Of a stretch of DNA of 64,000 bases, positions 1-64,000 are shown piece by piece. The stretch is taken from NCBI GenBank assembly GCA_964291655.2, contig OZ219802.1:2144001-2208000 (forward strand). The letters run 5' to 3'. The DNA is from Chloroflexota bacterium (GTDB lineage Bacteria > Chloroflexota > UBA11872 > VXOZ01). Position 1 is the stretch's first letter. Each line of letters starts with the position of its first letter. The position numbers were made by a program, and so were the translations under genes. Under the pieces are notes generated by a model that was given only the letters and a program-made list of their open reading frames with translations, did no database searches and had not been told where the DNA came from.

Positions 1-113
1 GCCGCGAGCACTGGCACACATTGGTGGAGGCTATCAATGGCGCGCTTGACGCCGGAAACGGAACGCTTTCTCCGCAAAGCCGTAGCGGGACTGCCGTTCC
101 GGAAACGCCGTGA
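1..113 (+). CDS. 3' end of an upstream gene, probably a PadR-family regulator (partial)
   Basis: Frame from nt 3 reads REHWHTLVEAINGAL...* (TGA 111-113). This resembles the PadR C-terminal W..(F/L)..A(V/I) helix, and it overlaps the start of a HAAS-like protein, the usual PadR partner. Confidence 0.4.
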   Translation, partial: REHWHTLVEAINGALDAGNGTLSPQSRSGTAVPETP

Positions 114-1212
114 AGCCAAAGATGAACTGCGCGCGCACCTGAAAGATTCCATTTCGCAAGGGATGGCGCAAGGCAGCGAACGCGCGCGAGCGGAGCAAAA
201 AGCCGTGGCAGCACTTGGCGACACTGCGGAACTCAACCGTGGGCTGTTGCGTTCGCATTTCGGCAAGAAGTGGCTGCTTCACCACATCCTCCACAAACTC
301 GGCTGGTGGCTCCCTGAATTGCCACACATCCAATTGCGCCCGAAGTTCATGATCTGGAAGCATACGAGCAAGTACCCCCATCAATATGCCGAGGGCCGAT
401 ATGACGAAATCATCCCCCGCTTGGAACGAGAACTTGCTTCCCGTGGACCGAATGACGACATTCACCACGAACTTGGATTGGCCTACAACGCCAGCGGCGA
501 TTACGAGCGCGCGCTAACGCACTTACAGGCAGCGGTGAATTTGTGTAAAGCGCACTCGCAGCCGAAAACGTCTCCCGAAGAACGCGACATGGGGCTTGCA
601 ATAGTCTGTGGCAATTTAGCAGGGGTCTTGGAGACATTGGGCAGACATGACAAGGCCGAGTCGGCGATACGCGCCGGACTTGTCGCGGACGGCAGGAGCT
701 TCATGTTGAATTACCAACAGGCGAAAAATCTAGTAGGGCGCGGGGAAGTTAGTGAAGCGATGGAACATCTGGAAGTTTCCCTGAAAGATCCTACGACAGT
801 CGTCGGAAAGCTCGATCATGGTGAAACCCTTCTGCTCATCTTGGCTACAGATAGATTTGACCCTCTGCGCAAAGATCCACGTTTCAGTGCATTTGTGCAA
901 CGTGCCTATGGAGACCTGGCGGGCACACTCGAGCCCATGGCCGGTGACGCCGAGGTCGAGCAGGCGCTGCAAGGCAGTCTTGGCGAGAATGGTGAGGAAT
1001 TCCTGTTGAAAAACCAGAAGGCAAAAGGCTGTTTGGAAAAGGGCGATCTAGACGGTGCGTTTCAACATTTGGAGGCTTCCTTGAGCGACAAAGCCTCAAG
1101 CGGCAACTTTGGAAGGACCCTCCTCTTTCTCTTGACCTCTCAAGTCTTCGACCCCTTGCGAGACGATCCTCGATTCGATCACCTTTTGATGCAGGCCAGT
1201 CACTGGCCGTAG
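37..1212 (+). CDS. HAAS/permease-prefix-like domain plus TPR repeat protein
   Basis: N-terminal RKRREAKDELRAHL...AEQKAVAALGDTAEL motif; TPRs (HELGLAYNASGDYERALTHLQAA); two C-terminal FDPLR.DPRF modules; GGAGG upstream. Confidence 0.75.
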   Translation: MARLTPETERFLRKAVAGLPFRKRREAKDELRAHLKDSISQGMAQGSERARAEQKAVAALGDTAELNRGLLRSHFGKKWLLHHILHKLGWWLPELPHIQLRPKFMIWKHTSKYPHQYAEGRYDEIIPRLERELASRGPNDDIHHELGLAYNASGDYERALTHLQAAVNLCKAHSQPKTSPEERDMGLAIVCGNLAGVLETLGRHDKAESAIRAGLVADGRSFMLNYQQAKNLVGRGEVSEAMEHLEVSLKDPTTVVGKLDHGETLLLILATDRFDPLRKDPRFSAFVQRAYGDLAGTLEPMAGDAEVEQALQGSLGENGEEFLLKNQKAKGCLEKGDLDGAFQHLEASLSDKASSGNFGRTLLFLLTSQVFDPLRDDPRFDHLLMQASHWP

Positions 1213-1461
1213 CGCCATCCTCTCAACCTGTCTTCTCGCTCTAGGCTGCATCGCTCTCGCTTGTTGCAGTTGCAGGATTATGTAGAACATATCGGGATTC
1301 TCTGCATTCTTGGGCATACTGGGCGTACTTGCTGACTTTGCCAATATGAGTCTGCAAGCAGTTTGATTCGCTACTGATTCATGTTGAGCCCACTTGATTC
1401 CCCTGCACAACTGGGCTTGGAATCCGCGAGCACTCCAGATGGAATTTGGCAGCGTCGCTTT

Positions 1462-1492
1462 CGTTCACCCTTCGACAGGCTCAGGGTGAACG
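1462..1492. repeat. REP-like palindrome (CCCTTCGACAGGCTCAGGG family)
   Basis: cgttcaccc-ttcgacaggctca-gggtgaacg hairpin; relatives at ~3284, 10981, 20822, 24210, 25473 and 52205. Confidence 0.8.
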
Positions 1493-1570
1493 GGTTATCC
1501 TCTTCGTAGGTGCCTCCAGGATGCAATAGTCCCTTATGGTGCGCTCTGCCGTGTCCTGTTCGTCTTGACA

Positions 1571-3151
1571 ATGTCTGAACCTCACAGTCCGACCTCTTCT
1601 AACCGCTTGGCGTGGCTGCGGGCCGGCGGCAGTACCGTCGCCGGTGGCGCGACCATCCTCATGGTGAGCTACGTGCTCTCGCGCGTGTTGGGGTTGGCGC
1701 GGGAGGTCGCCATCAGCGCGCGGTTTGGGACGTCCAGCGAACTTGACGCCTACGTGGCGGCGTTTCGGCTGCCGGATTTGGCATTCCTACTCTTTGCCGG
1801 CGGCGCGTTGAGCTCCGCCTACATCCCGCTCTACCGTGAGGTGCTGGCGCGCAACGACCGCGCCGCCGCGCGCGCCTTTACGAGTGCGGCCCTCAATGCC
1901 GTCATCCTGGCCGTGGGGTTCTTCGTCGCCGTCATCATCCTGCTTGCCCCGTGGATCGTGCCGCTCTTTACCCATGGGTTCAATAGCGAGACCCGCACAC
2001 TCACCGTCGCGCTGCTTTGCATTGTCGCGTTCTCGCCTTTGTTGCTCGCCGCGAGCGAAGTGTTCACGGCCACGCTCCACACGCGGCAACACTTCCTGCT
2101 ACCCGCGCTGGCGCCGCTGCTCTACAATGCGGCCATTCTCGTCGGCGCCGTGGTGCTGGCGCTGCGGTGGGGCATCTACGGCGTGGCGGCCGGAGTCGTT
2201 ATTGGCGCGGGCTTGCACCTGCTCGTGCAGATACCGGCCTTTCGCGCGTTGGGCCCGGGCTACCGCCTGACCCTTGACCCGCACCTGCCGGAGCTGAAGC
2301 TCCTCATCCAACGCACCGCGCCGCGCATGGCCGGTCTGGTTACCGTCCACCTCTCCTTATTGTTTATCATGGTCACGCTCGCCTCCGGGTTGGGCGAGGG
2401 GGTGGTTGCGTCGCTCCACTATGCGTGGACTCTGATGATGCTGCCGCTGGGCGTCTTCGGCATGTCCGTGGCGCGGGCGTGGTTTCCGCAATTCGCAACT
2501 GCCGCCGTGGACGGCCCCACGCCTGAGTTAGCCCGGCAGCTTTCGGCGGCCATGCGCACGGTGCTCTTCTTCCTGCTGCCGTCGACAGCGGGACTGGTCC
2601 TCTTCGCACCGCTCATCGTGGCCACGATATTCGAGCGCGGCGCATTCGGCGTCGCCTCCACGGAACTCACCGCCTGGGCGCTGCTCTTCTTTGGGGTCGG
2701 CCTGGCCGGGCATGGCGCGGTGGAGGTGCTGAACCGGGGCTTCTTTGCGCTCAAGGACACGTGGACGCCGGTCCTGATCGGCATCGTGAGCATGGGGCTG
2801 GGCATCGCTCTTGCCTTCTTGCTCATGCAGCCGCTGGCACAAGGCGGCTTAGCGCTCGGCATCTCGCTGGCGGTGCTGCTGGAGGCCGTGTGGCTGTGGC
2901 TGCTGCTGGCGCGGCGGGTACCGGACTTTCGCTTATTTACCGGCACACTACCGCTGCTGCTCTGCACCATTCTCGCCGCAGGCGTAGGCGGCGGGCTGCA
3001 GTGGCTCGTTCCTCTCTCCGACACTCCTGCTATCCTGCGCCTGTGCCTGTACGGCGCCGTCTTACTTGGCGTCTATGTGCTCGCCGCGTTGGTCCTCGGC
3101 GTGCCGGAAGCGCGCACGGTGTGGCAGCGGTTGCCGTTGTTCCGGCGCTGA
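1571..3151 (+). CDS. murJ: Lipid II flippase MurJ (MviN)
   Basis: SRVLGLARE...FG...DAYVAAFRLPD...GGALSSAYIP motif; many TM helices; RGFFALKDTWTP. ATG at 1571 chosen over TTG 1565. Confidence 0.95.
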   Translation: MSEPHSPTSSNRLAWLRAGGSTVAGGATILMVSYVLSRVLGLAREVAISARFGTSSELDAYVAAFRLPDLAFLLFAGGALSSAYIPLYREVLARNDRAAARAFTSAALNAVILAVGFFVAVIILLAPWIVPLFTHGFNSETRTLTVALLCIVAFSPLLLAASEVFTATLHTRQHFLLPALAPLLYNAAILVGAVVLALRWGIYGVAAGVVIGAGLHLLVQIPAFRALGPGYRLTLDPHLPELKLLIQRTAPRMAGLVTVHLSLLFIMVTLASGLGEGVVASLHYAWTLMMLPLGVFGMSVARAWFPQFATAAVDGPTPELARQLSAAMRTVLFFLLPSTAGLVLFAPLIVATIFERGAFGVASTELTAWALLFFGVGLAGHGAVEVLNRGFFALKDTWTPVLIGIVSMGLGIALAFLLMQPLAQGGLALGISLAVLLEAVWLWLLLARRVPDFRLFTGTLPLLLCTILAAGVGGGLQWLVPLSDTPAILRLCLYGAVLLGVYVLAALVLGVPEARTVWQRLPLFRR

Positions 3152-3283
3152 CGGGGTTAGAGAAGCGTGTTTGGAAGCGTGAGCACTCTCTCTGGCGCAA
3201 CTATCCTTGGGATACGTCATTTCACGGGGCATACCACCGAACGGAGTAACAAGAGGGCGTGCCTCTCGGGCGGAGCGCTGTTC

Positions 3284-3339
3284 CCGTTCACCCTTCGACC
3301 CTTCGGCCAACTCAGGACAGGCAGGCTCAGGGCGAACGG
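3284..3339. repeat. Nested REP-like palindrome
   Basis: Outer ccgttcacccttcga...caggctcagggcgaacgg repeat with a second copy in its loop. Confidence 0.75.
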
Positions 3340-3466
3340 GTTTGGTAGGGCGTAGTAGGCGCCCTCAACGCCGTTTGTGTTTGACAAGAGACTAGGCGCA
3401 GCCACCTCAGCACAGCCCTCCCGCCTGTTCTACTGCACACTGGCGCATCAATTGGGCGAACCAATG

Positions 3467-3495
3467 TTGACGCAAACGTCATGTTAATATATATT
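3467..3495 (+). promoter_or_regulatory. Sigma70-type promoter with an overlapping palindromic operator candidate
   Basis: TTGACG-17 nt-TATATT ~50 nt upstream of ATG 3545; inverted repeat TGACG-caaa-CGTCA (3468-3481) covers the -35. Confidence 0.55.
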
Positions 3496-3544
3496 GCCCA
3501 TTTAGAGTGATTGACTTCGCGTAGTTTGTCAGGAGTGAGCCATC

Positions 3545-4933
3545 ATGGTTACCCGACGAAGCTTTTTGCGCTTTAGCGGTGTAGCGGCTACGGCGCTGGT
3601 TGCTGCCGCGTGCGGCACGGTGCAGACCGCCCCGGCGGCTGAAGAGCCCGCCATGGAGGAGAAAGAAGCCCCCAAGGAATCCGCCCAGGAGGCTCCCGCC
3701 AAGGAGGTGCGGAAGCTATCCATCAATAGCTACGGCAACGCCGCGGTGCTCGAGCGTTATGTGCGCGTCTTAGGCGTGTTCAACGAGACGTTTGCCGGTG
3801 AGTATGAGGCGGAAGCGACCATAACGCCGTTCGCCGAGTACAACCCCAAGCTCATTTCTCAGATTACGGCGGGCGTGCCGCCGGACGTCTGGAACCTGTG
3901 GGCGCAATTCAAGTCCAATTACGTGGAGCGCGGCCTTGTGCTCGACATAACCGATCGTGTCAAAGCGAGCGCGACTGCCAGCCTGGACCACTATGTCCAG
4001 CCGATGCATGAGGCCATGTCGTATCAAGGCCGCATCTGGGGCACGGCACAGGACTTCAACGGCACCCTGATCTATCTCAACCAGACCATCTTCCAGAACG
4101 CGGGATTGGAATTGCCGGCCGAAGGCTGGACGATGGACGATCTTCGCGACATTGCGAAGCGCACCGTCAATCCGGAGGAGAACATCTGGGGCGGCAAGAA
4201 TCTTGCAAACAACACCGGCTCTGACAACTTCGCGGTGATGTGGAACTACGGCCAACACTTTTGGGTGGACGACGACCAGGCCAAATCGTTGGTGAATAGT
4301 CCGGCCGCCGTGGCCATGTATACCATCTATCAAGAAATGGCGTTTGCCGACCGCAGCATGCCGTCGGCGGCCAATCCCCAGGCTGAGGGCCTCGGTTCCC
4401 ATCAAGGGTACTATGCCACGTGGGACGCCTGGGGCAACGAGCCCTGGTGGATAAATTTCCGTAACGAGGGCAACGTGCCGTTCGAATGGCAGGCCCATAC
4501 GTATCCCGCAGGCCCCATGGACCAGAAGCACTTCTCCCAAGGCCACCTGTGGTCGATTGCGGAATCGCATCCGGACCACGATACCGCTTGGTTCCTTGCC
4601 GAGTGGATCGGCGGCATCGAGGGCTGGAAACAATGGGTAGCCTTGGGCCAGGGTCAGCCACTGCCGGTTTCCGATCGCGCGCTGTGGGAGCAGTATTATA
4701 GCTTCCTGGAGCCGGATAAGGCGCAGATACAGACCGACTTCATGCTGGAACGCATGTACAACGGCCTGGCGTTCAACTTCCAGTACTGGCCGACGTACGG
4801 CGACTGCAGCGGCATCATGCGCGAGGCACATCAGGTCATCTTTGGCGAGTCGCCCGGCGAGGTGAAGTCCAACCTTGACGAAGCCGCCAAGCGCATGACG
4901 GCGGTTCTGGAGGAGTACAAGAGCAATACGTAG
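3545..4933 (+). CDS. ABC transporter extracellular solute-binding lipoprotein (sugar-type, Tat signal)
   Basis: TRRSFL twin-arginine motif, lipobox AAAC, Ala/Glu/Pro linker, AGVPPDV and WTMDDL SBP motifs. Confidence 0.9.
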   Translation: MVTRRSFLRFSGVAATALVAAACGTVQTAPAAEEPAMEEKEAPKESAQEAPAKEVRKLSINSYGNAAVLERYVRVLGVFNETFAGEYEAEATITPFAEYNPKLISQITAGVPPDVWNLWAQFKSNYVERGLVLDITDRVKASATASLDHYVQPMHEAMSYQGRIWGTAQDFNGTLIYLNQTIFQNAGLELPAEGWTMDDLRDIAKRTVNPEENIWGGKNLANNTGSDNFAVMWNYGQHFWVDDDQAKSLVNSPAAVAMYTIYQEMAFADRSMPSAANPQAEGLGSHQGYYATWDAWGNEPWWINFRNEGNVPFEWQAHTYPAGPMDQKHFSQGHLWSIAESHPDHDTAWFLAEWIGGIEGWKQWVALGQGQPLPVSDRALWEQYYSFLEPDKAQIQTDFMLERMYNGLAFNFQYWPTYGDCSGIMREAHQVIFGESPGEVKSNLDEAAKRMTAVLEEYKSNT

Positions 4934-4993
4934 GCGCTCCTGTTGGCGGCTGCGAGCATCGTGACAAAGCTGTCTTGAGCATCAACGAAGTAA

Positions 4994-5025
4994 GGGGGGG
5001 CACGGCATGCCGTGCCCCCCCCCCC
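4994..5025 (+). terminator. GC-rich hairpin (REP-like or terminator) after the SBP gene
   Basis: gggggggcacggc-at-gccgtgccccccc inverted repeat. Confidence 0.5.
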
Positions 5026-5421
5026 TATCTTCTCTATATGCATAGGCGAACTTCGCAAGAACCTAGTGGTTCGATGTTGTTGTATTTATGGGTAGCGTAG
5101 ATTCACACGGGACGTGCGCGTAACCTGCGCCGTTTCCTGAGCTGTCTCTTACACCTACCCATCATTTCAATATAGTTGGACCACTTGCCTTCTGCCGTCT
5201 AACTCCATCTCCCTGGAGAGAGAGTTGGGGTGAGGGCACTGGCGGGAAACTGTCTACTCCGGGCAGCATCAAAGAGGCCGCAAATCCCCCCTCCCCTCAT
5301 GTCCTTGCTTCGTGTGCGTGGCAAAGCGTTGACACAAAGCCCTTGCATCTAACTTGGCATGCTGATACATGGAGAGAGGCAGCGTATCGCCGGTCTAGGC
5401 TGTTTCACCCGCGCTGCCTTA

Positions 5422-5575
5422 GGAGAACTTTGCATAAGCTCACTTTAAGGCAGAGGCACTCCCTCTCCCCAAGGAGAGGGAGAAGTATCCTTCCCATGAG
5501 ACCATAGTTCGCTAAGGTCTCCTCTGGGAGAGGGGGAAATGTGCTTCTCTCGAGACCAAGTTACGCAAAGGTCTG
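5422..5575. mobile_element. Degenerate GAGACC-family MITE/REP composite
   Basis: gagaactttgcataag ... gttacgcaaaggtct ends resemble the 139-bp MITE TIRs; internal ccctctcc/ggagaggg hairpins. Confidence 0.45.
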
Positions 5576-5590
5576 CTTTGGAGCAGCGAG

Positions 5591-6502
5591 CTAGAGTCCG
5601 GCGCTAGCCACAATTTCGTCGATTTCCCGCATCTGCTGGGGTGAGAGTTCCCAGTCGCCTGCGCCGAGCCAGCCTTCCACCTGCGCGGGACTCTTGGCGC
5701 CAACCAGCGCTGTCGTCATGGCGGGGTGCGCCAGTACCCACGCGATATCAAGCTCGATGAGCGTATGACCGTGGTCGGCGGCATAGGCGGCGAGTTGCTT
5801 TGCCATGCGGATGGTCCGCTTGAACTTCTCGCCCGCAAACCGCTCGTTCTGGCTGCGGATGTCGTCTGGGCCGAAAACATGGTCTTCTTCGTAGCTGCCC
5901 GTGAGCAGCCCCTGACCCAAAGGGGCGTACGCCAGCACGCCAATGCCCTGCTCTTGGCAGAACGGCAAGACATCCGCCTCGATCTCGCGGTCGAGCAAGT
6001 TGTAGCGGGGCTGATCGGAGTCCACGTGCCGCACCTGCAAGCACGCCTGCATCTGCTCGGCGGAGAAATTGGATACCCCCGCGTAGCGCACCTTGCCTTG
6101 TTGAATCAAGTCGTCGATGGCCTGCATGCTCTCGGCAAAGTCCATCTCGTCGCTGGGCCAGTGGATCTGATAGAGGTCGATGTAGTCGGTATGCAGGTGC
6201 TGCAAACTGCGTTCGGCGGCAGTGAGCAGGTCGTCGCGGCGCCAATTCTCCGGCAAGACTTTCGTCGCGATGAAGACCTCGTCGCGCCGGTTGCCCACGG
6301 CCTTGGCCACAAGCTCCTCGGAGAGGCCGAAACCGTACGCCTCCGCCGTGTCGATAAGAGTCACGCCGCCGTCCACCGCCCGTTGAATCGCCGTCACGGC
6401 GTCGCGCTCTTCCACCGGCCCCAGCTTGCCCGCAATCGGCCATGCCCCAAAGCCGAGCACCGAGACTTCCGGGCCGTTCTTACCAAGTCTTCGTGTCCGC
6501 AC
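5591..6502 (-). CDS. Aldo/keto reductase
   Basis: LGFGAW, DTAEAYG, IATK, DYIDLYQIHWP, GVSNF, YNLL and APLGQGLL motifs. Confidence 0.95.
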   Translation of the reverse strand: MRTRRLGKNGPEVSVLGFGAWPIAGKLGPVEERDAVTAIQRAVDGGVTLIDTAEAYGFGLSEELVAKAVGNRRDEVFIATKVLPENWRRDDLLTAAERSLQHLHTDYIDLYQIHWPSDEMDFAESMQAIDDLIQQGKVRYAGVSNFSAEQMQACLQVRHVDSDQPRYNLLDREIEADVLPFCQEQGIGVLAYAPLGQGLLTGSYEEDHVFGPDDIRSQNERFAGEKFKRTIRMAKQLAAYAADHGHTLIELDIAWVLAHPAMTTALVGAKSPAQVEGWLGAGDWELSPQQMREIDEIVASAGL

Positions 6503-6750
6503 GCCGTTACCTCCAGCCTTTAGGTTGTTTTTCCTAGCTTACCGCATTTGAGGTGAGGAAATGTCGCACCCGGCTGGGCAGCATTTTATCTTTCCCTCTG
6601 CGAGCAAACATGGGACAAGCCACATGCGCTGTGAGGCTGCGCAGAACGCAGGCAGAGGCGAGCAGTAAGGACAAGGGTTACAGATCGATACGGAGTGGGA
6701 GGCTTCTATCGACAGCCGGTTTGTAGGCGTACATCTGAACCCGCGCCAGG

Positions 6751-7059
6751 CTAGAATACCTGGTCGAGTTTGGGTCTCGGAAGGCCAAGCTGTTCGATGC
6801 TGGGCAGAGCCTCTTCAAGCTTGCAGAGCAGTTCGCGATACCGGGCCTGCTGTATGGGATGCATTTGATAGGCGATACGTGCGCGATCCAAGCTTTCCAT
6901 GCGGGCCATCATCTCGTCCCATTCGAGTAGGAAACCAGCTTGATGGTCATCAAGCATGTGCGGCCATTCATCTACAATAGCTGGCAAGTTTTCAATCTCG
7001 GCTGCAATAGCGCTCAGCTTAAGGTCAATTCGCTCATTTACCGTGGCCTGCGCAGCCAT
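6751..7059 (-). CDS. Small acidic helical hypothetical protein (candidate antitoxin/immunity)
   Basis: 102-aa ORF whose start overlaps the stop of the upstream ORF. Confidence 0.6.
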   Translation of the reverse strand: MAAQATVNERIDLKLSAIAAEIENLPAIVDEWPHMLDDHQAGFLLEWDEMMARMESLDRARIAYQMHPIQQARYRELLCKLEEALPSIEQLGLPRPKLDQVF

Positions 7060-7592
7060 CTTTGTTCGCTCCGTCCAAACCGTTTAAGGTATTCAAGACC
7101 TTCTTCAAGCTGGAAGGCGGTAGCAATATTCCCCGTAGACACGCGATACTCTACAAGCAACCATTCGTATCCACCAGGTCCCTGCAACTCTCGCGAGCGG
7201 CGGATAATGCTAAGGTGGCAACCTTTATCGCGATATGTGCTTGTCAGGAGGCCGCTGTCAGGGTCACGTATTACGTCGCGTAGACTTTCTCGGTACGCAG
7301 CAAATGCCATACCGGGCGGCCACTCTTGCCGCACCACAGCGTGCTTCAAGTAGTGCACCACATCAGTAGTCAATTCGTCACCAGGTTGAAGAACTCGTCC
7401 TCTCCACTGCGTGCCGACCAATTCACGGGAGATACGCAGTTTCCAAGTAAGATTATACCATGCGTGGGCTACGTGCTTCTGAATCTCCCCTAACGAGTTA
7501 GGGGTAAGCTGTCGCTCACCTCTCGACGCTTCCAGGATATGTCGGTCTAATCTCGCGCTCGCACTATCCGCTGATGACACTGCTGCCCTCAC
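7038..7592 (-). CDS. Hypothetical protein, possible BECR-fold ribonuclease toxin
   Basis: 184-aa ORF with HYLKH and C-terminal VEY...GNIATAF, reminiscent of barnase/EndoU/colicin/RelE-fold toxins; function is an inference. Confidence 0.55.
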   Translation of the reverse strand: MRAAVSSADSASARLDRHILEASRGERQLTPNSLGEIQKHVAHAWYNLTWKLRISRELVGTQWRGRVLQPGDELTTDVVHYLKHAVVRQEWPPGMAFAAYRESLRDVIRDPDSGLLTSTYRDKGCHLSIIRRSRELQGPGGYEWLLVEYRVSTGNIATAFQLEEGLEYLKRFGRSEQRWLRRPR

Positions 7593-7604
7593 CTACCGAA
7601 TGGT

Positions 7605-8630
7605 CTACATTTGCGCTGCCGTGGCGACGATTTGCTCGCAGAGGGCGATGTCTGCCAGGCCTTCTGCCGCGTTGGGGGTGGGGGTGACGCCCTGCTGGAT
7701 ACAGCGGAGAAAGTAGCGGATTTCCTCGGTAAAGGCTTCACGCACAGGTACGTCCAGCCGCGTGGTGCCCGCAGGGGCGTGCAGGATGACGGCGGACGGC
7801 TGGCGGAAGAGCAGCGGCGGCGCGTGGACAAGCTCGATGCGCCCGGTGGTGCCGTAGATGGTGGCTGCTTGGTCCCAGGGAGCATTCGCATACGCCAATT
7901 TTCCAACTTCGAGAACCGTTTCATGCGTCGCGTAGTCGAGCACGGCCAAACGCGGCGGTCCCAGGGAGGCGTAGCGGACGCCGGTGGGATCGCCGAGCAA
8001 GTGCCGCATCAAATTAACGTCATGCACCCACAATTCGAACCACTCGACCAGCGTGCGTTGGAGGGACTCCTCTGGAGAAGGGCGCGCGGTTGAGGCCGGG
8101 GCGGTCACGTCCGGTTGCGGTTCAATGGGCAGGGCATGGAGCGTCGCCGCGCCCATCTGCGAGTTTCCGCCAAAGTCGCGAAATTGGGCGAAACGCACGT
8201 CGCCGATTTGCTGTTCCGCAAGCAGTTTCTTGGCAAGCTGCACGGCGGGATCGAATTGCCGCATATACCCCACCATTACCGGGGTGCCGGTGCGCATGCT
8301 TGCCGCACGGATCTGTTCCGCGTCTTCGCGCGATCCTGCCAGGGGCTTCTCGGTAAAGACCGGCACGCCGGCTTCCAGCAGCGGGATGATGGCAGCGGCA
8401 TGGTGCTCCTTGAGTGTCACAACCACTGCACAATCTAACTCTCCGGCGTATTCTGCGAGTTCCCCGGCACTGCCGCAGATGCGCGGTATGCAATAGGCTG
8501 CGGCCAGCTTCTCTGCGCGATCGCGATCAAGTTCGGCGATGGCAACTAGCTCGACATCGGATATCTGCAGCAAAGACGGCAGATGCGTAATCTGCATCAT
8601 GTTTCCTGCGCCGACTAGACCAACCCGCAT
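7605..8630 (-). CDS. Gfo/Idh/MocA-family oxidoreductase
   Basis: RVGLVGAG Rossmann motif, VFTEKP, VGYMRQFDP, VHDVN. Confidence 0.93.
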   Translation of the reverse strand: MRVGLVGAGNMMQITHLPSLLQISDVELVAIAELDRDRAEKLAAAYCIPRICGSAGELAEYAGELDCAVVVTLKEHHAAAIIPLLEAGVPVFTEKPLAGSREDAEQIRAASMRTGTPVMVGYMRQFDPAVQLAKKLLAEQQIGDVRFAQFRDFGGNSQMGAATLHALPIEPQPDVTAPASTARPSPEESLQRTLVEWFELWVHDVNLMRHLLGDPTGVRYASLGPPRLAVLDYATHETVLEVGKLAYANAPWDQAATIYGTTGRIELVHAPPLLFRQPSAVILHAPAGTTRLDVPVREAFTEEIRYFLRCIQQGVTPTPNAAEGLADIALCEQIVATAAQM

Positions 8631-8789
8631 GTTCGTCTCCTTAGCGACTCACCTACGTCTCCTACGAACGGACACTATCATTACAAGCATTGTGCACCAG
8701 GCTGGTACATCTTGGGCCATTGAGATTGATCAAAGCGAGCACACGCTGCTTCAAGCCCAAGCCACTGCATGGCTGGGTGTGGCTGTGCC

Positions 8790-9911
8790 TTAGTGGCCTG
8801 CGCGGAAGGCGTCGATGCCTGCGAGCAAGCGGTCGATGTCCGTGCGGTCGTTGAACACGTGCGGGTCAACGCGGAAGAGATTGCGGAGGAAGTAGGTGTC
8901 CACGCCATGCGCGGTCAGGTAGGCTTGCAGGTCGCCCGCGTCGTCGATTTCGGCGGCAATCACGCCTGCGCGCCGGGTGGAATCTCGCGGTGTCCGCACG
9001 GTGATCCCTCGCTCTTGCAGCCCCTCAATACAATACTCTGTCAGATCGAGCACGTGGGCCTCCACGGCTGCCATGCCGGTTTTCAGCAGGACTTCGATTC
9101 CCGGAAGGGTTGCGGCGACGCCCATGAGGTTCGGCATGCCCAACTGAAAGCGCTCGGCGCTGGGCTGGAGTTGAAGTTCCTCAAGGTCGGTCTGGGTCGT
9201 GCTCACCCAACCCGCCGTCGATGGCTGTCTGTCGAGATGGCGTTTGGCAACGAAAAGAAAACCAACGCCGGCAGGGCCGAGGAGCCATTTCATCGCGGTA
9301 GTGCTAAAGAAATCAACGCCGGTTGCGTGGAGATCGATGTTAAGCGCTCCGGCCGATTGCGCGCCGTCCACGAGCAGCAAGGCCCCGTGCGCATGCGCAA
9401 GCTTCGCCAGGGCGCCAATGTCGTGACGAAAACCCTGCGCGGGCGTGACGTGGGAGACGCTCACAGCAACGGTATTGTCGTCAATAGCCCGTTCCATGTC
9501 CTCCATGTGGATTAACCCGTCGCGAGGCGGGACGAAGCGACGCTCAAGTCTATCACGCGGCGGCAACATCCAAGGATACACGCTGGAAGGATAGGGGAAG
9601 CCGTCGAACACGACATTGCCGCCTGGCTTGGGGGCAATCAAGCTTACGGCAAGACTTGATCCCGCTGACGTGCTGTCATTGACGGCAATCTCATCTGAAT
9701 CAGCGCCCATTAATTCTGCGTATGATTCCCGAAGCGCGCGGGTTTCGTCCATGAAGCGCGGATAGAGATCGCCGGTCTTGTGGGTAAGCGCGGCGAGATG
9801 GTGCTTGAGCGCTGTCAGCATAGGCGTGGATGCCGGCGCAATGCCGCCGCTGAAGAGATACGCGCGCTCTTCAAGTATGGGAAAGAGGTTGCGTACGTCT
9901 GCCGGTGTCAT
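8790..9911 (-). CDS. Aminotransferase class V PLP enzyme (cysteine desulfurase/selenocysteine lyase-like)
   Basis: VDGAQSAG, KWLLGPAGVG (PLP lysine), RFQLG and PHVFN motifs. Confidence 0.9.
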   Translation of the reverse strand: MTPADVRNLFPILEERAYLFSGGIAPASTPMLTALKHHLAALTHKTGDLYPRFMDETRALRESYAELMGADSDEIAVNDSTSAGSSLAVSLIAPKPGGNVVFDGFPYPSSVYPWMLPPRDRLERRFVPPRDGLIHMEDMERAIDDNTVAVSVSHVTPAQGFRHDIGALAKLAHAHGALLLVDGAQSAGALNIDLHATGVDFFSTTAMKWLLGPAGVGFLFVAKRHLDRQPSTAGWVSTTQTDLEELQLQPSAERFQLGMPNLMGVAATLPGIEVLLKTGMAAVEAHVLDLTEYCIEGLQERGITVRTPRDSTRRAGVIAAEIDDAGDLQAYLTAHGVDTYFLRNLFRVDPHVFNDRTDIDRLLAGIDAFRAGH

Positions 9912-10179
9912 GTAATACTCCCAGGCGTCGTGGAGCGGGAGAGCATGGTATTGTCATTATCCCTGTGACGCATCTGCACACCGGCGACCGCAGTCATTCA
10001 TGCTTGATACGGTAGCACAGGTCTGAAACCTGTGCCCACCGGGTATTGTGCAATGGTCGCCACGGTCTACGCAGGGTCTTGCGATTGCCACCCTGAACAA
10101 CGTGAAGGGCCTAAGATATCTCCGGCCACGCAACGGTGCTTCTAAGTGGGGACCTTAGATTCCTCGAACCCTGTTCGCC

Positions 10180-10290
10180 GAACAAGGATCGGCGAACAGG
10201 GCTCGACGCTCCGCTCGGAATGACAAGGCCTTGTAGCACTCTCTGCGGGAAAGCGAATTCTGTCAACGAATTACTCAACACTTTCAGGAG
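10180..10290. repeat. REP cluster plus one end of the TGTAAGTGTTGAGTA MITE family
   Basis: gctcggaatgacaaggccttgtagc...ttctgtcaacgaattactcaacac is nearly identical to 48010-48100. Confidence 0.7.
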
Positions 10291-10355
10291 TGACAGAATC
10301 AGTCAGCGTCTCCGGAGGCACAATCGAAAGACCCTGACGGTTTATGTGCCTCCCA

Positions 10356-10796
10356 TTACTCCGGCGTCGAGGCGGATTTCGGCTCGGTGAATACAACGCC
10401 TGCTTCTTGCACCTCTTGGTAGGGCAGCAGCCATACCAAGGACTCGTCATGCAGGTCTACCACCTGGATGCGGTTGCCCCAGGGATCGCGAAAGTCGCAG
10501 CGAATGTAGTCGTTGGACATGACGTCGAGGTTGTACTTCGTGCGCAGTTTGTCGCGAACGCTCGCGAGCTGCTCCTCATCGCGCACCATGATGCCAAAGT
10601 GGCGGGAGCGCTCCGGTTGCAGTTCATCCACTTCGAAGATCGCCAGAAACTGGTGATTCCCCAGTTGGCACCAGGCCGCTCCTTCTCCGCCGCGCAACAT
10701 CTCTAGATTGAACACATCCTCGTAAAAGGCTACTGCCTTCTCAACATCGTCTACCTCGATGCCAACGTGATTAACACCGTACACCTGGACATCCAT
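10356..10796 (-). CDS. VOC/glyoxalase-family protein
   Basis: NHVGIEVDDVEKAVAFY, HFG, FRDPWGNRIQ; start set at ATG 10796. Confidence 0.9.
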   Translation of the reverse strand: MDVQVYGVNHVGIEVDDVEKAVAFYEDVFNLEMLRGGEGAAWCQLGNHQFLAIFEVDELQPERSRHFGIMVRDEEQLASVRDKLRTKYNLDVMSNDYIRCDFRDPWGNRIQVVDLHDESLVWLLPYQEVQEAGVVFTEPKSASTPE

Positions 10797-10980
10797 ATAT
10801 GGAGCTCTCCTTGACCGTGAAACTTGCAGGAACTTCCTAATTCTCACTATATACCAGCCCGGCACGTAGAAACTTTTCTCTCATGCGAAAGCACGTTTGC
10901 GGGCGTGCTGCGGGAAGATCTCCTGCGCTGGTCCCATAGCTGAGCAAGAATGCCAGCCGCAAGAATGGAGTGAACTCACT

Positions 10981-11054
10981 CGTGCTTCGATCCTTCGACA
11001 GGCCTGTGCTGAGCTTGTCGAAGTGCTCAGGACAGGCAGGCTCGGCACGAACGG
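10981..11054. repeat. Triply nested REP-like palindrome
   Basis: cttcga[tccttcgacagg[cctgtgctgagcttgtcgaagtg]ctcaggacagg]caggctcggcacgaacgg. Confidence 0.7.
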
Positions 11055-11103
11055 TTCCGGAGTTCTTAAGTTACCTAGGGTCTGGGGGTTCTTAAGTCAC
11101 CTA

Positions 11104-12192
11104 CTAAAGGAGTGTTTCCAACTCGCTTGCCCACGACTGTACGGATTCCTGGTCGTCGCCGCGTATAGTGATGTGTCCCAGTTTGCGGCCGGGGCGCGGC
11201 TCTTTGGCGTAGAGGTGCAGATGGGAGTTGGGCACGGCGGCGACAGCGGCGGGAGCGGGAGTCTCGCCGATGAGGTTGAGCATAATGGAGTGACCCCGCG
11301 GGACGGTAGCGCCGAGGGGGAGGCCGAGCACGGCGCGCAGGTGGTTCTCGAACTGGCTGGTTTCCGCGCCTTCGATTGTCCAGTGTCCGGAGTTGTGCAC
11401 GCGGGGCGCCATCTCATTTGCGAGCAATTGGCTGCCCTGCTGAAAGAACTCGATGGCCAGCACGCCCACGTAGTCCAGCGCCTCGAGCACCCGCCTGCCG
11501 TAGTCCTCCGCTTGCGCTTGCAGCGCCGGCGGGGTGGCCGGAGCGGGCGCGATGGAGCGACGCAAGATGCCTTTGTAATGGTAGTTCTCAATTAAAGGAT
11601 AGAAGGCCGTAGCCCCGTCTCGTCCGCGTACGGAGAGCAACGAGACCTCCCGGTCGAACGGCACGAACGCCTCAAGGATGAGGGGCGTCCCTTGGAGGGT
11701 GTCCCAGGCCCCCTGGGCGTCGGCCGCCTGGCGGACGATACGCTGGCCTTTGCCGTCGTAGCCCAGCCGCCGAGTCTTGAGCACGGCGAGAGTCCCCAGC
11801 TTGGTTAAGGCGTCATCAAGAGATTCTCGAGATTCAACCACAAAGAAAGCAGGCGTTGGGATGTCGAGTTCTCGGAAGAAGGTCTTTTCAGTCAGGCGGT
11901 CCTGCGAGGCTTCCAGGGCTGCGGGCGGCGGGTAGACCGGCACGTGGTCTGCGAGGAAGCGCGCTGCGTCCACCGGCACGTTCTCGAATTCATAGGTGAC
12001 GAACTCAAGGCCGGATGCAAAGCGCGCGAGCGCCTCTCGATCGTCGAAACTCGCCCCGACCACGAGTTCCGCCAGTTCTCCGGCCGGCGCATCGGCGTAC
12101 GTGTCGAGCACGCGGAAGCGCACACCCAGCGGATATCCCGCCAGGGCCAACATGCGGCCGAGCTGGCCGCCTCCCAGAATGCCGACGGTCAT
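11104..12192 (-). CDS. purK: 5-(carboxyamino)imidazole ribonucleotide synthase
   Basis: [42 protein letters not shown]; overlaps purE by 4 nt. Confidence 0.97.
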
Positions 12193-12704
12193 GCTGACTC
12201 TCGCGGATCGGGGTGAGCGAGCACGCCACCGGTCTGTTGCTCGCGAAATTTCTCATAAGACGAACGAAATTGCGGGTACTTGATTCCAAGTATTGCGGTA
12301 GCAAGCAGCGCGGCGTTCACCGCGCCGGCGCGTCCGATGGCCAATGTACCAACGGGCACGCCCGCGGGCATCTGCGCGATGGAGAGGAGCGAGTCCATGC
12401 CGTTGAGCGACCGCGATTGCACGGGCACGCCGAGCACGGGCAGGCTGGTCTTGGCCGCGGTCATGCCGGGCAGGTGCGCCGCGCCTCCGGCTCCCGCAAT
12501 TATCACCTCAATGCCGCGCTCCGCCGCCGTCTCGGCATAGGCAAACATCCGGTCGGGAGTCCGATGGGCGGAGACGACGCGTACCTCGTGCGGCACACCC
12601 AGTTCTTCCAGGGTCTCCGCCGCGTGGCGCATCGTCTCCCAGTCCGACTTGGATCCCATGATGATGCCGACCAGCGGCTGGGTAGGTTGTGCTTGGTTAT
12701 CCAC
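12189..12704 (-). CDS. purE: N5-CAIR mutase
   Basis: [36 protein letters not shown]. Confidence 0.97.
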
Positions 12705-13188
12705 TTCTTTCCCTCACTAGATCGTTGGACTGCCTGCGGGTGCGCAGCACCATCTGTCCTCGCTCGATTGCCCAGCGGTTCCCGGCTAGTTTGATCGATC
12801 AGTACAAACTCGTAAACCATGACGAGAAATTGTTCCAGACAGGAACGCAATCTTCATCTTGTCCATCTCTGTCAAGGATCAAGAGTGCACACGTTCGCTA
12901 TCACAACTCCATATTGTAGCGAAATCTCGCTAAGTTATTCTCTTACGAGCCCGCAAGTGGCTCAATGAGAACGCTGCAGCTTGAAGTGACCGGTCGGTAC
13001 TCCGGTGCGGGGAGCCTCGAATCCCGCCCAGCACTTGGCGTGGGTCTGCCAAGCGTGTAAAGTAGGTAGTTGGCGCGCTTTTTGGAATATGGATTTGCAA
13101 TACATACAGCGTGCCTTTCTTTAACGGAAGCAAACGGTGAGCAACAAGCGGTAGGTCGCGCAAGGCGACTCAGGAGTTTAGTGGGCGC

Positions 13189-13848
13189 ATGGCCAGAAAA
13201 CATGAGCAGTTACACGCAGATAGGCGAGAAACCTTCGGCAAGAAAGTGAAGCGGCTCCGCCGCGACGGAATGGTGCCGGGAAACGTATACGGTCTCTCCT
13301 TGGATTCAATTCCCCTAACGCTGGACGGCCTCGAATTCATCGCTGTCCATCAACGCGTGGGAGCCACCGGCGTCATTGACTTGGCGGTGAACGGCGGGGA
13401 TACGGTGCCGGTGCTGGTGCAAGAGGTTCAGCACGATCCGCCGACCAGTCGCGTGCTGCACGTGAGTTTCGTGCAGGTTGACTTGACGAAGCCCGTAAGC
13501 GCGTTGGTGCCGGTCTATCTCACTGGTGAAGCGCCGGCTGTGGAGCTCGGCGCCATCGTCATCCAGCACATCAATGAGGTGTCGGTTTCTGCCTTGCCGG
13601 ATGATATACCCGAGAACTTCGAAGTCGACGTCAGTATGCTCGCCGATATCGACTATTCGCAGCTCGTCAGCGACCTCAAGGCACCGGATGGTGTCACGAT
13701 AGAAGCCGACCCCGATGATCTCGTGGTGCGCGCGGAACGGCCGCGCGTGGTTGAGGAAGAGACGCCGGAAGAGGACGAAGAGCTGGAGGGCGAAGAGGGC
13801 GCCGAAGAAGGCGAAGAAGGCGCCGAGGGAGAAGAGAGCGAAGAGTAA
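13189..13848 (+). CDS. rplY: 50S ribosomal protein L25/general stress protein Ctc
   Basis: FGKKVKRLRRDGMVPGNVYG, QHDP..HVSF, C-terminal domain and acidic tail. Confidence 0.95.
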   Translation: MARKHEQLHADRRETFGKKVKRLRRDGMVPGNVYGLSLDSIPLTLDGLEFIAVHQRVGATGVIDLAVNGGDTVPVLVQEVQHDPPTSRVLHVSFVQVDLTKPVSALVPVYLTGEAPAVELGAIVIQHINEVSVSALPDDIPENFEVDVSMLADIDYSQLVSDLKAPDGVTIEADPDDLVVRAERPRVVEEETPEEDEELEGEEGAEEGEEGAEGEESEE

Positions 13849-14786
13849 GATCTTCGCGCCGGCTGGTCGAGCTGCGTAGTGGCAGTGCCCTCAACTGCGT
13901 TCAGTTCCTTCCGCGCAACCAGACTCAAGGCACCGTAATTGGATGCGTGCTTTTTGGCTGGGCCGGTTGGATTCATCTAAACCCACGTACCCAGCACCGG
14001 GCAGGTTCCGGTCTCCTCCCCCAAGATGAGACCCTTGTATGTCGCTCGATGTGGCGAGTAATTCCCGCTAACATTGGAGACTCCCACTCTGGGCTATTGC
14101 GTATGCCCTGGGTATCTCTGCCAATTGACTGAATTCAAGCGGGATCCGCGCCTACTCCCCTTCACCCCCGTATCGTGTCGATACGCTGTATCGAGTATGT
14201 GGCAGGCTCTAACCCTCTCCCGCCGGAGACCATTGCGAAACCAATGCGGAAGAGAGAGCACTCCCTCTCCCTCGATGGGAGAGGGAGTGCCCCTGCCTGA
14301 AAGTGGGGTTATGCGAATTCCTCCCAGCTAGAAAAGAAACTTCCCGCCTCCGGCCGAAGCTTTGCACAGGTCTCCCACGTAGAGCGAATCTCTTGCACTT
14401 CCGGCCAATGTTCTACAAGGTACTCTTTTCCCTGCGATAGGCAATCGCACGCCTTCGGCGCGGAGCCTAGAAGAGTCTTCATCTTCAACTGTCTCCCGTT
14501 TAGAGTCGAGAATTGACCTTTCGCCGCCCGGCCTCCACCCTGAGCGCAGTGACGAGCGACCGCGCTGCGGTGCGTCCGATTGCGGCCGGCACGACACACC
14601 GCCAACGCCGGTCTTGTCCCTGCACTAGTGCGAGACCCTAGGCGCGGCGCCAATCAAATGCACGGAATGACCTCAATGCAAATCATCTGGCGCCGGAGCA
14701 AGGCAGATCGGAACTTTCTTGGTGTACGGTATAATGTAGGAAAAGCTAACTAAAGCCGCTCAGCGTGCGACATAGGAGCCCTGCCC

Positions 14787-15689
14787 GTGTCGAGTGCCTT
14801 GAAAGTAGACGGTGTCAAGAAAGTCTTCGGCCGCACCACGGTGGTCGATGGCGTCTCCTTTACGGTGGAGCCGCAGGAGATTCTGGGTCTGGTGGGGCCC
14901 AACGGGGCCGGTAAGACCACCACCATCCGCATGGCGCTAGACATCATCCATCCGGATTCCGGTTCGGTTGCACTGTTTGGCAGTGCGCCGACGCGGCAGG
15001 CTTTGCAGCGGATCGGCTACCTGCCCGAGGAACGCGGACTGTATCAGAAGGCGGTCCTCAGCGACGTGCTGCGCTACCTGGGGCGCCTCAAGGGTTTGAG
15101 CGCCAAGGAAGCGCAAGCACGGACCGATGCCATGCTGGATCGCGTCGGCCTCTACGAACACCGTGCCAAGAAGGTGCAGGCGCTCTCACGCGGCATGAAC
15201 CAGCTTGCCCAGTTTGCCAGCGCGCTGCTGCACCGGCCCGATCTTGTCATCCTCGACGAGCCGTTCTCCGGGCTCGACCCTCTCAATGTGCAAGTGATGA
15301 AAGAGATTATCACCGAGCAACAGCAGCGCGGCGCTGCCATCATCTTCAGCTCCCACAATATGGAAGACGTGGAAGAGATGTGCGAGCGTGTTGTGCTCGT
15401 CAGTGGCGGTAATGTGTTACTCTACGGCGCGCTTGACGAATTGAAGCGGGCGCGCGGCATACAGAACATTCGCGTAGCCGCCCCGCAACAACCACCGGAC
15501 GTGCCCGGAGTTGTCCACGCCAAGGTCGAGGACGGGCAGTTCGAGTACCTCTTGACCGAGGGGTCGGACCCCAACGCCGTGCTCCGTTCCTTCCTGGATG
15601 CCGGCATTCCGGTGGAACGGTTTGAAGTCGCCTTGCCCTCCCTGCGCGACATGTTCATCGAAGAGGTGAGTAGTGCCCGCAGCGCTTGA
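14787..15689 (+). CDS. ABC-2 exporter ATP-binding protein (NatA/YhaQ-like)
   Basis: GPNGAGKTT, GYLPEERGLY, LSRGM, ILDEPFSGLDP, SSH; TATAAT at 14730-14735 upstream. Confidence 0.95.
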   Translation: MSSALKVDGVKKVFGRTTVVDGVSFTVEPQEILGLVGPNGAGKTTTIRMALDIIHPDSGSVALFGSAPTRQALQRIGYLPEERGLYQKAVLSDVLRYLGRLKGLSAKEAQARTDAMLDRVGLYEHRAKKVQALSRGMNQLAQFASALLHRPDLVILDEPFSGLDPLNVQVMKEIITEQQQRGAAIIFSSHNMEDVEEMCERVVLVSGGNVLLYGALDELKRARGIQNIRVAAPQQPPDVPGVVHAKVEDGQFEYLLTEGSDPNAVLRSFLDAGIPVERFEVALPSLRDMFIEEVSSARSA

Positions 15690-16950
15690 CGGCACCCGCA
15701 TCGTGTTTGCGCACGAGTTTCGCAAGCAGATCGGCGGCAAGGGGTTTCTCATTGCAACGCTGGCAATACCGGTTTTGCTCGTCCTCATCTGGATCGCGAT
15801 ACCGGTGGTCAGAGGCATCGTGGCAGACGATAGTGCCGATTCCAGTGCCGGAAACGCCGCCAGCTCTCCCGCGAGTGAGTCAGACCAAAGTGGCGCCGAC
15901 ACACCCGTCGGCATCGTTCTGCAGGCGACAGACCTCGCTGTAGACTTCAGCCAATTCCCGGAATTTCGAGAATACGCCGAGACAGCGGCAGGATTGGACG
16001 ACTTAAAGACCGGGGAAATCAACGAACTCTTCGTTATCCTGCCGGACTACACCGCCACCGGAGATGTTGAATACTATTACAGCGATGATGAGACCGCGAG
16101 CCGGGGTCAACTGCGCCTCATTCTGACCGACGCACTCTTGGGAGAGACCGAGTCTCCCGCGCATAGGCAACGGGCGCTGGCGCGTCCGCAATTCCAGCGC
16201 TTCACGGTAGCGGCAGATGGCGCGTTGAATGAGGATAGGGGCGCGGCGGTTGCGGTTTCCTTCATAGTAGGGCAGGGTTTCGCCATCGCGCTGATCTTCA
16301 CCCTGATTGCCTACGGCACAATCTTGCTCCAAACCGTTACCGAAGAGAAAGAGAACCGCATGGTGGAGGTCTTGCTCACCTCCGCCTCACCGCTGGCAAT
16401 CATGACGGGCAAAGTGCTGGCGCTGGGTCTGGCCGGCCTGATACAGATGTCGGTATGGGTGGCAGCGGTCATTTTGATCGTGCCCCGCTTCGCGGGAGTA
16501 CTGCCGGATCTTGCCGGCATACCTATCGACATTGGCTTCTTGCTCCTCGTGCTGGCGTTCTTTCTCGCCGGTTACGCTATCGCGGCCGCGCTCATGGCGG
16601 GGATTGGCGCTGCCACTACCTCGACATCGGAAGCAGGACCGCTCACCGCTTTGGTCATCATTCCCCTTGCTGTGCCATTCTATGCCATGCCGCTCTTTCT
16701 GACTTCCGCAGACCACTGGTTGCCGCGCTTCCTCTCGTTCCTGCCGATCACGGCGGCGACGTCGATGATGCTGCGCCTTGCGTCCAGCCACGTGGCGCCA
16801 GCCGAGGTTGCGATTAGTCTGGTATTGATGATTGTGTCGGCGGCACTCTTGCTCTGGCTGGCAAGCCGCATCTTTCGCGCGGGACTATTGTTGTACGGCC
16901 AACGGATGAGCCTGCGTGCGGCATGGGCGGCGCTGCGGTATGGCGGTTGA
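15673..16950 (+). CDS. ABC-2 exporter permease (NatB/YhaP-like)
   Basis: EEKENRMVEVLLTS..P...GKV motif, TM helices, RIFRAGLLLYG. Confidence 0.92.
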   Translation: MPAALDGTRIVFAHEFRKQIGGKGFLIATLAIPVLLVLIWIAIPVVRGIVADDSADSSAGNAASSPASESDQSGADTPVGIVLQATDLAVDFSQFPEFREYAETAAGLDDLKTGEINELFVILPDYTATGDVEYYYSDDETASRGQLRLILTDALLGETESPAHRQRALARPQFQRFTVAADGALNEDRGAAVAVSFIVGQGFAIALIFTLIAYGTILLQTVTEEKENRMVEVLLTSASPLAIMTGKVLALGLAGLIQMSVWVAAVILIVPRFAGVLPDLAGIPIDIGFLLLVLAFFLAGYAIAAALMAGIGAATTSTSEAGPLTALVIIPLAVPFYAMPLFLTSADHWLPRFLSFLPITAATSMMLRLASSHVAPAEVAISLVLMIVSAALLLWLASRIFRAGLLLYGQRMSLRAAWAALRYGG

Positions 16951-17043
16951 GAGACTGGTCCCCCAATGGCACATTGAAAAACAAAACCGGTACAATACGA
17001 ATCGGTGGGAAATGAGCTCGCGTGAAGCGAGGGAGCAGTACTA

Positions 17044-17277
17044 ATGGCGGTGTTCGATACGCACAAGGCGTTTACGTCGCTGGTTGAGGCAGGATTCACG
17101 GAGCGTCAAGCTCAAGCCCTGCTGGACGTGGGGCGCGAGGGATTCGGGGCGTTAGTAACCAAGGACCATTTGGATGCGCGCCTGCGGGAATTAGAGTTGC
17201 GACTTACGCTGCGCCTCGGGGCTATGGTCGCGGCCGGTGTGGCGATTCTCGCTGCGCTCGAGCTGCTGTCGCGTTGA
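17044..17277 (+). CDS. DUF1640/CCDC90-like small coiled-coil membrane-anchored protein
   Basis: FDTHKAF..L.EAGFTERQAQAL, LVTK.HL, ELRLTLRLGAM plus a C-terminal TM helix; GAGGGAG SD. Confidence 0.8.
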   Translation: MAVFDTHKAFTSLVEAGFTERQAQALLDVGREGFGALVTKDHLDARLRELELRLTLRLGAMVAAGVAILAALELLSR

Positions 17278-17458
17278 AGTTCATTCGCGCTTGTCCTTAT
17301 GCAGAGCGCACCATTTACCATTACTGGAGTTTTAGGGAGAATGCCGAGGAGTTCCTCTCGGATCGTCTTCCTAATCTACGCCACACCATTTGGAGCGAAG
17401 AGTCTCGTTTCACCGGTCGGCCACTGCTTAATCACATGATTGGCGAATAGATAAGCAC

Positions 17459-18718
17459 GTGCAAAGACTCTGGTCCGAAATAGGCATCGTCCTGTCGGAA
17501 GAGGTGCGACGCGGTATTCGCCGCAAGCAGTACCTCATCATCACGTTTACGCCGGTGGTAATTGTGCTTGTGCTGGCGCTTGCGGCGCCGCTGGTGCGCG
17601 GTTTCTTTGGGAGTGACAGTGAGAGCGCCGACCGCGCCGGCAACGGACGCGTCGTTGCCGTCGTCAACCGTTCCCCAGACCTCACGTTCGCGAATTTGGA
17701 GTCCTCGGCAGTTTTAGCATTTGCCGACCGCCAAGCCGGTATTGACGCCTTGCAGGCGGGAGACGTGGACGACCTCTTCATAGTTCCTGAGGAATTCATC
17801 CAAACCGGCCGCATTGAGTGGCTGCACACGGATAAGGGCATTAGCAGCATCATCGCGGGTGATGACAGTGAAGACCGCATGCGCGATCTTGTACTTCAAG
17901 CCCTCACGTTTGCGGATCTTTCCGCAGAACAAATCGGGCGCCTGCGCAATCCCCTGGACCTCACACGTTACGAGGTGACACGCGATGGTGACGTGGCCGC
18001 GGCAGAGGAAGGGCAGATACTCACGTTTTTCACTGTGCCTTTCTTGTCGGCGTGGATCATGATCATGGTCATCTTCATGGTAAGCGGCACATTGTTGCAA
18101 AGTGTCTCCGAAGAGAAAGAGAATCGTGTCGTCGAAGTGCTTATCACGTCGGTTTCGCCTCTAGCGTTGATGTCCGGTAAGGTGCTCGGCCTCGGTGCGA
18201 CTGGCCTCCTGCAGGTAGGCATCTGGCTGGTCTCATTGGCGGTGCTGGGCCCGCGCATCGTGGGTGCTTTTCCGGAGATCGGCGACCTGGCCCTGGCGCC
18301 GGCGCTGGCAGTGGCAATCGTTGTTTTCTTTCTCGCCGGGTATTTCGTCTTTGCCGTAGTCATGACGGCAATCAGCGCTGCCACGGTCTCGGCGCGTGAG
18401 GCGTCCTCACTATCCACTATCATCCTCCTGCCTGCGTTGACACCGCTTGTCCTTGCCACACTTATTTCACTCGCTCCCAACGGCGCATTCGCACGGATAC
18501 TCACCTTCATCCCCTTCACTGCTCCCGCCACCATGATGATTAGGCTCGGCGTGACCGACGTTGCGCTCTGGGAGGTCGCGCTCAGTCTGGGTGTGACCGT
18601 TGCGAGCGGCCTCGCGCTCCTCTGGCTTTCGGCGCGGGTATTCCGAGCCGGCATCCTCATCTACGGGCAGCGGATGACTCTGCGACGGCTCTGGCTGGCG
18701 TTGCGCTACGCCAACTAG
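17459..18718 (+). CDS. Second ABC-2 exporter permease (paralog of 15673-16950)
   Basis: EEKENRVVEVLITSVSP...GKVLG, RVFRAGILIYGQR. Confidence 0.92.
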   Translation: MQRLWSEIGIVLSEEVRRGIRRKQYLIITFTPVVIVLVLALAAPLVRGFFGSDSESADRAGNGRVVAVVNRSPDLTFANLESSAVLAFADRQAGIDALQAGDVDDLFIVPEEFIQTGRIEWLHTDKGISSIIAGDDSEDRMRDLVLQALTFADLSAEQIGRLRNPLDLTRYEVTRDGDVAAAEEGQILTFFTVPFLSAWIMIMVIFMVSGTLLQSVSEEKENRVVEVLITSVSPLALMSGKVLGLGATGLLQVGIWLVSLAVLGPRIVGAFPEIGDLALAPALAVAIVVFFLAGYFVFAVVMTAISAATVSAREASSLSTIILLPALTPLVLATLISLAPNGAFARILTFIPFTAPATMMIRLGVTDVALWEVALSLGVTVASGLALLWLSARVFRAGILIYGQRMTLRRLWLALRYAN

Positions 18719-19238
18719 AAGAGTCTTGAATAGACTCGCGAAACCGCATCTAGTTCCGGCGTGAGAGTGAATCACCTTAGTTCAGCTACCCTTTGCCGAT
18801 TCGCCACAGCTTTACGTAGAGCCTCAAGGGATTTGGGACCGGGCAGACAAGAGAACCCTCGCGCCAGCCCTCGCCCAGGGAAAGAGAGCAGCTTGGCAAT
18901 TCCGGCCGGGGTCATCCTGAGCTCTTCTCCCAGGGCAATGCAAAGCATGCCCCCACAGTGAGCGAAGCTGCAACTCAACCTGAGGATTCGCCCAGGCATC
19001 CGGTAGCTGGCGCCGTGAGACCCGGGAAACCACTGTTGCTCCGTGGCGAGGAGGCAGCTTTATAGCTCGGGTTGGCAGGGCTGTGTCAATGTCTCGTGAG
19101 CCGCACCCGCAACAGCGCAACAAGGAGTGCTTTGGGAGCGTGGGCGGGGCTGCGATTGTAACGATTTGCCCTTGCTGCTGTCGAGAGTTCTGTGTGAACG
19201 GACAGGATATGCGCACACAGCGGGCTTCCATTGGGAGT

Positions 19239-19268
19239 TTGACACTTGGAGCGATAGTGTGGTTTACT
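19239..19268 (+). promoter_or_regulatory. Promoter-like repeat unit 1 (TTGACA-18 nt-TTTACT)
   Basis: ttgacacttggagcgatagtgtggtttact, homologous to the units at 19711 and 20097; no credible ORF downstream. Confidence 0.5.
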
Positions 19269-19459
19269 TGGTGCCGTAGCTGAAGACTGGAACCTCGCCG
19301 GTACGAAATGTGCTGCGACGAGGCAGTGGACGGCTCAATGAAATGAATGGGAGACAAGAGTGCGAGCGACCATCCTTGGTCGCCGTGGGAAAGTGGTTTA
19401 GGACTCCAGTTTGAGCGCAGTAGCGGTCGTAACGCTGCGTGTACGCCCTTTCACTGGAG

Positions 19460-19543
19460 GACGTCGGCACAGTGCCGCAAGATGTCGGCAAGGTGCCGAA
19501 AAACACCGGCAGGATGCCGTAAGATGCCGGCAGGACGCTAGAA
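19460..19543. repeat. Tandem array of 4 x 21-bp palindromic units
   Basis: gacgtcggcacagtgccgcaa / gatgtcggcaaggtgccgaaa / aacaccggcaggatgccgtaa / gatgccggcaggacgctagaa; core CGGCA-N3-TGCCG, degenerate in unit 4. Confidence 0.85.
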
Positions 19544-19710
19544 TACTGTTTCACGTTGGGCAGGCGGCGGCAGCCCAATTGCGGTCGGCGCGGCCAGGGG
19601 GCGAGCAACCTTCGCAGGCCGATTTGCTCGCATGAAAGTGCGTCTGAGAGACTGCGTTTTGGCTTGGCACAAGCGACGAATAACGCGTGCATGAAGAGTG
19701 CTGCGAGCGG

Positions 19711-19740
19711 TTGACACGTGAAACGGGACTGTGGTTAACT
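19711..19740 (+). promoter_or_regulatory. Promoter-like/parS-like repeat unit 2 (TTGACA-18 nt-TTAACT)
   Basis: gagcggTTGACAcgtgaaacgggactgtggTTAACT; contains CACGTGAAAC, the right arm of the parS consensus. Confidence 0.55.
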
Positions 19741-20096
19741 TGGAACCGAAAATTGGAGGCTGAGCTCCTGGGTCGGGTCGGCGTCGCAGGGTGGTACCTT
19801 GAGTTTGCGGACGAAGGCTGGTGAAACCTAAGGAGACGTTAGGGTAAGCGTACGGGGATAGTGCCCTAGTGGCTGCGGAGAGTTTGGGCAGTAAACATAC
19901 TGGGTGTCGCACTGGGTGGATTTGATCGCATTTCCTGCCGGCAGCGACACAGCAAGGCGCGGATTTGCGTGCATGTGCTCCGTCAGAACTAGCGCAGCGT
20001 TTCGTACGATATCCTCACAAAACTGCACCTTTGATACACATTGCCACCGCACGTAGACATGGGCAGAGCGGGCTCCAACCGGCGCACTAAGAGCGG

Positions 20097-20126
20097 TTGA
20101 CACGTGAAGCGACGGTATGGTTAACT
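20097..20126 (+). promoter_or_regulatory. Promoter-like/parS-like repeat unit 3 (TTGACA-18 nt-TTAACT)
   Basis: gagcggTTGACAcgtgaagcgacggtatggTTAACT; the first 18 nt are identical to unit 2. Confidence 0.55.
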
Positions 20127-20575
20127 AGGTACTCGCAACTTGATACTGAACCATGGCGGTACGGTCATTGCCGCAAGGTGACCAGGTAGCATAAGGAGAA
20201 GTGTACAGAGGCGTGCCCTTCTTCGACAGGGAACGTCAGACTGGTTTAATTTTTGCTTTTTGTGGTTGATGTGAGAACGGCGTTGGAGGGGCGGCACAGG
20301 TTACACTCGTGTAGCAAAGTCGCTTCCGCTCCTGAGTGCAGCGAAGGTCTTGGTGTATGCAGTCATTTCGAGACGGCTTTTCATGTGCCTCTTGTCGTCT
20401 CAAACGGTCTGCATGAGTTGCCAGGCTCGAGCACGTAGGGATTGCAGAGTGTTAGCGCCGTCGTAAGTGACAATGGGCCCACCGAGGGTCGGAACTGTTT
20501 GGTTTCTGCCGGGCACTGACGTAAACGCCTATCTCGGCAGTATCTTTGCTGTAGAGCGTGAGCCAAGGCTTGCGC

Positions 20576-21261
20576 TCATTTCATTTTACTCGACGATATC
20601 TGTGCATTTATGCCCGCCAGGTACGCGGAGCCGGGTCCGATCGGTTTCAATTCCAGGGGCACAGCGGAACCTCTTGACTTCTCCTTGGGGTCTAGCCCCG
20701 CACGAAGGGCGTGCTCTCGCCCAGGAGACTTCTGCATTACTCGTGCCGCGACGTACACATGACGGTCGGCCAACGCCTTAAGCTCCGCGTTCAACGCCGT
20801 GCAGTCCGCTTGCAGGTCTTTCCGTTCATGCTTCGATAGGCTCAGCGCGAACGGATTACAATCTCCCGGTTTTTGCCCTCGCAGTTTTAATGCACCAGCA
20901 CGCCGCCGACTACAAGATAGTGCACGTGACGCTCACTTGGAATAGGCGTCTTGTGCACTCCCCACGGCACCTACGTTGCAACGTGCCAGCCGGAAGAGGG
21001 CGGCACGCTATGGTACGGCGGGTGCGGCGTGTCCACAGACGGGATGTGTTCAATGCTCTAGATCGGCGCCGGTGTACCGGGAAGACTGCGGAGGATGCCG
21101 CTGCGCTAGGCCGCGCGGCCAATGAGCTAGAGCAAGAGAATCACGCCCGCGAAAGAGACTATCGCGTGTACGTGCTGCCGTACGGGGTTGCGCACGCGGT
21201 TGCGGGCTTGAGCTGCCTACTGCTCGCGGCGGTGTGTGCGTTGGGTGGGTTGGCCGCTCAC
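20576..21261 (-). pseudogene. DUF3105-family protein pseudogene
   Basis: Frame from GTG 21261 (GTGA overlap with the mnmG stop) reads TM segment AIVSFAGVILLL*LIG, then EHIP...PYHSVPPSSGWHVAT*VPWGVHKTPIPSERHVHYLVVGGVLVH*NC, matching the DUF3105 YnsxPPTSGxH...WGv...E..VHNLEHG....YNC pattern. Five TAG and one TAA in frame; REP inserted at ~20822-20855. Confidence 0.75.
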
Positions 21262-23222
21262 CGCGCCGTTGCCTTGGCCGCATGCCGGTGTACGTGCACC
21301 ATGAGCACGGCAATATCCGCCGGGGTGACTCCGGCAATGCGGGCGGCCTGGCCGATCGTGCGCGGCTGAAATTGCCCCAGTTTTTGTCGCGCTTCCACTC
21401 GCAAGGAGGGAAGCTGGTCGTAGTCGAAGTCCTGCGGCAGTGCCATCGCCTCCATGCGCGCCATCTTTTTCACCTGCGACTGCTGGCGCTCCACATAGCC
21501 CGCATAGCGCGCTTCAAGCTCGATTTGCGCAACGACCTCGGGATCGAGCTCGTCCGCCTGCTCGCCCATAAGCGCGGCAACGACTGCGTAGCGCCCGCGC
21601 GGGCGCTGCAGGAGGCTCAGCGCATTCGTCTGGCTACTGAGCGGCTGCACGCCGGCTCTTGCCAGTGCGCCATTTGTACTGAGCGATGGCGTAATCCAGT
21701 GGCTGCGGAGACGCTCCAGCGTGCGCCCAATCTGATCGCGCTTTGCCATGACACCCGCATAGCGCTCTCCGTCGATCAGGCCGACCTCATACCCAAGCGG
21801 CGTGAGGCGCAGGTCGGCGTTATCGTGGCGCAGCAGCAACCGGTACTCTGCGCGGGAGGTGAACAGGCGATATGGTTCTTGATGCTCCTGGCTTACGAGG
21901 TCATCCAGCATCACGCCGATGTATGCCTGGTCGCGCCCTAACACGACGGCCGGATTGCCCTGCACGCGCCGGGCGGCGTTGATGCCGGCGATGAGTCCCT
22001 GCGCCGCTGCTTCTTCGTAGCCGGAGGTGCCGTTGATCTGACCGGCAAAGAAGAGGCCGGAGACTGACTTGGCCTCCAAGGTGACGTTCGTCTGGTCCGT
22101 GACCACGTGATCGTACTCGACGGCGTAGCCGTGCCGCACAATCTCCGCGTTGCGCAGCGCCGGAACGGTGCGCAGCATCGCCGCCTGCACGTCTTCCGGC
22201 AAGCTGGTATTCGCTCCCTGCACATAGACCTCATGCGTGGTATATCCCTCCGGCTCGAGGAAGAGTTGGTGGGAGTCTTTGTGCGCAAACCGCACGATCT
22301 TGTCCTCGATAGAGGGACAATAGCGGGGTCCTGTTCCGCTGATGCTACCGTTGAACATGGGCGCCCGGTGGAGGTTGTCGCGAATGATGTCGTGCGTGGC
22401 AGGGTTGGTGTGCGTCAAGTAGCAGACCATCTGCCGCCGCCAGGGCGTATCGATCTGGAAGGGGTACACCGGGTCCGGCTCCTCCCGCCGGATTTCTTCT
22501 TCCCGTAGGGGCGTAAATGAGAATCGCAGCGGCTGTTGCGACCCGGGCTGCGGCGTGGTAAGCGCAAAGTTGATGCTCTCTGCGAGGACGCGCGGTGGGG
22601 TGCCGGTTTTCAGGCGGCGTAGTTGAAAGCCCAGCCCGCGCAATGCGTGTGAAAGACCCTGGGCAGGCGCTTCTCCAGCGCGTCCACCCTCAACACGCCT
22701 CTCGCCCGTAATCAGCATGCCTTGCAGGAAAGTGCCGGTAGTCAGAACGACAGTCGGCGCACGGAACGAGTGGCCGGCCTTGGTCTTTACGCCGGTGACG
22801 CGGCGGCGCTCCTCAGACGTATTGGTCGTGATGAGGTCTTCAACCAGGCCGTCGTGGATGGTCAAGTTTGCCTGGTTTTCCAGCACTTGGCGCATTGCTT
22901 GGGCGTAGAGGTGCTTGTCGCACTGGGCGCGCAGCGCCTGTACTGCGGGGCCCTTGCTGCTGTTGAGCAAGCGAATCTGGATAAAAGTACGGTCGGTGAT
23001 CTTGCCCATTTCGCCGCCAAGGGCGTCAATCTCTCGCACAAGATGCCCCTTGGCCGGTCCCCCAATCGAGGGATTGCAGGGCATGAAGGCGATGCGCTCG
23101 CGGTCGCCGGTGACGACCAATGTGCTGCATCCCATGCGCGCCGCCGCGAGCGCCGCCTCACAGCCGGCATGGCCGGCGCCAACGACTATTACGCCATAGT
23201 GCGCTGGTTGACATTGGTTCAT
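21258..23222 (-). CDS. mnmG: tRNA uridine-5-carboxymethylaminomethyl modification enzyme MnmG (GidA)
   Basis: VVGAGHAGCEAA, MPCNPSIGG.AKG, SKGPAV, KTGTPPR, GPRYCPSIEDK, AGQINGTSGYEEAAAQG. Confidence 0.98.
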   Translation of the reverse strand: MNQCQPAHYGVIVVGAGHAGCEAALAAARMGCSTLVVTGDRERIAFMPCNPSIGGPAKGHLVREIDALGGEMGKITDRTFIQIRLLNSSKGPAVQALRAQCDKHLYAQAMRQVLENQANLTIHDGLVEDLITTNTSEERRRVTGVKTKAGHSFRAPTVVLTTGTFLQGMLITGERRVEGGRAGEAPAQGLSHALRGLGFQLRRLKTGTPPRVLAESINFALTTPQPGSQQPLRFSFTPLREEEIRREEPDPVYPFQIDTPWRRQMVCYLTHTNPATHDIIRDNLHRAPMFNGSISGTGPRYCPSIEDKIVRFAHKDSHQLFLEPEGYTTHEVYVQGANTSLPEDVQAAMLRTVPALRNAEIVRHGYAVEYDHVVTDQTNVTLEAKSVSGLFFAGQINGTSGYEEAAAQGLIAGINAARRVQGNPAVVLGRDQAYIGVMLDDLVSQEHQEPYRLFTSRAEYRLLLRHDNADLRLTPLGYEVGLIDGERYAGVMAKRDQIGRTLERLRSHWITPSLSTNGALARAGVQPLSSQTNALSLLQRPRGRYAVVAALMGEQADELDPEVVAQIELEARYAGYVERQQSQVKKMARMEAMALPQDFDYDQLPSLRVEARQKLGQFQPRTIGQAARIAGVTPADIAVLMVHVHRHAAKATAR

Positions 23223-23481
23223 GGAGGTTTCTGTGACCTGTTGCTACTTCAATCGCATGAAGGCGAGGAGGAACGCGCAAACATGAGCCGGACAATCTCT
23301 ATCGAGCATATACGACGCGCTGTCTACGAAACAAGCAATTCTCACCCGAAAAACTCTGTGTGAGTGTGACGAGGGCGTGAAAAGAGGAGCGCGTGGCTAA
23401 GCTCCCCTCGCCTAGGTCCTCTCCCCTAGGAGACCTTGGTGTAACCTTAGCGGAAACGAGAGAATGCCCTCTTCCTCGACG

Positions 23482-23620
23482 GAGACCTTTGCGTAACTCC
23501 GTCATTCCGGCGAAAGCCGGAATCCAGAGCGCCTTTACAACTAAAGACAGCATGATGTCAAGTCATTTCACCCCCATCCCAACCTTCCCCCTCAAAGGTG
23601 AAGGGTTATGCAAAGGTCTC
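23482..23620. mobile_element. 139-bp MITE, copy 1 (GAGACCTTTGC TIRs)
   Basis: TIRs gagacctttgcgtaac / gttatgcaaaggtctc; flanking direct repeat ctcgacg; internal gtcattccggcgaaagccggaatccag REP. Confidence 0.85.
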
Positions 23621-23951
23621 CTCGACGGGAGAGGGCTAGGGTGAGGGTGAATCTCCTGAATTCTCGCCATAGCATACCGATATTTGCTCGGCTACATCTT
23701 GACACTGCACCAGCGCAAGGGGCCACTGCAACATAGAGATCCCCTCACCCCGACCCTCTCCCCGAGGAGAGGGAGGTTTTCTCGCCTACAGGTGAGTTAC
23801 GCAAAGGTCTCCACAGGGAGAGGGCCGGGGTGAGGGGATTTCTGCTTAACACGTCATCTCTTCCAGCAAGACCGATACGCAAGCGTGCAATTACGGGAAT
23901 AGAGCCCCCAAATTGCGGGAATCTCCCCCTCACCCTAACCCTCTCCCGCCG

Positions 23952-24090
23952 GAGACCTTTGCGTAACTCCGTCATTCCGGCGAAAGCCGGAATCCAGGGC
24001 GTGTTTACACCTAGAGATAGCATAATGTCAACTCGTTTCACCCCCATCCCATCCTTCCCCCTCATAGGTGATGGGTTATGCAAAGGTCTC
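23952..24090. mobile_element. 139-bp MITE, copy 2
   Basis: Same TIRs and length, several internal substitutions; flanking direct repeat cgccg. Confidence 0.85.
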
Positions 24091-24419
24091 CGCCGGGAGA
24101 GGGGACTTTCCCGTCCCGGCAAGGCTAAAGCAAGGGTCTCCTCGACGGGAGAGGGCGAGAGCCTGCCCCGCACTCGATACAGCGTATCGAGTGCGGGGCG
24201 GGTTCCGAGCACTTCGGCAAGCTCAGCGCAGGCCTGTCGATGGGCAAGACCACAGGGAGCGATGCACTTGTGAGACAAGCTCACAGGGAGAGGGGGGACA
24301 ATTTCTTTCGCGGGCTTGGGTTTCGCAGTGGTCTGTACAGGGAGACGAGGGTTGGGTGCGCCCAGGTCGAGTTGCGGAGATGCCTTCGCAGGAGTAAGGG
24401 AAAATTGTTGACATCGGCA

Positions 24420-25049
24420 CTAGAGAGTGCGCAGGGCCCGCGTTGCGGCTTCGACGTCCTGTGCGCCCACCACAGCCGAAACGACGGCGATGCCGTCTGC
24501 GCCCGCCGCTTGTACGGCCGCGGCGTTCTCTGCCGTAATGCCGCCGATGCCCACAAGAGGAATGGCAGGCGCAGCCTCCCGCAGCGCGCGGACCATGGCG
24601 GGGCCGACCGGAGCACCGGCATCGTCTTTCGTGCGCGTCGCATACATGGGGCCCACGCCGAGATAGTCGGGACGGGCGGGCAGCACCGCCGCCAACTCAG
24701 CGAGATTGCCGGCCGACATGCCGATGATGGCATCGTCGCCCAGCAGCTTGCGGGCGACCGCAGGCGGCAGGTCGTCGTGACCGAGGTGCACGCCGTCCGC
24801 GCCGCACGCAAAGGCAATGTCCACGCGGTCATTCACGACAAAGGGGATGCATGCAGTCCTGCAGAGTTGGGATACGGCCGTCGCCGCAGCCAATACGTCA
24901 CGGTCGGGAGAACGCTTGTCACGCAATTGGAGCATGGTCGCCCCACCGGCAATTGCCTGGCGGGCAATTGCCACTACGGAGCGCCCTCCGGCTACTGCCG
25001 GATCGAGCACAACGTAGAGGCGCAGATCCAGTGTTCGTCCAGGGCTCAT
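24420..25049 (-). CDS. thiE: Thiamine-phosphate synthase
   Basis: LYVV, QLRDK, VNDRVD, ADGVHLG.DD, DYLGVGPMYAT.TK, VGIGGI, GIAVVSAV. Confidence 0.96.
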   Translation of the reverse strand: MSPGRTLDLRLYVVLDPAVAGGRSVVAIARQAIAGGATMLQLRDKRSPDRDVLAAATAVSQLCRTACIPFVVNDRVDIAFACGADGVHLGHDDLPPAVARKLLGDDAIIGMSAGNLAELAAVLPARPDYLGVGPMYATRTKDDAGAPVGPAMVRALREAAPAIPLVGIGGITAENAAAVQAAGADGIAVVSAVVGAQDVEAATRALRTL

Positions 25050-25708
25050 TGGCAAGAACAGACGTTCAGAGTCTCACGTAAGCGCGCAACAGCTTGGAGG
25101 AATCGCGGATGGTCTTGTGCTCTCCGCCTCGAGCGCCGAGTCTGAGAAGAATTGTCCTACGGCCCGCAGTCAAGCGTCAAATCTCTCCCGTCCGGTAGAT
25201 GGAATTTTGATGGCTCCCGGCGAGGGATTGGCCTGATCTGCCAACCAAGCGCACGGTCGAGTCTCGCCGATCTTGCTATTGCACTATGGGGCAATTCAAA
25301 GTCATAGGGGATTGTGCAAGAGATCCTCGGCCAATCGCCGATCATGGATCGGCAAGGGCTTCGCGACGCCTACTCACCACGAACGGCAGAGACAAGCTTA
25401 CCCCGAACGGCAAAAGTGAAGACTAATCGAATGAACGGATTGTGAATTCGTCGGAAGAGCCAGATTCCACTCGTCCTGAGCCCGTCGAGGTGCTCAGCAC
25501 AGGCTTGACGAAGAGTCAAGAACGAACGGAAACGCTTTTAACACAACTTCGTAGAGTACAGCACTGACAGCGCCTATCCCGGATCCCACCGGGAACTCAT
25601 ACAACAAGGATTGCCAGTCAATCGGTTAGTTGTGGGCGTATACACCTTATGTTACACTACGGGGATAGATTGGAGTGCTTGGCCGCACAAAGCAACAGAG
25701 CAAGGGGT

Positions 25709-26485
25709 ATGGCGCTCACAATTGCCTGTGCCAACCAAAAGGGTGGTGTCGGCAAGACGACGACAACTGCTAATCTAGGTGCTACTCTCTCGTTGATGGG
25801 TAAGCGCATTTTGGCGGTAGACATGGATGCTCAGGCCAATTTGACCGCTCACTTTGGTCTGGAGCGGGAGTTACAGACCTCTGTAGCGAACGCGCTGCGC
25901 GATCGCAAGGTGGAATTGCCCATTTACCGCGTTGAAGACGACGCGGGCATGTCGATTGACATCGTGCCTGCATCGTTGGAACTCGCGAGTGTAGAGTTTC
26001 AACTGGCAGCAGTCATAGGTCGCGAATTGCGCCTGCGCGAGCACTTGGACAAATTCCAGGATCAATACGACTTTATCCTAATCGACACGCCTCCCTCACT
26101 TGGTTTGCTCACGATAAACGCGCTGGTAGCCGCAGACTGCGTGATTATTCCTACCGAAGCGCGTTTCTTCTCCCTGCAAGGCCTGTACATGTTACAAGAC
26201 ACCATTGGAGAGGCGGCAGCGCTCAATCCGAAAATTGAAATACTGGGTGTGTTACTTAGCAAGTACGACCGCCGGCTGCGCGAAGAAAAGGCGGTTTGGC
26301 AGTACCTGCACGAACGTTGGGGCGACCGCGTCTTTACTACCGAGATTGGGATAAACAGCAAGATTTTGGAGGCCGCGTCGGCGGGTGTCCCGGTCAATGC
26401 ATACGCAGGCGGTAAAAAAGCAACCCATGCATATCAGCTACTAGCCAGAGAGGTGTTAGACCGTGTCGAAGCGACCCGGCTTTGA
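25709..26485 (+). CDS. parA: ParA/Soj-family ATPase
   Basis: Deviant Walker A NQKGGVGKTTT, DMDAQANLT, YDFILIDTPPSLGLLTINALVAAD; ATG 25709. Confidence 0.93.
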   Translation: MALTIACANQKGGVGKTTTTANLGATLSLMGKRILAVDMDAQANLTAHFGLERELQTSVANALRDRKVELPIYRVEDDAGMSIDIVPASLELASVEFQLAAVIGRELRLREHLDKFQDQYDFILIDTPPSLGLLTINALVAADCVIIPTEARFFSLQGLYMLQDTIGEAAALNPKIEILGVLLSKYDRRLREEKAVWQYLHERWGDRVFTTEIGINSKILEAASAGVPVNAYAGGKKATHAYQLLAREVLDRVEATRL

Positions 26486-27644
26486 TCCCGAGCGGTTGGA
26501 GAACGTGAAAGATAGCACGCGTCCCCGCCCGGTGGTGCCTGACATGGTTGTTCCCGGCTCCCATGCGCGCGAGGCGCGCGGGGTTATTCAAATTCGCATC
26601 ATTGGTGTGGGCGGATGCGGTAGCAACGCGGTCAACCGTATGATCGAATCCAACGTGGTTGGTGCTGCATACGCGGTCATTAATACGGATGCGCAGGCGC
26701 TCCAGGTCTCACGCGCGGAAGACAAACTCGCCATTGGAGATCGCATCACCCGTCTTCGCGGCACGGGCGGACAACCGGAATTGGGCCAACGGGCGGCTGA
26801 AGAGAGTGTCCAAGACATTGAGCAACTCGTCAGTGGCGCGGATATGGTCTTTGTGACTGCGGGCATGGGCGGCGGCACCGGCACCGGCGCGGCGCCTATT
26901 GTCGCCGAACTAGCCAGGCGCCACGGCGCGCTTACGGTGGGAGTCGTCACGCTGCCCTTCATGTTCGAGGGTCGCCCACGGCAGCGCAATGCGGCTGCCG
27001 GCCTGCAAGCGCTCCAACAGCACGTGGATACACTCATCGTCATTCACAACGACCGCCTCCTGGCTGCAGTGCCGGCTTCGGCGCCGATGACGGAAGCGTT
27101 TGCTCTGGCTGATGAGATGCTCGTAAACGGTGTCAAGTCCATTACCGAGCTTGTGACCACGACAGGGATTATCAACGTAGACTTTGCCGACGTGCGTTCG
27201 GTGATGCAGGATGCGGGAACTGCCATGATGGGGATGGGCATCGGGTCCGGCGAGAATCGCATGCTGCTGGCAGTGGAAGAAGCGATGAAAGATCCCCTCT
27301 CCGATAAGGCCGTCAAGGGCGCTCGGGGCGTGCTGTTGAACTTCCGCGGCGGACCCGACATGAGTATTCAGGAAATCAGCGCCGCCGCAGAAATGGTTAG
27401 CACCACGGTAGACCGCGAAGCCAATATCATCTTCGGCGCGTCTATCGATCCGGCGAACCAGGAAGAAGTGCAAGTTACGCTGATTGCCACCGGCCTTCCT
27501 GGCGAACAGCCGCAGCGCGCCGGTAGGCGCGGCCCGACACGCGACGATGAGCCCACCGTCCGGCCGGAAGTCGAGGTGGAAGAGGCGGAGGTAGAAGACC
27601 TGGACTTGCCGGCGTTTCTGCGCCGCCGCCGCCCCAGTCGGTGA
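26463..27644 (+). CDS. ftsZ: Cell division protein FtsZ with N-terminal extension
   Basis: IGVGGCGSNAVNRM, tubulin signature GGGTGTG, PF.FEG, T7 loop INVDFADV, VTLIATG, C-terminal DLDLPAFLRR; GTG start preceded by GAGAGGTG inside parA. Confidence 0.96.
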   Translation: MSKRPGFDPERLENVKDSTRPRPVVPDMVVPGSHAREARGVIQIRIIGVGGCGSNAVNRMIESNVVGAAYAVINTDAQALQVSRAEDKLAIGDRITRLRGTGGQPELGQRAAEESVQDIEQLVSGADMVFVTAGMGGGTGTGAAPIVAELARRHGALTVGVVTLPFMFEGRPRQRNAAAGLQALQQHVDTLIVIHNDRLLAAVPASAPMTEAFALADEMLVNGVKSITELVTTTGIINVDFADVRSVMQDAGTAMMGMGIGSGENRMLLAVEEAMKDPLSDKAVKGARGVLLNFRGGPDMSIQEISAAAEMVSTTVDREANIIFGASIDPANQEEVQVTLIATGLPGEQPQRAGRRGPTRDDEPTVRPEVEVEEAEVEDLDLPAFLRRRRPSR

Positions 27645-28022
27645 CTTTCGCTCCTAGCCCCGCCTGCATTGCACCGAGTCTCTAGGACTCAAGATAGGAT
27701 TCCCTGGCTTGGCTTGCCTACGGCGGCATGGCTGGTGTAAGTATGCGCCTCACTCTTGTTTCCTCAGCTCGAGAGAACATGCAGCAAAGTTCCGCAGGCG
27801 TGTGTCGCCTCTAACCAATCTTCGTAGAGGCAAGAATCTGGTTTCTAGAGAGACGTTTGCGAAACCGGTCTCCCTGCCGGTTAAGCCCCTTCTTCCCAGG
27901 TAGAGGAAATCGGTACCGTTCCAACCCGATTTCAACCGATTGGCACAGCTCCGCAGGGCTTGCCCCGTACCAGGATTCAGGGGTTCCCCATGCGGGCGGA
28001 GAACTCTACTGGAAGCTACGAG

Positions 28023-28826
28023 TTATGGGCAAGGTTTGGTCGCCCGTATGGAGAACATCTGCGGGATAGATTCGTTTTTCTCTGGGAACCGCCACCAGCC
28101 GTCATCCCCCTGCACCATGTTGGGCAGCGCTTGATAGTGGCAAAAGGGAAACTCATGGAGGAACTCGATCCTGAGTCCGGAGCCAACTAAGGCCGTGACA
28201 ATCTCACCGAGGCTGTGCTGCCACTCATAGTTGGGACTCGCGATGGTTTCGCTACCGGCATAGGACGGCCCATCGCCCGGAAGGTACAACTCTTGGCAGA
28301 AGTAGCTGTACGACGGCAGAGCCTCACCACTTGCGGAAGGTTCGAGCGTTTGCAGGACCGGGTGAAATTCCACAATGTAGAACGTCCCGCCCGGTTTGAG
28401 GTAACGGATTGCCACCTCGGCCCAGCGGTCAAGGTCCGGCAACCAGCACAAGATGCCGTATGACGTGAACACAATGTCGAATTCTTCTGTGAGCACGTTC
28501 GGCAGATCGTAAAGGTTAGAACAGAAAAAGCGCGCGTCCGTGCCGACTTCAGCATTCAACGCGCGCGCGAGTTCAACTGCGTCGTCGGAGAAGTCCACGC
28601 CGGTCGCCTGTGCGCCCAGCCGCGCCCACGACACAGTGTCCAGACCAAAGTGGCACTGCAAGTGAAGCAACGACTTACCGGCTATGGGGCCGACCTCTTC
28701 CCGCTCGATGTCTTTAAGGGTTAACTGGCCCGCCTTGAAGCCGTCCACGTCGTAGAAGTCGGAAGCTGCGTGAACAGCAGTTCTTTCATTCCAGTTAATC
28801 CGGTTCGCTTCGAGGCGTTTATCCAT
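28023..28826 (-). CDS. Class I SAM-dependent methyltransferase
   Basis: LHLQCHFG.D, GVDFS, FDIVFTSYG...WLPDL, LKPGG.FY..EFHP. Confidence 0.92.
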   Translation of the reverse strand: MDKRLEANRINWNERTAVHAASDFYDVDGFKAGQLTLKDIEREEVGPIAGKSLLHLQCHFGLDTVSWARLGAQATGVDFSDDAVELARALNAEVGTDARFFCSNLYDLPNVLTEEFDIVFTSYGILCWLPDLDRWAEVAIRYLKPGGTFYIVEFHPVLQTLEPSASGEALPSYSYFCQELYLPGDGPSYAGSETIASPNYEWQHSLGEIVTALVGSGLRIEFLHEFPFCHYQALPNMVQGDDGWWRFPEKNESIPQMFSIRATKPCP

Positions 28827-28977
28827 GGGAATGGTACGTGTTGACTAATCCGTTTTGACAGTTTCCCGCTTTTGTCGCCTTGCCAAGATTGAGAGTGCTC
28901 TTGCAACCGTCATTTGTATGTTGTAAGAAGCAGGCAAATGCGGAATGTAAAAGGGTAACACGAGGGGCGCGTGGTCC

Positions 28978-29048
28978 GTCATTCCCGCGCAGGCGGGAAT
29001 CCATCTCCCTCTGTGCTCCCTGGACTCCGGCTTTCCCCGGAGTGACGG
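28978..29048. repeat. Inverted REP doublet (GTCATTCCC...GGGAATC family)
   Basis: gtcattcccgcgcaggcgggaatcca ... tggactccggctttccccggagtgac. Confidence 0.7.
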
Positions 29049-29070
29049 ATTCGGGATGAACGCGGGCCTT

Positions 29071-30036
29071 TTATGTGACGATGTTCTGCGGACGGCCTTC
29101 CAAGAAGGCGATGGTGTTCGAGACCGCGCCCTCGTTCAGCAACTCGATGCCTTCCGAAGTCTGGTCAGCCAGGTGCGGTGTGAGAACCACCTGATCGCAA
29201 GTCAAGATTGGGTGATCGGGCGGCAGGGGCTCCTGATCGAAGACATCAAGACCGGCGCCGGCCAGGTGCTCGGATTGCAGCGCAGCAACCAGAGCGGCGG
29301 TATCCACCAGGTCACCTCTACCGGCGTTGATGAGGAGCGCGCCCGGCTTCATCAAGCCGAGTTCCCGCGCACCGATGAGGTGATGACTTTCATCGCTGAG
29401 CCGCACGTGCAAGCTCACAACGTCGGATTCCCGCAGCAGTTGCTCGAGTTCAACAAACTCGACACCAAGCTCGCGCGCCCGTTCCGGCGAGGGGTTGAAC
29501 GTCCACGCCAGGCAGCGCATGCCGAGTAGATTGGCTACGCGGGCGACTTCACGGCCCACGTTGCCCGTGCCGACGACGCCGAGCGTCTTGCCGCTGAGCA
29601 TGACGTTCTGCTTGAGTGTCCAACGACCGGCCTTGAGTTCGCCGGTTTGGAACGCCGTGCGTTTGGAGACGGCAAACATGAGCGCGATGATGTGTTCGGC
29701 AACCACGGGGGCCGTCCGCCCCGGCTGGTTGGCCACGGCCACGCCGCACGCCCGCGCCGCCTCAACGTCAATCGAGTCGACGCCAATGGAGCACGTGGCA
29801 ATGAGGCGCAGGTCGGGCAGGGCCTGCAGCGCCGGCGCAAACCACTTGATCGCCCCGCGCGTGTTCAAGATGACGTGCGCGCCTTCCACGCGCTTGAGCT
29901 GCTCCTCCATGCTCTGCGGCCGGTCGAGATAGAGGTCAACGTCGCCGTACGGCTTGAGCCGCTCCAGATGTGGCGAACCCTGTATCTGGGGCGGAGAATC
30001 ACCGGGAACGACGATTTTCAAAAGTTTGTCTGCCAT
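29071..30036 (-). CDS. D-isomer-specific 2-hydroxyacid dehydrogenase
   Basis: GKTLGVVGTGNVG, SDVVSLH, MKPGALLINAGRG, GAGLDVF..EP, TPHLA; start ATG 30036. Confidence 0.93.
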   Translation of the reverse strand: MADKLLKIVVPGDSPPQIQGSPHLERLKPYGDVDLYLDRPQSMEEQLKRVEGAHVILNTRGAIKWFAPALQALPDLRLIATCSIGVDSIDVEAARACGVAVANQPGRTAPVVAEHIIALMFAVSKRTAFQTGELKAGRWTLKQNVMLSGKTLGVVGTGNVGREVARVANLLGMRCLAWTFNPSPERARELGVEFVELEQLLRESDVVSLHVRLSDESHHLIGARELGLMKPGALLINAGRGDLVDTAALVAALQSEHLAGAGLDVFDQEPLPPDHPILTCDQVVLTPHLADQTSEGIELLNEGAVSNTIAFLEGRPQNIVT

Positions 30037-30507
30037 AGTCACATCCTTAGTTGGGTCGTAGCATTGACCTAGAACTCTACAATCTGCATAGCAATTAGGA
30101 GGCGTGCACGTACGCCGTTGGCAGTCGATTTCACGGGAACGAGGTTGTCGCCGAAGGCGAGGCAACTGAACTAGTGCAGTTAGGTTTGCTGGGCCTCAGG
30201 CGTCCGCCGCGGCGGATCGGCGAACGTGGCTTGCTTTGCCTATCTTAACTACATGCGCTGTATATCGTCTAGTCTATGCCCAGTGGGCTGGAAAATCTCC
30301 CGCAGCATACGGAATGTCAGGAGTCTCCAGATCACGCGCCAACTGGCAGCATTTGTGGGTAAAACAATTGTCAGTAGTGCGGTCCGAACACGTGTATAAT
30401 TACTGGTGCGAAGGGCAATGCGGTGAGCCCGCCGCACGGCAGACGACCGTTATTTCCGCGAAAGCGGACTCCTAATTCTACACGTAAAGTTGAGGTTAGC
30501 TGGACTC

Positions 30508-31080
30508 ATGCGTGCGATTCTGAGCGTATTCGACAAGACTGGCATCGTCGAGTTTGCGGTAGGGCTAGCCAAGTTGGGATGTGAAATCGTCTCTACCGGC
30601 GGGACCCAGGGTGCGATAGAAGCAGCAGGCATCCCCGTCGTCGGCATCAGTGACGTTACCGGTTTTCCCGAGATTCTGGATGGGCGCGTAAAGACGCTCC
30701 ACCCGGCGGTGCACGCCGGCATTCTGGCGCGGCAGGACGACCCCGAGCACGTGCAAACACTACGCGACCACGCCATCGCGCCCGTGGACGTGGTGGCCGG
30801 GAACCTCTATCCCTTTGTGGAAACTCTGAACAGCGGGGCCGGACACGAAGAAATAGTTGAGAATATCGACATCGGCGGCCCCACGCTCATACGCGCCGCA
30901 GCCAAAAACGCCGATTCCGTGCTGGTAGTGGTTGATCCGAGTGACTACGCGCCGGTGCTCGATGCGCTCGCCAACGGGCAGGTGGATGCCGCTCTCCGCA
31001 CGCGACTTGCCGCCAAGGCCTTCCGGCACACTGCCGATTACGACACGCATATTGCAGGGTATTTCAAAGCGATCTCATAG
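30508..31080 (+). CDS. purH: IMP cyclohydrolase (stand-alone N-terminal MGS-like domain of PurH)
   Basis: RAILSVFDKTG, STGGT, TGFPEILDGRVKTLHP, NLYPF, ENIDIGGPTLIRAAAKN, KAFRHTADYD; ends before the transformylase domain. Confidence 0.88.
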   Translation: MRAILSVFDKTGIVEFAVGLAKLGCEIVSTGGTQGAIEAAGIPVVGISDVTGFPEILDGRVKTLHPAVHAGILARQDDPEHVQTLRDHAIAPVDVVAGNLYPFVETLNSGAGHEEIVENIDIGGPTLIRAAAKNADSVLVVVDPSDYAPVLDALANGQVDAALRTRLAAKAFRHTADYDTHIAGYFKAIS

Positions 31081-31300
31081 AGCGCATGTGCACCAAGGTC
31101 GTTGTCCAAGACCTAACTTAGTCATCTGGCCTGTAATTCTACTCTTGATGCCAGATAAGAGTGCGGGCCCGTTCCCCGCCAATTGGCTATGTCAAGTTCG
31201 GATGGCTTAGTCGGTAATTCCATGTGATACGATGCTACCGAAGCTCTAAGCCAGAGCGAACTCGCTCTCGTGCCAAAGAGAATGAATGTGACGGCACTTT

Positions 31301-33049
31301 ATGTTGACAAAACTCACTGTCCGCAATTTCAAACGCTTTGACGAAGTCGAAATTGAATTAGGAAGTCCCGTAGCATTTATCGGCCCGAACAATTCCGGGA
31401 AGACTTCGGCGATGCAAGCACTAGCACTATGGGACATTGGACTAAAGCGCTGGAACGAAAAGCACTCTGGCAAGCGAACTCCAGAAAAGCGACCCGGCGT
31501 CACCGTTAATCGCCGGGATCTTGTTTCAATCCCAGTACCGAGTTCAAGGTTGCTGTGGCGGGATCTCCACGTGCGAAACATCTTGAGATCGGAAGGCAGG
31601 CAGGAAACCCAAAATGTAAGGATTGATGTCATTGTAGAAGGGGTCACTGGGGGTCGCCCGTGGAATTGCGGATTGGAATTCGATTACGCAAATGAGGAGT
31701 CCTTCTTTTGTCGCCCTCTTCGACTGAGTGCCGAGAAGTCACCACATCGCATGGAGATCCCAGACGAAGCTGGAAGAGTGCAGATCGCCTTCTTACCCCC
31801 AATGTCCGGTCTAGCAGCAACCGAAATACGCTTGGAACAAGGAGCGATAAACGTAAGGGTAGGCGAGGGTCGTACAGCTGACGTTTTGCGCAATCTTTGT
31901 TTGCGCATCTACGAGAGTGAGGGCCCTCCCGACAACTGGTCAAAGTTGGCAAATCAGATTCAAAACCTATTTGGCGTGAAACTGGAACCGCCGCAGTACA
32001 TTACGGAACGTGGCGAGATCTCTATGAGCTATCAGGAGAGGGATGTTAGACTCGATCTCTCCTCAAGCGGGCGTGGATTACAGCAGACAATGCTTATATT
32101 GGCATATTTGTACGCCAATCCAGGAGCGGTATTGATGCTAGACGAGCCCGACGCCCACCTTGAGATTCTACGCCAGCGCCAGATCTATCAGATCATTACA
32201 TCTGCTGCCACAGAAAGTGGTAGCCAGATAATTGCTGCAAGCCACTCCGAGGTGTTGTTAGACGAAGCTGCCGGGAAAGACATGGTAGTCGCCTTCATTA
32301 GAGAACCGATTCGTATTGACGACCAGGGTAGCCAACTCCTGAAGTCATTGAGAGACATTGGCTTCGAGCACTACTATCAGGCAGAGCAAACCGGATGGGT
32401 GCTCTACTTGGAGGGTTCGACAGACCTATCCGTATTGCAGGCCTTCGCTCGCCGTCTCAAACACAGCGAAGCAGCCCGTGCACTTGCACGTCCTTACGTT
32501 CACTACGTTGGAAACAACGTCGCAGCAATGCGTCATCACTATTACGGGCTAAAGGAGGCAATTCCAGATCTAAAGGCCGTGGCGCTATTTGACCGTATCG
32601 AATCTGGAAAGCCTGAAACAGATGAAATTACATGCTTATCTTGGCGTCGTCGCGAGATCGAGAACTACCTTTGTTCCCGAGCAACCCTAGTTGCCTATGC
32701 ACGAAGTGCGGCAGAAGCACAAGCACTTGGGCCATTGTTTGCACAAGCTGAGATTCCGCGACATGTTGAGGCGATGCTTGCGGCGATGTCAAGAATTGAA
32801 GAAGCTTTACGAACACTTGGAAAGGGATCGCCGTGGGAAGCTGATACTAAAGTAAGTGACGACTTCTTAACCCCAGTGTTTGAGGCCTACTTTGAGCAAT
32901 TGGGCCTCCCCAACCTCATGCGCAAGAAGAGTTTCTATGAATTGGCCGAACAAGTGCCGCAGGAAGAAATAGATCCAGAGATTAGCGAAAAGCTAGACGC
33001 GATTGCGAGCGTGGCGAGCAGCGTGGGAACTGAAAATAGCGATTTCTAA
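31301..33049 (+). CDS. OLD-family-like ABC ATPase with TOPRIM domain
   Basis: LTVRNFK.F, Walker A GPNNSGKT, SSGRG, Walker B LDEPDAHL, SHS, TOPRIM YLEGSTD, FDR, RREIENYL; visibly more AT-rich than neighbours. Confidence 0.8.
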   Translation: MLTKLTVRNFKRFDEVEIELGSPVAFIGPNNSGKTSAMQALALWDIGLKRWNEKHSGKRTPEKRPGVTVNRRDLVSIPVPSSRLLWRDLHVRNILRSEGRQETQNVRIDVIVEGVTGGRPWNCGLEFDYANEESFFCRPLRLSAEKSPHRMEIPDEAGRVQIAFLPPMSGLAATEIRLEQGAINVRVGEGRTADVLRNLCLRIYESEGPPDNWSKLANQIQNLFGVKLEPPQYITERGEISMSYQERDVRLDLSSSGRGLQQTMLILAYLYANPGAVLMLDEPDAHLEILRQRQIYQIITSAATESGSQIIAASHSEVLLDEAAGKDMVVAFIREPIRIDDQGSQLLKSLRDIGFEHYYQAEQTGWVLYLEGSTDLSVLQAFARRLKHSEAARALARPYVHYVGNNVAAMRHHYYGLKEAIPDLKAVALFDRIESGKPETDEITCLSWRRREIENYLCSRATLVAYARSAAEAQALGPLFAQAEIPRHVEAMLAAMSRIEEALRTLGKGSPWEADTKVSDDFLTPVFEAYFEQLGLPNLMRKKSFYELAEQVPQEEIDPEISEKLDAIASVASSVGTENSDF

Positions 33050-33212
33050 GTATTCTCAGTAGCGACTGAAGTCTACCTAACTCAGACAAGCAATCTTGCT
33101 TGAGTGCATTCACGCACGATATTGAGTCTAGAGACTTTGCAATAAACCGGGCTATCCGACAGCGATCGGTCAGTTGTACCTAGAATAATCCTGTGAGCGC
33201 CACTCAAGCGGA

Positions 33213-34181
33213 CTAGTAGCACGGATTATCTTCCTGCCGTCCCAGCCAGAACACGTTTTCACCTTCATCTACAGACTGCATTACCCGTGTGTACATGATT
33301 GTGCCGTGCCGTGGCGCGGTGACCTTGCCGCACACGTTGCCCCAGAGATCGCGCACGCGGGCGAGCGTTTCGCCACTTGCGACTTCCTGACCGGGTTCGA
33401 CGAGGACTTCCAGCAGGCCGCTGCACGGGGCGGTCAAATGCTCTTGCGTCCACACCTTGGGCGGCAGCGCGACCTCCAGCGGCGGCTCGAGCATACCGAG
33501 ATGCCGCAAGCAGCGGATGACACCCGCCTTGTAAAGATCGATTTGCTCTCGTGTGGCCGTGCCGCGGCCTCCCACCTCGCAGCCCACCGCGGGGATGCCT
33601 TGTTGATTGGCCCAGGTGGAGAGCGTCCCCGGCGACCAGCGCATCATCCAGTCGTATGCCAGCCCAAAGGTAGCGGCTGCCAGCGCAGAGCGGCGGGCAC
33701 AGTCGTCGTGAGCCTCACGAAAGCCGCTCAGCGGCACCAGATCGCCTTCGCGACCCGCGCTGTGTAGGTCGATTACCATGTCAGCGTCACCGACGACCGA
33801 CGTGACGAGGCTGTGGGCAATGCGCTCTGTTGCCGAGCCGCCACTTTTGCCGGGGAAGATGCGGTTCAGGTCGAGATCATCTTCCGGCGCTCTGCGGAGA
33901 CTGGCGGCAAAGGCGAGCGGATTGGCGCTCGGCGCCAGCACGACCGTGCCGCGCAACGCGCTAGGCGCAAGCTCTTGCGCCAGTTCGACCAAGGCGTGCG
34001 GTCCCACCAACTCGTCGCCATGCACTCCCGCGACGACTACGACTCTTGGCCTTGGCGTATGGCCGAAGATTCGCGTCAGGGGAATCTTCACGCTTGAACC
34101 GTCGGTTTGTAGAAAGCCGACAGTTGCCTGGTGCACGCTCGCCGGCACGTATCTGTCAATGTCACTAGAAGTGGTATTCAT
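33213..34181 (-). CDS. Succinylglutamate desuccinylase/aspartoacylase-family (M14) deacylase
   Basis: AGVHGDE, NP, DLNRIFPG, IDLHS, EVGG, C-terminal biotinyl-like domain. Confidence 0.92.
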   Translation of the reverse strand: MNTTSSDIDRYVPASVHQATVGFLQTDGSSVKIPLTRIFGHTPRPRVVVVAGVHGDELVGPHALVELAQELAPSALRGTVVLAPSANPLAFAASLRRAPEDDLDLNRIFPGKSGGSATERIAHSLVTSVVGDADMVIDLHSAGREGDLVPLSGFREAHDDCARRSALAAATFGLAYDWMMRWSPGTLSTWANQQGIPAVGCEVGGRGTATREQIDLYKAGVIRCLRHLGMLEPPLEVALPPKVWTQEHLTAPCSGLLEVLVEPGQEVASGETLARVRDLWGNVCGKVTAPRHGTIMYTRVMQSVDEGENVFWLGRQEDNPCY

Positions 34182-34496
34182 TCTCGCCGTGAATTACACT
34201 CAATCCAATGAACGTTGCGGATTCCCTTCCTCTGCGATGTACGTTGCCTGGGACAGGGGTGAAGAGACTTCTCCGCACTGCTAATCCCCAAAGCCAACTG
34301 GATTCCGGCCCCGTATCGAGTACAGGGCAGGCTTTTCGCCGGAATGACGGACTTCCTCCCGGCCTTAGATACCTACCGGATCTATCAAGGTAGCCAAGTT
34401 TTCGACCACAGCAGAGGAATTCGGGCAGTGTGACAACCTCATAGGTTTGTCAACGCATCGAAGTTCTGTTGCTGACTTGTCTTGCAGGCATCCGCT

Positions 34497-35819
34497 CTAT
34501 CCCTTCTCTACGCCGCACCAGCCGGCAAGCTGTAGGGCGCAGATCTCAATTGCGCGGTAGAAGTCGGCGAGCGACACGTACTCATCCGGGCTGTGCGCCT
34601 GGGCAATGCCGCCGGGGCCGAAGAGGCAGCCGGGCAACTCCGCTTGGGCATACCAGGCAAGGTCGCTGGCAGCGGAAAACCCCTTGATGTCAGGCTGCAG
34701 GCCGGTCTGCCGGACACTCTGCGCAAGCAATTCGATGAAAGGATGATCGGGGGCGGTCTCGAAGGCCGGAAACGTCACGTCGCGCAGGCCCCACGTGAGC
34801 TTTGGCGGGTGCTCCTTCAGCCACTCGTCGGTCTGGCAGACGGCGTGCACATACGCTTCGAAGTCCGCCTTCACCTGTTCACACGGTTCGTCCGGGTAGT
34901 ACCAGATGTTGTACTCGATGGCGCAGTAATTCGCCATGGTGCCGGGATTGTTCACCACATTGAGTTGACCGTCCTGCCCACCGCCGGGACCGCCAATGAA
35001 AATAGCAGGCAGAATGGAGTTGTACCCGGGCGGGAAGAGCGGGTGCGACTTGCGGTTCACCCACTGTCGTTCCAGGTCTTGGATGGCGGAAACGAGCTTC
35101 ACCCCTTTTTCCACGGCATTGACGCCGGGGCCGCTCTCGCCCGGCGCCAGGTTGCGCCAGCGGCTGCCGGCGTGGGCCTCGCGGCCCTCGATCTCGATGC
35201 GCAGATGCTCCAGTCCCCCCTCGGTGGGGATGATTGCCAAATCGGTGGGCTCGGCGTCGAGCACGGCGTCGGTGGCCGGGAACTTCGCGATGCAGTCCCG
35301 CGTGCCGTTGCCCACCAGCTCCTCGTCGCTCACCACGTGGAACCACACGTCACCCTTCGGACGATAGCCAGCGTCCAGCACGGACTTGGCGGCAAAGAGC
35401 ATGCTCACGAGACCGGCCTTCATGTCGGCAGTGCCGCGCCCATAGAGTCTGCCGTTTTCAAGCTTACCCGCCCAGGGGGCACGGGACCACGCCGACGTAT
35501 CACCGACCGGGACCACGTCTATGTGACCGTTGAAGGTCAGCGATCTGCCGCCGCCGCTGCCGGGCAACCGCGCCGCCAAAGTGGGGTACCCGTGCTGCGT
35601 TTCCCACTCGTGGATCTCACACCCGAGCCCGTGCAAGAAATCCGCTACCAGACTGCGGCACTTGTGCGTCTCGGCGAGGAATGCCGGGGTCACGGGGCTC
35701 AGCACGGCGGTCTCGCACGCGACGAGTTGCCGCAGCAAGTCAGTCGCTTCGTCCTGAGTCGCAGCCGCGTAGTGCGAAATCTTTGCTATGGCTCCGTCCT
35801 GCGGTTCCTCCGATGACAT
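34497..35819 (-). CDS. ArgE/DapE-family M20 deacylase
   Basis: FNGHIDVVP, YGRGTADMKAG, DEE, EPT, GREAH, GPG...AHSPDEY. Confidence 0.94.
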   Translation of the reverse strand: MSSEEPQDGAIAKISHYAAATQDEATDLLRQLVACETAVLSPVTPAFLAETHKCRSLVADFLHGLGCEIHEWETQHGYPTLAARLPGSGGGRSLTFNGHIDVVPVGDTSAWSRAPWAGKLENGRLYGRGTADMKAGLVSMLFAAKSVLDAGYRPKGDVWFHVVSDEELVGNGTRDCIAKFPATDAVLDAEPTDLAIIPTEGGLEHLRIEIEGREAHAGSRWRNLAPGESGPGVNAVEKGVKLVSAIQDLERQWVNRKSHPLFPPGYNSILPAIFIGGPGGGQDGQLNVVNNPGTMANYCAIEYNIWYYPDEPCEQVKADFEAYVHAVCQTDEWLKEHPPKLTWGLRDVTFPAFETAPDHPFIELLAQSVRQTGLQPDIKGFSAASDLAWYAQAELPGCLFGPGGIAQAHSPDEYVSLADFYRAIEICALQLAGWCGVEKG

Positions 35820-35902
35820 GGGCGAGACTCCTGGTGTAACTGCGGTTTGGCGAATGTTCCTGCCTTGTGGCTGTGAACGCGGCTTGCAGGGTAGGCCCAG
35901 CG

Positions 35903-36919
35903 TTAGTTCTTTAGTTCGGTAGTCACCTGTTGGCCGTCCGAGACTAGGTGGCTGTACCGAATTGTTGTATCGTCGAGCCGCTCCAGCGTGACCGGTTCGC
36001 TCTCGCCGTCGCGGCTAACCTGTACAGCAACATCCTGCCACTCCCGGGGTACCGTGCAGGTGAACGTCAGGGTGTGCCATTGGATGCGCTCCGGTATGGC
36101 CGGCGCTGCCAGGCGGTAGGTGATGGCGGTGGGCGAGCGTTGCTCGTCTGCGACCGTGGTCTCGCGCGCCATGATGAGGTAGTCCACCACCTCCTCCGGC
36201 ACCGCCAGCCAGACTTCATCGCCGCCGACGCGCGTCACGGCTTCCAAGCGGTTGCCGAGCTCGGCGGGTGTCAGTTCACGGTTGGGGATGACGAGTTCGT
36301 CCTGCACCGCGTGGGTGTAGTCCACAATCCACCCGCCCGTTTCGCGGGCGCGATAGACGAGCCGGTAGGGATCGTAACTCCGGTTGTAGTCATCCAGCTT
36401 GTGATAGACCACCGGACGGCAGAGTTGCATGAGGTCCGTATCGGGATAGTTGAGCTGGTCGCGCACGCCAAACATGCTTAGATATCCGGCCTCATCGGCC
36501 AGCGGCCACGCATACTGCAGGCAGTGATCGTTGCCGGGCGCGATGAATGTGGTAACCGGCGTGCCCAGCCGCTCCTCCAGCAGCTTCGCGGAATCCACCA
36601 CCTCGATCCGCGCGTTCTCCGGCACGGCCATGCTGCCGGGCAGCTTGTTGTGGGTCATGGAGTGGGAGGACACCGACCAGCCATACCGCTGCGCCAGCTT
36701 GCACTCAGCCACCGAAACGTGCGTGTAGGTGGCGTCGTAGCCGCTGTTGGGTACGTCGCGGGGCTCGCCCATCTGCCCCACGACCACCGTCAGGTGCCCC
36801 GGCGCGCCAAATTGCTCGTGGATCGCGAGCCCGTTGTCCACGGTCGAGGTCACCACTTCGTCGTAGGTAGTGGAGTAGACCCAGCGTTTACCGAACTTCC
36901 AGCGTGTGATGTTGACCAT
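35903..36919 (-). CDS. Polysaccharide deacetylase (NodB-like) domain protein
   Basis: STTYDE, SSHSMTH, FIAPG, GGWIVDYTH, VWLA. Confidence 0.75.
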   Translation of the reverse strand: MVNITRWKFGKRWVYSTTYDEVVTSTVDNGLAIHEQFGAPGHLTVVVGQMGEPRDVPNSGYDATYTHVSVAECKLAQRYGWSVSSHSMTHNKLPGSMAVPENARIEVVDSAKLLEERLGTPVTTFIAPGNDHCLQYAWPLADEAGYLSMFGVRDQLNYPDTDLMQLCRPVVYHKLDDYNRSYDPYRLVYRARETGGWIVDYTHAVQDELVIPNRELTPAELGNRLEAVTRVGGDEVWLAVPEEVVDYLIMARETTVADEQRSPTAITYRLAAPAIPERIQWHTLTFTCTVPREWQDVAVQVSRDGESEPVTLERLDDTTIRYSHLVSDGQQVTTELKN

Positions 36920-36983
36920 ATGTGACTTCTCAATTTGCGTAATTCGTACACTTTGCGGCGATACGAATGCTATGTATTCTGGC

Positions 36984-37011
36984 GTAGGGGCACAAAATAT
37001 CGTGCCCCTAC
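36984..37011. repeat. GTAG-type REP
   Basis: gtaggggcac-aaaatatc-gtgcccctac; other GTAG-led hairpins at ~10012, 40298 (minus strand) and 52792. Confidence 0.7.
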
Positions 37012-37064
37012 GCCGCTCAGTTTGCTTGCACGATGCGTCGCTAAAGGAGCGGTGCGATTGTCAG

Positions 37065-38303
37065 CTAGGCCAACGCCTGCTTGGCCGCGTGCAGGTTTGC
37101 CAGCCGCATCAGGCCGTAGTTGTACACGTTTACCCGGTCTATGCCGAGCGCGCGCACCTTTGCAATCTGCCCCGCCACGTCCGCCGACGTAATCACCTGC
37201 GGCGGAATGAGGCGCAGTCCCTCGCGGATGGGCGCCCGACCGGACACGAGCCTCTGCAGATCGTGCACGGCGCGAGCTAGCACGAGGCCGTCAAGCGAGT
37301 ACGCTGCACAGTCAAGCAGTTCGTTTGGGATGTTCTCATCGAGGGCGCGGCCGATGTCCACGCCGTCCAGCGCCTGGATTATGGCGGCCTGCTCCGGCAT
37401 GCCCACACCCATATTGACGATGGGCACAAAATCCGACTTCCCGCCCAGTGCTTGTTTGCACTCCGTCCACAGCGACATGACGCTTTCGATGCGCATGCGC
37501 AGGTAGCCGTCGAGCGCGGGAAACGTCAGCGCGTGGCCGGCGATGTTATCGCCCAGTTGACCGAGCGCCGGTAGTTGGTCGCCTTCCAGGTAGTCGACTA
37601 TGTGGTCCCGTGCCCAGTTGCGCACGGCGTCGCCGTCCACGCCTTCGTTTTGGGCACGGCTCAGGCAGTGCGGGCAGAAGCAGAGACCCAACAGGTATTC
37701 GGTAAACGGGTCCAACTCCACACTCGGAATGCCGTGATGGACGTCGTGCTCAAACGTGCCGAAGTGGAGGAACTCCAGTTCGACCTGCGCAGGCGCGAGG
37801 TTGTCGGCAATGTCACCGACCAGTGCTGAAATATACGCGCGCACGTCGGGATTGCTGGGGCATAAGTAGTGTGGGATGCGGTCGCCCATGGCATTGAGTG
37901 TGTTGATGTCGGGGTAGATCGTGCCGAGCGCACTGTTGTGCAGGGTAACGGTCCAGGCGTGATACGCCAGGCCGTGCCTCTCCACCGCGTCCCGTATGCG
38001 GCGCATGCCGTCGTCTTCCTGCGCCAGCAGCGCCACGATGGGCTTTACGGCACCGTAACGCTTGAGATCGGGTTGAAAGTAGATGGCCGATGAGTTGGCG
38101 ACATAGAGCTTGCTTGCTGGGTTATGGGGCCGCAGATGCTTGACGTTGTGGTAGCTATGGCTCAGGGAAACCGCCTGCATACCGCCTTCATTAGCGATGC
38201 GCGCCAAGGCCGTGTCAATCCCTGCGTCTAGCACGTCCCAGGGATACGTCCAGATTACGCCGTACATAACTTTATCGGCCCTTTCCAGCAGAGTTCTGCT
38301 CAT
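37065..38303 (-). CDS. Hypothetical TIM-barrel protein (glycoside hydrolase-like)
   Basis: W.YPWD, YH, AWTV.LHNS.LG, LCPSNPDVR.Y, LCFCPHC, YNYG; real start may be the second Met (MYGVIW). Confidence 0.7.
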   Translation of the reverse strand: MSRTLLERADKVMYGVIWTYPWDVLDAGIDTALARIANEGGMQAVSLSHSYHNVKHLRPHNPASKLYVANSSAIYFQPDLKRYGAVKPIVALLAQEDDGMRRIRDAVERHGLAYHAWTVTLHNSALGTIYPDINTLNAMGDRIPHYLCPSNPDVRAYISALVGDIADNLAPAQVELEFLHFGTFEHDVHHGIPSVELDPFTEYLLGLCFCPHCLSRAQNEGVDGDAVRNWARDHIVDYLEGDQLPALGQLGDNIAGHALTFPALDGYLRMRIESVMSLWTECKQALGGKSDFVPIVNMGVGMPEQAAIIQALDGVDIGRALDENIPNELLDCAAYSLDGLVLARAVHDLQRLVSGRAPIREGLRLIPPQVITSADVAGQIAKVRALGIDRVNVYNYGLMRLANLHAAKQALA

Positions 38304-38404
38304 TCGGGCAAGAACTGTTTGCCTCTTTCGGTTCCCTCTCCCCCGGGGAGACCTTTACGTTACTTGGTCTCGAGGGATGGAGACTTCTCCCTCTCCTTGA
38401 GGAG

Positions 38405-38691
38405 TGTACAGACTGGGCTGATAGGTAACAGGTGTTCGGGTTGATAGGTTACACATTGTACTGATTGACACCTTCGGGCGCTTTAGGTTGGGCAGAGAAA
38501 TAGACGTTCCAGGCACCACGACATACTCATGTTCAGTTCGTGAGCTGGTGCCAGGGGAAAAACCGTATCCATAAGGGTATTGAGTTGGTCTAACTTCCAT
38601 GGCATGGACACTGCATACAACGAAAACTCCCATATTCGATGGTGTAACCTATCAACCCGAACATGTGTTACCCATCAACCCGGTCTATACA
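38405..38691. mobile_element. 287-bp non-autonomous IS481-derived MITE
   Basis: TIRs tgtacagact...ggttacaca / tgtaacc...ggtctataca resemble those of 49440-50704; 6-bp TSD gaggag; minus strand keeps transposase remnants MPWK and AWNVYFS...NV*. Confidence 0.85.
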
Positions 38692-38830
38692 GAGGAGGGG
38701 GCCGGGGTGAGGGGAATCTTTGCCGTTCTATTTTCAGGACATTTACAGTCAATGTGTTCCAAAGTCAAATTTGCCATGAGTCGGCTAGCATCAAGTGCAA
38801 CTTCACCCTCACCCTAGCTCTCTCCCAGAG

Positions 38831-38969
38831 GAGACCTTTGCGTAACTCCGTCATTCCGGCGAAAGCCGGAATCCAGAGCGCTTTTACAACTAAAGACAGC
38901 ATGATGTCAAGTCATTTCACCCCCATCCCAACCTTCCCCCTCAAAGGTGAAGGGTTATGCAAAGGTCTC
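38831..38969. mobile_element. 139-bp MITE, copy 3
   Basis: Appears identical to 23482-23620; flanking direct repeat cagag. Confidence 0.87.
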
Positions 38970-39263
38970 CAGAGGGAGAGGGGACTGTCTCGCTTGCTTT
39001 AGACTTACGCAAAGGCCTCCTGGGGGAGAGGGATAGAGCCTGCCCCGTATTCGATACAGCGTATCGACACGAAACGGGGGTGAGGGGGAGCACCTCAAGT
39101 TGAGCATGCTAAACCACTAACCCGCGCTGCTACCGTAGTAATGATCTACTTGATAGAATTCCTCGTAACGTCGAACGCTTCAGTTGACTATCACTATACT
39201 AGCATCGCGGTGCGCCTTGTAGAATAGGCTGTGCAGCACTCATAACGAGAAAGGAAGCCCCAC

Positions 39264-40102
39264 ATGGGGTCTGGCGCCTCCAATGCCGCTAACCACGTCT
39301 ATTGTGAGGAGATCACCAACGCTCTGCTTGAGGTTGGCGTGTGCCCCGGCGACACGGTGATGTTCCATAGCTCAATGAGCAGCATGGGGTGGGTCGTGGG
39401 CGGCGCGGATACGGTGATCGATGGCTTCGTGGAGGCAGTAGGCCCCAGTGGCACGGTCGTGGTGCCCACCCTCTGCCGCATGCCGGAAGGCGAGCGACAC
39501 CTGACGTTCGACCGCTGGAACATTGCCACGTCACCATCGTGCGTCGGCCGTATCACCGAGGTCTTACGTCACCGGCCGGATGCCGTGCGGAGCGACCATG
39601 GGACGCATTCGGTAGCCGCCATCGGCCCGCGGGCGTGGGAACTCACGGCAAATCACGGCGCCGCGGGCGTACGCCTCGGACCGTGGGGCCGCGCGCCTTT
39701 GCGCGTGAGAGTCCCTGGCAGAGATTCTATGACTGGAATGTAGCGTATTGCTTTCTGGGGGTGAATTTTCACTACAACACGATGGTGCACCTGGTGGAGA
39801 CGATGTTGGTAGACCGCGCCCTGCAACGAGCGGCGCCGGAGCAGCATGAGTCTCTGGCGGCACAGATTACGGACTGGCAGAAACCGGGTGTATGGCCGAG
39901 CATCGGGCTTGAGCCGCGCGAGGCGATCGAGAAGATTCTCTATGAAGAGGGTCTCCTCCGCTACGGCACAATTGGCAAGGCTACCATCCGCTGTACCCGT
40001 GCCCGGCCCATGGTCGATCGCTGGCTGGTTCTGGGAGAGGCCGACCCGCCGCAATGGTGTGCGGATTCGTTTGTCGCGTGGCTCGGGCAGATTGACCGGT
40101 AG
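39264..40102 (+). pseudogene. AAC(3)/YokD-family N-acetyltransferase, frameshifted
   Basis: First frame GDTVMFHSSMSSMG.V.GG...RSDHGTHSVAAIG; second frame AFARESPW...LGV...NTMVHLVE. One extra G in GGGG 39685-39688 joins the two frames. Confidence 0.8.
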
Positions 40103-40452
40103 TAAGGAGTCATTCTTGTAAGTAATGACTTATTCGTTGACAGAATGCTTATCAACTAGGTAGAGCTAAACCGTATTGTCAATCCGAGCGCAGCGTCGAA
40201 CAGGATTCGCGGATTCTAGAACCGCGCGTCCTCGAATCCGCCAAACAAGAGAAACTAGCCCTCGCGCGCAGTTCATTTCGATTGCGCACGAGTGGATGCA
40301 GGCTGCAAACCTGCGCTACTCCTCGTCCGTCAGATCACTGGTATACCTCCGCTCACTGTGCGAGAATGGTATGCTCTTGCCTGGTTGGTGAGTTTGGCAG
40401 ACATTTCCCATCTTTCCGCGCAGGTATTTGTCAATTTAGGCATAAGGACGCT

Positions 40453-41823
40453 ATGACGACTCACGGCGGTCGAAGCTCTGGGCTGACTGGGGCTTTGGAA
40501 GAATTGCAGAACGACTTGGGAGACCTAGACCAACTCTTCATCCTCGTGGATGAAGTCGCTCGCAGGTCCTTGCGGCGCTTGGAGGAGGACGGAGAGGATC
40601 TGGCGCGGTTGGCGGCCATCGCTCCAGGTTGGCAAAAGGAGGTGGACGTTTTCAGGACCTTGCGATTGGATGGTTCCGAGAGTTTTCATTCCGATTTCCT
40701 CGCCTGGCTGTTGCGCCCTGGAGACAATCACGGCCTCGACGATTATTTTCTCAGGGAGTTTCTTGTCGAAATCGGTGCCGCTCGCGCAGTTCGCGCCAGT
40801 GCCCGGATGGGCACGACGGTGCGCCGGGAGCACTACCTCGAACTTGACGGGGGAAACGGCCGGTTGGACATCTGCATTCGCAACGAGCAGGCTAAATTCC
40901 TGTGCGCGGTGGAAAACAAAGTATGGGCATCGGAGGGCGAGAATCAACTGGCCTTCTATCGGAAGGCGCTCAAGGCGCTTTACCCAGACTACACGCTGCG
41001 CCTGGTGTTTCTCACACCGAGGGGGGATCGCCCCGAAGACGAAACGGAATGGGACCATTGGACTACGCTTGACTATTCGCGCATTTCGCAGATTCTAGAT
41101 CGAACCATCGACGAGAAGGGCACCGTGCTTCACCAGGACGTTGCCGCCACGCTGCGTCAGTACAGGATCACCTTAAGGAGAAATATCGTGCCTGATGTCA
41201 GCGACGACATTCACGCTCTTGCCCGTAAGATCTACCGGAAGCATAAGTGGGCCATCGATCTAATAATCGAACACCGGGACCAGTACGAGCCCAACTACGT
41301 GACCGAGGGATTCCGCATGGTGCGAGAAGCAGTCCGCAATCGCGACGTATGGAAGGAACGCCAGTGCAATCATCCGTATGCCCGGTTTATCTCTGCCGAA
41401 TGGGACTCGTACGAGGTGCTCAAAATTGACTCTTTTCCTAGCAGCCTATTGTTGTTTGACATTCATGTCACAGACCACGGGGCAAAACTGTCCCTGCAGT
41501 TTGCCAAGAGAGGTCCCGAGGACCTAAAGAGAACTCTATTCAATCGTGTCTCGGCAGCCCCCGGGATTCTCAAAGGCCCTTTGCCGGAATACGCCGAAGG
41601 CAACTACAACGGGCTGCCCCTTGGAGTGAGCATACTGAGGAGTTCGGACTACGAGTACTGGTGGGACGAGGAGAGGATTCGCCAGACTATTAAGAATAGA
41701 CTGGAGGGTTTCGCCCAAGGACAGTTCCCGGAGATCAACAGCATCGTCATTGATTGCTTGGAGGAGTACCGGAGCGGAATGGCTCAGCCAGAGGTTGGAG
41801 AAGAAGCGGACCCCTCTGCTTGA
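40453..41823 (+). CDS. PD-(D/E)XK nuclease-family protein (PDDEXK_4-like)
   Basis: E.FHSDFLAWLL.P..NHGL, RE, GRLDI, ENKV.A.E..NQL..Y, VFLTP.G; ATG 40453 after AAGGA. Confidence 0.85.
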   Translation: MTTHGGRSSGLTGALEELQNDLGDLDQLFILVDEVARRSLRRLEEDGEDLARLAAIAPGWQKEVDVFRTLRLDGSESFHSDFLAWLLRPGDNHGLDDYFLREFLVEIGAARAVRASARMGTTVRREHYLELDGGNGRLDICIRNEQAKFLCAVENKVWASEGENQLAFYRKALKALYPDYTLRLVFLTPRGDRPEDETEWDHWTTLDYSRISQILDRTIDEKGTVLHQDVAATLRQYRITLRRNIVPDVSDDIHALARKIYRKHKWAIDLIIEHRDQYEPNYVTEGFRMVREAVRNRDVWKERQCNHPYARFISAEWDSYEVLKIDSFPSSLLLFDIHVTDHGAKLSLQFAKRGPEDLKRTLFNRVSAAPGILKGPLPEYAEGNYNGLPLGVSILRSSDYEYWWDEERIRQTIKNRLEGFAQGQFPEINSIVIDCLEEYRSGMAQPEVGEEADPSA

Positions 41824-42072
41824 AGTCAAACAAACGACGCGCACTGCCGACTCAGCAGTGGTCGCAGCCACATGGTTCTCACCAAGCTGGACACTTCGCC
41901 CGTGAATTGCTACAGTTACTTGCCGATCTTTACAAATTTCGACCTGAAGGTTTCCTCAGTTGCGCGATGACATCGACAAAGAGGCGGGAGGTAAAGCCTC
42001 CCGCCTCTTTCTTTATCATCTTCAGAACGACCGCTCATTCTCCTGCGTTGGGAACGAACAGTCTCGCCACCG

Positions 42073-43443
42073 CTACTCAGGAATGATGATCGCGTTCAGT
42101 AGATCGGTAGCAGCGCGGCCGTATTCCTCGGCGGTCATGTTGCCCGTGTTGAACTCTTCGTAGACTGGGCCGATGGCTGCGCGCCATTCGCCCCACGTGG
42201 TGTAGCGCAGCAAGCCCCAACCGGCCGGGCCGCTGTACGCCGACTGGTTGGCGTGGGCAACCGAATCGTAGCCCGTCTCTGCCTTCAGCCGCTCCGCGGG
42301 CACCGTGGAAACTGCCGCCACCGGGCTGATGGTGTGGTTTACGGCCAGCGTGTAGCCCACGCTGTTTTCGCCCGACATCATCCACTTCATCACGTTCCAG
42401 GCGTGGTCGACTTTTTCACCGACGCCCATCAGGATGGCCGGATACCAGGCGCGGCCGGACTTGTTCGGCGCTTCGCCCGTGTAGGGCAGAGCCGCGCCGA
42501 TCACCTCGAACTCGACCGCTGGCTTGTAGCCATTGGTGATATGGAAACCGACCTTGCCGGTCTGCCAGATATGCTGCTCGCCGCTGAGTTCGGCGGACTG
42601 GTCCGCGTTGGGCACAACATTATGCTTCTCGCGCAGGTCGTACCAGTACTGCAGCGCGTCGATGAAGACGGGGGTATCCATGTTCCCGCGCTTCTCTTCC
42701 TCGTTCCAGCAGAACTCGCCGAAATAGGTGCCGGTGGCGATGCCGGAAACGTTGAACGCGGAGACGCCGCCCGTGTGGCCGAATTGCTCGTCGCCTTGGG
42801 TCATTGCCTGGGCGTAGTCGAGAAACTTATCCATCGTCCAGGAAGCATCCGCCGGGTCGACGGAGGGGGCATCAAGACCGGCGGTGTCGAGCAACTGCTT
42901 ATTCATGAGCAAGGCATCGCAATTGCCGGACGCCGGCATACCCCACAGCACCCCTTTGTCGAGCCACTGCGTCAACGTGGCAGGCAGGAAGATCTCCGTG
43001 GCTACCAGCCCATCGCGCTTGAAGAACTCATCCAACTGCGAGAGCACTTCGGCTTCCGCCAGGTCGAGATACGAGCCCCAACTGCAACGCAAGAAGTCGA
43101 TGGGCACTCCAGCCGCCGCAGCCACCCTGAGCTTAGTCTCGGCCTCAGCTACGCTGGGCAGATTCTGCAGGTCGATTGTGACGTTGGGGGTCTCGGCCTC
43201 ATAGGTGTCAAAATACGCGCGCACCTTCTCCGTGGTTGAGGCTGAGTCGCGCGAGAGGTAGATGAGCTGCACCGGCTCCATTTCGGGAGCCATCTCGGCC
43301 TTGGCCTCTTCTGCTTTTTCAGCCGGCATCTCTTCCGCCGGCATGGCGCCGGTCTGGGCACCGCAGGCGGCCAGGAACGCCGCGCCGCCTACCACCGTGG
43401 CCGAGCCTAGAAAAGCTCGCCGTGAATAACGCTTAGCCAACAT
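42073..43443 (-). CDS. ABC transporter extracellular solute-binding lipoprotein (Tat signal)
   Basis: SRRAFL, LAAC lipobox, AAGVPID, WTMDKFL, AWNVMKW. Confidence 0.88.
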   Translation of the reverse strand: MLAKRYSRRAFLGSATVVGGAAFLAACGAQTGAMPAEEMPAEKAEEAKAEMAPEMEPVQLIYLSRDSASTTEKVRAYFDTYEAETPNVTIDLQNLPSVAEAETKLRVAAAAGVPIDFLRCSWGSYLDLAEAEVLSQLDEFFKRDGLVATEIFLPATLTQWLDKGVLWGMPASGNCDALLMNKQLLDTAGLDAPSVDPADASWTMDKFLDYAQAMTQGDEQFGHTGGVSAFNVSGIATGTYFGEFCWNEEEKRGNMDTPVFIDALQYWYDLREKHNVVPNADQSAELSGEQHIWQTGKVGFHITNGYKPAVEFEVIGAALPYTGEAPNKSGRAWYPAILMGVGEKVDHAWNVMKWMMSGENSVGYTLAVNHTISPVAAVSTVPAERLKAETGYDSVAHANQSAYSGPAGWGLLRYTTWGEWRAAIGPVYEEFNTGNMTAEEYGRAATDLLNAIIIPE

Positions 43444-43676
43444 GAGAATCCGCTCCTCTCATAGATGTTGATCTTGAGTATGCGCCAACGAACCAGCCCG
43501 CGTGTCTTAAGTGCGCACACTCCACATACCTACACGGGATGTTGCCATTTAGGATGCAGTGAAATGCGGCGGGAGTCAAGTGAGCTAGGTGCGGGTTGCA
43601 GCCGCTTCCAGACACGGATGAACTCTAGGCAGCCGCTGCGACTGCTACAGGCCGGCAGGTTCGTTGAGGGAGCGTG

Positions 43677-44825
43677 CTAGCGCTGACCTAGCGGCACCCA
43701 GCGACGGTCGGTGGGACCCGTGTAGACCGAGGAAGGACGTATGAGGCGGTTGTGCGAAAGTTGCTCCAGGCAATGCGCGGACCACCCGCCTACGCGACCC
43801 ACCGCGAATGTAGGCGTGAAGAGCTCGGCGGACATGCCGACACCGTGCAGCACGAGCGCCGTGTAATACTCCAGATTTGTCTGCAGGTTGCGGCCCGGTT
43901 TGTACTCTTCAAGGAGGCGCAGGGCAGTTTCCTCAACCGCACGGGCCAGGTCGTAGAGCGTGCGGTCGCCGGCCTGTTCGTAAAGCCGTTCCGCCGCTTG
44001 CGAGAGTACGTCGGCCCGGGGATCGCGCACCTTGTAGACGCGGTGGCCGAAGCCCATCAAACGCTCGCCGCGTTCCAGGCGTTCGCGGATGTTCGCATCG
44101 GCGCGGTCCGCCGTGCCGATTTCAAAGACCATGTCGAGCGCCGGCCCGGGGGCGCCGCCGTGGGCAGGCCCTTTGAGAGCGCCGATGGAACCCGTAATGG
44201 CGGAGTAGAGGTCTGATTCCGTAGAGACGATGACGCGGCCCGTAAACGTAGAGGCGTTCATGCCGTGGTCCATGGCCGTAACGAGGTAGGTATCCACGGC
44301 GCGCACGAAATCGGCGTGCGGCTCGTCGCCCGTTAGCATGTACAGGTAATTGGCGGCGTGACCGAAATCATCCCGCGGCGCGACGACATCCTTGCCTTCT
44401 CTCACACGGACGTAATTGGCCACGATAACGGGAAACGCCGCGCAGATCTTTTCCGCACGGCGAAGCTGACCTTCCGGGCTCGTATCATCGGGGTTTGTAT
44501 CGCCAAGGGAAAGGGTGGCACAGGCCATACGCAGCGCGTCGATCACCGGAGCCTTCCTGGCAGCGGCGGCTTCGAGCACGTGCTGGGTAGTGGGCGGCAG
44601 GTGCTGACCGCCTTGGAACCGGGACTTTAGGGCCGCGAGTTCCTGAGTATCCGGAAGTCGGTTATGCCACAAGAGAAACGCGGCCTCTTCAAAGGTCGCG
44701 TTGGGAGCGAGCTCCATGAGCGGATGCCCGCCGATGAAAAGTTCACCGACGAGACCGTCAACATAGCTCAACCGGGTCTCTGCCGCAGCAACACCTTCCA
44801 GGCCGGGAATTACTTTTGTAGCCAT
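43677..44825 (-). CDS. Citrate/2-methylcitrate synthase
   Basis: GLEGV, DHGMNASTF, GALKGPAHGGA, MGFGHRVYKVRDPRA, RLIRP. Confidence 0.95.
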   Translation of the reverse strand: MATKVIPGLEGVAAAETRLSYVDGLVGELFIGGHPLMELAPNATFEEAAFLLWHNRLPDTQELAALKSRFQGGQHLPPTTQHVLEAAAARKAPVIDALRMACATLSLGDTNPDDTSPEGQLRRAEKICAAFPVIVANYVRVREGKDVVAPRDDFGHAANYLYMLTGDEPHADFVRAVDTYLVTAMDHGMNASTFTGRVIVSTESDLYSAITGSIGALKGPAHGGAPGPALDMVFEIGTADRADANIRERLERGERLMGFGHRVYKVRDPRADVLSQAAERLYEQAGDRTLYDLARAVEETALRLLEEYKPGRNLQTNLEYYTALVLHGVGMSAELFTPTFAVGRVGGWSAHCLEQLSHNRLIRPSSVYTGPTDRRWVPLGQR

Positions 44826-45054
44826 GACGAGGCCGCTCTCCCTTCACTTTGATGGGTGACGTTACCGCCACCCGCAATTGCGCTCCAATTCCGGCAACCG
44901 GAAGCACTATCGCCAGCGAGTCTATGCACGCCCGCGCTCCGGCTGGAATGGAGGCCCCCCATTACTGGTCTTCGTAACCTTGCGGATAAGACGCGGACAT
45001 CCGGCTCGACGGACATCCTTCCTTAGTATAGCAAGGTGAGGGCGAAACTTCCGC

Positions 45055-47643
45055 CTACTGCGAACTCTCTGAATCGGGTTCGCTCTCTTGCGCAGTTTCG
45101 GTATTCTTGATCGCGAATGTTACCGTCTGCGATCGTATCTTGCCTGCAGAGTCCTGCGCAGTCAGACGTACCATATAGACACCGTCGGGGTTCTGGATTG
45201 TGTCCCACCCCGCCAGCACTTCATTGGCTTTCGGCTCCGTAGAGTACGTAATCCGCACCCACAGGTCCGGGTTTTCCTTTCCGGCATAGGATACTTCGTA
45301 AGACTGAAAGCCGGGGAAGAACGCATTGCCGCGAATCCGCAAGAGACTGCGCACAACGTCACCCTCACGCGGATAGAGGATGATCACGGGATCGTCTGGC
45401 GGTATAGAGTATTCCTCCGTAGGGGCAGTAGCCACTGCCTCCGCTCTTGCCCATGCGTTTGCCTCTTCCGGTACCACCATGAAGACTCTGACTTCCGTCT
45501 GTGATGCCGGTACATTGGGGCCGGCGCGCAAGCCGGATTCCTTGTGTATGCGGAAGGGAATGAAGATGTTGTCCACGAGGCGCGGCGTATTCTCATCGAG
45601 GAAGATCTCATCGTGGGTCTGGCCGCAGTAGGGCGTAGGGAGCAGACCGGTCTGGGTGCAAACTTCCACTTCCACCATGCCTCGGGGTTTGGTGAAGTCC
45701 ACCACACGTGTATCCGTAAGCGCGGCTTCCATGAATGCGTTCCAAATCGGCGTTGCTCCGCGCATCCCAGTGAGATTCCACGTTGGTGAACCGTCGGAGT
45801 TCCCCACCCATACACCGGTAACGAGCTGAGGGGTGTATCCAATCGTCCAGCCGTCGCGGTTGTCATCGGTGGTCCCCGTCTTAGCCGCGGCGGGACGGGA
45901 GAGCTCGAGCGGCGTATACGGCCCAAACTCGGCTGCACGGGTCTTGCTGTCGGAGAGGATACTGGTGATCTGGTAGGCAATGCGGGGATCGAATACTTCC
46001 TGCACCTCCGGCAACTCATAACGCTCCAACACATTGCCCTGGGTATCTTCCACGCGGAGAATCGCAGAAACCGGAATATAGCTGCCGCCGCGCGCCAGTA
46101 CCGAGTAGGCGTTTGTCAACTCCAGCAGCTTTACTTCACCCCCGCCGAGCACAATGCTGGGGCCGAAGCGGCTGCGGTTGTCGAAGGTGGTCATTCCCAA
46201 GCTTTGCATGGTATCGATGGCCGTTTCCAGACCGAGAAAGAGACCCATGCGCACTGCGGCAACATTGAAGGAGTTGGCAAGGGCGTGCCGCACAGTGACG
46301 GGGCCTTTGAACGTGCCGCTGAAGTTGCGGGGCGCATAGTTGGGTTCGTTGGGAATCTCCAGCGAAAGCGGAACGTCCCAGATCGTCGTGGCCGGCGTCC
46401 AGCCCTTCTCGAATGCGGCCGCGTAGAAGAGCGGCTTGAGGGCGGAGCCAGGCTGACGCGGCGCCAACGCGACGTTCACCTGACCGTCGATGTCTTCATC
46501 ATGAAAGTCCAGGCTACCGACCATGGTGAGTATCTCACCGCTCTTCGGTCTGATTGACACGACGGCGGCATTTGAGACGTTGAACCCTTCCAGTGACGCG
46601 ATGTGTTCTCGCGCGACTTCCTCGGCGATTTTTTGCAGATTGAGATCAAGCGTTGTGTATACGTGCAGCCCCCCCTGGCGCACGCGCTCAGCCCCGTAGT
46701 GTTCCGCCAGTTGATCGCGGACGAATTGCACAAAGTGCGGCGCCAGTACCGCGCCTTCCGCTGCTTCGCTCTCTGCGTCTTCTCCATCTTCGGCCGCTAC
46801 CGGGGCTTGCTGCAGTCGTTTGTACGCCAGTGGCTGCGCCAGCGCTTCCTCCATCTCAGCTTGTGTAATGTAACGGGCCACCACCATCTGTGCGAGCACA
46901 TATTGCTGCCGGGCTTTTGCTCGATCCGAATTGACGTAAGGGTTGTCGCTCGAGGGCGACTGGGTTAGCCCGGCAAGCACCGCTGCTTCGGCAAGCGAGA
47001 GGTCCATTGCCTTCTTGCCAAAGAACACGTTGGCCGCCGCCTCGATGCCATAGGCCTGGCTGCCGTAGTACACCTTGTTAAGGTAGAAGGTGAGGATGGA
47101 CTCTCTGCTGAATTGCTCGGTCAGGCGAGCGGCGAGATTGATCTCTCTCAGTTTGCGTTCATAGGTCTGCTCAGGCGTAAGACAGATATTCTTGACGAGT
47201 TGCTGCGTAATCGTGCTGGCGCCGGAAACGACTTCGCCGGCTTGCTGATTCTGGACGAAGGCACGGGTAATGGCCCGCATGTCGTAGCCGGGGTGCGAAT
47301 AGAAGAAGCGGTCTTCGGAAGCCACCGTCGCTTGCTTGACGACGAGCGGAATCTCATCGTTGGTAAGGACGATGCGCAGGCCTTCGTCGGGATCGGTTAT
47401 GGTTGCGAGCAAGACGCCATGACGGTCGTAGATGAAGGTAGCTGCCGGTAGTGCCTGAGTCCGGATGTTGTCGAGACACGCGGCATAGTCGGCGTCAGTT
47501 ACGAGGTCGTTTCCGGGAGCAATCTGCGCTCCGCAAGCGGTCAGAAGGACGCCTGCACATAGGACGAGAACCAATTGCGCTCTACGCCGCAGGCCTTGAC
47601 ATACGCAGCGTATTGAAGCGCCTTGTCGGATTATCCCCAGCAT
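45055..47643 (-). CDS. Class A penicillin-binding protein (PBP1A family)
   Basis: Transglycosylase EDRFF.H.G, GASTITQQLVKN, RKLRE; transpeptidase GSALKP, SFN, KTGT; C-terminal Ig-like domain. Confidence 0.95.
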   Translation of the reverse strand: MLGIIRQGASIRCVCQGLRRRAQLVLVLCAGVLLTACGAQIAPGNDLVTDADYAACLDNIRTQALPAATFIYDRHGVLLATITDPDEGLRIVLTNDEIPLVVKQATVASEDRFFYSHPGYDMRAITRAFVQNQQAGEVVSGASTITQQLVKNICLTPEQTYERKLREINLAARLTEQFSRESILTFYLNKVYYGSQAYGIEAAANVFFGKKAMDLSLAEAAVLAGLTQSPSSDNPYVNSDRAKARQQYVLAQMVVARYITQAEMEEALAQPLAYKRLQQAPVAAEDGEDAESEAAEGAVLAPHFVQFVRDQLAEHYGAERVRQGGLHVYTTLDLNLQKIAEEVAREHIASLEGFNVSNAAVVSIRPKSGEILTMVGSLDFHDEDIDGQVNVALAPRQPGSALKPLFYAAAFEKGWTPATTIWDVPLSLEIPNEPNYAPRNFSGTFKGPVTVRHALANSFNVAAVRMGLFLGLETAIDTMQSLGMTTFDNRSRFGPSIVLGGGEVKLLELTNAYSVLARGGSYIPVSAILRVEDTQGNVLERYELPEVQEVFDPRIAYQITSILSDSKTRAAEFGPYTPLELSRPAAAKTGTTDDNRDGWTIGYTPQLVTGVWVGNSDGSPTWNLTGMRGATPIWNAFMEAALTDTRVVDFTKPRGMVEVEVCTQTGLLPTPYCGQTHDEIFLDENTPRLVDNIFIPFRIHKESGLRAGPNVPASQTEVRVFMVVPEEANAWARAEAVATAPTEEYSIPPDDPVIILYPREGDVVRSLLRIRGNAFFPGFQSYEVSYAGKENPDLWVRITYSTEPKANEVLAGWDTIQNPDGVYMVRLTAQDSAGKIRSQTVTFAIKNTETAQESEPDSESSQ

Positions 47644-48009
47644 GTAACCGCATTCACCTAGAGGGAGGAGCGCGGCAGATCAATCCCTCCGCCGCGGCAC
47701 TACCCTCATTTGAGCTTCATTGTGTCAATCATACATTAGACACGTCGGAATGACTCAGCTTGCCGGCAGAGTACACAATTCTTTCCCCGAAAGTCCGGTG
47801 GAGCGCTAGCCAAATGTCCTGCACGTGTCGACCGCATGTGCGTGAACCACCCTATTGGATTGAGCTAAGAAGAGACGGAGCGGGTTGGATTTTGACTTGG
47901 GCCGTTTGAAGAAACGCGAGGCATCTCGCACACTTACACCTAAAGCGCTCCCAACTCTGTCATTCTGAGGAGCACAGCGACGAAGAATCTAGATTGCCGG
48001 GTTTTTTGG

Positions 48010-48101
48010 ATTCCTCGCTGCGCTCGGAATGACAAGGCCTTGTAGCGCTCTCTACGGGAAAGGGAATTCTGTCAACGAATTACTCAACACTTACAGGAAT
48101 G
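48010..48101. repeat. REP plus one end of the TGTAAGTGTTGAGTA MITE family
   Basis: Matches 10180-10290 and the TIRs at 52322 and 57323. Confidence 0.7.
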
Positions 48102-48247
48102 ACATGAAATGCAGTCCGTAAAGCTATCAAATCCATATCTACTAATTCAGATACCGAAAAGGGGGTGCAATATGTGTAAGAGAGTAGTATGGTGAAAATG
48201 AGCAGAGGCGATTCGGATAGCTACTGCCGGTAGAAGCGAATGGTGCG

Positions 48248-49180
48248 ATGGGACTGGGAAAAGTGGTCAAGCGCAAAGGCAGTGACAGCACGCGTCGGGA
48301 GGTACTGCGTCAATTCTTTGGAGCCGCCGCCGTGCCGTTGGTGGGGCTTCCCGCAGCGTCGTTTGCTTCTGAATTGAGCGATAGCGGCCCTGATTTGGGC
48401 TTGAACCGGGGGCAGCAGGTGGTGCCCGTTGAAAACCCTGTGGCTGCTCCAGCAGCCGAGCCGGTATACTGGCAGCCCCCTTACCGAAACGAACCGGCCA
48501 TACCGGAAAATTCAGTCGTCTTGCCGATCCTCATGTACCACCGGGCGACGGTGTCGCGTGTCTTTGAGGCACAACTGGTCGGCATGCTCGCTGCCGGGTA
48601 CCGGCCGCTCTCTCTTCACAGCGCGCTGAAGGGACTCATGGGCGAGGCAGAGCTTCCCGATATGCCGATCGTGCTCACGTTCGACGATGGCTGGAGAATC
48701 CAGTACGACGTGGTGTTTCCCGTGCTCAAACAGTACAAGGTTCCGGCAACCTTTTTCGTGATGCCGGGATTTCATGAGCGCCAAGATGGGTATATGGACT
48801 GGGATCAGCTCAACGACATTGCGGACTTTGGCATGGAAGTGGAATCGCACACCCTCAATCACGCTGACTTGCCCCGTCTTGCGGTGAAAGACTGGGGCGC
48901 GGTGCTGGCAGAAGTCGTGATCTCAAAGCAGCTCTTGGAGGAGCGGCTCGAACGGACCACGCGCTATTTCGACTATCCGCTTGGCTACCAAAACGAGCAG
49001 ATCCGGCAGGTTGTGGAGGCTGCCGGTTACGAGGCAGCCGTCATAATCGGACCCGGTGTGCATCAATCCGCCGAAGCGCTGTACACGCTGCGCCGCATCC
49101 GCGTAGAGGCCTGGGACCCGTGGTGGAGCGTAGCGCGCAAGCTCAACTGGTATGGCGCGGGAACGAGCAGCTCACCTTAG
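48248..49180 (+). CDS. Secreted polysaccharide deacetylase (NodB/PgaB-like)
   Basis: TRREVL Tat-like motif, PILMYH, LTFDDG, ATFFV, ESHTLNH, YPLG. Confidence 0.92.
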   Translation: MGLGKVVKRKGSDSTRREVLRQFFGAAAVPLVGLPAASFASELSDSGPDLGLNRGQQVVPVENPVAAPAAEPVYWQPPYRNEPAIPENSVVLPILMYHRATVSRVFEAQLVGMLAAGYRPLSLHSALKGLMGEAELPDMPIVLTFDDGWRIQYDVVFPVLKQYKVPATFFVMPGFHERQDGYMDWDQLNDIADFGMEVESHTLNHADLPRLAVKDWGAVLAEVVISKQLLEERLERTTRYFDYPLGYQNEQIRQVVEAAGYEAAVIIGPGVHQSAEALYTLRRIRVEAWDPWWSVARKLNWYGAGTSSSP

Positions 49181-49439
49181 GAGACTGTTCGTCTATGCAG
49201 CCCGAGTTGCAGAGGTTTTTCCTTCTATTGAGGGAAGACTTTTGCGCAGCCCGCACGGACAGGCGTGAGGACCTCCCTCTCCCAACTGAGACCTGTGCGT
49301 AACCCCGGGCCGGAGGCAAAAGATCTGCACTATCTCCCTGGGAGACCCCCGTATCATGTCGATGCAGCGTATCGAGTACGGGTCAGGTTTGGCGTAAATT
49401 CGGCCGGAGGCACAAAATTTACACCCTCTCCCTGGGGGA

Positions 49440-50704
49440 TGTACAGACCGGGGACATAGGTAACAGATGTTCGGGTAGATAGGTTACACATTTTGTGCTC
49501 TGAGGTCTATGGTTTTTACTCTTTGGATCGAGAAGTACACGTCCCAGACACCGTCCGTTCGGGTGGGTCGCAGGGCGACTTGCTTGTGCGTGAAGGCCCT
49601 GCCCACACGGAGCCGTCTGCCTTGGAAGGAGATGCGGCCGGAGACATCGACGCTGCGTACGCGGTCGTCGGGAGCGTAGGCGAGGGCAGGCAAGGTCTCT
49701 GGGAAAGGGCGAGGACTAGGCGTGTATCTGGTAATGGGAGTGTCGAGATCGAGGGCATGGTGTGGGCGTTCCAAGTTGTAGAAGTGGCGCCAGGTGTCAA
49801 AGGCGCGCTGGCAATGGTCCAGGTCGGTAAAGGTGGTCCCTGCCAGCAGTTCGCTCTTGAGGGAGCGGTGGAAGCGTTCCAGCTTGCCGAGTGTCTGGGG
49901 ATGGTAGGGTCGGCTGTGCAGGACGTTGATGCCCAGCTGCATGAGCCAGACGGTGAGGGGCGTGAAGGGCTGGGCACTGTCGTTACCCCAGGGAGAGCCG
50001 TTGTCCATGAGCATGGCCTGGGGCAAGCCGTAGCGGCGAAAGACAGCGGTGAGGCGGTCTTGGACCGTCTCTCCCCGCTCGTTGGCACAGGCCTGTAACC
50101 CGAGGTTGAAGCGGGAGTGATCGTCTAGGAGGGTGAGAGGATGACAGCGGTTCTGCTGCATGACGAAATGTCCCTTGAAGTCCATCTGCCACAGCTCGTT
50201 GGGCTGGGGTCGTTCGAAGCGCACATGGGGCGTGTGCTTGGCGCTCTGGGCTGGATCGATGAGCCCATGGCGTTTGAGAATGGCATTGATGGTGCTCTTG
50301 GCCGGCACGTCGGTGACCCCCTGGTCCTGCAGCATCCGGCGCAGCACGTGTGCGCCTTTCTTCGGATGCGCCAGGCGCAAGGCGATGATGCGCTCCTCCA
50401 GCGCCGGGCGCGTGCGGTGCGGACACGTGTGCGGCCGCCGCGACCGGTCGTGCAAACCGTCTTCGCCAGCTTTCGCATACCGCTCCAGCGTCTTGTACGC
50501 CGTCTTGCGACTGATCTCCAGACGGCGACACAGCTCGCTGATGTTGGCCCCTTCCATCAGTGCCAGTGCAATGAACTCCTTGCGTTCAGACACAACCGTA
50601 CTCTCCTTCCAAGGCATGGCGCTCCTCCATCTGTAAGAATCTCCATGCCTTAAGGTGTAACCTATGTGCCCGAACATGTGTAACCCATGTACCCGGTCTA
50701 TACA
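49440..50704 (-). mobile_element. Complete IS481-family insertion sequence
   Basis: ~50-bp imperfect TIRs beginning TGTA; 5-bp TSD gggga; single transposase ORF. Confidence 0.93.
49484..50617 (-). CDS. IS481-family DDE transposase
   Basis: MPWKE, HTH (ISRKTAYK), DRSRRP, WQMDFKG, DDHSR, DNG.PWG, HPQT.GK.ERFHRSLK, YN.ERPH.AL. Confidence 0.95.
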   Translation of the reverse strand: MPWKESTVVSERKEFIALALMEGANISELCRRLEISRKTAYKTLERYAKAGEDGLHDRSRRPHTCPHRTRPALEERIIALRLAHPKKGAHVLRRMLQDQGVTDVPAKSTINAILKRHGLIDPAQSAKHTPHVRFERPQPNELWQMDFKGHFVMQQNRCHPLTLLDDHSRFNLGLQACANERGETVQDRLTAVFRRYGLPQAMLMDNGSPWGNDSAQPFTPLTVWLMQLGINVLHSRPYHPQTLGKLERFHRSLKSELLAGTTFTDLDHCQRAFDTWRHFYNLERPHHALDLDTPITRYTPSPRPFPETLPALAYAPDDRVRSVDVSGRISFQGRRLRVGRAFTHKQVALRPTRTDGVWDVYFSIQRVKTIDLRAQNV

Positions 50705-50969
50705 GGGGAGAGGGCCGGGGTGAGGGGACTTCTGCTTACCCCATCCTCCTTATCAGCAAGACCGATACGCAAGAGGGCAATTGCGGGTAAAAAGCTCCCA
50801 GACTTCGGGATTCTCCCCCTCACCCTAACCCTCTCCCGCCGGGAGAGGGGACCTGTCCGACCCGGTAAGGGTTAAGCAATGGTCCCTAACGGGGATCATC
50901 GCAAGCATACGGTAGACCGCGCAGAGACTTCTAACTCTAGAGCACGACCAACTCGACGGTGGGTGCCGG

Positions 50970-52130
50970 TCAAAGGATCTGCCCGCGGCGTAGTATCGTG
51001 TCCGGACTCTCCGGGTCGCCGTGGACGGTCTCTCGCGCGGGAAAGTTGGCGAAGTGCGCGAGTTTCTTCCGATCGAGCGCGGCGCCCAGTCCCGGCTCCT
51101 CCGGCAAACGTAGGGTACCCGATTCAATTTGCAGCAAATCGGTGATCACGTCATCCTGCTGGATCGGATAGTGGGTATCGTTCGCCAGGGCAAAGCTGCG
51201 GTGGCTGGCGATGAGGTGCGCCCCCGCCAGCGTGCCAATTCCAAGTTCCGCCCAGGTGCCCAACACACAAGTGATGCCCGACTGGTACGCAATGTCTGCG
51301 ATCTGACGTGACTTGAGCAGTCCGCCGGATTCCGACACGTAGATGACGAACACGCCGCACGCCTGTTTCTGGGCGAGTTGCAGCGCGTCGAGGACGGTCT
51401 TACAGCTCTCGTCGGCGGCAACCGGCGTTTCCACAGCGCGAGCGACCTGCGCCATGCCGTCGAAGTCCCGGTCCGTAACCGGTTGCTCCACGTACTCCAG
51501 GCCGTATGGTTCCATGGCGTGGATGGCCTTGATGGCAGTAGGTACGCTCCAGCCTTGGTTGGCGTCGATGCGGATTCGCACGTCCGGCCCCACGGCTGCA
51601 CGGATTGCGGCGATGCTGGCCGCGTCCTGCTCGATGCTCCGGCCGACTTTGACCTTGAGGCTGCGGAAACCCCGGTCGACGTACGCCTTGGCTTTGGCGG
51701 CATTCCGTTCCGGCGTGTCGATAAAGAGGTAGCCCATGTACTCCACCGCGTCTCGGTAGCGGCCGCCGAGCAGGTCGCAGACGCTCGTGCCCCAATGCTT
51801 GGCCTTGATATCGAGGAGCGCCATTTCAAGGCCGGCTATGGCGTGATTGCCGGTGCGGAACCAGTGGATGACGTGCTCGTCCATCCGGTGGAGCAGGAAC
51901 TCGGTGCGCAGCGGGTCCTGGCCGATGAGCAGCGGCCTGAGCTCCGCGTCGACTGCGGTCTGTATGACGGGAATGTGCGGCCCGGAGCACTCGCCTAAGC
52001 CCACCATGCCCGCATCGGTCTCGATCTCGACAATGAGCGCCGGCGCGGTGCCCCGGGTGCCTCCCGACCACTTCACGGGCTCGCTGAGCGGCACCCGCAC
52101 GGCAGTGGACTTTACATCGGTGATTCTCAT
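50970..52130 (-). CDS. Mandelate racemase/muconate cycloisomerase-family enolase
   Basis: GLGE, ALLDI, KVKVG, DANQGW, EQP, ADES. Confidence 0.93.
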   Translation of the reverse strand: MRITDVKSTAVRVPLSEPVKWSGGTRGTAPALIVEIETDAGMVGLGECSGPHIPVIQTAVDAELRPLLIGQDPLRTEFLLHRMDEHVIHWFRTGNHAIAGLEMALLDIKAKHWGTSVCDLLGGRYRDAVEYMGYLFIDTPERNAAKAKAYVDRGFRSLKVKVGRSIEQDAASIAAIRAAVGPDVRIRIDANQGWSVPTAIKAIHAMEPYGLEYVEQPVTDRDFDGMAQVARAVETPVAADESCKTVLDALQLAQKQACGVFVIYVSESGGLLKSRQIADIAYQSGITCVLGTWAELGIGTLAGAHLIASHRSFALANDTHYPIQQDDVITDLLQIESGTLRLPEEPGLGAALDRKKLAHFANFPARETVHGDPESPDTILRRGQIL

Positions 52131-52321
52131 GGAGTGTTCTTCTCTAACGCTGGGTTACGAGGCAACAATCTGTCACTTTCACAGTTCAAGTGAACAAGAC
52201 TTGCCCTTCGTCAAGCCTGTCTGGAGCCTGCCGAATGGCTCAGGCTAAGCTCCGTGACGAAGAATTTCGTTGGTGAAGGACTCTAGATTCAGCGAGCCCT
52301 GTTCGACGCTGCGCTCGGAAT

Positions 52322-52589
52322 TGTAAGTGTTGAGTAATACCTTGACAGATTTGAGAATAATAGCAACCTTCCGAAGTGCTAGACATGACTAGCACACATG
52401 TCATTCCGAACGAAGCGCAGCGAAGAGTCGCTCTTAGCGCGGAATCTAGTGTGCTGAAGCCGTAAAAGTGTGTTGAGCAGGGACCCTAGATTCCGCGAAC
52501 ATCGTTCGACGCTCCGCTCGGAATGACATGCACCGTCAACTCCTCAGACTGGAAAGCGGATTCTGTTAACGATCTACTCAACACTTACA
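52322..52589. mobile_element. MITE with TGTAAGTGTTGAGTA TIRs, copy A
   Basis: TIRs tgtaagtgttgagta..ttgacaga / tctgttaac..tactcaacacttaca; flanks ggaat/ggatt; internal REP doublet. Confidence 0.8.
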
Positions 52590-52840
52590 GGATTGACAGT
52601 GAAACTAGCCCAACGATGGAGTCAAGTCTCATGCTACTAATTCCGTATTAAGTTTCGCTTCTCTATGCTTCCGTCATATAATGGTATATACCCACGCTCA
52701 GCCTACCACGACTCCCTTCCGCTTGTAGTCCGCGAAGCGCAGCCATACACAGAAAGAAGCAACCGCTATGGCCACCTTTGACGTGTCCCCCGTAGCGCAG
52801 GTTTGCAGCCTGCGCCAACTTGTAGAAAGAAGCAATCCTC

Positions 52841-54022
52841 ATGGCAACCTTTGACGTTGTGCTCAAGGGAGGGCGCGTTCTCGACCCCGCGCAGGGCATC
52901 GACGCTCCGCTGGATATCGGCACAAAGCACGGCCGTATTGCTGCTCTCGAATCAGACATCGCAACTGATGATGCTTGGCTTGTGCTCGATGTCGCCAATC
53001 ACTTTGTCACGCCGGGACTCATAGACCTGCATACGCACATCTACTGGGGCGGCACCGACCTCGGCGTGCTCCCGGACCAGGTGTGTTTGCCAACAGGCGT
53101 AACGACAGTCGCGGACGCGGGCAGCGCGGGGTGGGCGAATTTCACCGGCTTCCGCCACTTTGTGATGGGACAAGCCCGCACACGCACGTTCGCCTTCGTC
53201 AATATCTCCAGCATTGGGATTACCGACATGCGTGTGGGCGAGAATCTCAACCTTGCCTACTGTGGTGTTGAAGACGCGATCAAGACAATCGAAGCCAACC
53301 GCGACGTGGCTCTCGGCGTGAAGGTGCGCGTTGCGGAGAAGATTTGCGGCCCCAACGGTTTAGAGCCGCTGCGCCGTGCAGCAGAGGTACGCGATGCGAC
53401 GGACACGCGCATGATGGTGCACATCTCGGATTGCGAACAACCCGTGCAGGAGATTTTGGGCTACCTGAAGTCGGGCGACATCATTACCCACTGCTTCACG
53501 GGACGCGGCAAGCTGATCTTGGACCAGCAGCGGGGTACCGTGCTGCCGGACGTGCGGGCCGCGCAGCAGAACGGCATCGCCTTCGACGTCGGCCACGGAC
53601 AGGGGAGCTTTTCCTTTGCAGTAGCGCGGGCGGCCTTGGAGGATGGCTTTCTGCCTGATACCATAAGTACGGACCTCCATAACTACTCTTCCCACTTTAC
53701 CGCGCAGAGCCTGCCCGACGTGATGTCGAAGTTCCTCTTCCTGGGCCGGGACGTTCTTGACGTCGTGACACGGACGACACAGAATGCCGCGGCCGCTATC
53801 AGCCGCTCGGACTCTTTGGGGCACCTGCGCGTTGGCGGCACGGCTGACATTGCGGTGCTGCGCCTGGAAGCCGGGCCGTATCCCATGCGAGATGCCGAAG
53901 AGACTGAGCATACCGGTAGAGAGCACCTCGCGGCAACCTACACGCTGCGTGCCGGTGAGGTATATAACCAAGCGGGCCGCGCCGCGCGCCGCTGGTACGG
54001 GCCGCGTACTGAGGATGAGTGA
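52841..54022 (+). CDS. Amidohydrolase/deacetylase-family metallohydrolase (dihydroorotase-like)
   Basis: PGLIDLHTH, GVTTVADAGSAG, GVKVR, MVHI, THCF, FDVGHG.GSFSF, ISTD. Confidence 0.92.
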   Translation: MATFDVVLKGGRVLDPAQGIDAPLDIGTKHGRIAALESDIATDDAWLVLDVANHFVTPGLIDLHTHIYWGGTDLGVLPDQVCLPTGVTTVADAGSAGWANFTGFRHFVMGQARTRTFAFVNISSIGITDMRVGENLNLAYCGVEDAIKTIEANRDVALGVKVRVAEKICGPNGLEPLRRAAEVRDATDTRMMVHISDCEQPVQEILGYLKSGDIITHCFTGRGKLILDQQRGTVLPDVRAAQQNGIAFDVGHGQGSFSFAVARAALEDGFLPDTISTDLHNYSSHFTAQSLPDVMSKFLFLGRDVLDVVTRTTQNAAAAISRSDSLGHLRVGGTADIAVLRLEAGPYPMRDAEETEHTGREHLAATYTLRAGEVYNQAGRAARRWYGPRTEDE

Positions 54023-54200
54023 GATAGGCCTCAGGCAATAGGATAGAGTTCTACGTGCACTGCTTCGTCACCCCGACGGAGGCCGCAAACCAGAAAGGAT
54101 CGAAGAGTTGGATTCTTCCATCAGATCAGCTAAGTGTCAGGCCGAGCACCGGCATGACGATGCCGGGATTGCCCTGGGAATTGGAAACGACGCGCCAGCT

Positions 54201-55082
54201 ATGACAATCTCTCGCCTCCGTTGGATCGCCGGAATCATGGCTCTTTCGCTTGCTCTCTTGCTGAGCGCGTGCGGCGCTACCGAGGGCAGTGAGGAGTTGC
54301 AGTCCGACGAAAAGAGCGCCGCTGGGGCGGCAACTCCAGCAGCCCAAACCGCAACAGAATCTACCGCGCCTGCGACGACGACAGCGGAATCGGGTGAAGC
54401 GGTAACGGCAGATGCGCGTATCGCCGACATCCGGTTCGGCCAGCATCCCGAGTTCGATCGCCTGGTCATCGATTTCGCAATCGACCAAGGGCCTGCAAAC
54501 GCTGTGCCGCATTGGCTAATTGAAAAGGCGCCCGGGGAAGGCGTGCTGCGCATTCATCTCCCGACCGTGACCGAGACCGCGTTCACCGACGCCCAAGTGG
54601 CTGACAAGCTCGATTGGTTTACGCACGTGTATGTTGTCCGCGCGCCGGACGGCAGCCTGTTCGTAGATGTTTTCATACCGGCTGAGTACCAGGTCCGCGT
54701 GCAGGAAGTGCGCGACCCGCTGCGGCTGGTGATTGACATAGCGCCCGGCGGTGATGATACCCACATACTCCCCGCGACTGCCAAGAACACGGTGCTCATC
54801 ACGCCGCGACCCGGCGCCACCCTGCAGGGTACAGTGACGGTCAGTGGATACTCCCGGAACTTCGAAGCGAACAACGTCATCATTCTGCAAGACAGCGCCG
54901 GCAAGGAAATTGACCGGGCCATTGTTACGTCTTCCGACTATATCGAGGCATGGGGATACTTCTCTAAGGAGCTAGAGATCCCCGCCGGCACAGGTACGGG
55001 AACTCTGCTCGTCGGCGACTTTGACGCGCAGGATGGGAAATTCGAGGGTGTGACCATTCCCGTGCAGTTTGGCGGTGAATAG
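54201..55082 (+). CDS. Lipoprotein with AMIN-like and Gmad2 Ig-like domains
   Basis: LLSAC lipobox, Ala/Thr linker, IRFG.H..FDRLVIDF...PLRLVIDI, VSG.SR.FEA....WG.F. Confidence 0.75.
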   Translation: MTISRLRWIAGIMALSLALLLSACGATEGSEELQSDEKSAAGAATPAAQTATESTAPATTTAESGEAVTADARIADIRFGQHPEFDRLVIDFAIDQGPANAVPHWLIEKAPGEGVLRIHLPTVTETAFTDAQVADKLDWFTHVYVVRAPDGSLFVDVFIPAEYQVRVQEVRDPLRLVIDIAPGGDDTHILPATAKNTVLITPRPGATLQGTVTVSGYSRNFEANNVIILQDSAGKEIDRAIVTSSDYIEAWGYFSKELEIPAGTGTGTLLVGDFDAQDGKFEGVTIPVQFGGE

Positions 55083-55502
55083 CCAGCGGCAAGAAACCAC
55101 CCGCTCCCGAGTGTGACCCATCCGAGACCCAGCGAAGCAAGGACCGAAGCCCAGCGAAGCGAGGAGATGGAACTCCCTCTCCGTGGGGAGACTCTTGCCG
55201 AGTCCAGCGCAGCGGGACAAGAATGACACCCTCTCCATAGGATGACCATTACGTAGCTCACCCACAGGCGAGAAAACTCCCATTCCTTGGGGAGAGGGCC
55301 GGGGAGAGGGGTCTTCTTTGCCGCCACGGCCTGGATGGATACTCACTGTAGAGTTGCGCAACGGATTCTCAACGCAGAGGGCCCGATTGCTCCCGGCTCG
55401 GCAGGAACAGCCTGACTTTTGCTTGGTGTATTGGCAAGACGTGGGACTCCCATGATTTGGGTAGTGAGCATGGTCTTATGGACTGCATTTGGTAGTTGAA
55501 GT

Positions 55503-56294
55503 ATGAAAGAAGGAACAATGAGCGAGAATCACTGGTTCGACGACTTGCAGGACGAAGATTTCTTAAGTTGGGCTTCTACCTTCGAGGAGGTCGAGAAAAG
55601 CGGCTGCGATACGGCGCTCTTCTGCATCGGCGCCATCGAGCAACACTCGTACCACATGCCGCTCGGTACCGACTGGCTGCTCGGTCTCTCCGGCAGCCGC
55701 CTGCTGGCGCGGGAATTGGCAGCACGTGGCCTGATCGTCTATCTCTTGCCGCCGATCCCCATCGGCACCTCCAGCGAATTCCTCAATTACAAGGGCACCT
55801 TGAGCTTCAAGCCCGCCACTGTGGCCGCCATTTTGGAGGACACCGCCGCCTGCCTCAAGCGCCAGGGGTTCAAACGCATGATCGTCACCAGTTCTCACGG
55901 CGGCAACTGGATTCTGAAGCCGACCATCCGCGAGCTCAATATGTGGGACCCGGACTTCATGGTGATGTGGGGCGCGCCCGTCGGCGCAGGCGGCTCGGGG
56001 CCGGGCAAGGACCGGCACTCCGGCGAGAGCGAGACCTCGCGGCTTATGTACGCCTACCCCGAACTGATGCGCACCGAGAAGGTAGTCGACTCGTCTCCCG
56101 ATCTTGGCTCTGAGTACGTGGACATGATTCCGACGGAGTACTACACGCCGAGCGGTGTGTGGGGGTTTCCGACCAAGGCGGACCGGGATGCCGGCGAAGA
56201 GCGTACAAAGCAAGGCGTGCAACGCCAGGCTGACTACATTATGGAGACAATCGTGAAACTCGACGAATTGCGCCGCGAGCACGAGCAGGGCTAG
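55503..56294 (+). CDS. Creatininase-family amidohydrolase
   Basis: GAIEQHSYHMPLGTD, GTLS, SHGGN, HSGESETS, SGVWG.P. Confidence 0.93.
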   Translation: MKEGTMSENHWFDDLQDEDFLSWASTFEEVEKSGCDTALFCIGAIEQHSYHMPLGTDWLLGLSGSRLLARELAARGLIVYLLPPIPIGTSSEFLNYKGTLSFKPATVAAILEDTAACLKRQGFKRMIVTSSHGGNWILKPTIRELNMWDPDFMVMWGAPVGAGGSGPGKDRHSGESETSRLMYAYPELMRTEKVVDSSPDLGSEYVDMIPTEYYTPSGVWGFPTKADRDAGEERTKQGVQRQADYIMETIVKLDELRREHEQG

Positions 56295-56392
56295 CCTGGC
56301 AACGCACTATTGCACCAATAACCAAGGGAATGCACGCCAAAATAGAATTGCCACTCTAGACCGGGAAGATCGATCTGCATGAGACCCGTCTA

Positions 56393-57097
56393 ATGAGCGA
56401 GATGAGTGACTCACCGCCTGTGAAGGTCGGCCTTGCGGAAGGCTACTCACGTTGGGCGAAGAGCAACGACACGACGTTCAACACGCTCATCGCCACCGAG
56501 GAGGTGTACTCGCTGAACCTCCTGGATAGCCTGGAGGGCAAGACCGCGCTCGACGCAGGCGCCGGGACCGGTCGGTTTGCACTCAGGCTGGGCCGAAGAG
56601 GTTGGCAGGTCACGGCCATTGAGCCCAATCCCGCAATGCAAGCCATTGCGCAACGCGCCGCAGCCGGTGAGAACATCCACATGGAGTTTGTAAGTGCCTC
56701 GCTAGAGGACGCTGTGCCGGTCGAGTCTGCCGCCTTCGATCTGGTGGTCTGCGCGCTGACTCTCTGCCACGTTGCGAATCTCAGCGGGGCGGTCGGTGAG
56801 TTCTCCCGCACAATGGCCCCTGGAGCGCATCTGCTCATCACGGACGTACATCCCGACTTTGTCTCCTGTGGCATGCCGACCCAGTTCGTCGACGACGGCG
56901 TAACCTATCACCTGCCCAACGAGCCGCATACGCGTGACGACTATCTCCAAGCAGTTGCTAATGCCGGACTTAACTTATCCGACGTTTGGGACGTTCCCGG
57001 CTGCGAGGTCCCAGGAGGGTTCGAGACTGCCTTCATGCGCAAAAATTTCGGTTCAGTGAATTTCGCCTTGATCGTCTTGGCACGCAAAGGGACGTAG
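56393..57097 (+). CDS. Class I SAM-dependent methyltransferase
   Basis: LDAGAGTGR, FDLVVCAL.LCH, PG..LLITD.HP. Confidence 0.9.
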   Translation: MSEMSDSPPVKVGLAEGYSRWAKSNDTTFNTLIATEEVYSLNLLDSLEGKTALDAGAGTGRFALRLGRRGWQVTAIEPNPAMQAIAQRAAAGENIHMEFVSASLEDAVPVESAAFDLVVCALTLCHVANLSGAVGEFSRTMAPGAHLLITDVHPDFVSCGMPTQFVDDGVTYHLPNEPHTRDDYLQAVANAGLNLSDVWDVPGCEVPGGFETAFMRKNFGSVNFALIVLARKGT

Positions 57098-57322
57098 ACA
57101 GCAGCGCCAATCGCAACGAATCCGTCTGTTGCTGGTACGATCTGAGATCAGCAGGTCGGGGAGAACCAGGAATCTTCACGTTGAGGTTGGGTCCAGTTTT
57201 GAAGCGCGGTTCCGCCGCCGTTCTGCCGGTATTCCCGTGAGAGCTCTAAGTGCTGTGCCTAACAGACACGCTCGACGGGAACCCTAGATTCCGCGAACAG
57301 GGTTCGACGCTGCGCTCGGAAT

Positions 57323-57576
57323 TGTAAGTGTTGAGTAGATCGTTGACAGAATCCGCTTTCCGCTCTGAGGAGTTGACGGTGCATGTCATTCCGAGCGGAG
57401 CGAGGAATCTAGGGTCCCTGCTCAACGCACTTTAACGGCTTCAGCACACTAAATTCCGCGCTCCGAGCGACTCTTCGCTGCGCTTCGTTCGGAATGACAT
57501 GTGTACGAGTCATGTCTAACACTGCGACAGCTTGCTTTTGTTCTCAAATCTGTCAACGAATTACCTGACATTTACA
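57323..57576. mobile_element. MITE with TGTAAGTGTTGAGTA TIRs, copy B (inverted relative to copy A)
   Basis: Approximate reverse complement of 52322-52589; 5-bp TSD ggaat. Confidence 0.8.
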
Positions 57577-57716
57577 GGAATGACATGTGTGCACCTCCGA
57601 GACACTGTAGAGTATAGGTCTACGAGCCCCGAATCCCAGTAACGTTGACAACCCAGTGAAATCCGCGCTACCGTGAATCAGGTAGTTTTGGCCCTCTTGA
57701 TGGAGCATGCCCTTCC

Positions 57717-58604
57717 ATGGCACAGCAATCCCACGTCTCCAAGGCCGTTATCCTCGTCGCCGGACTCGGCACCCGGCTGCTTCCTGCCACCAAGTCCCAG
57801 CCCAAGGAAATGCTGCCTGTCGGCCGCAAGCCGGTGGTGCAATACGTGGTGGAGGAGATGGAGCAGGCCGGCATCAACCAGATTCTCTTCGTCACGGGAC
57901 GCAAGAAGTGGTCAATCGAAGACCACTTTGACCGCGATCCCGAATTGGAAGAGCGGCTTGGCAACGACGACATGGAGCTGCAAGAACGGCTGCCGAATTT
58001 CGAAACGTTGCTGCACGTATACTATACGCGCCAGAGCGTTCAGACCGGCCAGGCGGATGCCGTGCGCCTCGCTCAGGAATTCGTTGGCGACGAGCCATTC
58101 GTCGTCGCTTTTGGCGACACGATCATCAAGGGCGGCAACCTCTTGCGCCGCATGGTGGAAAGCCATGCGCAGAGCGGCGCCGTCTGTACCATGGCCGTGG
58201 AGCGCGTGGCGCCGCAGGATGCTCATCGCTATGGCGTCGTGCGGCCTACCGGCGCGATGGGTCCGGACTTTGCCATTGAGGGCATCGTGGAGAAACCGCC
58301 GCGGGGCACCGAACCGAGCAACTTCGCCGTGGTGCCGCGTTACGTGATGAACAAGGAAATATTCGAGGCAACGCGTCTCACATTGCCCGGCAAAGGCAAT
58401 GAGCTCTGGCTGGCAGACTCTATCGAGGTGCTCATCAAGCAGCAGCAGCTGGTGCGTTGTGTGGAACTTGCGTCCGAAGAGGTCCGCTACGACATTGGCA
58501 ACTTTGAGACCTACTTCAAGGCGTTCATTGACTTCGCCCTCACTGACGAGAAATACGGCTACCTCGTGCGGCAGCACCTGCTCCGCAAAGCGGCGACGCT
58601 ATGA
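57717..58604 (+). CDS. galU: UTP-sugar-1-phosphate uridylyltransferase (GalU-like)
   Basis: KAVIL.AGLGTRLLPATKSQPKEMLPV, IEDHFD, IVEKP, YDIG; some GalU motifs diverge. Confidence 0.8.
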   Translation: MAQQSHVSKAVILVAGLGTRLLPATKSQPKEMLPVGRKPVVQYVVEEMEQAGINQILFVTGRKKWSIEDHFDRDPELEERLGNDDMELQERLPNFETLLHVYYTRQSVQTGQADAVRLAQEFVGDEPFVVAFGDTIIKGGNLLRRMVESHAQSGAVCTMAVERVAPQDAHRYGVVRPTGAMGPDFAIEGIVEKPPRGTEPSNFAVVPRYVMNKEIFEATRLTLPGKGNELWLADSIEVLIKQQQLVRCVELASEEVRYDIGNFETYFKAFIDFALTDEKYGYLVRQHLLRKAATL

Positions 58605-59668
58605 TGTCAACCTCTCGAGAAGACAACACGCGGGCACCCGTTATCGCTTCTGCCCCCGGTCGCTGCGGCATCATCGGCAATCCGACCGACATGTACGGCG
58701 GCAGCGTACTTTCCTGCACTATTCCCCAGCGCGGCTACGTCTCCATTCGTCCGGCGGATAGCCTCATCCTCGAATCCGACCAGGGCCTGCTCTCCGTCCG
58801 TACGCGTGACGACTTGCAGCAGCGCGGCGATCATTTTGACGTGCTGCGCGCGGTGATTTCCCAACAGCAGTGCCTCGGCATGAAAGCCCACTTCACCTGC
58901 TGGAGCGACGTCCCCATCGGCTCCGGTCTTTCGAGCTCGTCGTCATTAGTCGTCGCTGCGCTCTACGCACTCGTTGCCTACCAAGGCCGCGCGATGAGCC
59001 GGTACTTCTTCGCCGAGACCGCCCGCGGCATCGAGCTGAACGACATGGGCGTGATTTGCGGCTACCAGGACTTCTACATGCCCACCTTTGGCGGGCTCAA
59101 TTACATGGAGTTTCGCGACAAAGAGTTCTACCGGGAAGTGCACAGCGAGCCGTATGCCGCCGTTGAATCCCTGACACCGCTAGTGCGGGAACTACCCTTT
59201 GTGCTGGCGCACACCGGTATTGAGCATAGCGCCGACGTCGTGCACCGACCTATCCGCGAGCGGTGGTTGGAAGGCGAGCGTCACGTGGTGCAGGCGTACG
59301 TAGAGATCGGCCGTCTCGCGAGAGAGGGCAAGAAAGCTCTGCTGGAAACGGACTGGGAGCTTCTGGGCAGGCTGATGAACGAGAACCATGCGATACAGCG
59401 CGATCTGGGTGGGTCCGGCGCGGAAAACGAGCAGCTCATTCAGGCCGCTTTGGACAACGGCGCGCCGGGGGCGAAGCTGGCCGGAGCCGGCGACGGCGGC
59501 ACGATCATTGCGCTACATCCCGACCCGGAGTATCTCGGCAGTCAATTGAAAAGTGTGGGGGCCACTCGCATTCTCTTCCCCCGTCCCGTCGCAGGCGCCC
59601 GCCTCGACTCCTCCTCAGGCGCAGATGAATCTGCCGTCGCAAGTACGTATGCGGGGAACGTCGAGTAA
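58601..59668 (+). CDS. GHMP-family sugar kinase (glucuronokinase/HddA-like)
   Basis: APGR.GIIGNPTD.YGG, P.GSGLSSSS, GYQD, GAKLAGAG.GG; ATGA overlap with the upstream gene. Confidence 0.88.
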   Translation: MMSTSREDNTRAPVIASAPGRCGIIGNPTDMYGGSVLSCTIPQRGYVSIRPADSLILESDQGLLSVRTRDDLQQRGDHFDVLRAVISQQQCLGMKAHFTCWSDVPIGSGLSSSSSLVVAALYALVAYQGRAMSRYFFAETARGIELNDMGVICGYQDFYMPTFGGLNYMEFRDKEFYREVHSEPYAAVESLTPLVRELPFVLAHTGIEHSADVVHRPIRERWLEGERHVVQAYVEIGRLAREGKKALLETDWELLGRLMNENHAIQRDLGGSGAENEQLIQAALDNGAPGAKLAGAGDGGTIIALHPDPEYLGSQLKSVGATRILFPRPVAGARLDSSSGADESAVASTYAGNVE

Positions 59669-60455
59669 GCGCGCGGATCAACGACCCCATGTAAATCCCC
59701 AAATTTGGGACGGGACTAGCACGGACGTCCAGTCCAAGGCACCATCCAGGCCGGCAAGCAGATCATCCTCTCTTCCTGGAAGACTCCCGTAGCGTGGGGC
59801 AAAAGAGTTTTCGGCGTTGAGGGGCTGTATGTAGCCTGACCATGCTCGCTACGGCGGAGAAGTGCGCGGCTATCCGATCCACTCTCACCGGTCTTGGTGA
59901 GCCTGCACATGGTTCCTGCACGTAGTTGAAACCGGAAGAGCAAGGATTCACCCAGCCCGGCCATTTCCCTAACGAAAGGGAGTCCGTCTCCCCTGCCGGC
60001 GCCGGCTGCGTAAAAGTGCCTTTGAGGGGAGAGGTGAACTTGCACCAGCGGTCGCCGCTCGCCAAGGGTTCTCTAATTTTCCCGCAGGTTTCTCGGTTGC
60101 GCTGTAGGACGTGGACGGACAGCGTGGACGACCTCGAATACCCTAATGTGGGGCGGCGTGGAGGCGTAGCCTCCTTGCGCTGCGATGCAATCGTGGATAT
60201 AGACCGCCTTGCCGCGACCGGCCCTGCCGCATTGAGCCAGCATCAGTCTGGCAATCTCCCGCCAGTCTTGGTAGGTTAATGTTGTGCGGAGGCCTGAATT
60301 CAGTTGCGGTTAGCAGGAGCGATCATCCCAAGAGATTCGGAGCTATTGTTGCTGGAGCAGCGCCGTCCCAAGTCGTCGCAGCAGCAGTGGGGGAGGAAGC
60401 GCTCAACCCCGCGAATCAGGGCTCAGGCGAGTACCACACACCACATTAATTACGA

Positions 60456-61475
60456 TTGAAGAGAGTCTTAAAAACGACAGCCACCCTTGACCGACCTTCA
60501 AAGCGACCGCGTATTGAGCGGCAAGACACTGTGTCAGAAGCCGCGCGCAAGGTCCTCTGCTTTCACTTCAGCCGCATGCTGAAACATGAGGCAGGGACGA
60601 TTGACGGCAGTGACGTCGCAGAATTGCACGACATGCGCGTTGCCGTGCGCCGGATGCGCGCGGCTGTGAGGCTGTTTCGTCCCTACCTCCCGAAGAAGCA
60701 GGCTGCTTACCTACGCAAGGACCTGCGTCGCCTCGGTCGCGCCCTGGGGCCTGCACGCGACTATGACGTCATGCTTGCCAACTTGGAGGTCTACAGAGCG
60801 GACTTGCCGGCGCAAGAGAAGGAGGCGATCGGTCTTGTAGTGCGACGCTGGCAGAAGCAGCGCGCGCGGGCACGGAAGGCCATGCTCGCATACCTGGCAA
60901 GTAAACGCTATGGGTTGCTGAAGCAAAGGGTACGCGCTTTCCTGGATGGCGATCCCCCAGCGGCTGCGCGAAACGTAGACGGCAACGGAGTGTTGCCTGC
61001 GGCAACTCCTCTACAAGAACCCCTTGTTGAAAGTGAAATCCCGAGCCTACTCGCCAGCCGCTATGAAAAGCTGCTCGCCTACGGCCCTTCGCTGCACGGG
61101 GCTTCGGTAGCGACGCTGCATGCGCTGCGCATCGACTGTAAACGCCTGCGGTATGCCCTGGAGTTTTTTCGCGAGTCCCTTCCCCCTCAGGCGGCTGCCG
61201 CCATCGAAGACATTACGCGGGCCCAAGACCACCTTGGCGTCATTCAGGATGCCTACGTCGCCGGGAGAGTCCTGCGCAAGCTCCTGGAGAAGTGGCAGCA
61301 CGCGCATGACGACACGCGTTACCCAGCCGCGGCGAGGGAAGCGCTTTGTGGGTACTTGGCACACTGCGACGATCAGGTGCGAACGAACGCCCATGCGTTC
61401 CCGGTAATCTGGGAGAATCTTACCGGGCTCGAATTCCGTCAGCGCCTGCACGTGATCGCGACCACGTTTCCCTGA
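60456..61475 (+). CDS. CHAD-domain polyphosphate-binding protein
   Basis: LHDMRVAVRRMR, LG.ARDYDV, LHALRIDCKRLRY..E, QDHLG.IQD. Confidence 0.92.
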   Translation: MKRVLKTTATLDRPSKRPRIERQDTVSEAARKVLCFHFSRMLKHEAGTIDGSDVAELHDMRVAVRRMRAAVRLFRPYLPKKQAAYLRKDLRRLGRALGPARDYDVMLANLEVYRADLPAQEKEAIGLVVRRWQKQRARARKAMLAYLASKRYGLLKQRVRAFLDGDPPAAARNVDGNGVLPAATPLQEPLVESEIPSLLASRYEKLLAYGPSLHGASVATLHALRIDCKRLRYALEFFRESLPPQAAAAIEDITRAQDHLGVIQDAYVAGRVLRKLLEKWQHAHDDTRYPAAAREALCGYLAHCDDQVRTNAHAFPVIWENLTGLEFRQRLHVIATTFP

Positions 61476-61654
61476 GGCTACTCTTGAGTGAGTCTGACGG
61501 ACACGAGGAACTGGGCTGTGATGGTGAAGACTTCCCCTCACCCCGGTCCTCTTCCCAGGGAGAGGAAGTCTTTTCGCCTGCGGCATTTGGTTGTGAAAGG
61601 TTCCCCAGAGGCCGGGTGGCGGCGGGGCACGTGGAGTTTTAACGAGGAGCATAC

Positions 61655-63307
61655 ATGACCGGAGAACGCGTGGCCGTCATTGATATTGGCTCTAATTCAG
61701 CGCGCTTGGCGCTGTTGGAAGTGTATGAAGACCGCGCGTTCAAGCTCGTAGATGAGTTGCGCGAAACGCTGCGGTTGGGCGAACAGCTCGATGCAGACGG
61801 CTACCTTACTCCAGAAGCAGTGCAACGCACGTTGGAAATCTCGCGCGTCTTAGCCCGCTTCTGCACGGCCCATCGTGTCACGCACGTCATTGGAGTTGCT
61901 ACCAGCGCCCTGCGGCGCGCCCGCAACGGGCCGGAAATCGTTGACCGCATCCAAGCTGAGACCGGACTGCGCGTCAACATTATTTCCGGCGACCATGAGG
62001 CGCATTTTGATTACGTGGCGGCGGTTAACAGTTCCGCGGCGGCGGACAGTGTGGTTGTCGACGTAGGCGGTGGCAGTGCACAAATTGTACGCGCCCGCGC
62101 CCGCGCCGCCACGCACAAGACAAGCCTACCGCTCGGCTCCATCACGCTTACTACCGCTTTTCTGAATCGCAACAAGCCGACAAACAAGCAACTCCGCGCC
62201 TTGGAGAAACACGTCGGGATCAATCTCAGGGCAATCTCTTGGCTCCACGGGCAAGGTGACGACACGGCGCACTCGTCCAATGGCGACGCTGCAGACGTGC
62301 GTACCCCGCGCCGGGCCGCCGCGCTCTCGCAGAACGGCCGGCCGGTCTTAATCGGCATCGGCGGCACGGTGCGCAACTTGGCCAAGATCTATCGGCGGCA
62401 GACAGGGTATCCGCTCGACCTCCTGCACGGCATGATTCTCCCTATCGGCGCCGTAGAAGAGATCTACGGCATGCTCCGCAAGCTCAACCTCGAGGATCGG
62501 CGCAAAGTCCCGGGCCTCTCCACCAAGCGGGCGGACATCATTGTCGCGGGCGCGGCGGTAGTGTGCGGTCTTGCCAAGGAAATCGGTGCTGCTGCGCTCG
62601 TCATTAGCGGCAGAGGCTTACGGGAAGGCTTGTTTCTGAATCACGTCCTGGGCGGTGACTTAGTGGAGCCGCGCGTGCCCGATCCGGCGCTCTTTGCCAC
62701 AATTAATCTCATGCGGTACTACAACGTTGACGAAACGCACGCGAACCACGTGGCGGACCTTGCGCTCTCCCTCTTCGATCAGCTTGCGCCAGTCCATCGA
62801 TTGGATGGAAGCACGCGTAGGTTGCTGAAAATCGCGGCGCTCCTCCATGACGTGGGGGTCGCCGTGAACTACTATAACCACGACGAGCACGGCTTCTACT
62901 TGCTCACGCGCACGGGCATCGATGGGTTGACCCACCGCGAATTGCTGATCGTTGCTTGCCTTGTGGCCGTGCACAACGGTAACGTGGGCCCGCTAAAGCG
63001 CTGGCCGGAGTACCGCTCGTTGCTAAAAAAGCACGACGTGGCTGCTGTGACAAAGCTCGGCGCAATCCTGCAACTGAGCGAGGCACTGGATCGGAGCGAG
63101 TCGCGACTGGTTGAGGCTGCCGCGTGCAAGATTTCGAATGACCGCCGCAAGATTGTGCTGCGGCTTACGGCAGACCCGGACGCTGTGTGTGAAGTCCGTG
63201 AGACACAGGCAATGCTAAATGACATTGCAGCCGCATTTGGGGTACACTTTAAGCTCGAAGTCTCGCCATCACGTTTGAGACCTGAGGAGACCGAGGCTCT
63301 GTTGTAA
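61655..63307 (+). CDS. ppx: Exopolyphosphatase Ppx/GppA with HD domain
   Basis: IDIGSNS, ATSALR.A.N, DVGGGS, GIGGT.R, RADII, GLREG, AALLHDVG. Confidence 0.93.
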   Translation: MTGERVAVIDIGSNSARLALLEVYEDRAFKLVDELRETLRLGEQLDADGYLTPEAVQRTLEISRVLARFCTAHRVTHVIGVATSALRRARNGPEIVDRIQAETGLRVNIISGDHEAHFDYVAAVNSSAAADSVVVDVGGGSAQIVRARARAATHKTSLPLGSITLTTAFLNRNKPTNKQLRALEKHVGINLRAISWLHGQGDDTAHSSNGDAADVRTPRRAAALSQNGRPVLIGIGGTVRNLAKIYRRQTGYPLDLLHGMILPIGAVEEIYGMLRKLNLEDRRKVPGLSTKRADIIVAGAAVVCGLAKEIGAAALVISGRGLREGLFLNHVLGGDLVEPRVPDPALFATINLMRYYNVDETHANHVADLALSLFDQLAPVHRLDGSTRRLLKIAALLHDVGVAVNYYNHDEHGFYLLTRTGIDGLTHRELLIVACLVAVHNGNVGPLKRWPEYRSLLKKHDVAAVTKLGAILQLSEALDRSESRLVEAAACKISNDRRKIVLRLTADPDAVCEVRETQAMLNDIAAAFGVHFKLEVSPSRLRPEETEALL

Positions 63308-63400
63308 GAAATCGTCCCAGTATCCTGTTTCTATGCCCCAACCCATACTTGATTTGCATATGTGTCATCTGCAGCAATCCAGCAAAGGGAGAGACCAAAA

Positions 63401-64000
63401 GTGGCACTGAAGAAAATTCGTGGCTTAGGCCTCAACAAGCAGTACCCCGGCCGCTTAATTGTCGTGGAGGGATGCGACGGCTCCGGCAAGAGCACCCAAC
63501 TCCACCTCTTGCGCGTCTGGCTGCAGTCACAGGGGTACCCGGTCGTCTTTACCGAGTGGAATTCGTCGGCAATCGTTAAGCAGGCGACGCGACGGGCGAA
63601 GCGCAAGGAATTGCTCACGCCCACCACGTTTAGCCTCATCCACGCCTGTGACTTTGCCGATCGCTACGAGAAAGTCATCCTCCCGCCCCTCCACGCCGGG
63701 TGCATCGTGCTGGCCGACCGGTACGTCTACACCGCGTATGCGCGGGACGTGGCGCGCGGCTGCGATCTACAATGGGTGCGCAACACCTACCGCTTTGCCG
63801 TACAGCCGACCATCGCCTTCTATTTCCATGCGCCGTTGGAGGTCTCGATTTCGCGCATCCTCTTCGGCCGTCCGTCGTTGAAATACTATGAAGCCGGCAT
63901 GGACACCGGCCTCTCCCTGGATCCGGTGGAGAGCTTCAAGCTATTCCAGGGCAGAATCAAAGAACAATACGACAAGATGGCGCGCAGTGAGCAATTCGAG
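63401..64000 (+). CDS. Thymidylate-kinase-like protein (partial; runs off the window end)
   Basis: From GTG 63401: GRLIVVEGCDGSGKSTQ...TEWNSS...TTFSLIHACDFADR...LADRYVYTAYARD; absent from the ORF track because there is no stop codon. Confidence 0.9.
   Translation, partial: MALKKIRGLGLNKQYPGRLIVVEGCDGSGKSTQLHLLRVWLQSQGYPVVFTEWNSSAIVKQATRRAKRKELLTPTTFSLIHACDFADRYEKVILPPLHAGCIVLADRYVYTAYARDVARGCDLQWVRNTYRFAVQPTIAFYFHAPLEVSISRILFGRPSLKYYEAGMDTGLSLDPVESFKLFQGRIKEQYDKMARSEQFE

Follow-up and report, generated by a model that had tools for sequence, protein, structure and literature searches.

The array lies in a window of 64,000 nucleotides of the source genome (G000; 3,473,974 bases, 3.47 Mb), where it occupies the gap that separates an ABC-2 permease gene from the 3′ end of mnmG. 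A 30-nt box of the form TTGACA-N16-GGTT(A/T)ACT occurs three times in this window, with starts at positions 19239, 19711, and 20097. All three copies are on the + strand and face the 3′ end of mnmG. The chance expectation is 0.01 matches in the window, and none of 100 shuffled sequences reached three matches. The pattern search confirmed the motif that had been reported at these positions in an initial annotation of the DNA, and the spacings of 472 and 386 bp given there are correct. No copy of the box beyond these three was found in the whole of G000, and the reversed pattern, used as a control, gave no match. The organisms belong to one genus of uncultured, sponge-associated Chloroflexota.

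Each box heads one unit. Box 1 (19239..19268, + strand) has TTGACA and TTTACT as its two hexamers, separated by an 18-nt spacer, and TGTG lies one base before TTTACT. It is present in 8 of the 17 genomes of the genus, and TTTACT is kept in all eight copies. The body of unit 1 (19269..19705, + strand) varies in length among species, and the distance from box 1 to box 2 ranges from 243 to 514 bp. Only ~20 nt after the box are conserved, and three 21-nt tandem repeats appear at 19463–19529. Box 2 (19711..19740) and box 3 (20097..20126), both on the + strand, combine TTGACA and an 18-nt spacer with TTAACT as the second hexamer. The body of unit 2 (19741..20091, + strand) is alignable over its full length in eight species and contains a conserved AGGAG at ~19833; the distance from box 2 to box 3 is steady at 370–386 bp. 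Box 3 is followed by the conserved core of unit 3 (20127..20209, + strand; ~83 nt), which was aligned from ten species, is ~80% identical across them, and accounts for most of the selection found downstream of any box. The similarity said to continue downstream of the boxes holds for units 2 and 3 and is limited to a short stretch in unit 1, and the GGAG(A) motif reported further downstream is present in each unit. A BLAST search of G000 with the array returned chance-level matches of 15–19 nt only; the 17-mer match of unit 1 is located inside a 637-aa ORF.

Two hairpins are predicted in the unit 3 core on the + strand. Hairpin 1 (20152–20178) has a 10-pair stem and an invariant 7-nt loop, CGGTCAT (20162–20168). 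Hairpin 2 (20186–20206, within the feature 20186..20209) carries AAGGAGAA in its loop and lies inside a 24-nt block that is shared with the 3′UTR element described below. An imperfect stem and a T-rich tract can be seen next in the sequence (20210..20261, + strand) and form a possible 3′ end, limited to this lineage, for a ~130-nt candidate unit 3 RNA. G000, G003, and G008 are the only genomes with a stem and T-tract that resemble a terminator. The stem at 20210–20237 and the T-tract at 20245–20261 had been proposed as a terminator; they are alignable only in G003 and G008, the closest relatives of G000, and were not called by the terminator scan, and the proposal was not upheld.

The fold of the units was examined using the species alignments. 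Hairpin 1 of unit 3 is paired in 94% of cells, and the changes in its stem are one-sided only (U-G, U-A, C-G), with no significant covariation. Hairpins 1 and 2 together are paired in 95% of cells, compared with 24–50% when the partners are slid. No two-sided changes appear in unit 3, and 180 of 500 shuffles did as well. The alifold z value is −1.5 for the forward strand (6 of 100 shuffles as low) and +0.6 for the reverse complement, and the single-sequence fold of unit 3 is ordinary (z = −0.49). For unit 2, a structure with 15 pairs showing two-sided changes (0 of 500 shuffles) was judged to be over-fitting; the consensus energy equals that of column-shuffled alignments (z = 0.0, 42 of 100 shuffles as low). 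Covariation, which had been suggested as a check on the units, supports no fold in unit 3 or unit 2. The GCAA-capped hairpin proposed at 20163–20183 can form in G000. One of its seven pairs is broken in 5 of the 10 species, and it is paired in 82.9% of cells; the overlapping hairpin at 20152–20178 and the second hairpin at 20186–20206 are kept better.

The 17 species of the genus were compared together with 81 genomes from other families of the class, giving 98 genomes. The box is present in the permease–mnmG gap in 10 of the 17 species, with three boxes in eight, two in one, and one in one. Exact copies number 26, in 10 of the 98 genomes and all syntenic, with zero matches for the reversed-pattern control; the box is absent from all 81 genomes of the other families. 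Units 1 and 2 were lost or never present in G010 and G011. Unit 3 is the best-conserved unit and the sole one present in all ten array-bearing species. A covariance model of unit 3 scores 79–110 bits in these ten genomes and ≤27.8 bits elsewhere. The matches in another family (three g7 genomes, ≤27.8 bits) are antisense within a membrane-protein ORF and were set aside as chance. The remaining seven species have two minus-strand membrane-protein genes, a glycosyltransferase-like pair, in the gap in place of the array. G005 has no array, and further inserted genes are found there.

The 27 boxes of the ten species were aligned. TTGACAC and T(G/A)TGGTT(A/T)ACT are nearly invariant, and the ~12 nt in between are variable. 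Unlike the boxes, the spacer surrounding them has diverged beyond BLAST recognition across the same species, and outside the conserved blocks the sequence is unalignable between most species. Judged by this comparison, the boxes and the ~80 nt after box 3 are under selection. The units are repeated paralogues, in agreement with the repeat units of the initial annotation. A dispersed repeat of the REP, MITE, or IS-end type was rejected since the boxes and the unit 3 core occupy one locus per genome.

The box is promoter-like. TTGACA, the −35 consensus, is present in 27 of 27 boxes. The spacer between the hexamers is 18 nt in every copy, within the 16–18 nt range of sigma-70-type promoters, and TGTG or TATG precedes the second hexamer by one base in every copy. 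The second hexamer is TT(A/T)ACT in 26 boxes and TTAATT in one. Position 2 of this hexamer is T and not A throughout, and the sigma-70-type pattern TAnnnT does not apply. The −10-like elements that can be discerned by eye upstream of the G000 tRNA genes start with TA, and a promoter scan that requires A at position 2 of the −10 element did not call the boxes. In their perfect TTGACA, their spacer length, and the T(G/A)TG before the second hexamer, the boxes look like promoters. Because one unusual box is common to all copies, a single factor probably activates the units together. We give about an even chance to the array being a set of separately promoted non-coding RNA genes, and candidate small regulatory RNA genes are the most likely identity of the units.

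The same conservation can be read differently. The two near-invariant blocks of the box are about two helical turns apart with a variable center, an arrangement that suits a dimeric binder equally well as RNA polymerase. The boxes could then be DNA sites for a sequence-specific protein (a repressor, a nucleoid-organizing protein, or a recombinase), with the units serving as a repeated protein-binding module and the downstream conservation reflecting further contacts. This is consistent with the lack of the position-2 A that is seen in the ordinary promoters of G000, with a conservation of the boxes that is stricter than usual for ordinary promoters, and with the absence of a supported fold in the units. 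However, the first block is exactly the −35 consensus and is placed at a legal distance from a T..A.T hexamer that follows T(G/A)TG, a coincidence that is unlikely for an unrelated site. The halves of the box form neither a clean inverted nor a direct repeat. The strongest selection outside the boxes is on the downstream side only, over ~80 nt, as expected of a transcript. Two specific kinds of site were also considered. The CACGTGAAAC stretch in box 2 was read as a chromosome-partition site, and a partition-site-like half lies over boxes 2 and 3 in G000; neither is conserved in other species. A replication origin or a cluster of DnaA boxes was rejected: of 11 sites in the 64-kb window that nearly match the DnaA box of the E. 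coli type, only one falls inside the array, and dnaA is at C2:375,587, ~1.8 Mb away. Protein-binding sites without a promoter function are an unlikely explanation of the boxes, although a credible one.

The boxes may also be tandem promoters P1–P3 of nested long transcripts that run toward mnmG, either as a convergent antisense of mnmG or as a long leader of the conserved ORF at 20890–21369. The terminator scan and the alignments identified no terminator between the units and no conserved intrinsic terminator 3′ of any unit, and the shared orientation of the boxes toward the 3′ end of mnmG also favors this reading. The last box in G010 and G011 is ~220–400 bp from the mnmG stop codon, as calculated from the coordinates, and some species have conserved sequence between unit 3 and mnmG (query positions 2163–2533; ORF matches). 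The 20890–21369 block is missing, however, in several array-bearing species (G010, G011, G012, and G016 give only short matches that overlap mnmG), and it occurs in G005, one of the species with no array. Conservation falls sharply ~80 nt past box 3 and does not extend toward mnmG. Nested transcripts, in place of three separate small RNAs, are regarded as improbable.

The protein-coding capacity of the gap was analyzed next to its RNA content. No Pfam family was assigned to any of the eight ORFs of 72–177 aa within the gap, the alignment of G000 with G003 has no codon 3-periodicity and many 1-nt indels, and no tRNA match was found in the units. The initial annotation had listed no credible ORFs for this region, and this assessment is confirmed. 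A search of Rfam 15, also suggested there, matched no described family, with zero matches at E ≤ 10 in 18000–22000 and zero at the gathering score in the whole window. By these measures the units are non-coding. It was also suggested, as one option, that the units encode micropeptides. A unit would then be a short mRNA with a leader and a micropeptide or type I toxin-like small ORF, for which AAGGAG would be the ribosome-binding site and NTG the start codon. AAGGAGA(A/T) of unit 3 is followed by GTG in seven species, TTG in two, and ATG in one; all three triplets are usable starts, and an ORF of 17–55 aa comes next in all ten species. These peptides have only their first two residues, M-Y, in common, however, and 1-nt indels between clades cause the same conserved nucleotides to be read in different frames. 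The gap from GGAG to NTG in unit 3 is only 2 nt, which is very short for translation initiation. No start codon comes after the AGGAG of unit 2, and the homologous block in the 3′UTR element has CTG in place of the start codon. Short mRNAs are a very improbable identity for the units.

The array can scarcely be a functionless, decaying remnant of duplicated genes with their 3′UTRs or of a mobile element, with boxes conserved through close kinship only: the gap is a variable spot that holds two other genes in seven species and further inserted genes in G005, G010 and G011 have no units 1 and 2, and the unit 3 block is shared with the 3′UTR element of a multicopy gene family, but the boxes are near-invariant in 27 copies within a spacer that has diverged beyond BLAST detection, each genome has one locus with no dispersal, the two genes of the other species left no trace that tblastn (E ≤ 1) could find either in the array gaps or elsewhere in G000, and the ORFs scanned include no transposase or integrase. 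The alternative of decayed coding or IS sequence, which had been raised with the initial annotation, is not borne out by these searches.

The reading of the units as separately promoted RNA genes gains a candidate target for unit 3. The covariance model of unit 3 located a highly conserved element downstream of one gene of a secreted-protein family. The family is multicopy, with proteins of ~520 aa, and the 3′UTR element travels with it. A Protein Atlas search with the secreted protein gave no usable match. The element is located between the stop codon and a 16-pair terminator that was called on the strand of the ORF; a unit 3 RNA from the + strand would therefore be antisense to the mRNA. In the 24-nt block at 20186–20209, 22 of 24 nt are complementary to the UTR on the mRNA strand, and the 7-nt loop is matched as well; the match is computational. 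The element also has a hairpin with a CGGTCAT loop, and the order of the loop and block modules differs between unit 3 and the element. A local alignment of the two gives a score of 36, which none of 200 shuffles reached (maximum of 25). The match was found post hoc, and a plain genome BLAST with the array as query did not report it at E ≤ 5. Units 1 and 2 show no similarity to the element by local alignment and have no predicted partner.

The distribution of the element coincides with that of the array. A 22-mer of the element is identical in 16 copies, which come from exactly the ten array-bearing genomes, and it is absent from the other 88 genomes of the class at ≤2 mismatches. The co-occurrence in 10 of 17 species may represent a single inherited event; the mnmG tree needs two changes. 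Among 1360 seeded sites genome-wide, the element is the best non-self duplex partner of unit 3, at −39.2 kcal/mol compared with −35.1 kcal/mol for the next site, a lead of only ~4 kcal/mol. Cofolding of unit 3 with the element gains −17.3 kcal/mol, and none of 100 shuffles did as well. An unrestricted duplexfold of whole units with the UTR gave unrealistically long duplexes and was uninformative; the windowed scan and cofolding were used in its place. In a 14-nt block, every difference between unit 3 and the element is an A to G change in unit 3, with at least five independent events by hand count. Each of these events retains a G-U pair with the mRNA. Other explanations for the changes were considered: two of the events keep pairs of hairpin 2, and the other three would keep a pairing with the 16S rRNA tail. 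On this evidence unit 3 may be a trans-antisense RNA. Provided that the units are separately promoted non-coding RNA genes, the chance that the antisense link to the 3′UTR is functional is put at slightly less than even.

In the proposed mechanism, the genus has its own array of three paralogous transcription units that do not encode protein. A dedicated promoter of one type would stand in front of each unit; it combines the consensus −35 TTGACA and an 18-nt spacer with an atypical −10 hexamer, TT(A/T)ACT, which T(G/A)TG precedes by one base. Because position 2 of this hexamer is T where an A is otherwise essential, the shared factor would be a specialized sigma factor or an activator that makes up for the lack of the A. 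The products would be small or medium RNAs rather than proteins. Unit 3 would be the functional core, with its first ~80 nt folded into two hairpins whose loops display CGGUCAU and AAGGAGAA. We infer that this RNA would pair in trans with the 3′UTR in mRNAs of the ~520-aa secreted-protein family, where exact complements of both loops occur in addition to the 22 of 24 nt that match the 20186–20209 block. Two loop–loop contacts would extend into a duplex of 14 + 8 bp just upstream of the mRNA terminator, and this duplex would alter mRNA stability or 3′-end processing. The full combination, in which a dedicated promoter class with T at position 2 of the −10 element drives a three-gene sRNA array, unit 3 kisses the secreted-protein 3′UTR, and the array and UTR element arose together in replacing the glycosyltransferase-like gene pair, is tentative and, taken as a whole, rather unlikely. 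If it is correct, a single switch would let this genus of sponge-symbiont Chloroflexota control the 3′ ends of the mRNAs for its secreted proteins.

Multicopy sRNA families with tandem, individually promoted genes include LhrC1–4 of Listeria, PrrF1/PrrF2 of Pseudomonas, and OmrA/OmrB of enterobacteria. As in these families, paralogous non-coding units stand head to tail in one intergenic region, and each unit has its own copy of one putative promoter type, which implies common regulation. One copy is better conserved, and the short exposed sequence of a hairpin loop is the likely pairing surface. Unlike these families, the array has no conserved terminators and unequal box-to-box distances (243–514 and 370–386 bp), its −10 element is without the usual A at position 2, and it has no sequence or Rfam relationship to described families. 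Its host is an uncultured Chloroflexota. Full-text literature searches turned up no small RNA described for sponge-associated Chloroflexota. The array is an undescribed candidate of a known kind rather than a demonstrated system.

Extended −10 promoters of the T(G/A)TGn type are recognized by housekeeping sigma factors. The boxes resemble them in that, in 27 of 27 copies, TTGACA is followed by an 18-nt spacer and TGTG or TATG ends one base before the second hexamer, and differ from them in TT(A/T)ACT, where position 2 is T compared with A in the tRNA promoters of G000. The predicted pairing has parallels among the loop–loop (kissing) antisense systems CopA/CopT and RNAI/RNAII, since unit 3 and the 3′UTR element have complementary hairpin loops (CGGUCAU, AAGGAGA). 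Trans-encoded antisense RNAs such as IstR-1/tisB and OhsC/shoB have ~20 nt of full complementarity, and the 14 + 8 nt of near-perfect complementarity encoded at a distant locus is comparable. In contrast to these antisense systems, the predicted target of unit 3 is neither a ribosome-binding site nor a replication primer but a 3′UTR site just before the terminator, the predicted target genes encode secreted proteins of ~520 aa and not toxins, and the module order differs between unit 3 and the element. Protein-sponge RNAs of the CsrB/RsmZ type display GGA motifs in hairpin loops. Unit 3 likewise presents AAGGAGAA in a short hairpin loop, and a GGAG motif is found in every unit, but each unit has a single motif of this type. 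A CsrA sponge was rejected, since CsrA exceeds the Pfam cutoff in 0 of the 17 genomes of the genus; the control search detects CsrA in three reference genomes.

If transcribed, the array would constitute a regulatory RNA family confined to this lineage, and the 3′UTR of a secreted-protein family would be its clear candidate target; the secreted proteins of these symbionts probably mediate contact with the host. The boxes would then also provide a naturally occurring promoter that functions with a base other than the canonical A at position 2 of the −10 element. If the boxes are not promoters, they are still a well-defined 30-bp protein-binding site that is unique to one locus. The locus is a clean presence/absence polymorphism within the genus, with the array and the UTR element on one side and two membrane-protein genes on the other, which makes comparative transcriptomics straightforward. 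A metagenome scan with the box-plus-loop pattern gave two loci and no new diversity. One of them (L040) has no TTGACA and a different context and was discarded as a chance match. The other (L041) is near-identical to G008 over the boxes and the adjoining sequence shown.

The array occupies the gap (18719–21257) between the ABC-2 permease gene (17459–18718, + strand, Pfam) and the 3′ end of mnmG (21258–23222, − strand, Pfam). A pattern search of the window returned three + strand matches to TTGACA-N16-GGTT(A/T)ACT, at 19239, 19711, and 20097, in agreement with the promoter-like motif claimed in the initial annotation. The chance expectation in the window is 0.01, and three matches were obtained in none of 100 shuffles. 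These three sites, designated boxes 1–3, head units 1–3, respectively. No other copy of the motif is present in the 3,473,974-base assembly, and the reversed-pattern control gave zero. The three sites were independently clustered by a repeat finder as a 59-nt family with 61–100% identity. The Rfam scan proposed in the initial annotation was run and gave no match in the array gap at E ≤ 10; with the gathering score and a tRNA search, none was obtained in the whole window. The array is outside every described RNA family. It is interpreted, with about even confidence, as three separately promoted candidate noncoding RNA genes with one dedicated atypical promoter, unit 3 being the conserved core. 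The earlier proposal of tandem, individually promoted small RNAs is retained in part: the box repeat, the conservation, and the noncoding units argue for it, and the atypical −10 element and the lack of a conserved terminator or covariation argue against it.

Two other features were noted in the gap. A dispersed, REP-like repeat of 35–40 nt lies at 20817–20858 with an internal inverted repeat (arms 20821–20832 and 20844–20855); many copies with 86–100% identity occur in all 17 genomes of the genus, at least seven further ones in the source genome. A 159-aa ORF without a Pfam family (20890–21369, +) runs 111 nt into the mnmG 3′ end. The 370-nt block beneath it is 73–84% identical in G001, G003, G005, and G006 of the genus, with no indels relative to G003. 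Third codon positions of this frame carry no excess of mismatches, and the block is at most a candidate coding sequence, on either strand.

In each box a perfect −35 hexamer is followed by an 18-nt spacer, and TGTG or TATG stands one base before the second hexamer, the arrangement of an extended −10 form. The second hexamer is TT(A/T)ACT, with the T at position 2 strictly kept in every copy. TA-type −10 elements precede most tRNA genes of the source genome, as read by eye upstream of 53 tRNA and tmRNA genes, and the boxes were not called by a promoter scan demanding A at position 2. The strict retention of T suggests that the boxes would be read by a specialised sigma factor or as an activator-dependent promoter, although boxes that are DNA-binding sites and nothing more would fit it as well. 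A repeated DNA-binding module is nonetheless an unlikely identity for the array: the second hexamer without A at position 2 and the silent promoter scan are in its favor, but conservation outside the box is found on one side only, as expected for a transcript. Boxes 2 and 3 of the source genome include a partition-site-like half-site that is not kept in other species. A DnaA/origin function was also rejected, with 1 of the 11 near-DnaA-boxes of the window in the array and dnaA (C2:375,587) approximately 1.8 Mb distant. The cumulative GC skew of contig C2 falls from ∼0.12 to ∼1.1 Mb, is flat to ∼2.3 Mb, and rises thereafter, with no sharp turn near the window in spite of the presence of mnmG there.

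No conserved terminator was found behind any of the units. The second stem and T-tract previously put forward as a terminator (20210–20261) exist and are shared with G003 and G008 only, and the terminator scan made no call there. Nested long transcripts starting from three tandem promoters and extending into mnmG or a downstream ORF are a rather improbable alternative to the separately promoted RNA genes.

All 17 genomes of the genus have both the permease gene and mnmG, on one contig and 0.7–7.5 kb apart in 16 and on separate contigs in G014. The box was found in 10 of the 17, invariably within this gap and directed at mnmG; three boxes occur in eight genomes, two (one with a mismatch) in G010, and a single one in G011. 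Outside the gap there are three one-mismatch matches, one in G008 and two in G001, about what the reversed-pattern control yields. With the stricter exact pattern, 26 sites were found, spread over 10 of the 98 class genomes, with controls of zero, and none in the 81 genomes of five other families. In the seven boxless genomes (compared at loci L025, L027, L028, L030, L032, L036, and L037) the gap is filled by two minus-strand genes, for a 467–490-aa protein with a weak PMT_2 match (glycosyltransferase-like membrane protein) and a 429–479-aa protein with no family. With both proteins as queries, tblastn gave no hit to any of the ten array gaps (E ≤ 1) or to the source genome (E ≤ 1e-3), and therefore the locus has two alternative fillings. 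Within the genus the gap is thus a hot spot of replacement. Eight of the array-bearing genomes make up one clade of the mnmG tree, and the other two, G010 and G011, form a separate pair. This topology needs two changes, but its backbone is weakly resolved and the array may have arisen only once in the ten species. Parts of the stretch are present, as small shares, in DNA runs, some of them labelled sponge metagenomes.

Among the 27 boxes, TTGACAC and T(G/A)TGGTT(A/T)ACT are nearly invariant and the 12 nt in between vary. In unit 1, conservation reaches ∼20 nt beyond the box. The distance from box 1 to box 2 is 243–514 bp between species, explained in part by 21-nt tandem repeats; at 19463–19529 three such units lie head-to-tail, each of which can fold into a small CGGCA...TGCCG hairpin, and G008 has more copies. 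Unit 2 can be aligned over its full length in eight species, with box 2 and box 3 separated by 370–386 bp. Unit 3 is present in all ten array-bearing species with ∼80% identity across ∼80 nt past the box. Its conservation stops at GTGTACAG (20201–20208), beyond which only close relatives align. BLAST between more distant species recovers only the conserved unit blocks and the 370-nt block adjoining mnmG, which places both the boxes and the core of unit 3 under purifying selection and makes a functionless remnant very improbable.

RNAalifold of the ten unit 3 sequences gives two hairpins on the + strand, at 20152–20178 with the invariant loop CGGTCAT and at 20186–20206 with AAGGAGAA in the loop. 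For these hairpins 95% of cells pair, versus 24–50% with the partners slid. The proposed covariation check on aligned units showed no significant covariation: the changes in unit 3 are all one-sided, and 180 of 500 shuffles score equally well. The GCAA-capped hairpin described initially can form in the source genome and is less well kept than the RNAalifold pair (82.9% of cells pair, with one pair broken in 5 of 10 species). The consensus energy of unit 3 against column-shuffled alignments has z = −1.5 in the forward direction (6 of 100 as low) and +0.6 in the reverse, and the single-sequence fold is no better than shuffles (z = −0.49). A unit 2 fold with good pair counts has a consensus energy equal to the shuffled mean (z = 0.0) and was treated as unsupported.

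The absence of credible ORFs was confirmed. None of the eight ORFs of 72–177 aa inside the gap has a Pfam family. Between the source genome and G003, four minus-strand ORFs overlapping the array (three within it, one entering from upstream) contain several 1-nt indels, and their mismatches are not enriched at any codon position. In unit 3, AAGGAGA(A/T) is followed by the triplet GTG, TTG, and ATG in 7, 2, and 1 of 10 species, respectively. The ORFs that follow are 17–55 aa long and have only M-Y in common, the same conserved nucleotides fall in different frames between clades via 1-nt indels, and the GGAG to NTG gap is only 2 nt; unit 2 has no start codon behind AGGAG. The earlier suggestion of a GGAGA-led micropeptide is not upheld by these features; a type I toxin was rejected with it, and a leader plus micropeptide is scarcely to be expected. 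A CsrA sponge is excluded because CsrA is above cut-off in none of the 17 genus genomes.

A covariance model built from unit 3 scored 79–110 bits on the ten unit 3 copies, followed by weak full-length hits. Hits in three genomes of one family outside the genus lie antisense inside a membrane-protein ORF and were dismissed as chance. All other hits within the genus sit just downstream of genes for ∼520-aa proteins, which have a signal-peptide-like N-terminus (by-eye reading) and gave no Pfam family and no Atlas hit. In the source genome this 3′UTR element lies outside the window at C2:1156066–1156230 (L130:566–730), behind the ∼520-aa secreted-protein gene; a diverged second copy, also outside the window, is behind a 251-aa protein gene (C2:1819842–1819957). 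In unit 3 orientation the element contains the 22-mer GTAGCATAAGGAGACTGTACAG and, 14–17 nt beyond, the hairpin AGCG(T/C)G-CGGTCAT-C(A/G)CGCT, whose loop is that of the first unit 3 hairpin and is kept in 15 of 16 copies, with two-sided stem changes in 3 copies. On the opposite strand, that of the protein gene, it ends in the 16-pair terminator of that gene. The element is ∼160 nt long and 79–93% identical between species; the full-length proteins are mostly 39–60% identical. The same 22-mer is found in 16 copies, which come from the ten array-bearing genomes and no others; the remaining 88 class genomes lack it even at ≤2 mismatches. Full-length protein relatives are limited to array-bearing genomes, and the ∼190-aa C-terminal domain occurs in all 17. 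The shared distribution of array and element may reflect a single inherited event. The element could also yield a 3′UTR-derived small RNA with an anti-Shine-Dalgarno-like CUCCUUA loop. Additional inserted genes bearing the C-terminal domain are present in the permease/mnmG gap of G005.

A unit 3 RNA from the + strand would be antisense to the mRNA 3′UTR because the element is on the strand opposite the ORF. If the units are noncoding RNA genes, a trans-antisense action of unit 3 on secreted-protein 3′UTRs is about as likely as not. The two RNAs would meet by two loop–loop contacts and then form a 14 + 8 bp duplex. On this reading the array would work like known families of tandem, multicopy small RNAs and like kissing-loop antisense systems. 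The parts of the full-text literature covered on Chloroflexota and sponge small RNAs and on Chloroflexi sRNAs and transcription start sites contained nothing relevant. The array is a clearly bounded candidate, and its putative target can be tested.

The link between unit 3 and the element was found post hoc, and plain BLAST of the array against its own genome did not list the match at E ≤ 5. The 24-nt alignment has a single gap and a single mismatch and scores 36, a value reached by none of 200 shuffles (maximum 25); local alignment of units 1 and 2 and the flanks with the element gave no match. Among 1360 seeded genome sites, the element is the top non-self duplex partner of the 30-nt unit 3 segment, at −39.2 versus −35.1 kcal/mol for the next. 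Cofolding with the element gains 17.3 kcal/mol for unit 3, matched by none of 100 shuffles, and 5.8 and 8.7 kcal/mol for units 1 and 2, respectively. In the 14-nt block, all unit 3 differences from the invariant element are A to G, in at least five independent events (manual count), and each would keep a G–U pair with the mRNA. Two of the five changes also preserve the hairpin of unit 3 itself. The 16S rRNA tail ends in CCTCCTTTCT, and pairing with it would likewise be maintained by the remaining three changes.

Follow-up and report, generated by a model that had tools for sequence, protein, structure and literature searches.

The locus described here raises the question of why the gene of a ParA-type ATPase is followed by, and overlaps, a complete ftsZ gene. 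An earlier note on this DNA had reported a 23-nt overlap between the two genes, a Shine-Dalgarno sequence of ftsZ within R-E-V codons of parA, the lack of an adjacent ftsA/ftsQ/mur cluster, and the absence of parB from the window, which is the whole 64-kb stretch of DNA analysed (C2:2144001-2208000). All these statements hold. The ORFs give an overlap of 23 nt between the 3' end of the ATPase gene, here named parA2, and the GTG start of the ftsZ gene, here named ftsZ2 (Table 1), and the Shine-Dalgarno sequence GAGAGGTG, 7 nt before this GTG, lies in the codons named. Neither ftsA/mur genes nor parB were found in the window; the dcw cluster, including ftsA-ftsZ1, lies at C2:338003-348181, and ParB_N is matched just once in the genome, at C2:1618313, beside another ParA, as a soj-parB pair. 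Apart from the pair described here, this genome therefore has both an ftsZ in the dcw cluster and a parAB, and the gene downstream of parA2 is not a parB but an ftsZ.

Table 1. Coordinates of the features of the parA2-ftsZ2 locus, numbered from the first nucleotide of the window
Feature	Position	Strand	Remarks
Upstream intergenic region	25056..25708	+	operon promoter presumably here
parA2	25709..26485	+	258 aa, Soj-like deviant-Walker-A ATPase; ATG 25709
Shine-Dalgarno of ftsZ2, GAGAGGTG	26448-26455	+	inside parA2 codons R247-E248-V249
ftsZ2	26463..27644	+	393 aa, complete FtsZ paralog; GTG start
N-terminal tail, residues 1-42	26463..26588	+	predicted disordered; 6 basic residues in first 22
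F-D-P-E-R-L motif, residues 7-12	26481..26498	+	ortholog alignment
FtsZ GTPase core + FtsZ_C, residues 43-349	26589..27509	+	domain matches; G-box and T7 invariant
C-terminal conserved peptide DLDLPAFLRRRR, residues 379-390	27597..27632	+	seen in most orthologs

The parA2-ftsZ2 pair is a translationally coupled two-gene operon. Judged from an alignment with 29 orthologs, parA2 starts at ATG 25709 and not at 25649, where the longest possible ORF begins, as the N-terminus M-A-x-x-I-A-x-A-N-Q-K-G-G-V-G-K-T-T of ParA2 supports the shorter form. A GGAG, GAGG, AGGA, AGGT or GGTG word beginning at -16 to -11 was found in 25 of the 26 aligned ftsZ2 orthologs with a GTG start; in three of these 25 (L119-L121) the sole Shine-Dalgarno-like word is AGGAAGT at -15. 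The ortholog L125 has GAGGAAGTG at -16/-15, and three orthologs from family f5 have GGGAGG or GGGAGC ahead of an ATG, whereas in the same alignment no Shine-Dalgarno-like word precedes the start of L129. The promoter scan detected no sigma-70-like site on the + strand of the upstream intergenic region, where the operon promoter presumably lies, and the promoter, terminator and repeat scans around the operon gave no signal beyond shuffled expectation. No Rfam match was obtained across positions 20000-32000. The sequencing runs listed comprised 20 of DNA, from nine studies, and none of RNA. The neighbouring genes are unrelated housekeeping genes (mnmG, thiE, a methyltransferase gene, a 2-hydroxyacid dehydrogenase gene and purH).

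FtsZ2 matches PF00091 (4.2e-48) and PF12327 (2.1e-29), with Tubulin and FtsZ_C as the sole domains found, and passes the equivalog cut-off of TIGR00065 (388.8 bits vs 295.2). The GGGTGTG motif, the T7 loop and the C-terminal peptide described in the earlier note were all located, at residues 136-142, 238-243 and 379-390, respectively; G136-G142 and N238, D240, F241 and D243 are invariant among the aligned orthologs. FtsZ2 is a complete FtsZ and looks competent for GTPase activity. In an AF2 model the pLDDT of the core is ~81-98 by 10-residue blocks, and that of the linker ahead of the C-terminal peptide is 37-40. This peptide, on which FtsA, SepF or MinC-type partners of FtsZ usually dock, is kept by most FtsZ2 orthologs and is lost in L025, L125 and L127. 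FtsZ1 (C2:346985-348181), which follows ftsA and is 49% identical to FtsZ2, holds the dcw position, and FtsZ2 lies outside the dcw cluster. In phylogenetic trees FtsZ2 forms its own clade, apart from all canonical FtsZ, with an SH-like support of 100 (151 rows) and an SH-aLRT of 99 (62 rows).

ParA2 matches PF13614 (AAA_31) at 3.8e-51 and 174 bits, and its closest solved relative is Soj of T. thermophilus (1wcv, 2.9e-44). The deviant Walker A motif K11-G-G-V-G-K16-T17 and the Walker B residue D126 are invariant in the ortholog alignment. The protein misses the NCBIfam partition cut-offs (ParA_partition, 96.4 vs 180; RepA, 113.4 vs 348; PrgP, 97 vs 400) and that of the MinD model TIGR01968 (57.1 bits vs 212.9), and its match to PF09140 is partial (45.5 bits, profile positions 3-136 of 262) and far weaker than that to AAA_31. 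Its C-terminus is level with the end of T. thermophilus Soj, with no extra membrane-targeting helix. Orthologs were found in 93 of the 401 sampled Chloroflexota genomes (E <= 7e-73, 52-63% identity), or in 91 of 399 when the two unpublished positive genomes G132 and G228 are left out. The next-best ParA matches fall to ~1e-59 and 42-43% identity, and ParA2 is only 40% identical to the Soj of its own genome. Both proteins thus form distinct groups, FtsZ2 by the trees and ParA2 by this gap in E-value and identity. The DNA-binding basic patch of Soj is given as TtSoj R182, R194, R208 and R211 (PMC6393308). At the matching positions, ParA2 has an invariant R189, R or H at 201, I, T or S at 215 and an invariant K218, so that three of the four (R189, 201 and K218) are basic. 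The equivalent of TtSoj R208, a conserved Lys/Arg in Soj, is the I, T or S; because this position is non-basic, DNA binding by ParA2 is not assured.

The same gene order was found in the relatives, within the genus, the class and beyond, where the earlier note had left the pairing to be looked for. The parA2 gene adjoins ftsZ2 in 17/17 loci of the genus and adjoins ftsZ in 9/13 loci of the class, the other four being canonical copies, and in 15/20 further regions of the class; of the six families that make up the class, five have the pair. Outside the class parA2 is adjacent in eight of nine loci, the ninth being cut by the contig end, and in all five further genomes. None of the 79 FtsZ loci that matched best in other taxa had a ParA2 nearby. 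This order recurs in all genomes of the genus and across many further families, which is beyond chance; the parA2-ftsZ2 module is of old origin and broadly distributed in Chloroflexota.

About 40 residues, beginning with MSKRPGFDPERL, precede the tubulin domain of FtsZ2. Six of the first 22 are basic (K3, R4, R11, K16, R20 and R22), R11 being invariant and R20 at least 90% conserved in the FtsZ2 tails. The AF2 model predicts disorder for the tail (pLDDT 42-54) and shows it undocked from the FtsZ2 core. F7, P9 and R11 are invariant in all 30 aligned FtsZ2 sequences, which span the phylum, and L12 is at least 90% conserved, so that the extension type recognized in the earlier note is conserved. 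The resulting F-x-P-x-R-L motif was found in 55 of 56 ParA2-linked FtsZ genes vs none of 99 unlinked ones; in the sole linked gene without it, the motif sits upstream of an in-frame stop. The 99 unlinked genes include eight cyanobacterial FtsZ, none with the motif and none with ParA2 in its locus. In this genome the motif has a single N-terminal occurrence, and a word-index protein search with residues 1-42 returned 18 matches, all FtsZ and 68-100% identical to the tail. In genus g7 an FtsZ2-clade gene is present without the motif (G024 and G022 examined), and no ParA2 ortholog was found in the g7 genomes G024, G022 and G030; this is the one lineage to have lost ParA2, and the motif has gone there too. 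An in-frame ATG does exist at 26544, and translation from it would leave no real extension, the upstream frame being open by chance. However, this ATG is missing in L010 and L013, the invariant residues lie upstream of it, the GTG is conserved along with the Shine-Dalgarno sequence that precedes it, and the f5 orthologs begin the tail with an ATG of their own, 45-108 nt after parA2. The alignment therefore does not support a start at ATG 26544, to which we give almost no chance, and it favours the extended GTG start.

The tail has the traits of the activator N-peptides found on partners of ParA/MinD ATPases, a class defined by function and not by homology: it is extreme N-terminal, predicted disordered and Lys/Arg-enriched, with a conserved basic residue. 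N-terminal stretches rich in basic residues are described as modular ATPase activators (PMC7993993), and in ParB a conserved Arg and a hydrophobic residue of the N-peptide contact ParA (PMC11229316). The suggestion that FtsZ occupies the slot of ParB stands as gene order only: when 29 tails of FtsZ2 were compared by hhalign with 26 N-peptides of ParB from within the class, the probability was 0.45%, and no similarity was detectable. A candidate origin of the tail as a relic of a ParB N-peptide was dropped on this result, the common 'basic-GG-hydrophobic...L-E' layout being impressionistic only. A modelled complex of the ParA2 dimer with two ATP and FtsZ2 residues 1-42 scored 0.01 (one job, alignments A1 and A2), a result that speaks neither for nor against docking.

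To our knowledge, the choice of the division site has yet to be explained in bacteria that have neither Min nor nucleoid-occlusion factors, and we know of almost no work on the cell biology of Chloroflexota. The lineages that carry the module are uncultured. MinC, MinD and MinE were searched in this genome and none was found. In the 401-genome sample ParA2-FtsZ2 and MinC are mutually exclusive: MinC scored above the cut-off in 0/93 ParA2-positive vs 119/308 ParA2-negative genomes. Since related genomes are not independent, a few ancient events could explain this exclusivity. Neither ParA2 nor MinC was found in 189 of the 401 genomes. Family f2 (one genome), genus g7 and, in genus g3 of family f3, G018 do without either. 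In genus g4, ParB_N had no match in any of five genomes and the sole Soj-like match is ParA2 itself, so that FtsZ2 is there the sole candidate partner of ParA2.

We propose, with a probability of about 0.5, that parA2-ftsZ2 encodes a positioning ATPase of the ParA/MinD type together with its own client, a second FtsZ, and that the two replace the missing Min system. ATP-bound ParA2 dimers would sit on the nucleoid, and the basic tail of FtsZ2 would dock on them and stimulate their ATPase; the N-terminal peptides of ParB, MinE and PomX stimulate their own ATPases. The ParA2 pattern would then set where FtsZ2 accumulates or polymerises, ParA2 either carrying FtsZ2, as PomZ does its cargo, or inhibiting it, as MipZ does. 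By means of its C-terminal peptide FtsZ2 might then associate with FtsA and FtsZ1 and so mark the division site, whereby the pair would take over the job of Min. In this model nucleoid-bound ParA2 would directly position FtsZ2 through the N-terminal tail. As a counter-point, L025, L125 and L127 do not have the C-terminal peptide by which this model lets FtsZ2 join the divisome.

A close likeness is to MipZ of Caulobacter, which PMC11407121 and PMC9897490 present as a nucleoid-associated ATPase of the ParA/MinD family contacting FtsZ directly in an organism without Min. The direct contact is what we propose for ParA2, which also gives a partial match to PF09140. However, MipZ is not encoded beside ftsZ, it acts on a single canonical FtsZ, and its gradient depends on ParB, whereas ParA2 would have as its client a dedicated paralog that itself carries an N-peptide, and parA2-ftsZ2 persists in genus g4, where ParB_N is not matched. 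In Myxococcus, PMC7993993 describes how nucleoid-bound PomZ positions a cargo that marks the site of the Z-ring and how a short basic-rich N-peptide of PomX, grafted onto an unrelated scaffold, acts as activator. FtsZ2 likewise carries a basic-rich N-terminal peptide on an unrelated scaffold, with a proposed activator role, but the PomXYZ cargo is PomX/PomY, which recruits FtsZ, and here FtsZ2 would be cargo and activator in one. Placement of the Z-ring by a ParA/MinD-family protein, as proposed for ParA2, would also recall MinCDE; ParA2, however, fails the MinD model and has no membrane-targeting helix, and the genome has no MinC/MinE. Soj-Spo0J (ParABS) resembles the module in that ParA2 is closest to chromosomal Soj and that the overlapping downstream gene encodes a basic tail with a conserved Arg, but FtsZ2 has no ParB_N, HTH or parS and the true soj-parB pair is elsewhere in the genome.

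The two genes might instead be only co-expressed, for reasons of stoichiometry or timing, with a tail that is independent of ParA2 and tunes FtsZ2 polymerisation or bundling or binds another divisome or membrane protein. We regard this as unlikely, though it has precedent: the conserved N-terminal peptide of Anabaena FtsZ is reported to be needed for normal polymerisation and division (PMC6175996). That functional extension is carried by a single canonical FtsZ and is reported there to affect polymerisation. The FtsZ1 copy of this genome likewise begins with an N-extension, of ~35 residues, which does not contain the motif, and the FtsZ2 tail, as said, does not resemble ParB N-peptides. A tail independent of ParA2 fits poorly, however, with a motif that tracks ParA2 and is missing together with it in genus g7, with the want of any other candidate partner in genus g4, and with the predicted disorder of a tail that is undocked on the core.

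It is rather improbable that FtsZ1 alone builds the normal ring and that the module serves a specialised process, for instance the fragmentation of filaments, division that is asymmetric or multiple, or the remodelling of membranes. In 39 of 41 relatives FtsZ2 is retained alongside FtsZ1, which lies with ftsA in the dcw cluster, and families f4 and f6 have a co-directional GAF-GAF histidine kinase gene after ftsZ2 that hints at regulated use, but the exclusivity with MinC fits a general role in site selection and no third gene of the module is conserved beyond the family level. A segregation role is unlikely too. That FtsZ2 stands in place of ParB and that ParA2 and FtsZ2 filaments move the chromosome or a second replicon has a very low probability in our view, even if the two genes are arranged like parA-parB, genus g4 has neither ParB nor a Soj other than ParA2, and the second contig of this genome (830 kb) has no ParB_N match of its own. 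Against it stand the lack of a DNA-binding domain in FtsZ2, the absence of centromere-like repeats near the operon (apart from one inverted repeat of 10 nt, all repeats there are short and two-copy), the occurrence of the module in many single-contig genomes, and the co-existence of canonical ParB with it in 36 of the 41 relatives searched. In addition, 72,556 plasmid records gave 117 FtsZ matches, none of which covers the FtsZ2 tail.

Positioning of FtsZ2 by ParA2, the preferred reading, would possibly place the division ring in a manner not described before; no description of a ParA-coupled second FtsZ with a conserved N-tail was found in the literature searched, some of it available in part. 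If true, no shorter connection from a nucleoid-patterning ATPase to the division ring would have been seen so far, with two proteins and no adaptor, and FtsZ would be added to the scaffolds that can take an ATPase-activating N-peptide as a graft. More tentatively, at somewhat less than even odds, FtsZ2 would be a self-positioning polymer with its own ParA-activating peptide, and the pair a two-protein, nucleoid-based site finder that needs no Min, ParB or adaptors of the PomXY/MipZ type and that serves much of the phylum Chloroflexota as its chief means of site selection. The module is small, F-x-P-x-R-L delimits it sharply, and it is testable with two purified proteins and one peptide; it would also be relevant to builders of minimal division machinery. 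Two complete FtsZ paralogs kept over long evolutionary time are also known as the FtsZ1 and FtsZ2 of archaea and plastids, but for these no description with an operon ParA gene or with this N-motif was found in the sources consulted, and the present duplication is bacterial. Against the proposed model, second FtsZ copies without ParA2 were seen in two MinC-positive genomes.

The locus consists of two overlapping genes. Profile searches placed ParA2 among the deviant-Walker-A ATPases of the ParA/MinD family, with no curated NCBIfam equivalog cut-off reached, and identified FtsZ2 as a full FtsZ (TIGR00065, 388.8 bits against a cut-off of 295.2) with a G-box, a T7 loop and the C-terminal peptide DLDLPAFLRRRR. 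The ORFs overlap by 23 nt and the ftsZ2 Shine-Dalgarno (SD) sequence lies inside parA2. All that the earlier note observed at this locus is confirmed. The neighbouring genes are mnmG, thiE, a methyltransferase gene, a 2-hydroxyacid dehydrogenase gene and purH. The dcw and parB genes, which the earlier note saw neither next to the pair (dcw) nor in the window (parB) and suggested searching for, are located elsewhere on contig C2 of the source genome (G000; two contigs, 3.47 Mb, 59% G+C), on which the window spans C2:2144001-2208000. FtsZ1, 49% identical to FtsZ2, is encoded by the last gene of a canonical dcw cluster, and a canonical soj is followed by the sole ParB_N gene of the genome; because of these separate genes, the window pair is an extra module. 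G000 gave no match to MinC or MinE and none to MinD that reached the cut-off. A putative N-terminal extension of about 35 residues is also seen in FtsZ1, with a faintly similar G-R-L-D-P-R-Q-R stretch and without the F-x-P-x-R-L motif of FtsZ2. The smaller contig, C1 (830 kb), contains no ParB_N and no ParA2/Soj-type match at the thresholds used.

Positions of the genes and sequence elements discussed (window coordinates unless a contig of G000, C2, or a fetched locus, L, is named)
Feature	Position	Strand	Remarks
parA2 ORF, 258 aa	25709-26485	+	PF13614 at 3.8e-51
ftsZ2 ORF, 393 aa, GTG start	26463-27644	+	TIGR00065, PF00091, PF12327
ftsZ2 SD sequence GAGAGGTG	26448-26455		within parA2 codons R-E-V, 7 nt 5' of GTG
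mnmG-thiE spacer	23400-24160		repeats
purH-like ORF	30490-31080		stop after 196 aa
dcw cluster	C2:338003-348181		mraW-ftsI-ftsW-murC-murB-(ORF)-ftsA-ftsZ
dcw FtsZ1 gene	C2:346985-348181		L003:8986-10182
soj	C2:1616948		
ParB_N gene	~C2:1618229		
GAF-GAF histidine kinase gene	L118:4903-6951, L121:4796-6946, L135:4808-6877		also in L116, L119, L123, L125, L127
parA2-ftsZ2 of L129	3451-5623	+	L129 = G028:C10:360000-373000
other ftsZ copy of L129	9139-8213	-	

The distribution of the pair was surveyed in other genomes, as the earlier note had proposed. FtsZ is encoded in all 41 nearest genomes, in two copies in 39 of them, and parA2 lies directly 5' of the better-matching ftsZ copy in 17/17 genomes of the genus. 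Among 13 loci retrieved from the class's other families, it directly precedes ftsZ in nine, and the remaining four are canonical copies. Another 20 regions of the class include 15 with the pair, and with these loci and regions families f1, f3, f4, f5 and f6 are covered. The single genome of family f2 has one FtsZ and lacks ParA2. Of 401 evenly sampled Chloroflexota genomes, 96 gave ParA2 matches at E <= 1e-58, 93 of them at E <= 7e-73 with 52-63% identity and three, beyond a clear gap, at E ~1e-59 with 42-43% identity. The 93 genomes, 48 of which fall outside the class, include the unpublished G132 and G228, without which the count is 91/399. Outside the class, ftsZ lies directly 3' of parA2 in eight of nine fetched loci, the ninth ending at a contig edge, and five further genomes have two FtsZ copies each, one abutting ParA2. 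Adjacency was found in ten families overall (f1, f3, f4, f5, f6, f27, f33, f41, f50 and f84); families f7, f9, f18, f19, f34 and f79 are ParA2-positive by the protein match. Among FtsZ loci of other taxa (including Bacillota, Cyanobacteriota, Actinomycetota, Caldilineaceae and Anaerolineae), none of the 79 that matched best has a ParA2 nearby. Conservation of the genes flanking the pair is limited to the genus. Families f4 and f6 encode, 3' of ftsZ2 and on its strand, a ~685-aa histidine kinase (GAF-GAF-HisKA_2-HATPase_c) that has no counterpart at this place in the window, and in one f3 locus (L129) the pair lies only ~2.6 kb from the other ftsZ.

A FastTree phylogeny of 151 FtsZ cores united the 56 linked FtsZ (those adjoining a ParA2) and two genes of genus g7 in one group with an SH-like support of 100. 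FtsZ2 also stood apart in an IQ-TREE analysis of 62 rows (quick search, LG+C20 PMSF), in which 34 canonical FtsZ, including FtsZ1 of the same genomes, were split from 28 FtsZ2-type rows (SH-aLRT 99). FtsZ2 is not nested inside the Chloroflexota FtsZ1 in these unrooted trees. The MinC-positive genomes G107 and G125 have two FtsZ copies each, without ParA2 or motif; one of the second copies is a lineage-specific duplicate, and the other, on a long branch, was joined by FastTree to the FtsZ2 group, its placement being uncertain.

The tail proposed in the earlier note depends on the GTG start, the alternative being ATG 26544. This ATG is missing in two loci (L010 and L013), and the frame within the genus is open just one codon 5' of the GTG. 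Across the phylum ftsZ2 starts with GTG and overlaps the parA2 end by 8-23 nt. An SD-like word (mostly GAGGTG), encoded by the invariant E248-V249 of ParA2, begins at -16 to -11 in 25/26 aligned GTG-start orthologs; L119-L121 have AGGAAGT as their only SD-like word. In family f5 the genes are spaced by 45-108 nt and the tail opens with its own ATG after GGGAGG or GGGAGC.

The tail, with six basic residues in positions 1-22, is conserved across the phylum, as the earlier note had suggested checking. In an alignment of 30 FtsZ2 sequences F7, P9 and R11 do not vary and conservation of L12 and R20 is at least 90%, with the consensus [KR]..G[GA]-F-[DN]-P-x-R-L ... R-P-x-x-[VI]-V-P-[RK]-I-[LV]. The tail co-occurs strictly with ParA2: counted on distinct genes, F[DNR][PA]xR[LMP] is present 5' of the core in 55/56 ParA2-linked FtsZ genes versus 0/99 others. 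In the exception, L130, the motif is in the frame of the core with an in-frame stop between them, which may reflect a sequencing error, a pseudogene or read-through; this locus comes from a MAG that is 87% complete (G036:C187). The motif starts no other long ORF in G000. AlphaFold2 modelled the FtsZ2 core confidently (pLDDT ~81-98 per 10-residue block) and residues 1-40 at pLDDT 42-54; the tail is therefore modelled as flexible and not packed on the core. Three f6 loci (L025, L125 and L127) have retained the N-terminal motif without the C-terminal P-[AS]-F-[LI]-R-R peptide.

Motif and ParA2 are missing together in one genus. The FtsZ2-clade gene of g7 (family f3) has neither the motif nor a parA 5' of it in the two genomes examined, G024 and G022. 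In these and in G030 (83-89% complete) a ParA2 ortholog is absent, and the best match to ParA (~1e-44, 39-40% identity) is at the level of Soj. The five genomes of g4 (family f4; G019, G025, G027, G035 and G086; 90-96% complete, four single-contig) gave no ParB_N match, and ParA2 is their only match to the Soj of G000. They retain parA2-ftsZ2 with the motif, and it seems that canonical ParABS was lost and the pair kept. Judged from these genome sequences, a ParA-type ATPase in g4 has no visible candidate partner other than FtsZ2. MipZ is ParB-dependent, whereas such dependence is excluded for the pair in g4.

The Walker A (K11, K16, T17) and Walker B (D126) residues of ParA2 are invariant. Its closest solved relatives are Thermus thermophilus Soj (1wcv, 2.9e-44), a 'ParA family protein' (8ray) and Helicobacter pylori Soj. 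The basic patch of TtSoj comprises R182, R194, R208 and R211 (PMC6393308); mapped by alignment on ParA2, it corresponds to the invariant R189 and K218, to R/H at 201 and to I/T/S at 215, and a D-R-R-L-R-E-E-K stretch is nearly invariant. Nucleoid binding by ParA2 is plausible. ParA2 ends level with TtSoj and therefore has no membrane helix of the MinD type. MinC (PF03775) was found above the cut-off in 119/401 Chloroflexota, none of them ParA2-positive; two ParA2-positive genomes have MinC matches below threshold only, no family holds both, and 189/401 genomes have neither. As this pattern may rest on few evolutionary events, it is suggestive and not statistical.

According to the available text of PMC7993993, ParB, SopB, MinE, ParG and PomX activate their ATPases via short basic-rich N-terminal stretches, and such a stretch grafted on an interaction domain can yield an activator. 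ParA is contacted by a conserved Arg of the ParB N-terminal peptide together with a hydrophobic residue (available part of PMC11229316). The FtsZ2 tail is similarly N-terminal, predicted to be disordered, and basic, with an invariant Arg beside invariant hydrophobics. Close to the direct positioning of FtsZ by ParA imagined in the earlier note, we propose, with a probability of about one half, that ParA2-ATP would bind the nucleoid and be bound and activated by the FtsZ2 tail, that the resulting ParA2 pattern would set the site of FtsZ2 assembly, and that FtsZ2 would join FtsA and FtsZ1 by its C-terminal peptide. The regulation could be positive (PomZ-like) or negative (MipZ-like). No mention of a ParA-linked FtsZ paralog or of the motif was found in the literature, including the available text of a paper on FtsZ-family evolution (PMC9871819) and of a review from 2024 on ParA/MinD ATPases (PMC11407121), although supplementary trees or tables might hold one. 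We rate the pair as a putative form of ParA/MinD-type division-site control and not as a new type of machine.

Public runs labelled 'sponge metagenome' contain 44-53% of the words sampled from window 25600-27700, and four runs of one study contain all of them; no RNA run is among the public runs listed for this segment. The mnmG-thiE spacer is dense in direct and inverted repeats, with a 161-nt unit present twice and several copies of 30-44-nt palindromic units, and looks like a REP/MITE-type element. The repeats give rise to spurious ORFs in which peptides such as IPAFAGMTELRKG and PAKAGIQ recur, and similar frames (...AGMTVERR) are found 5' of parB in relatives. The purH-like ORF covers the MGS domain but, of the 311 AICARFT_IMPCHas positions, just the first 58; the gene may be frameshifted or split.
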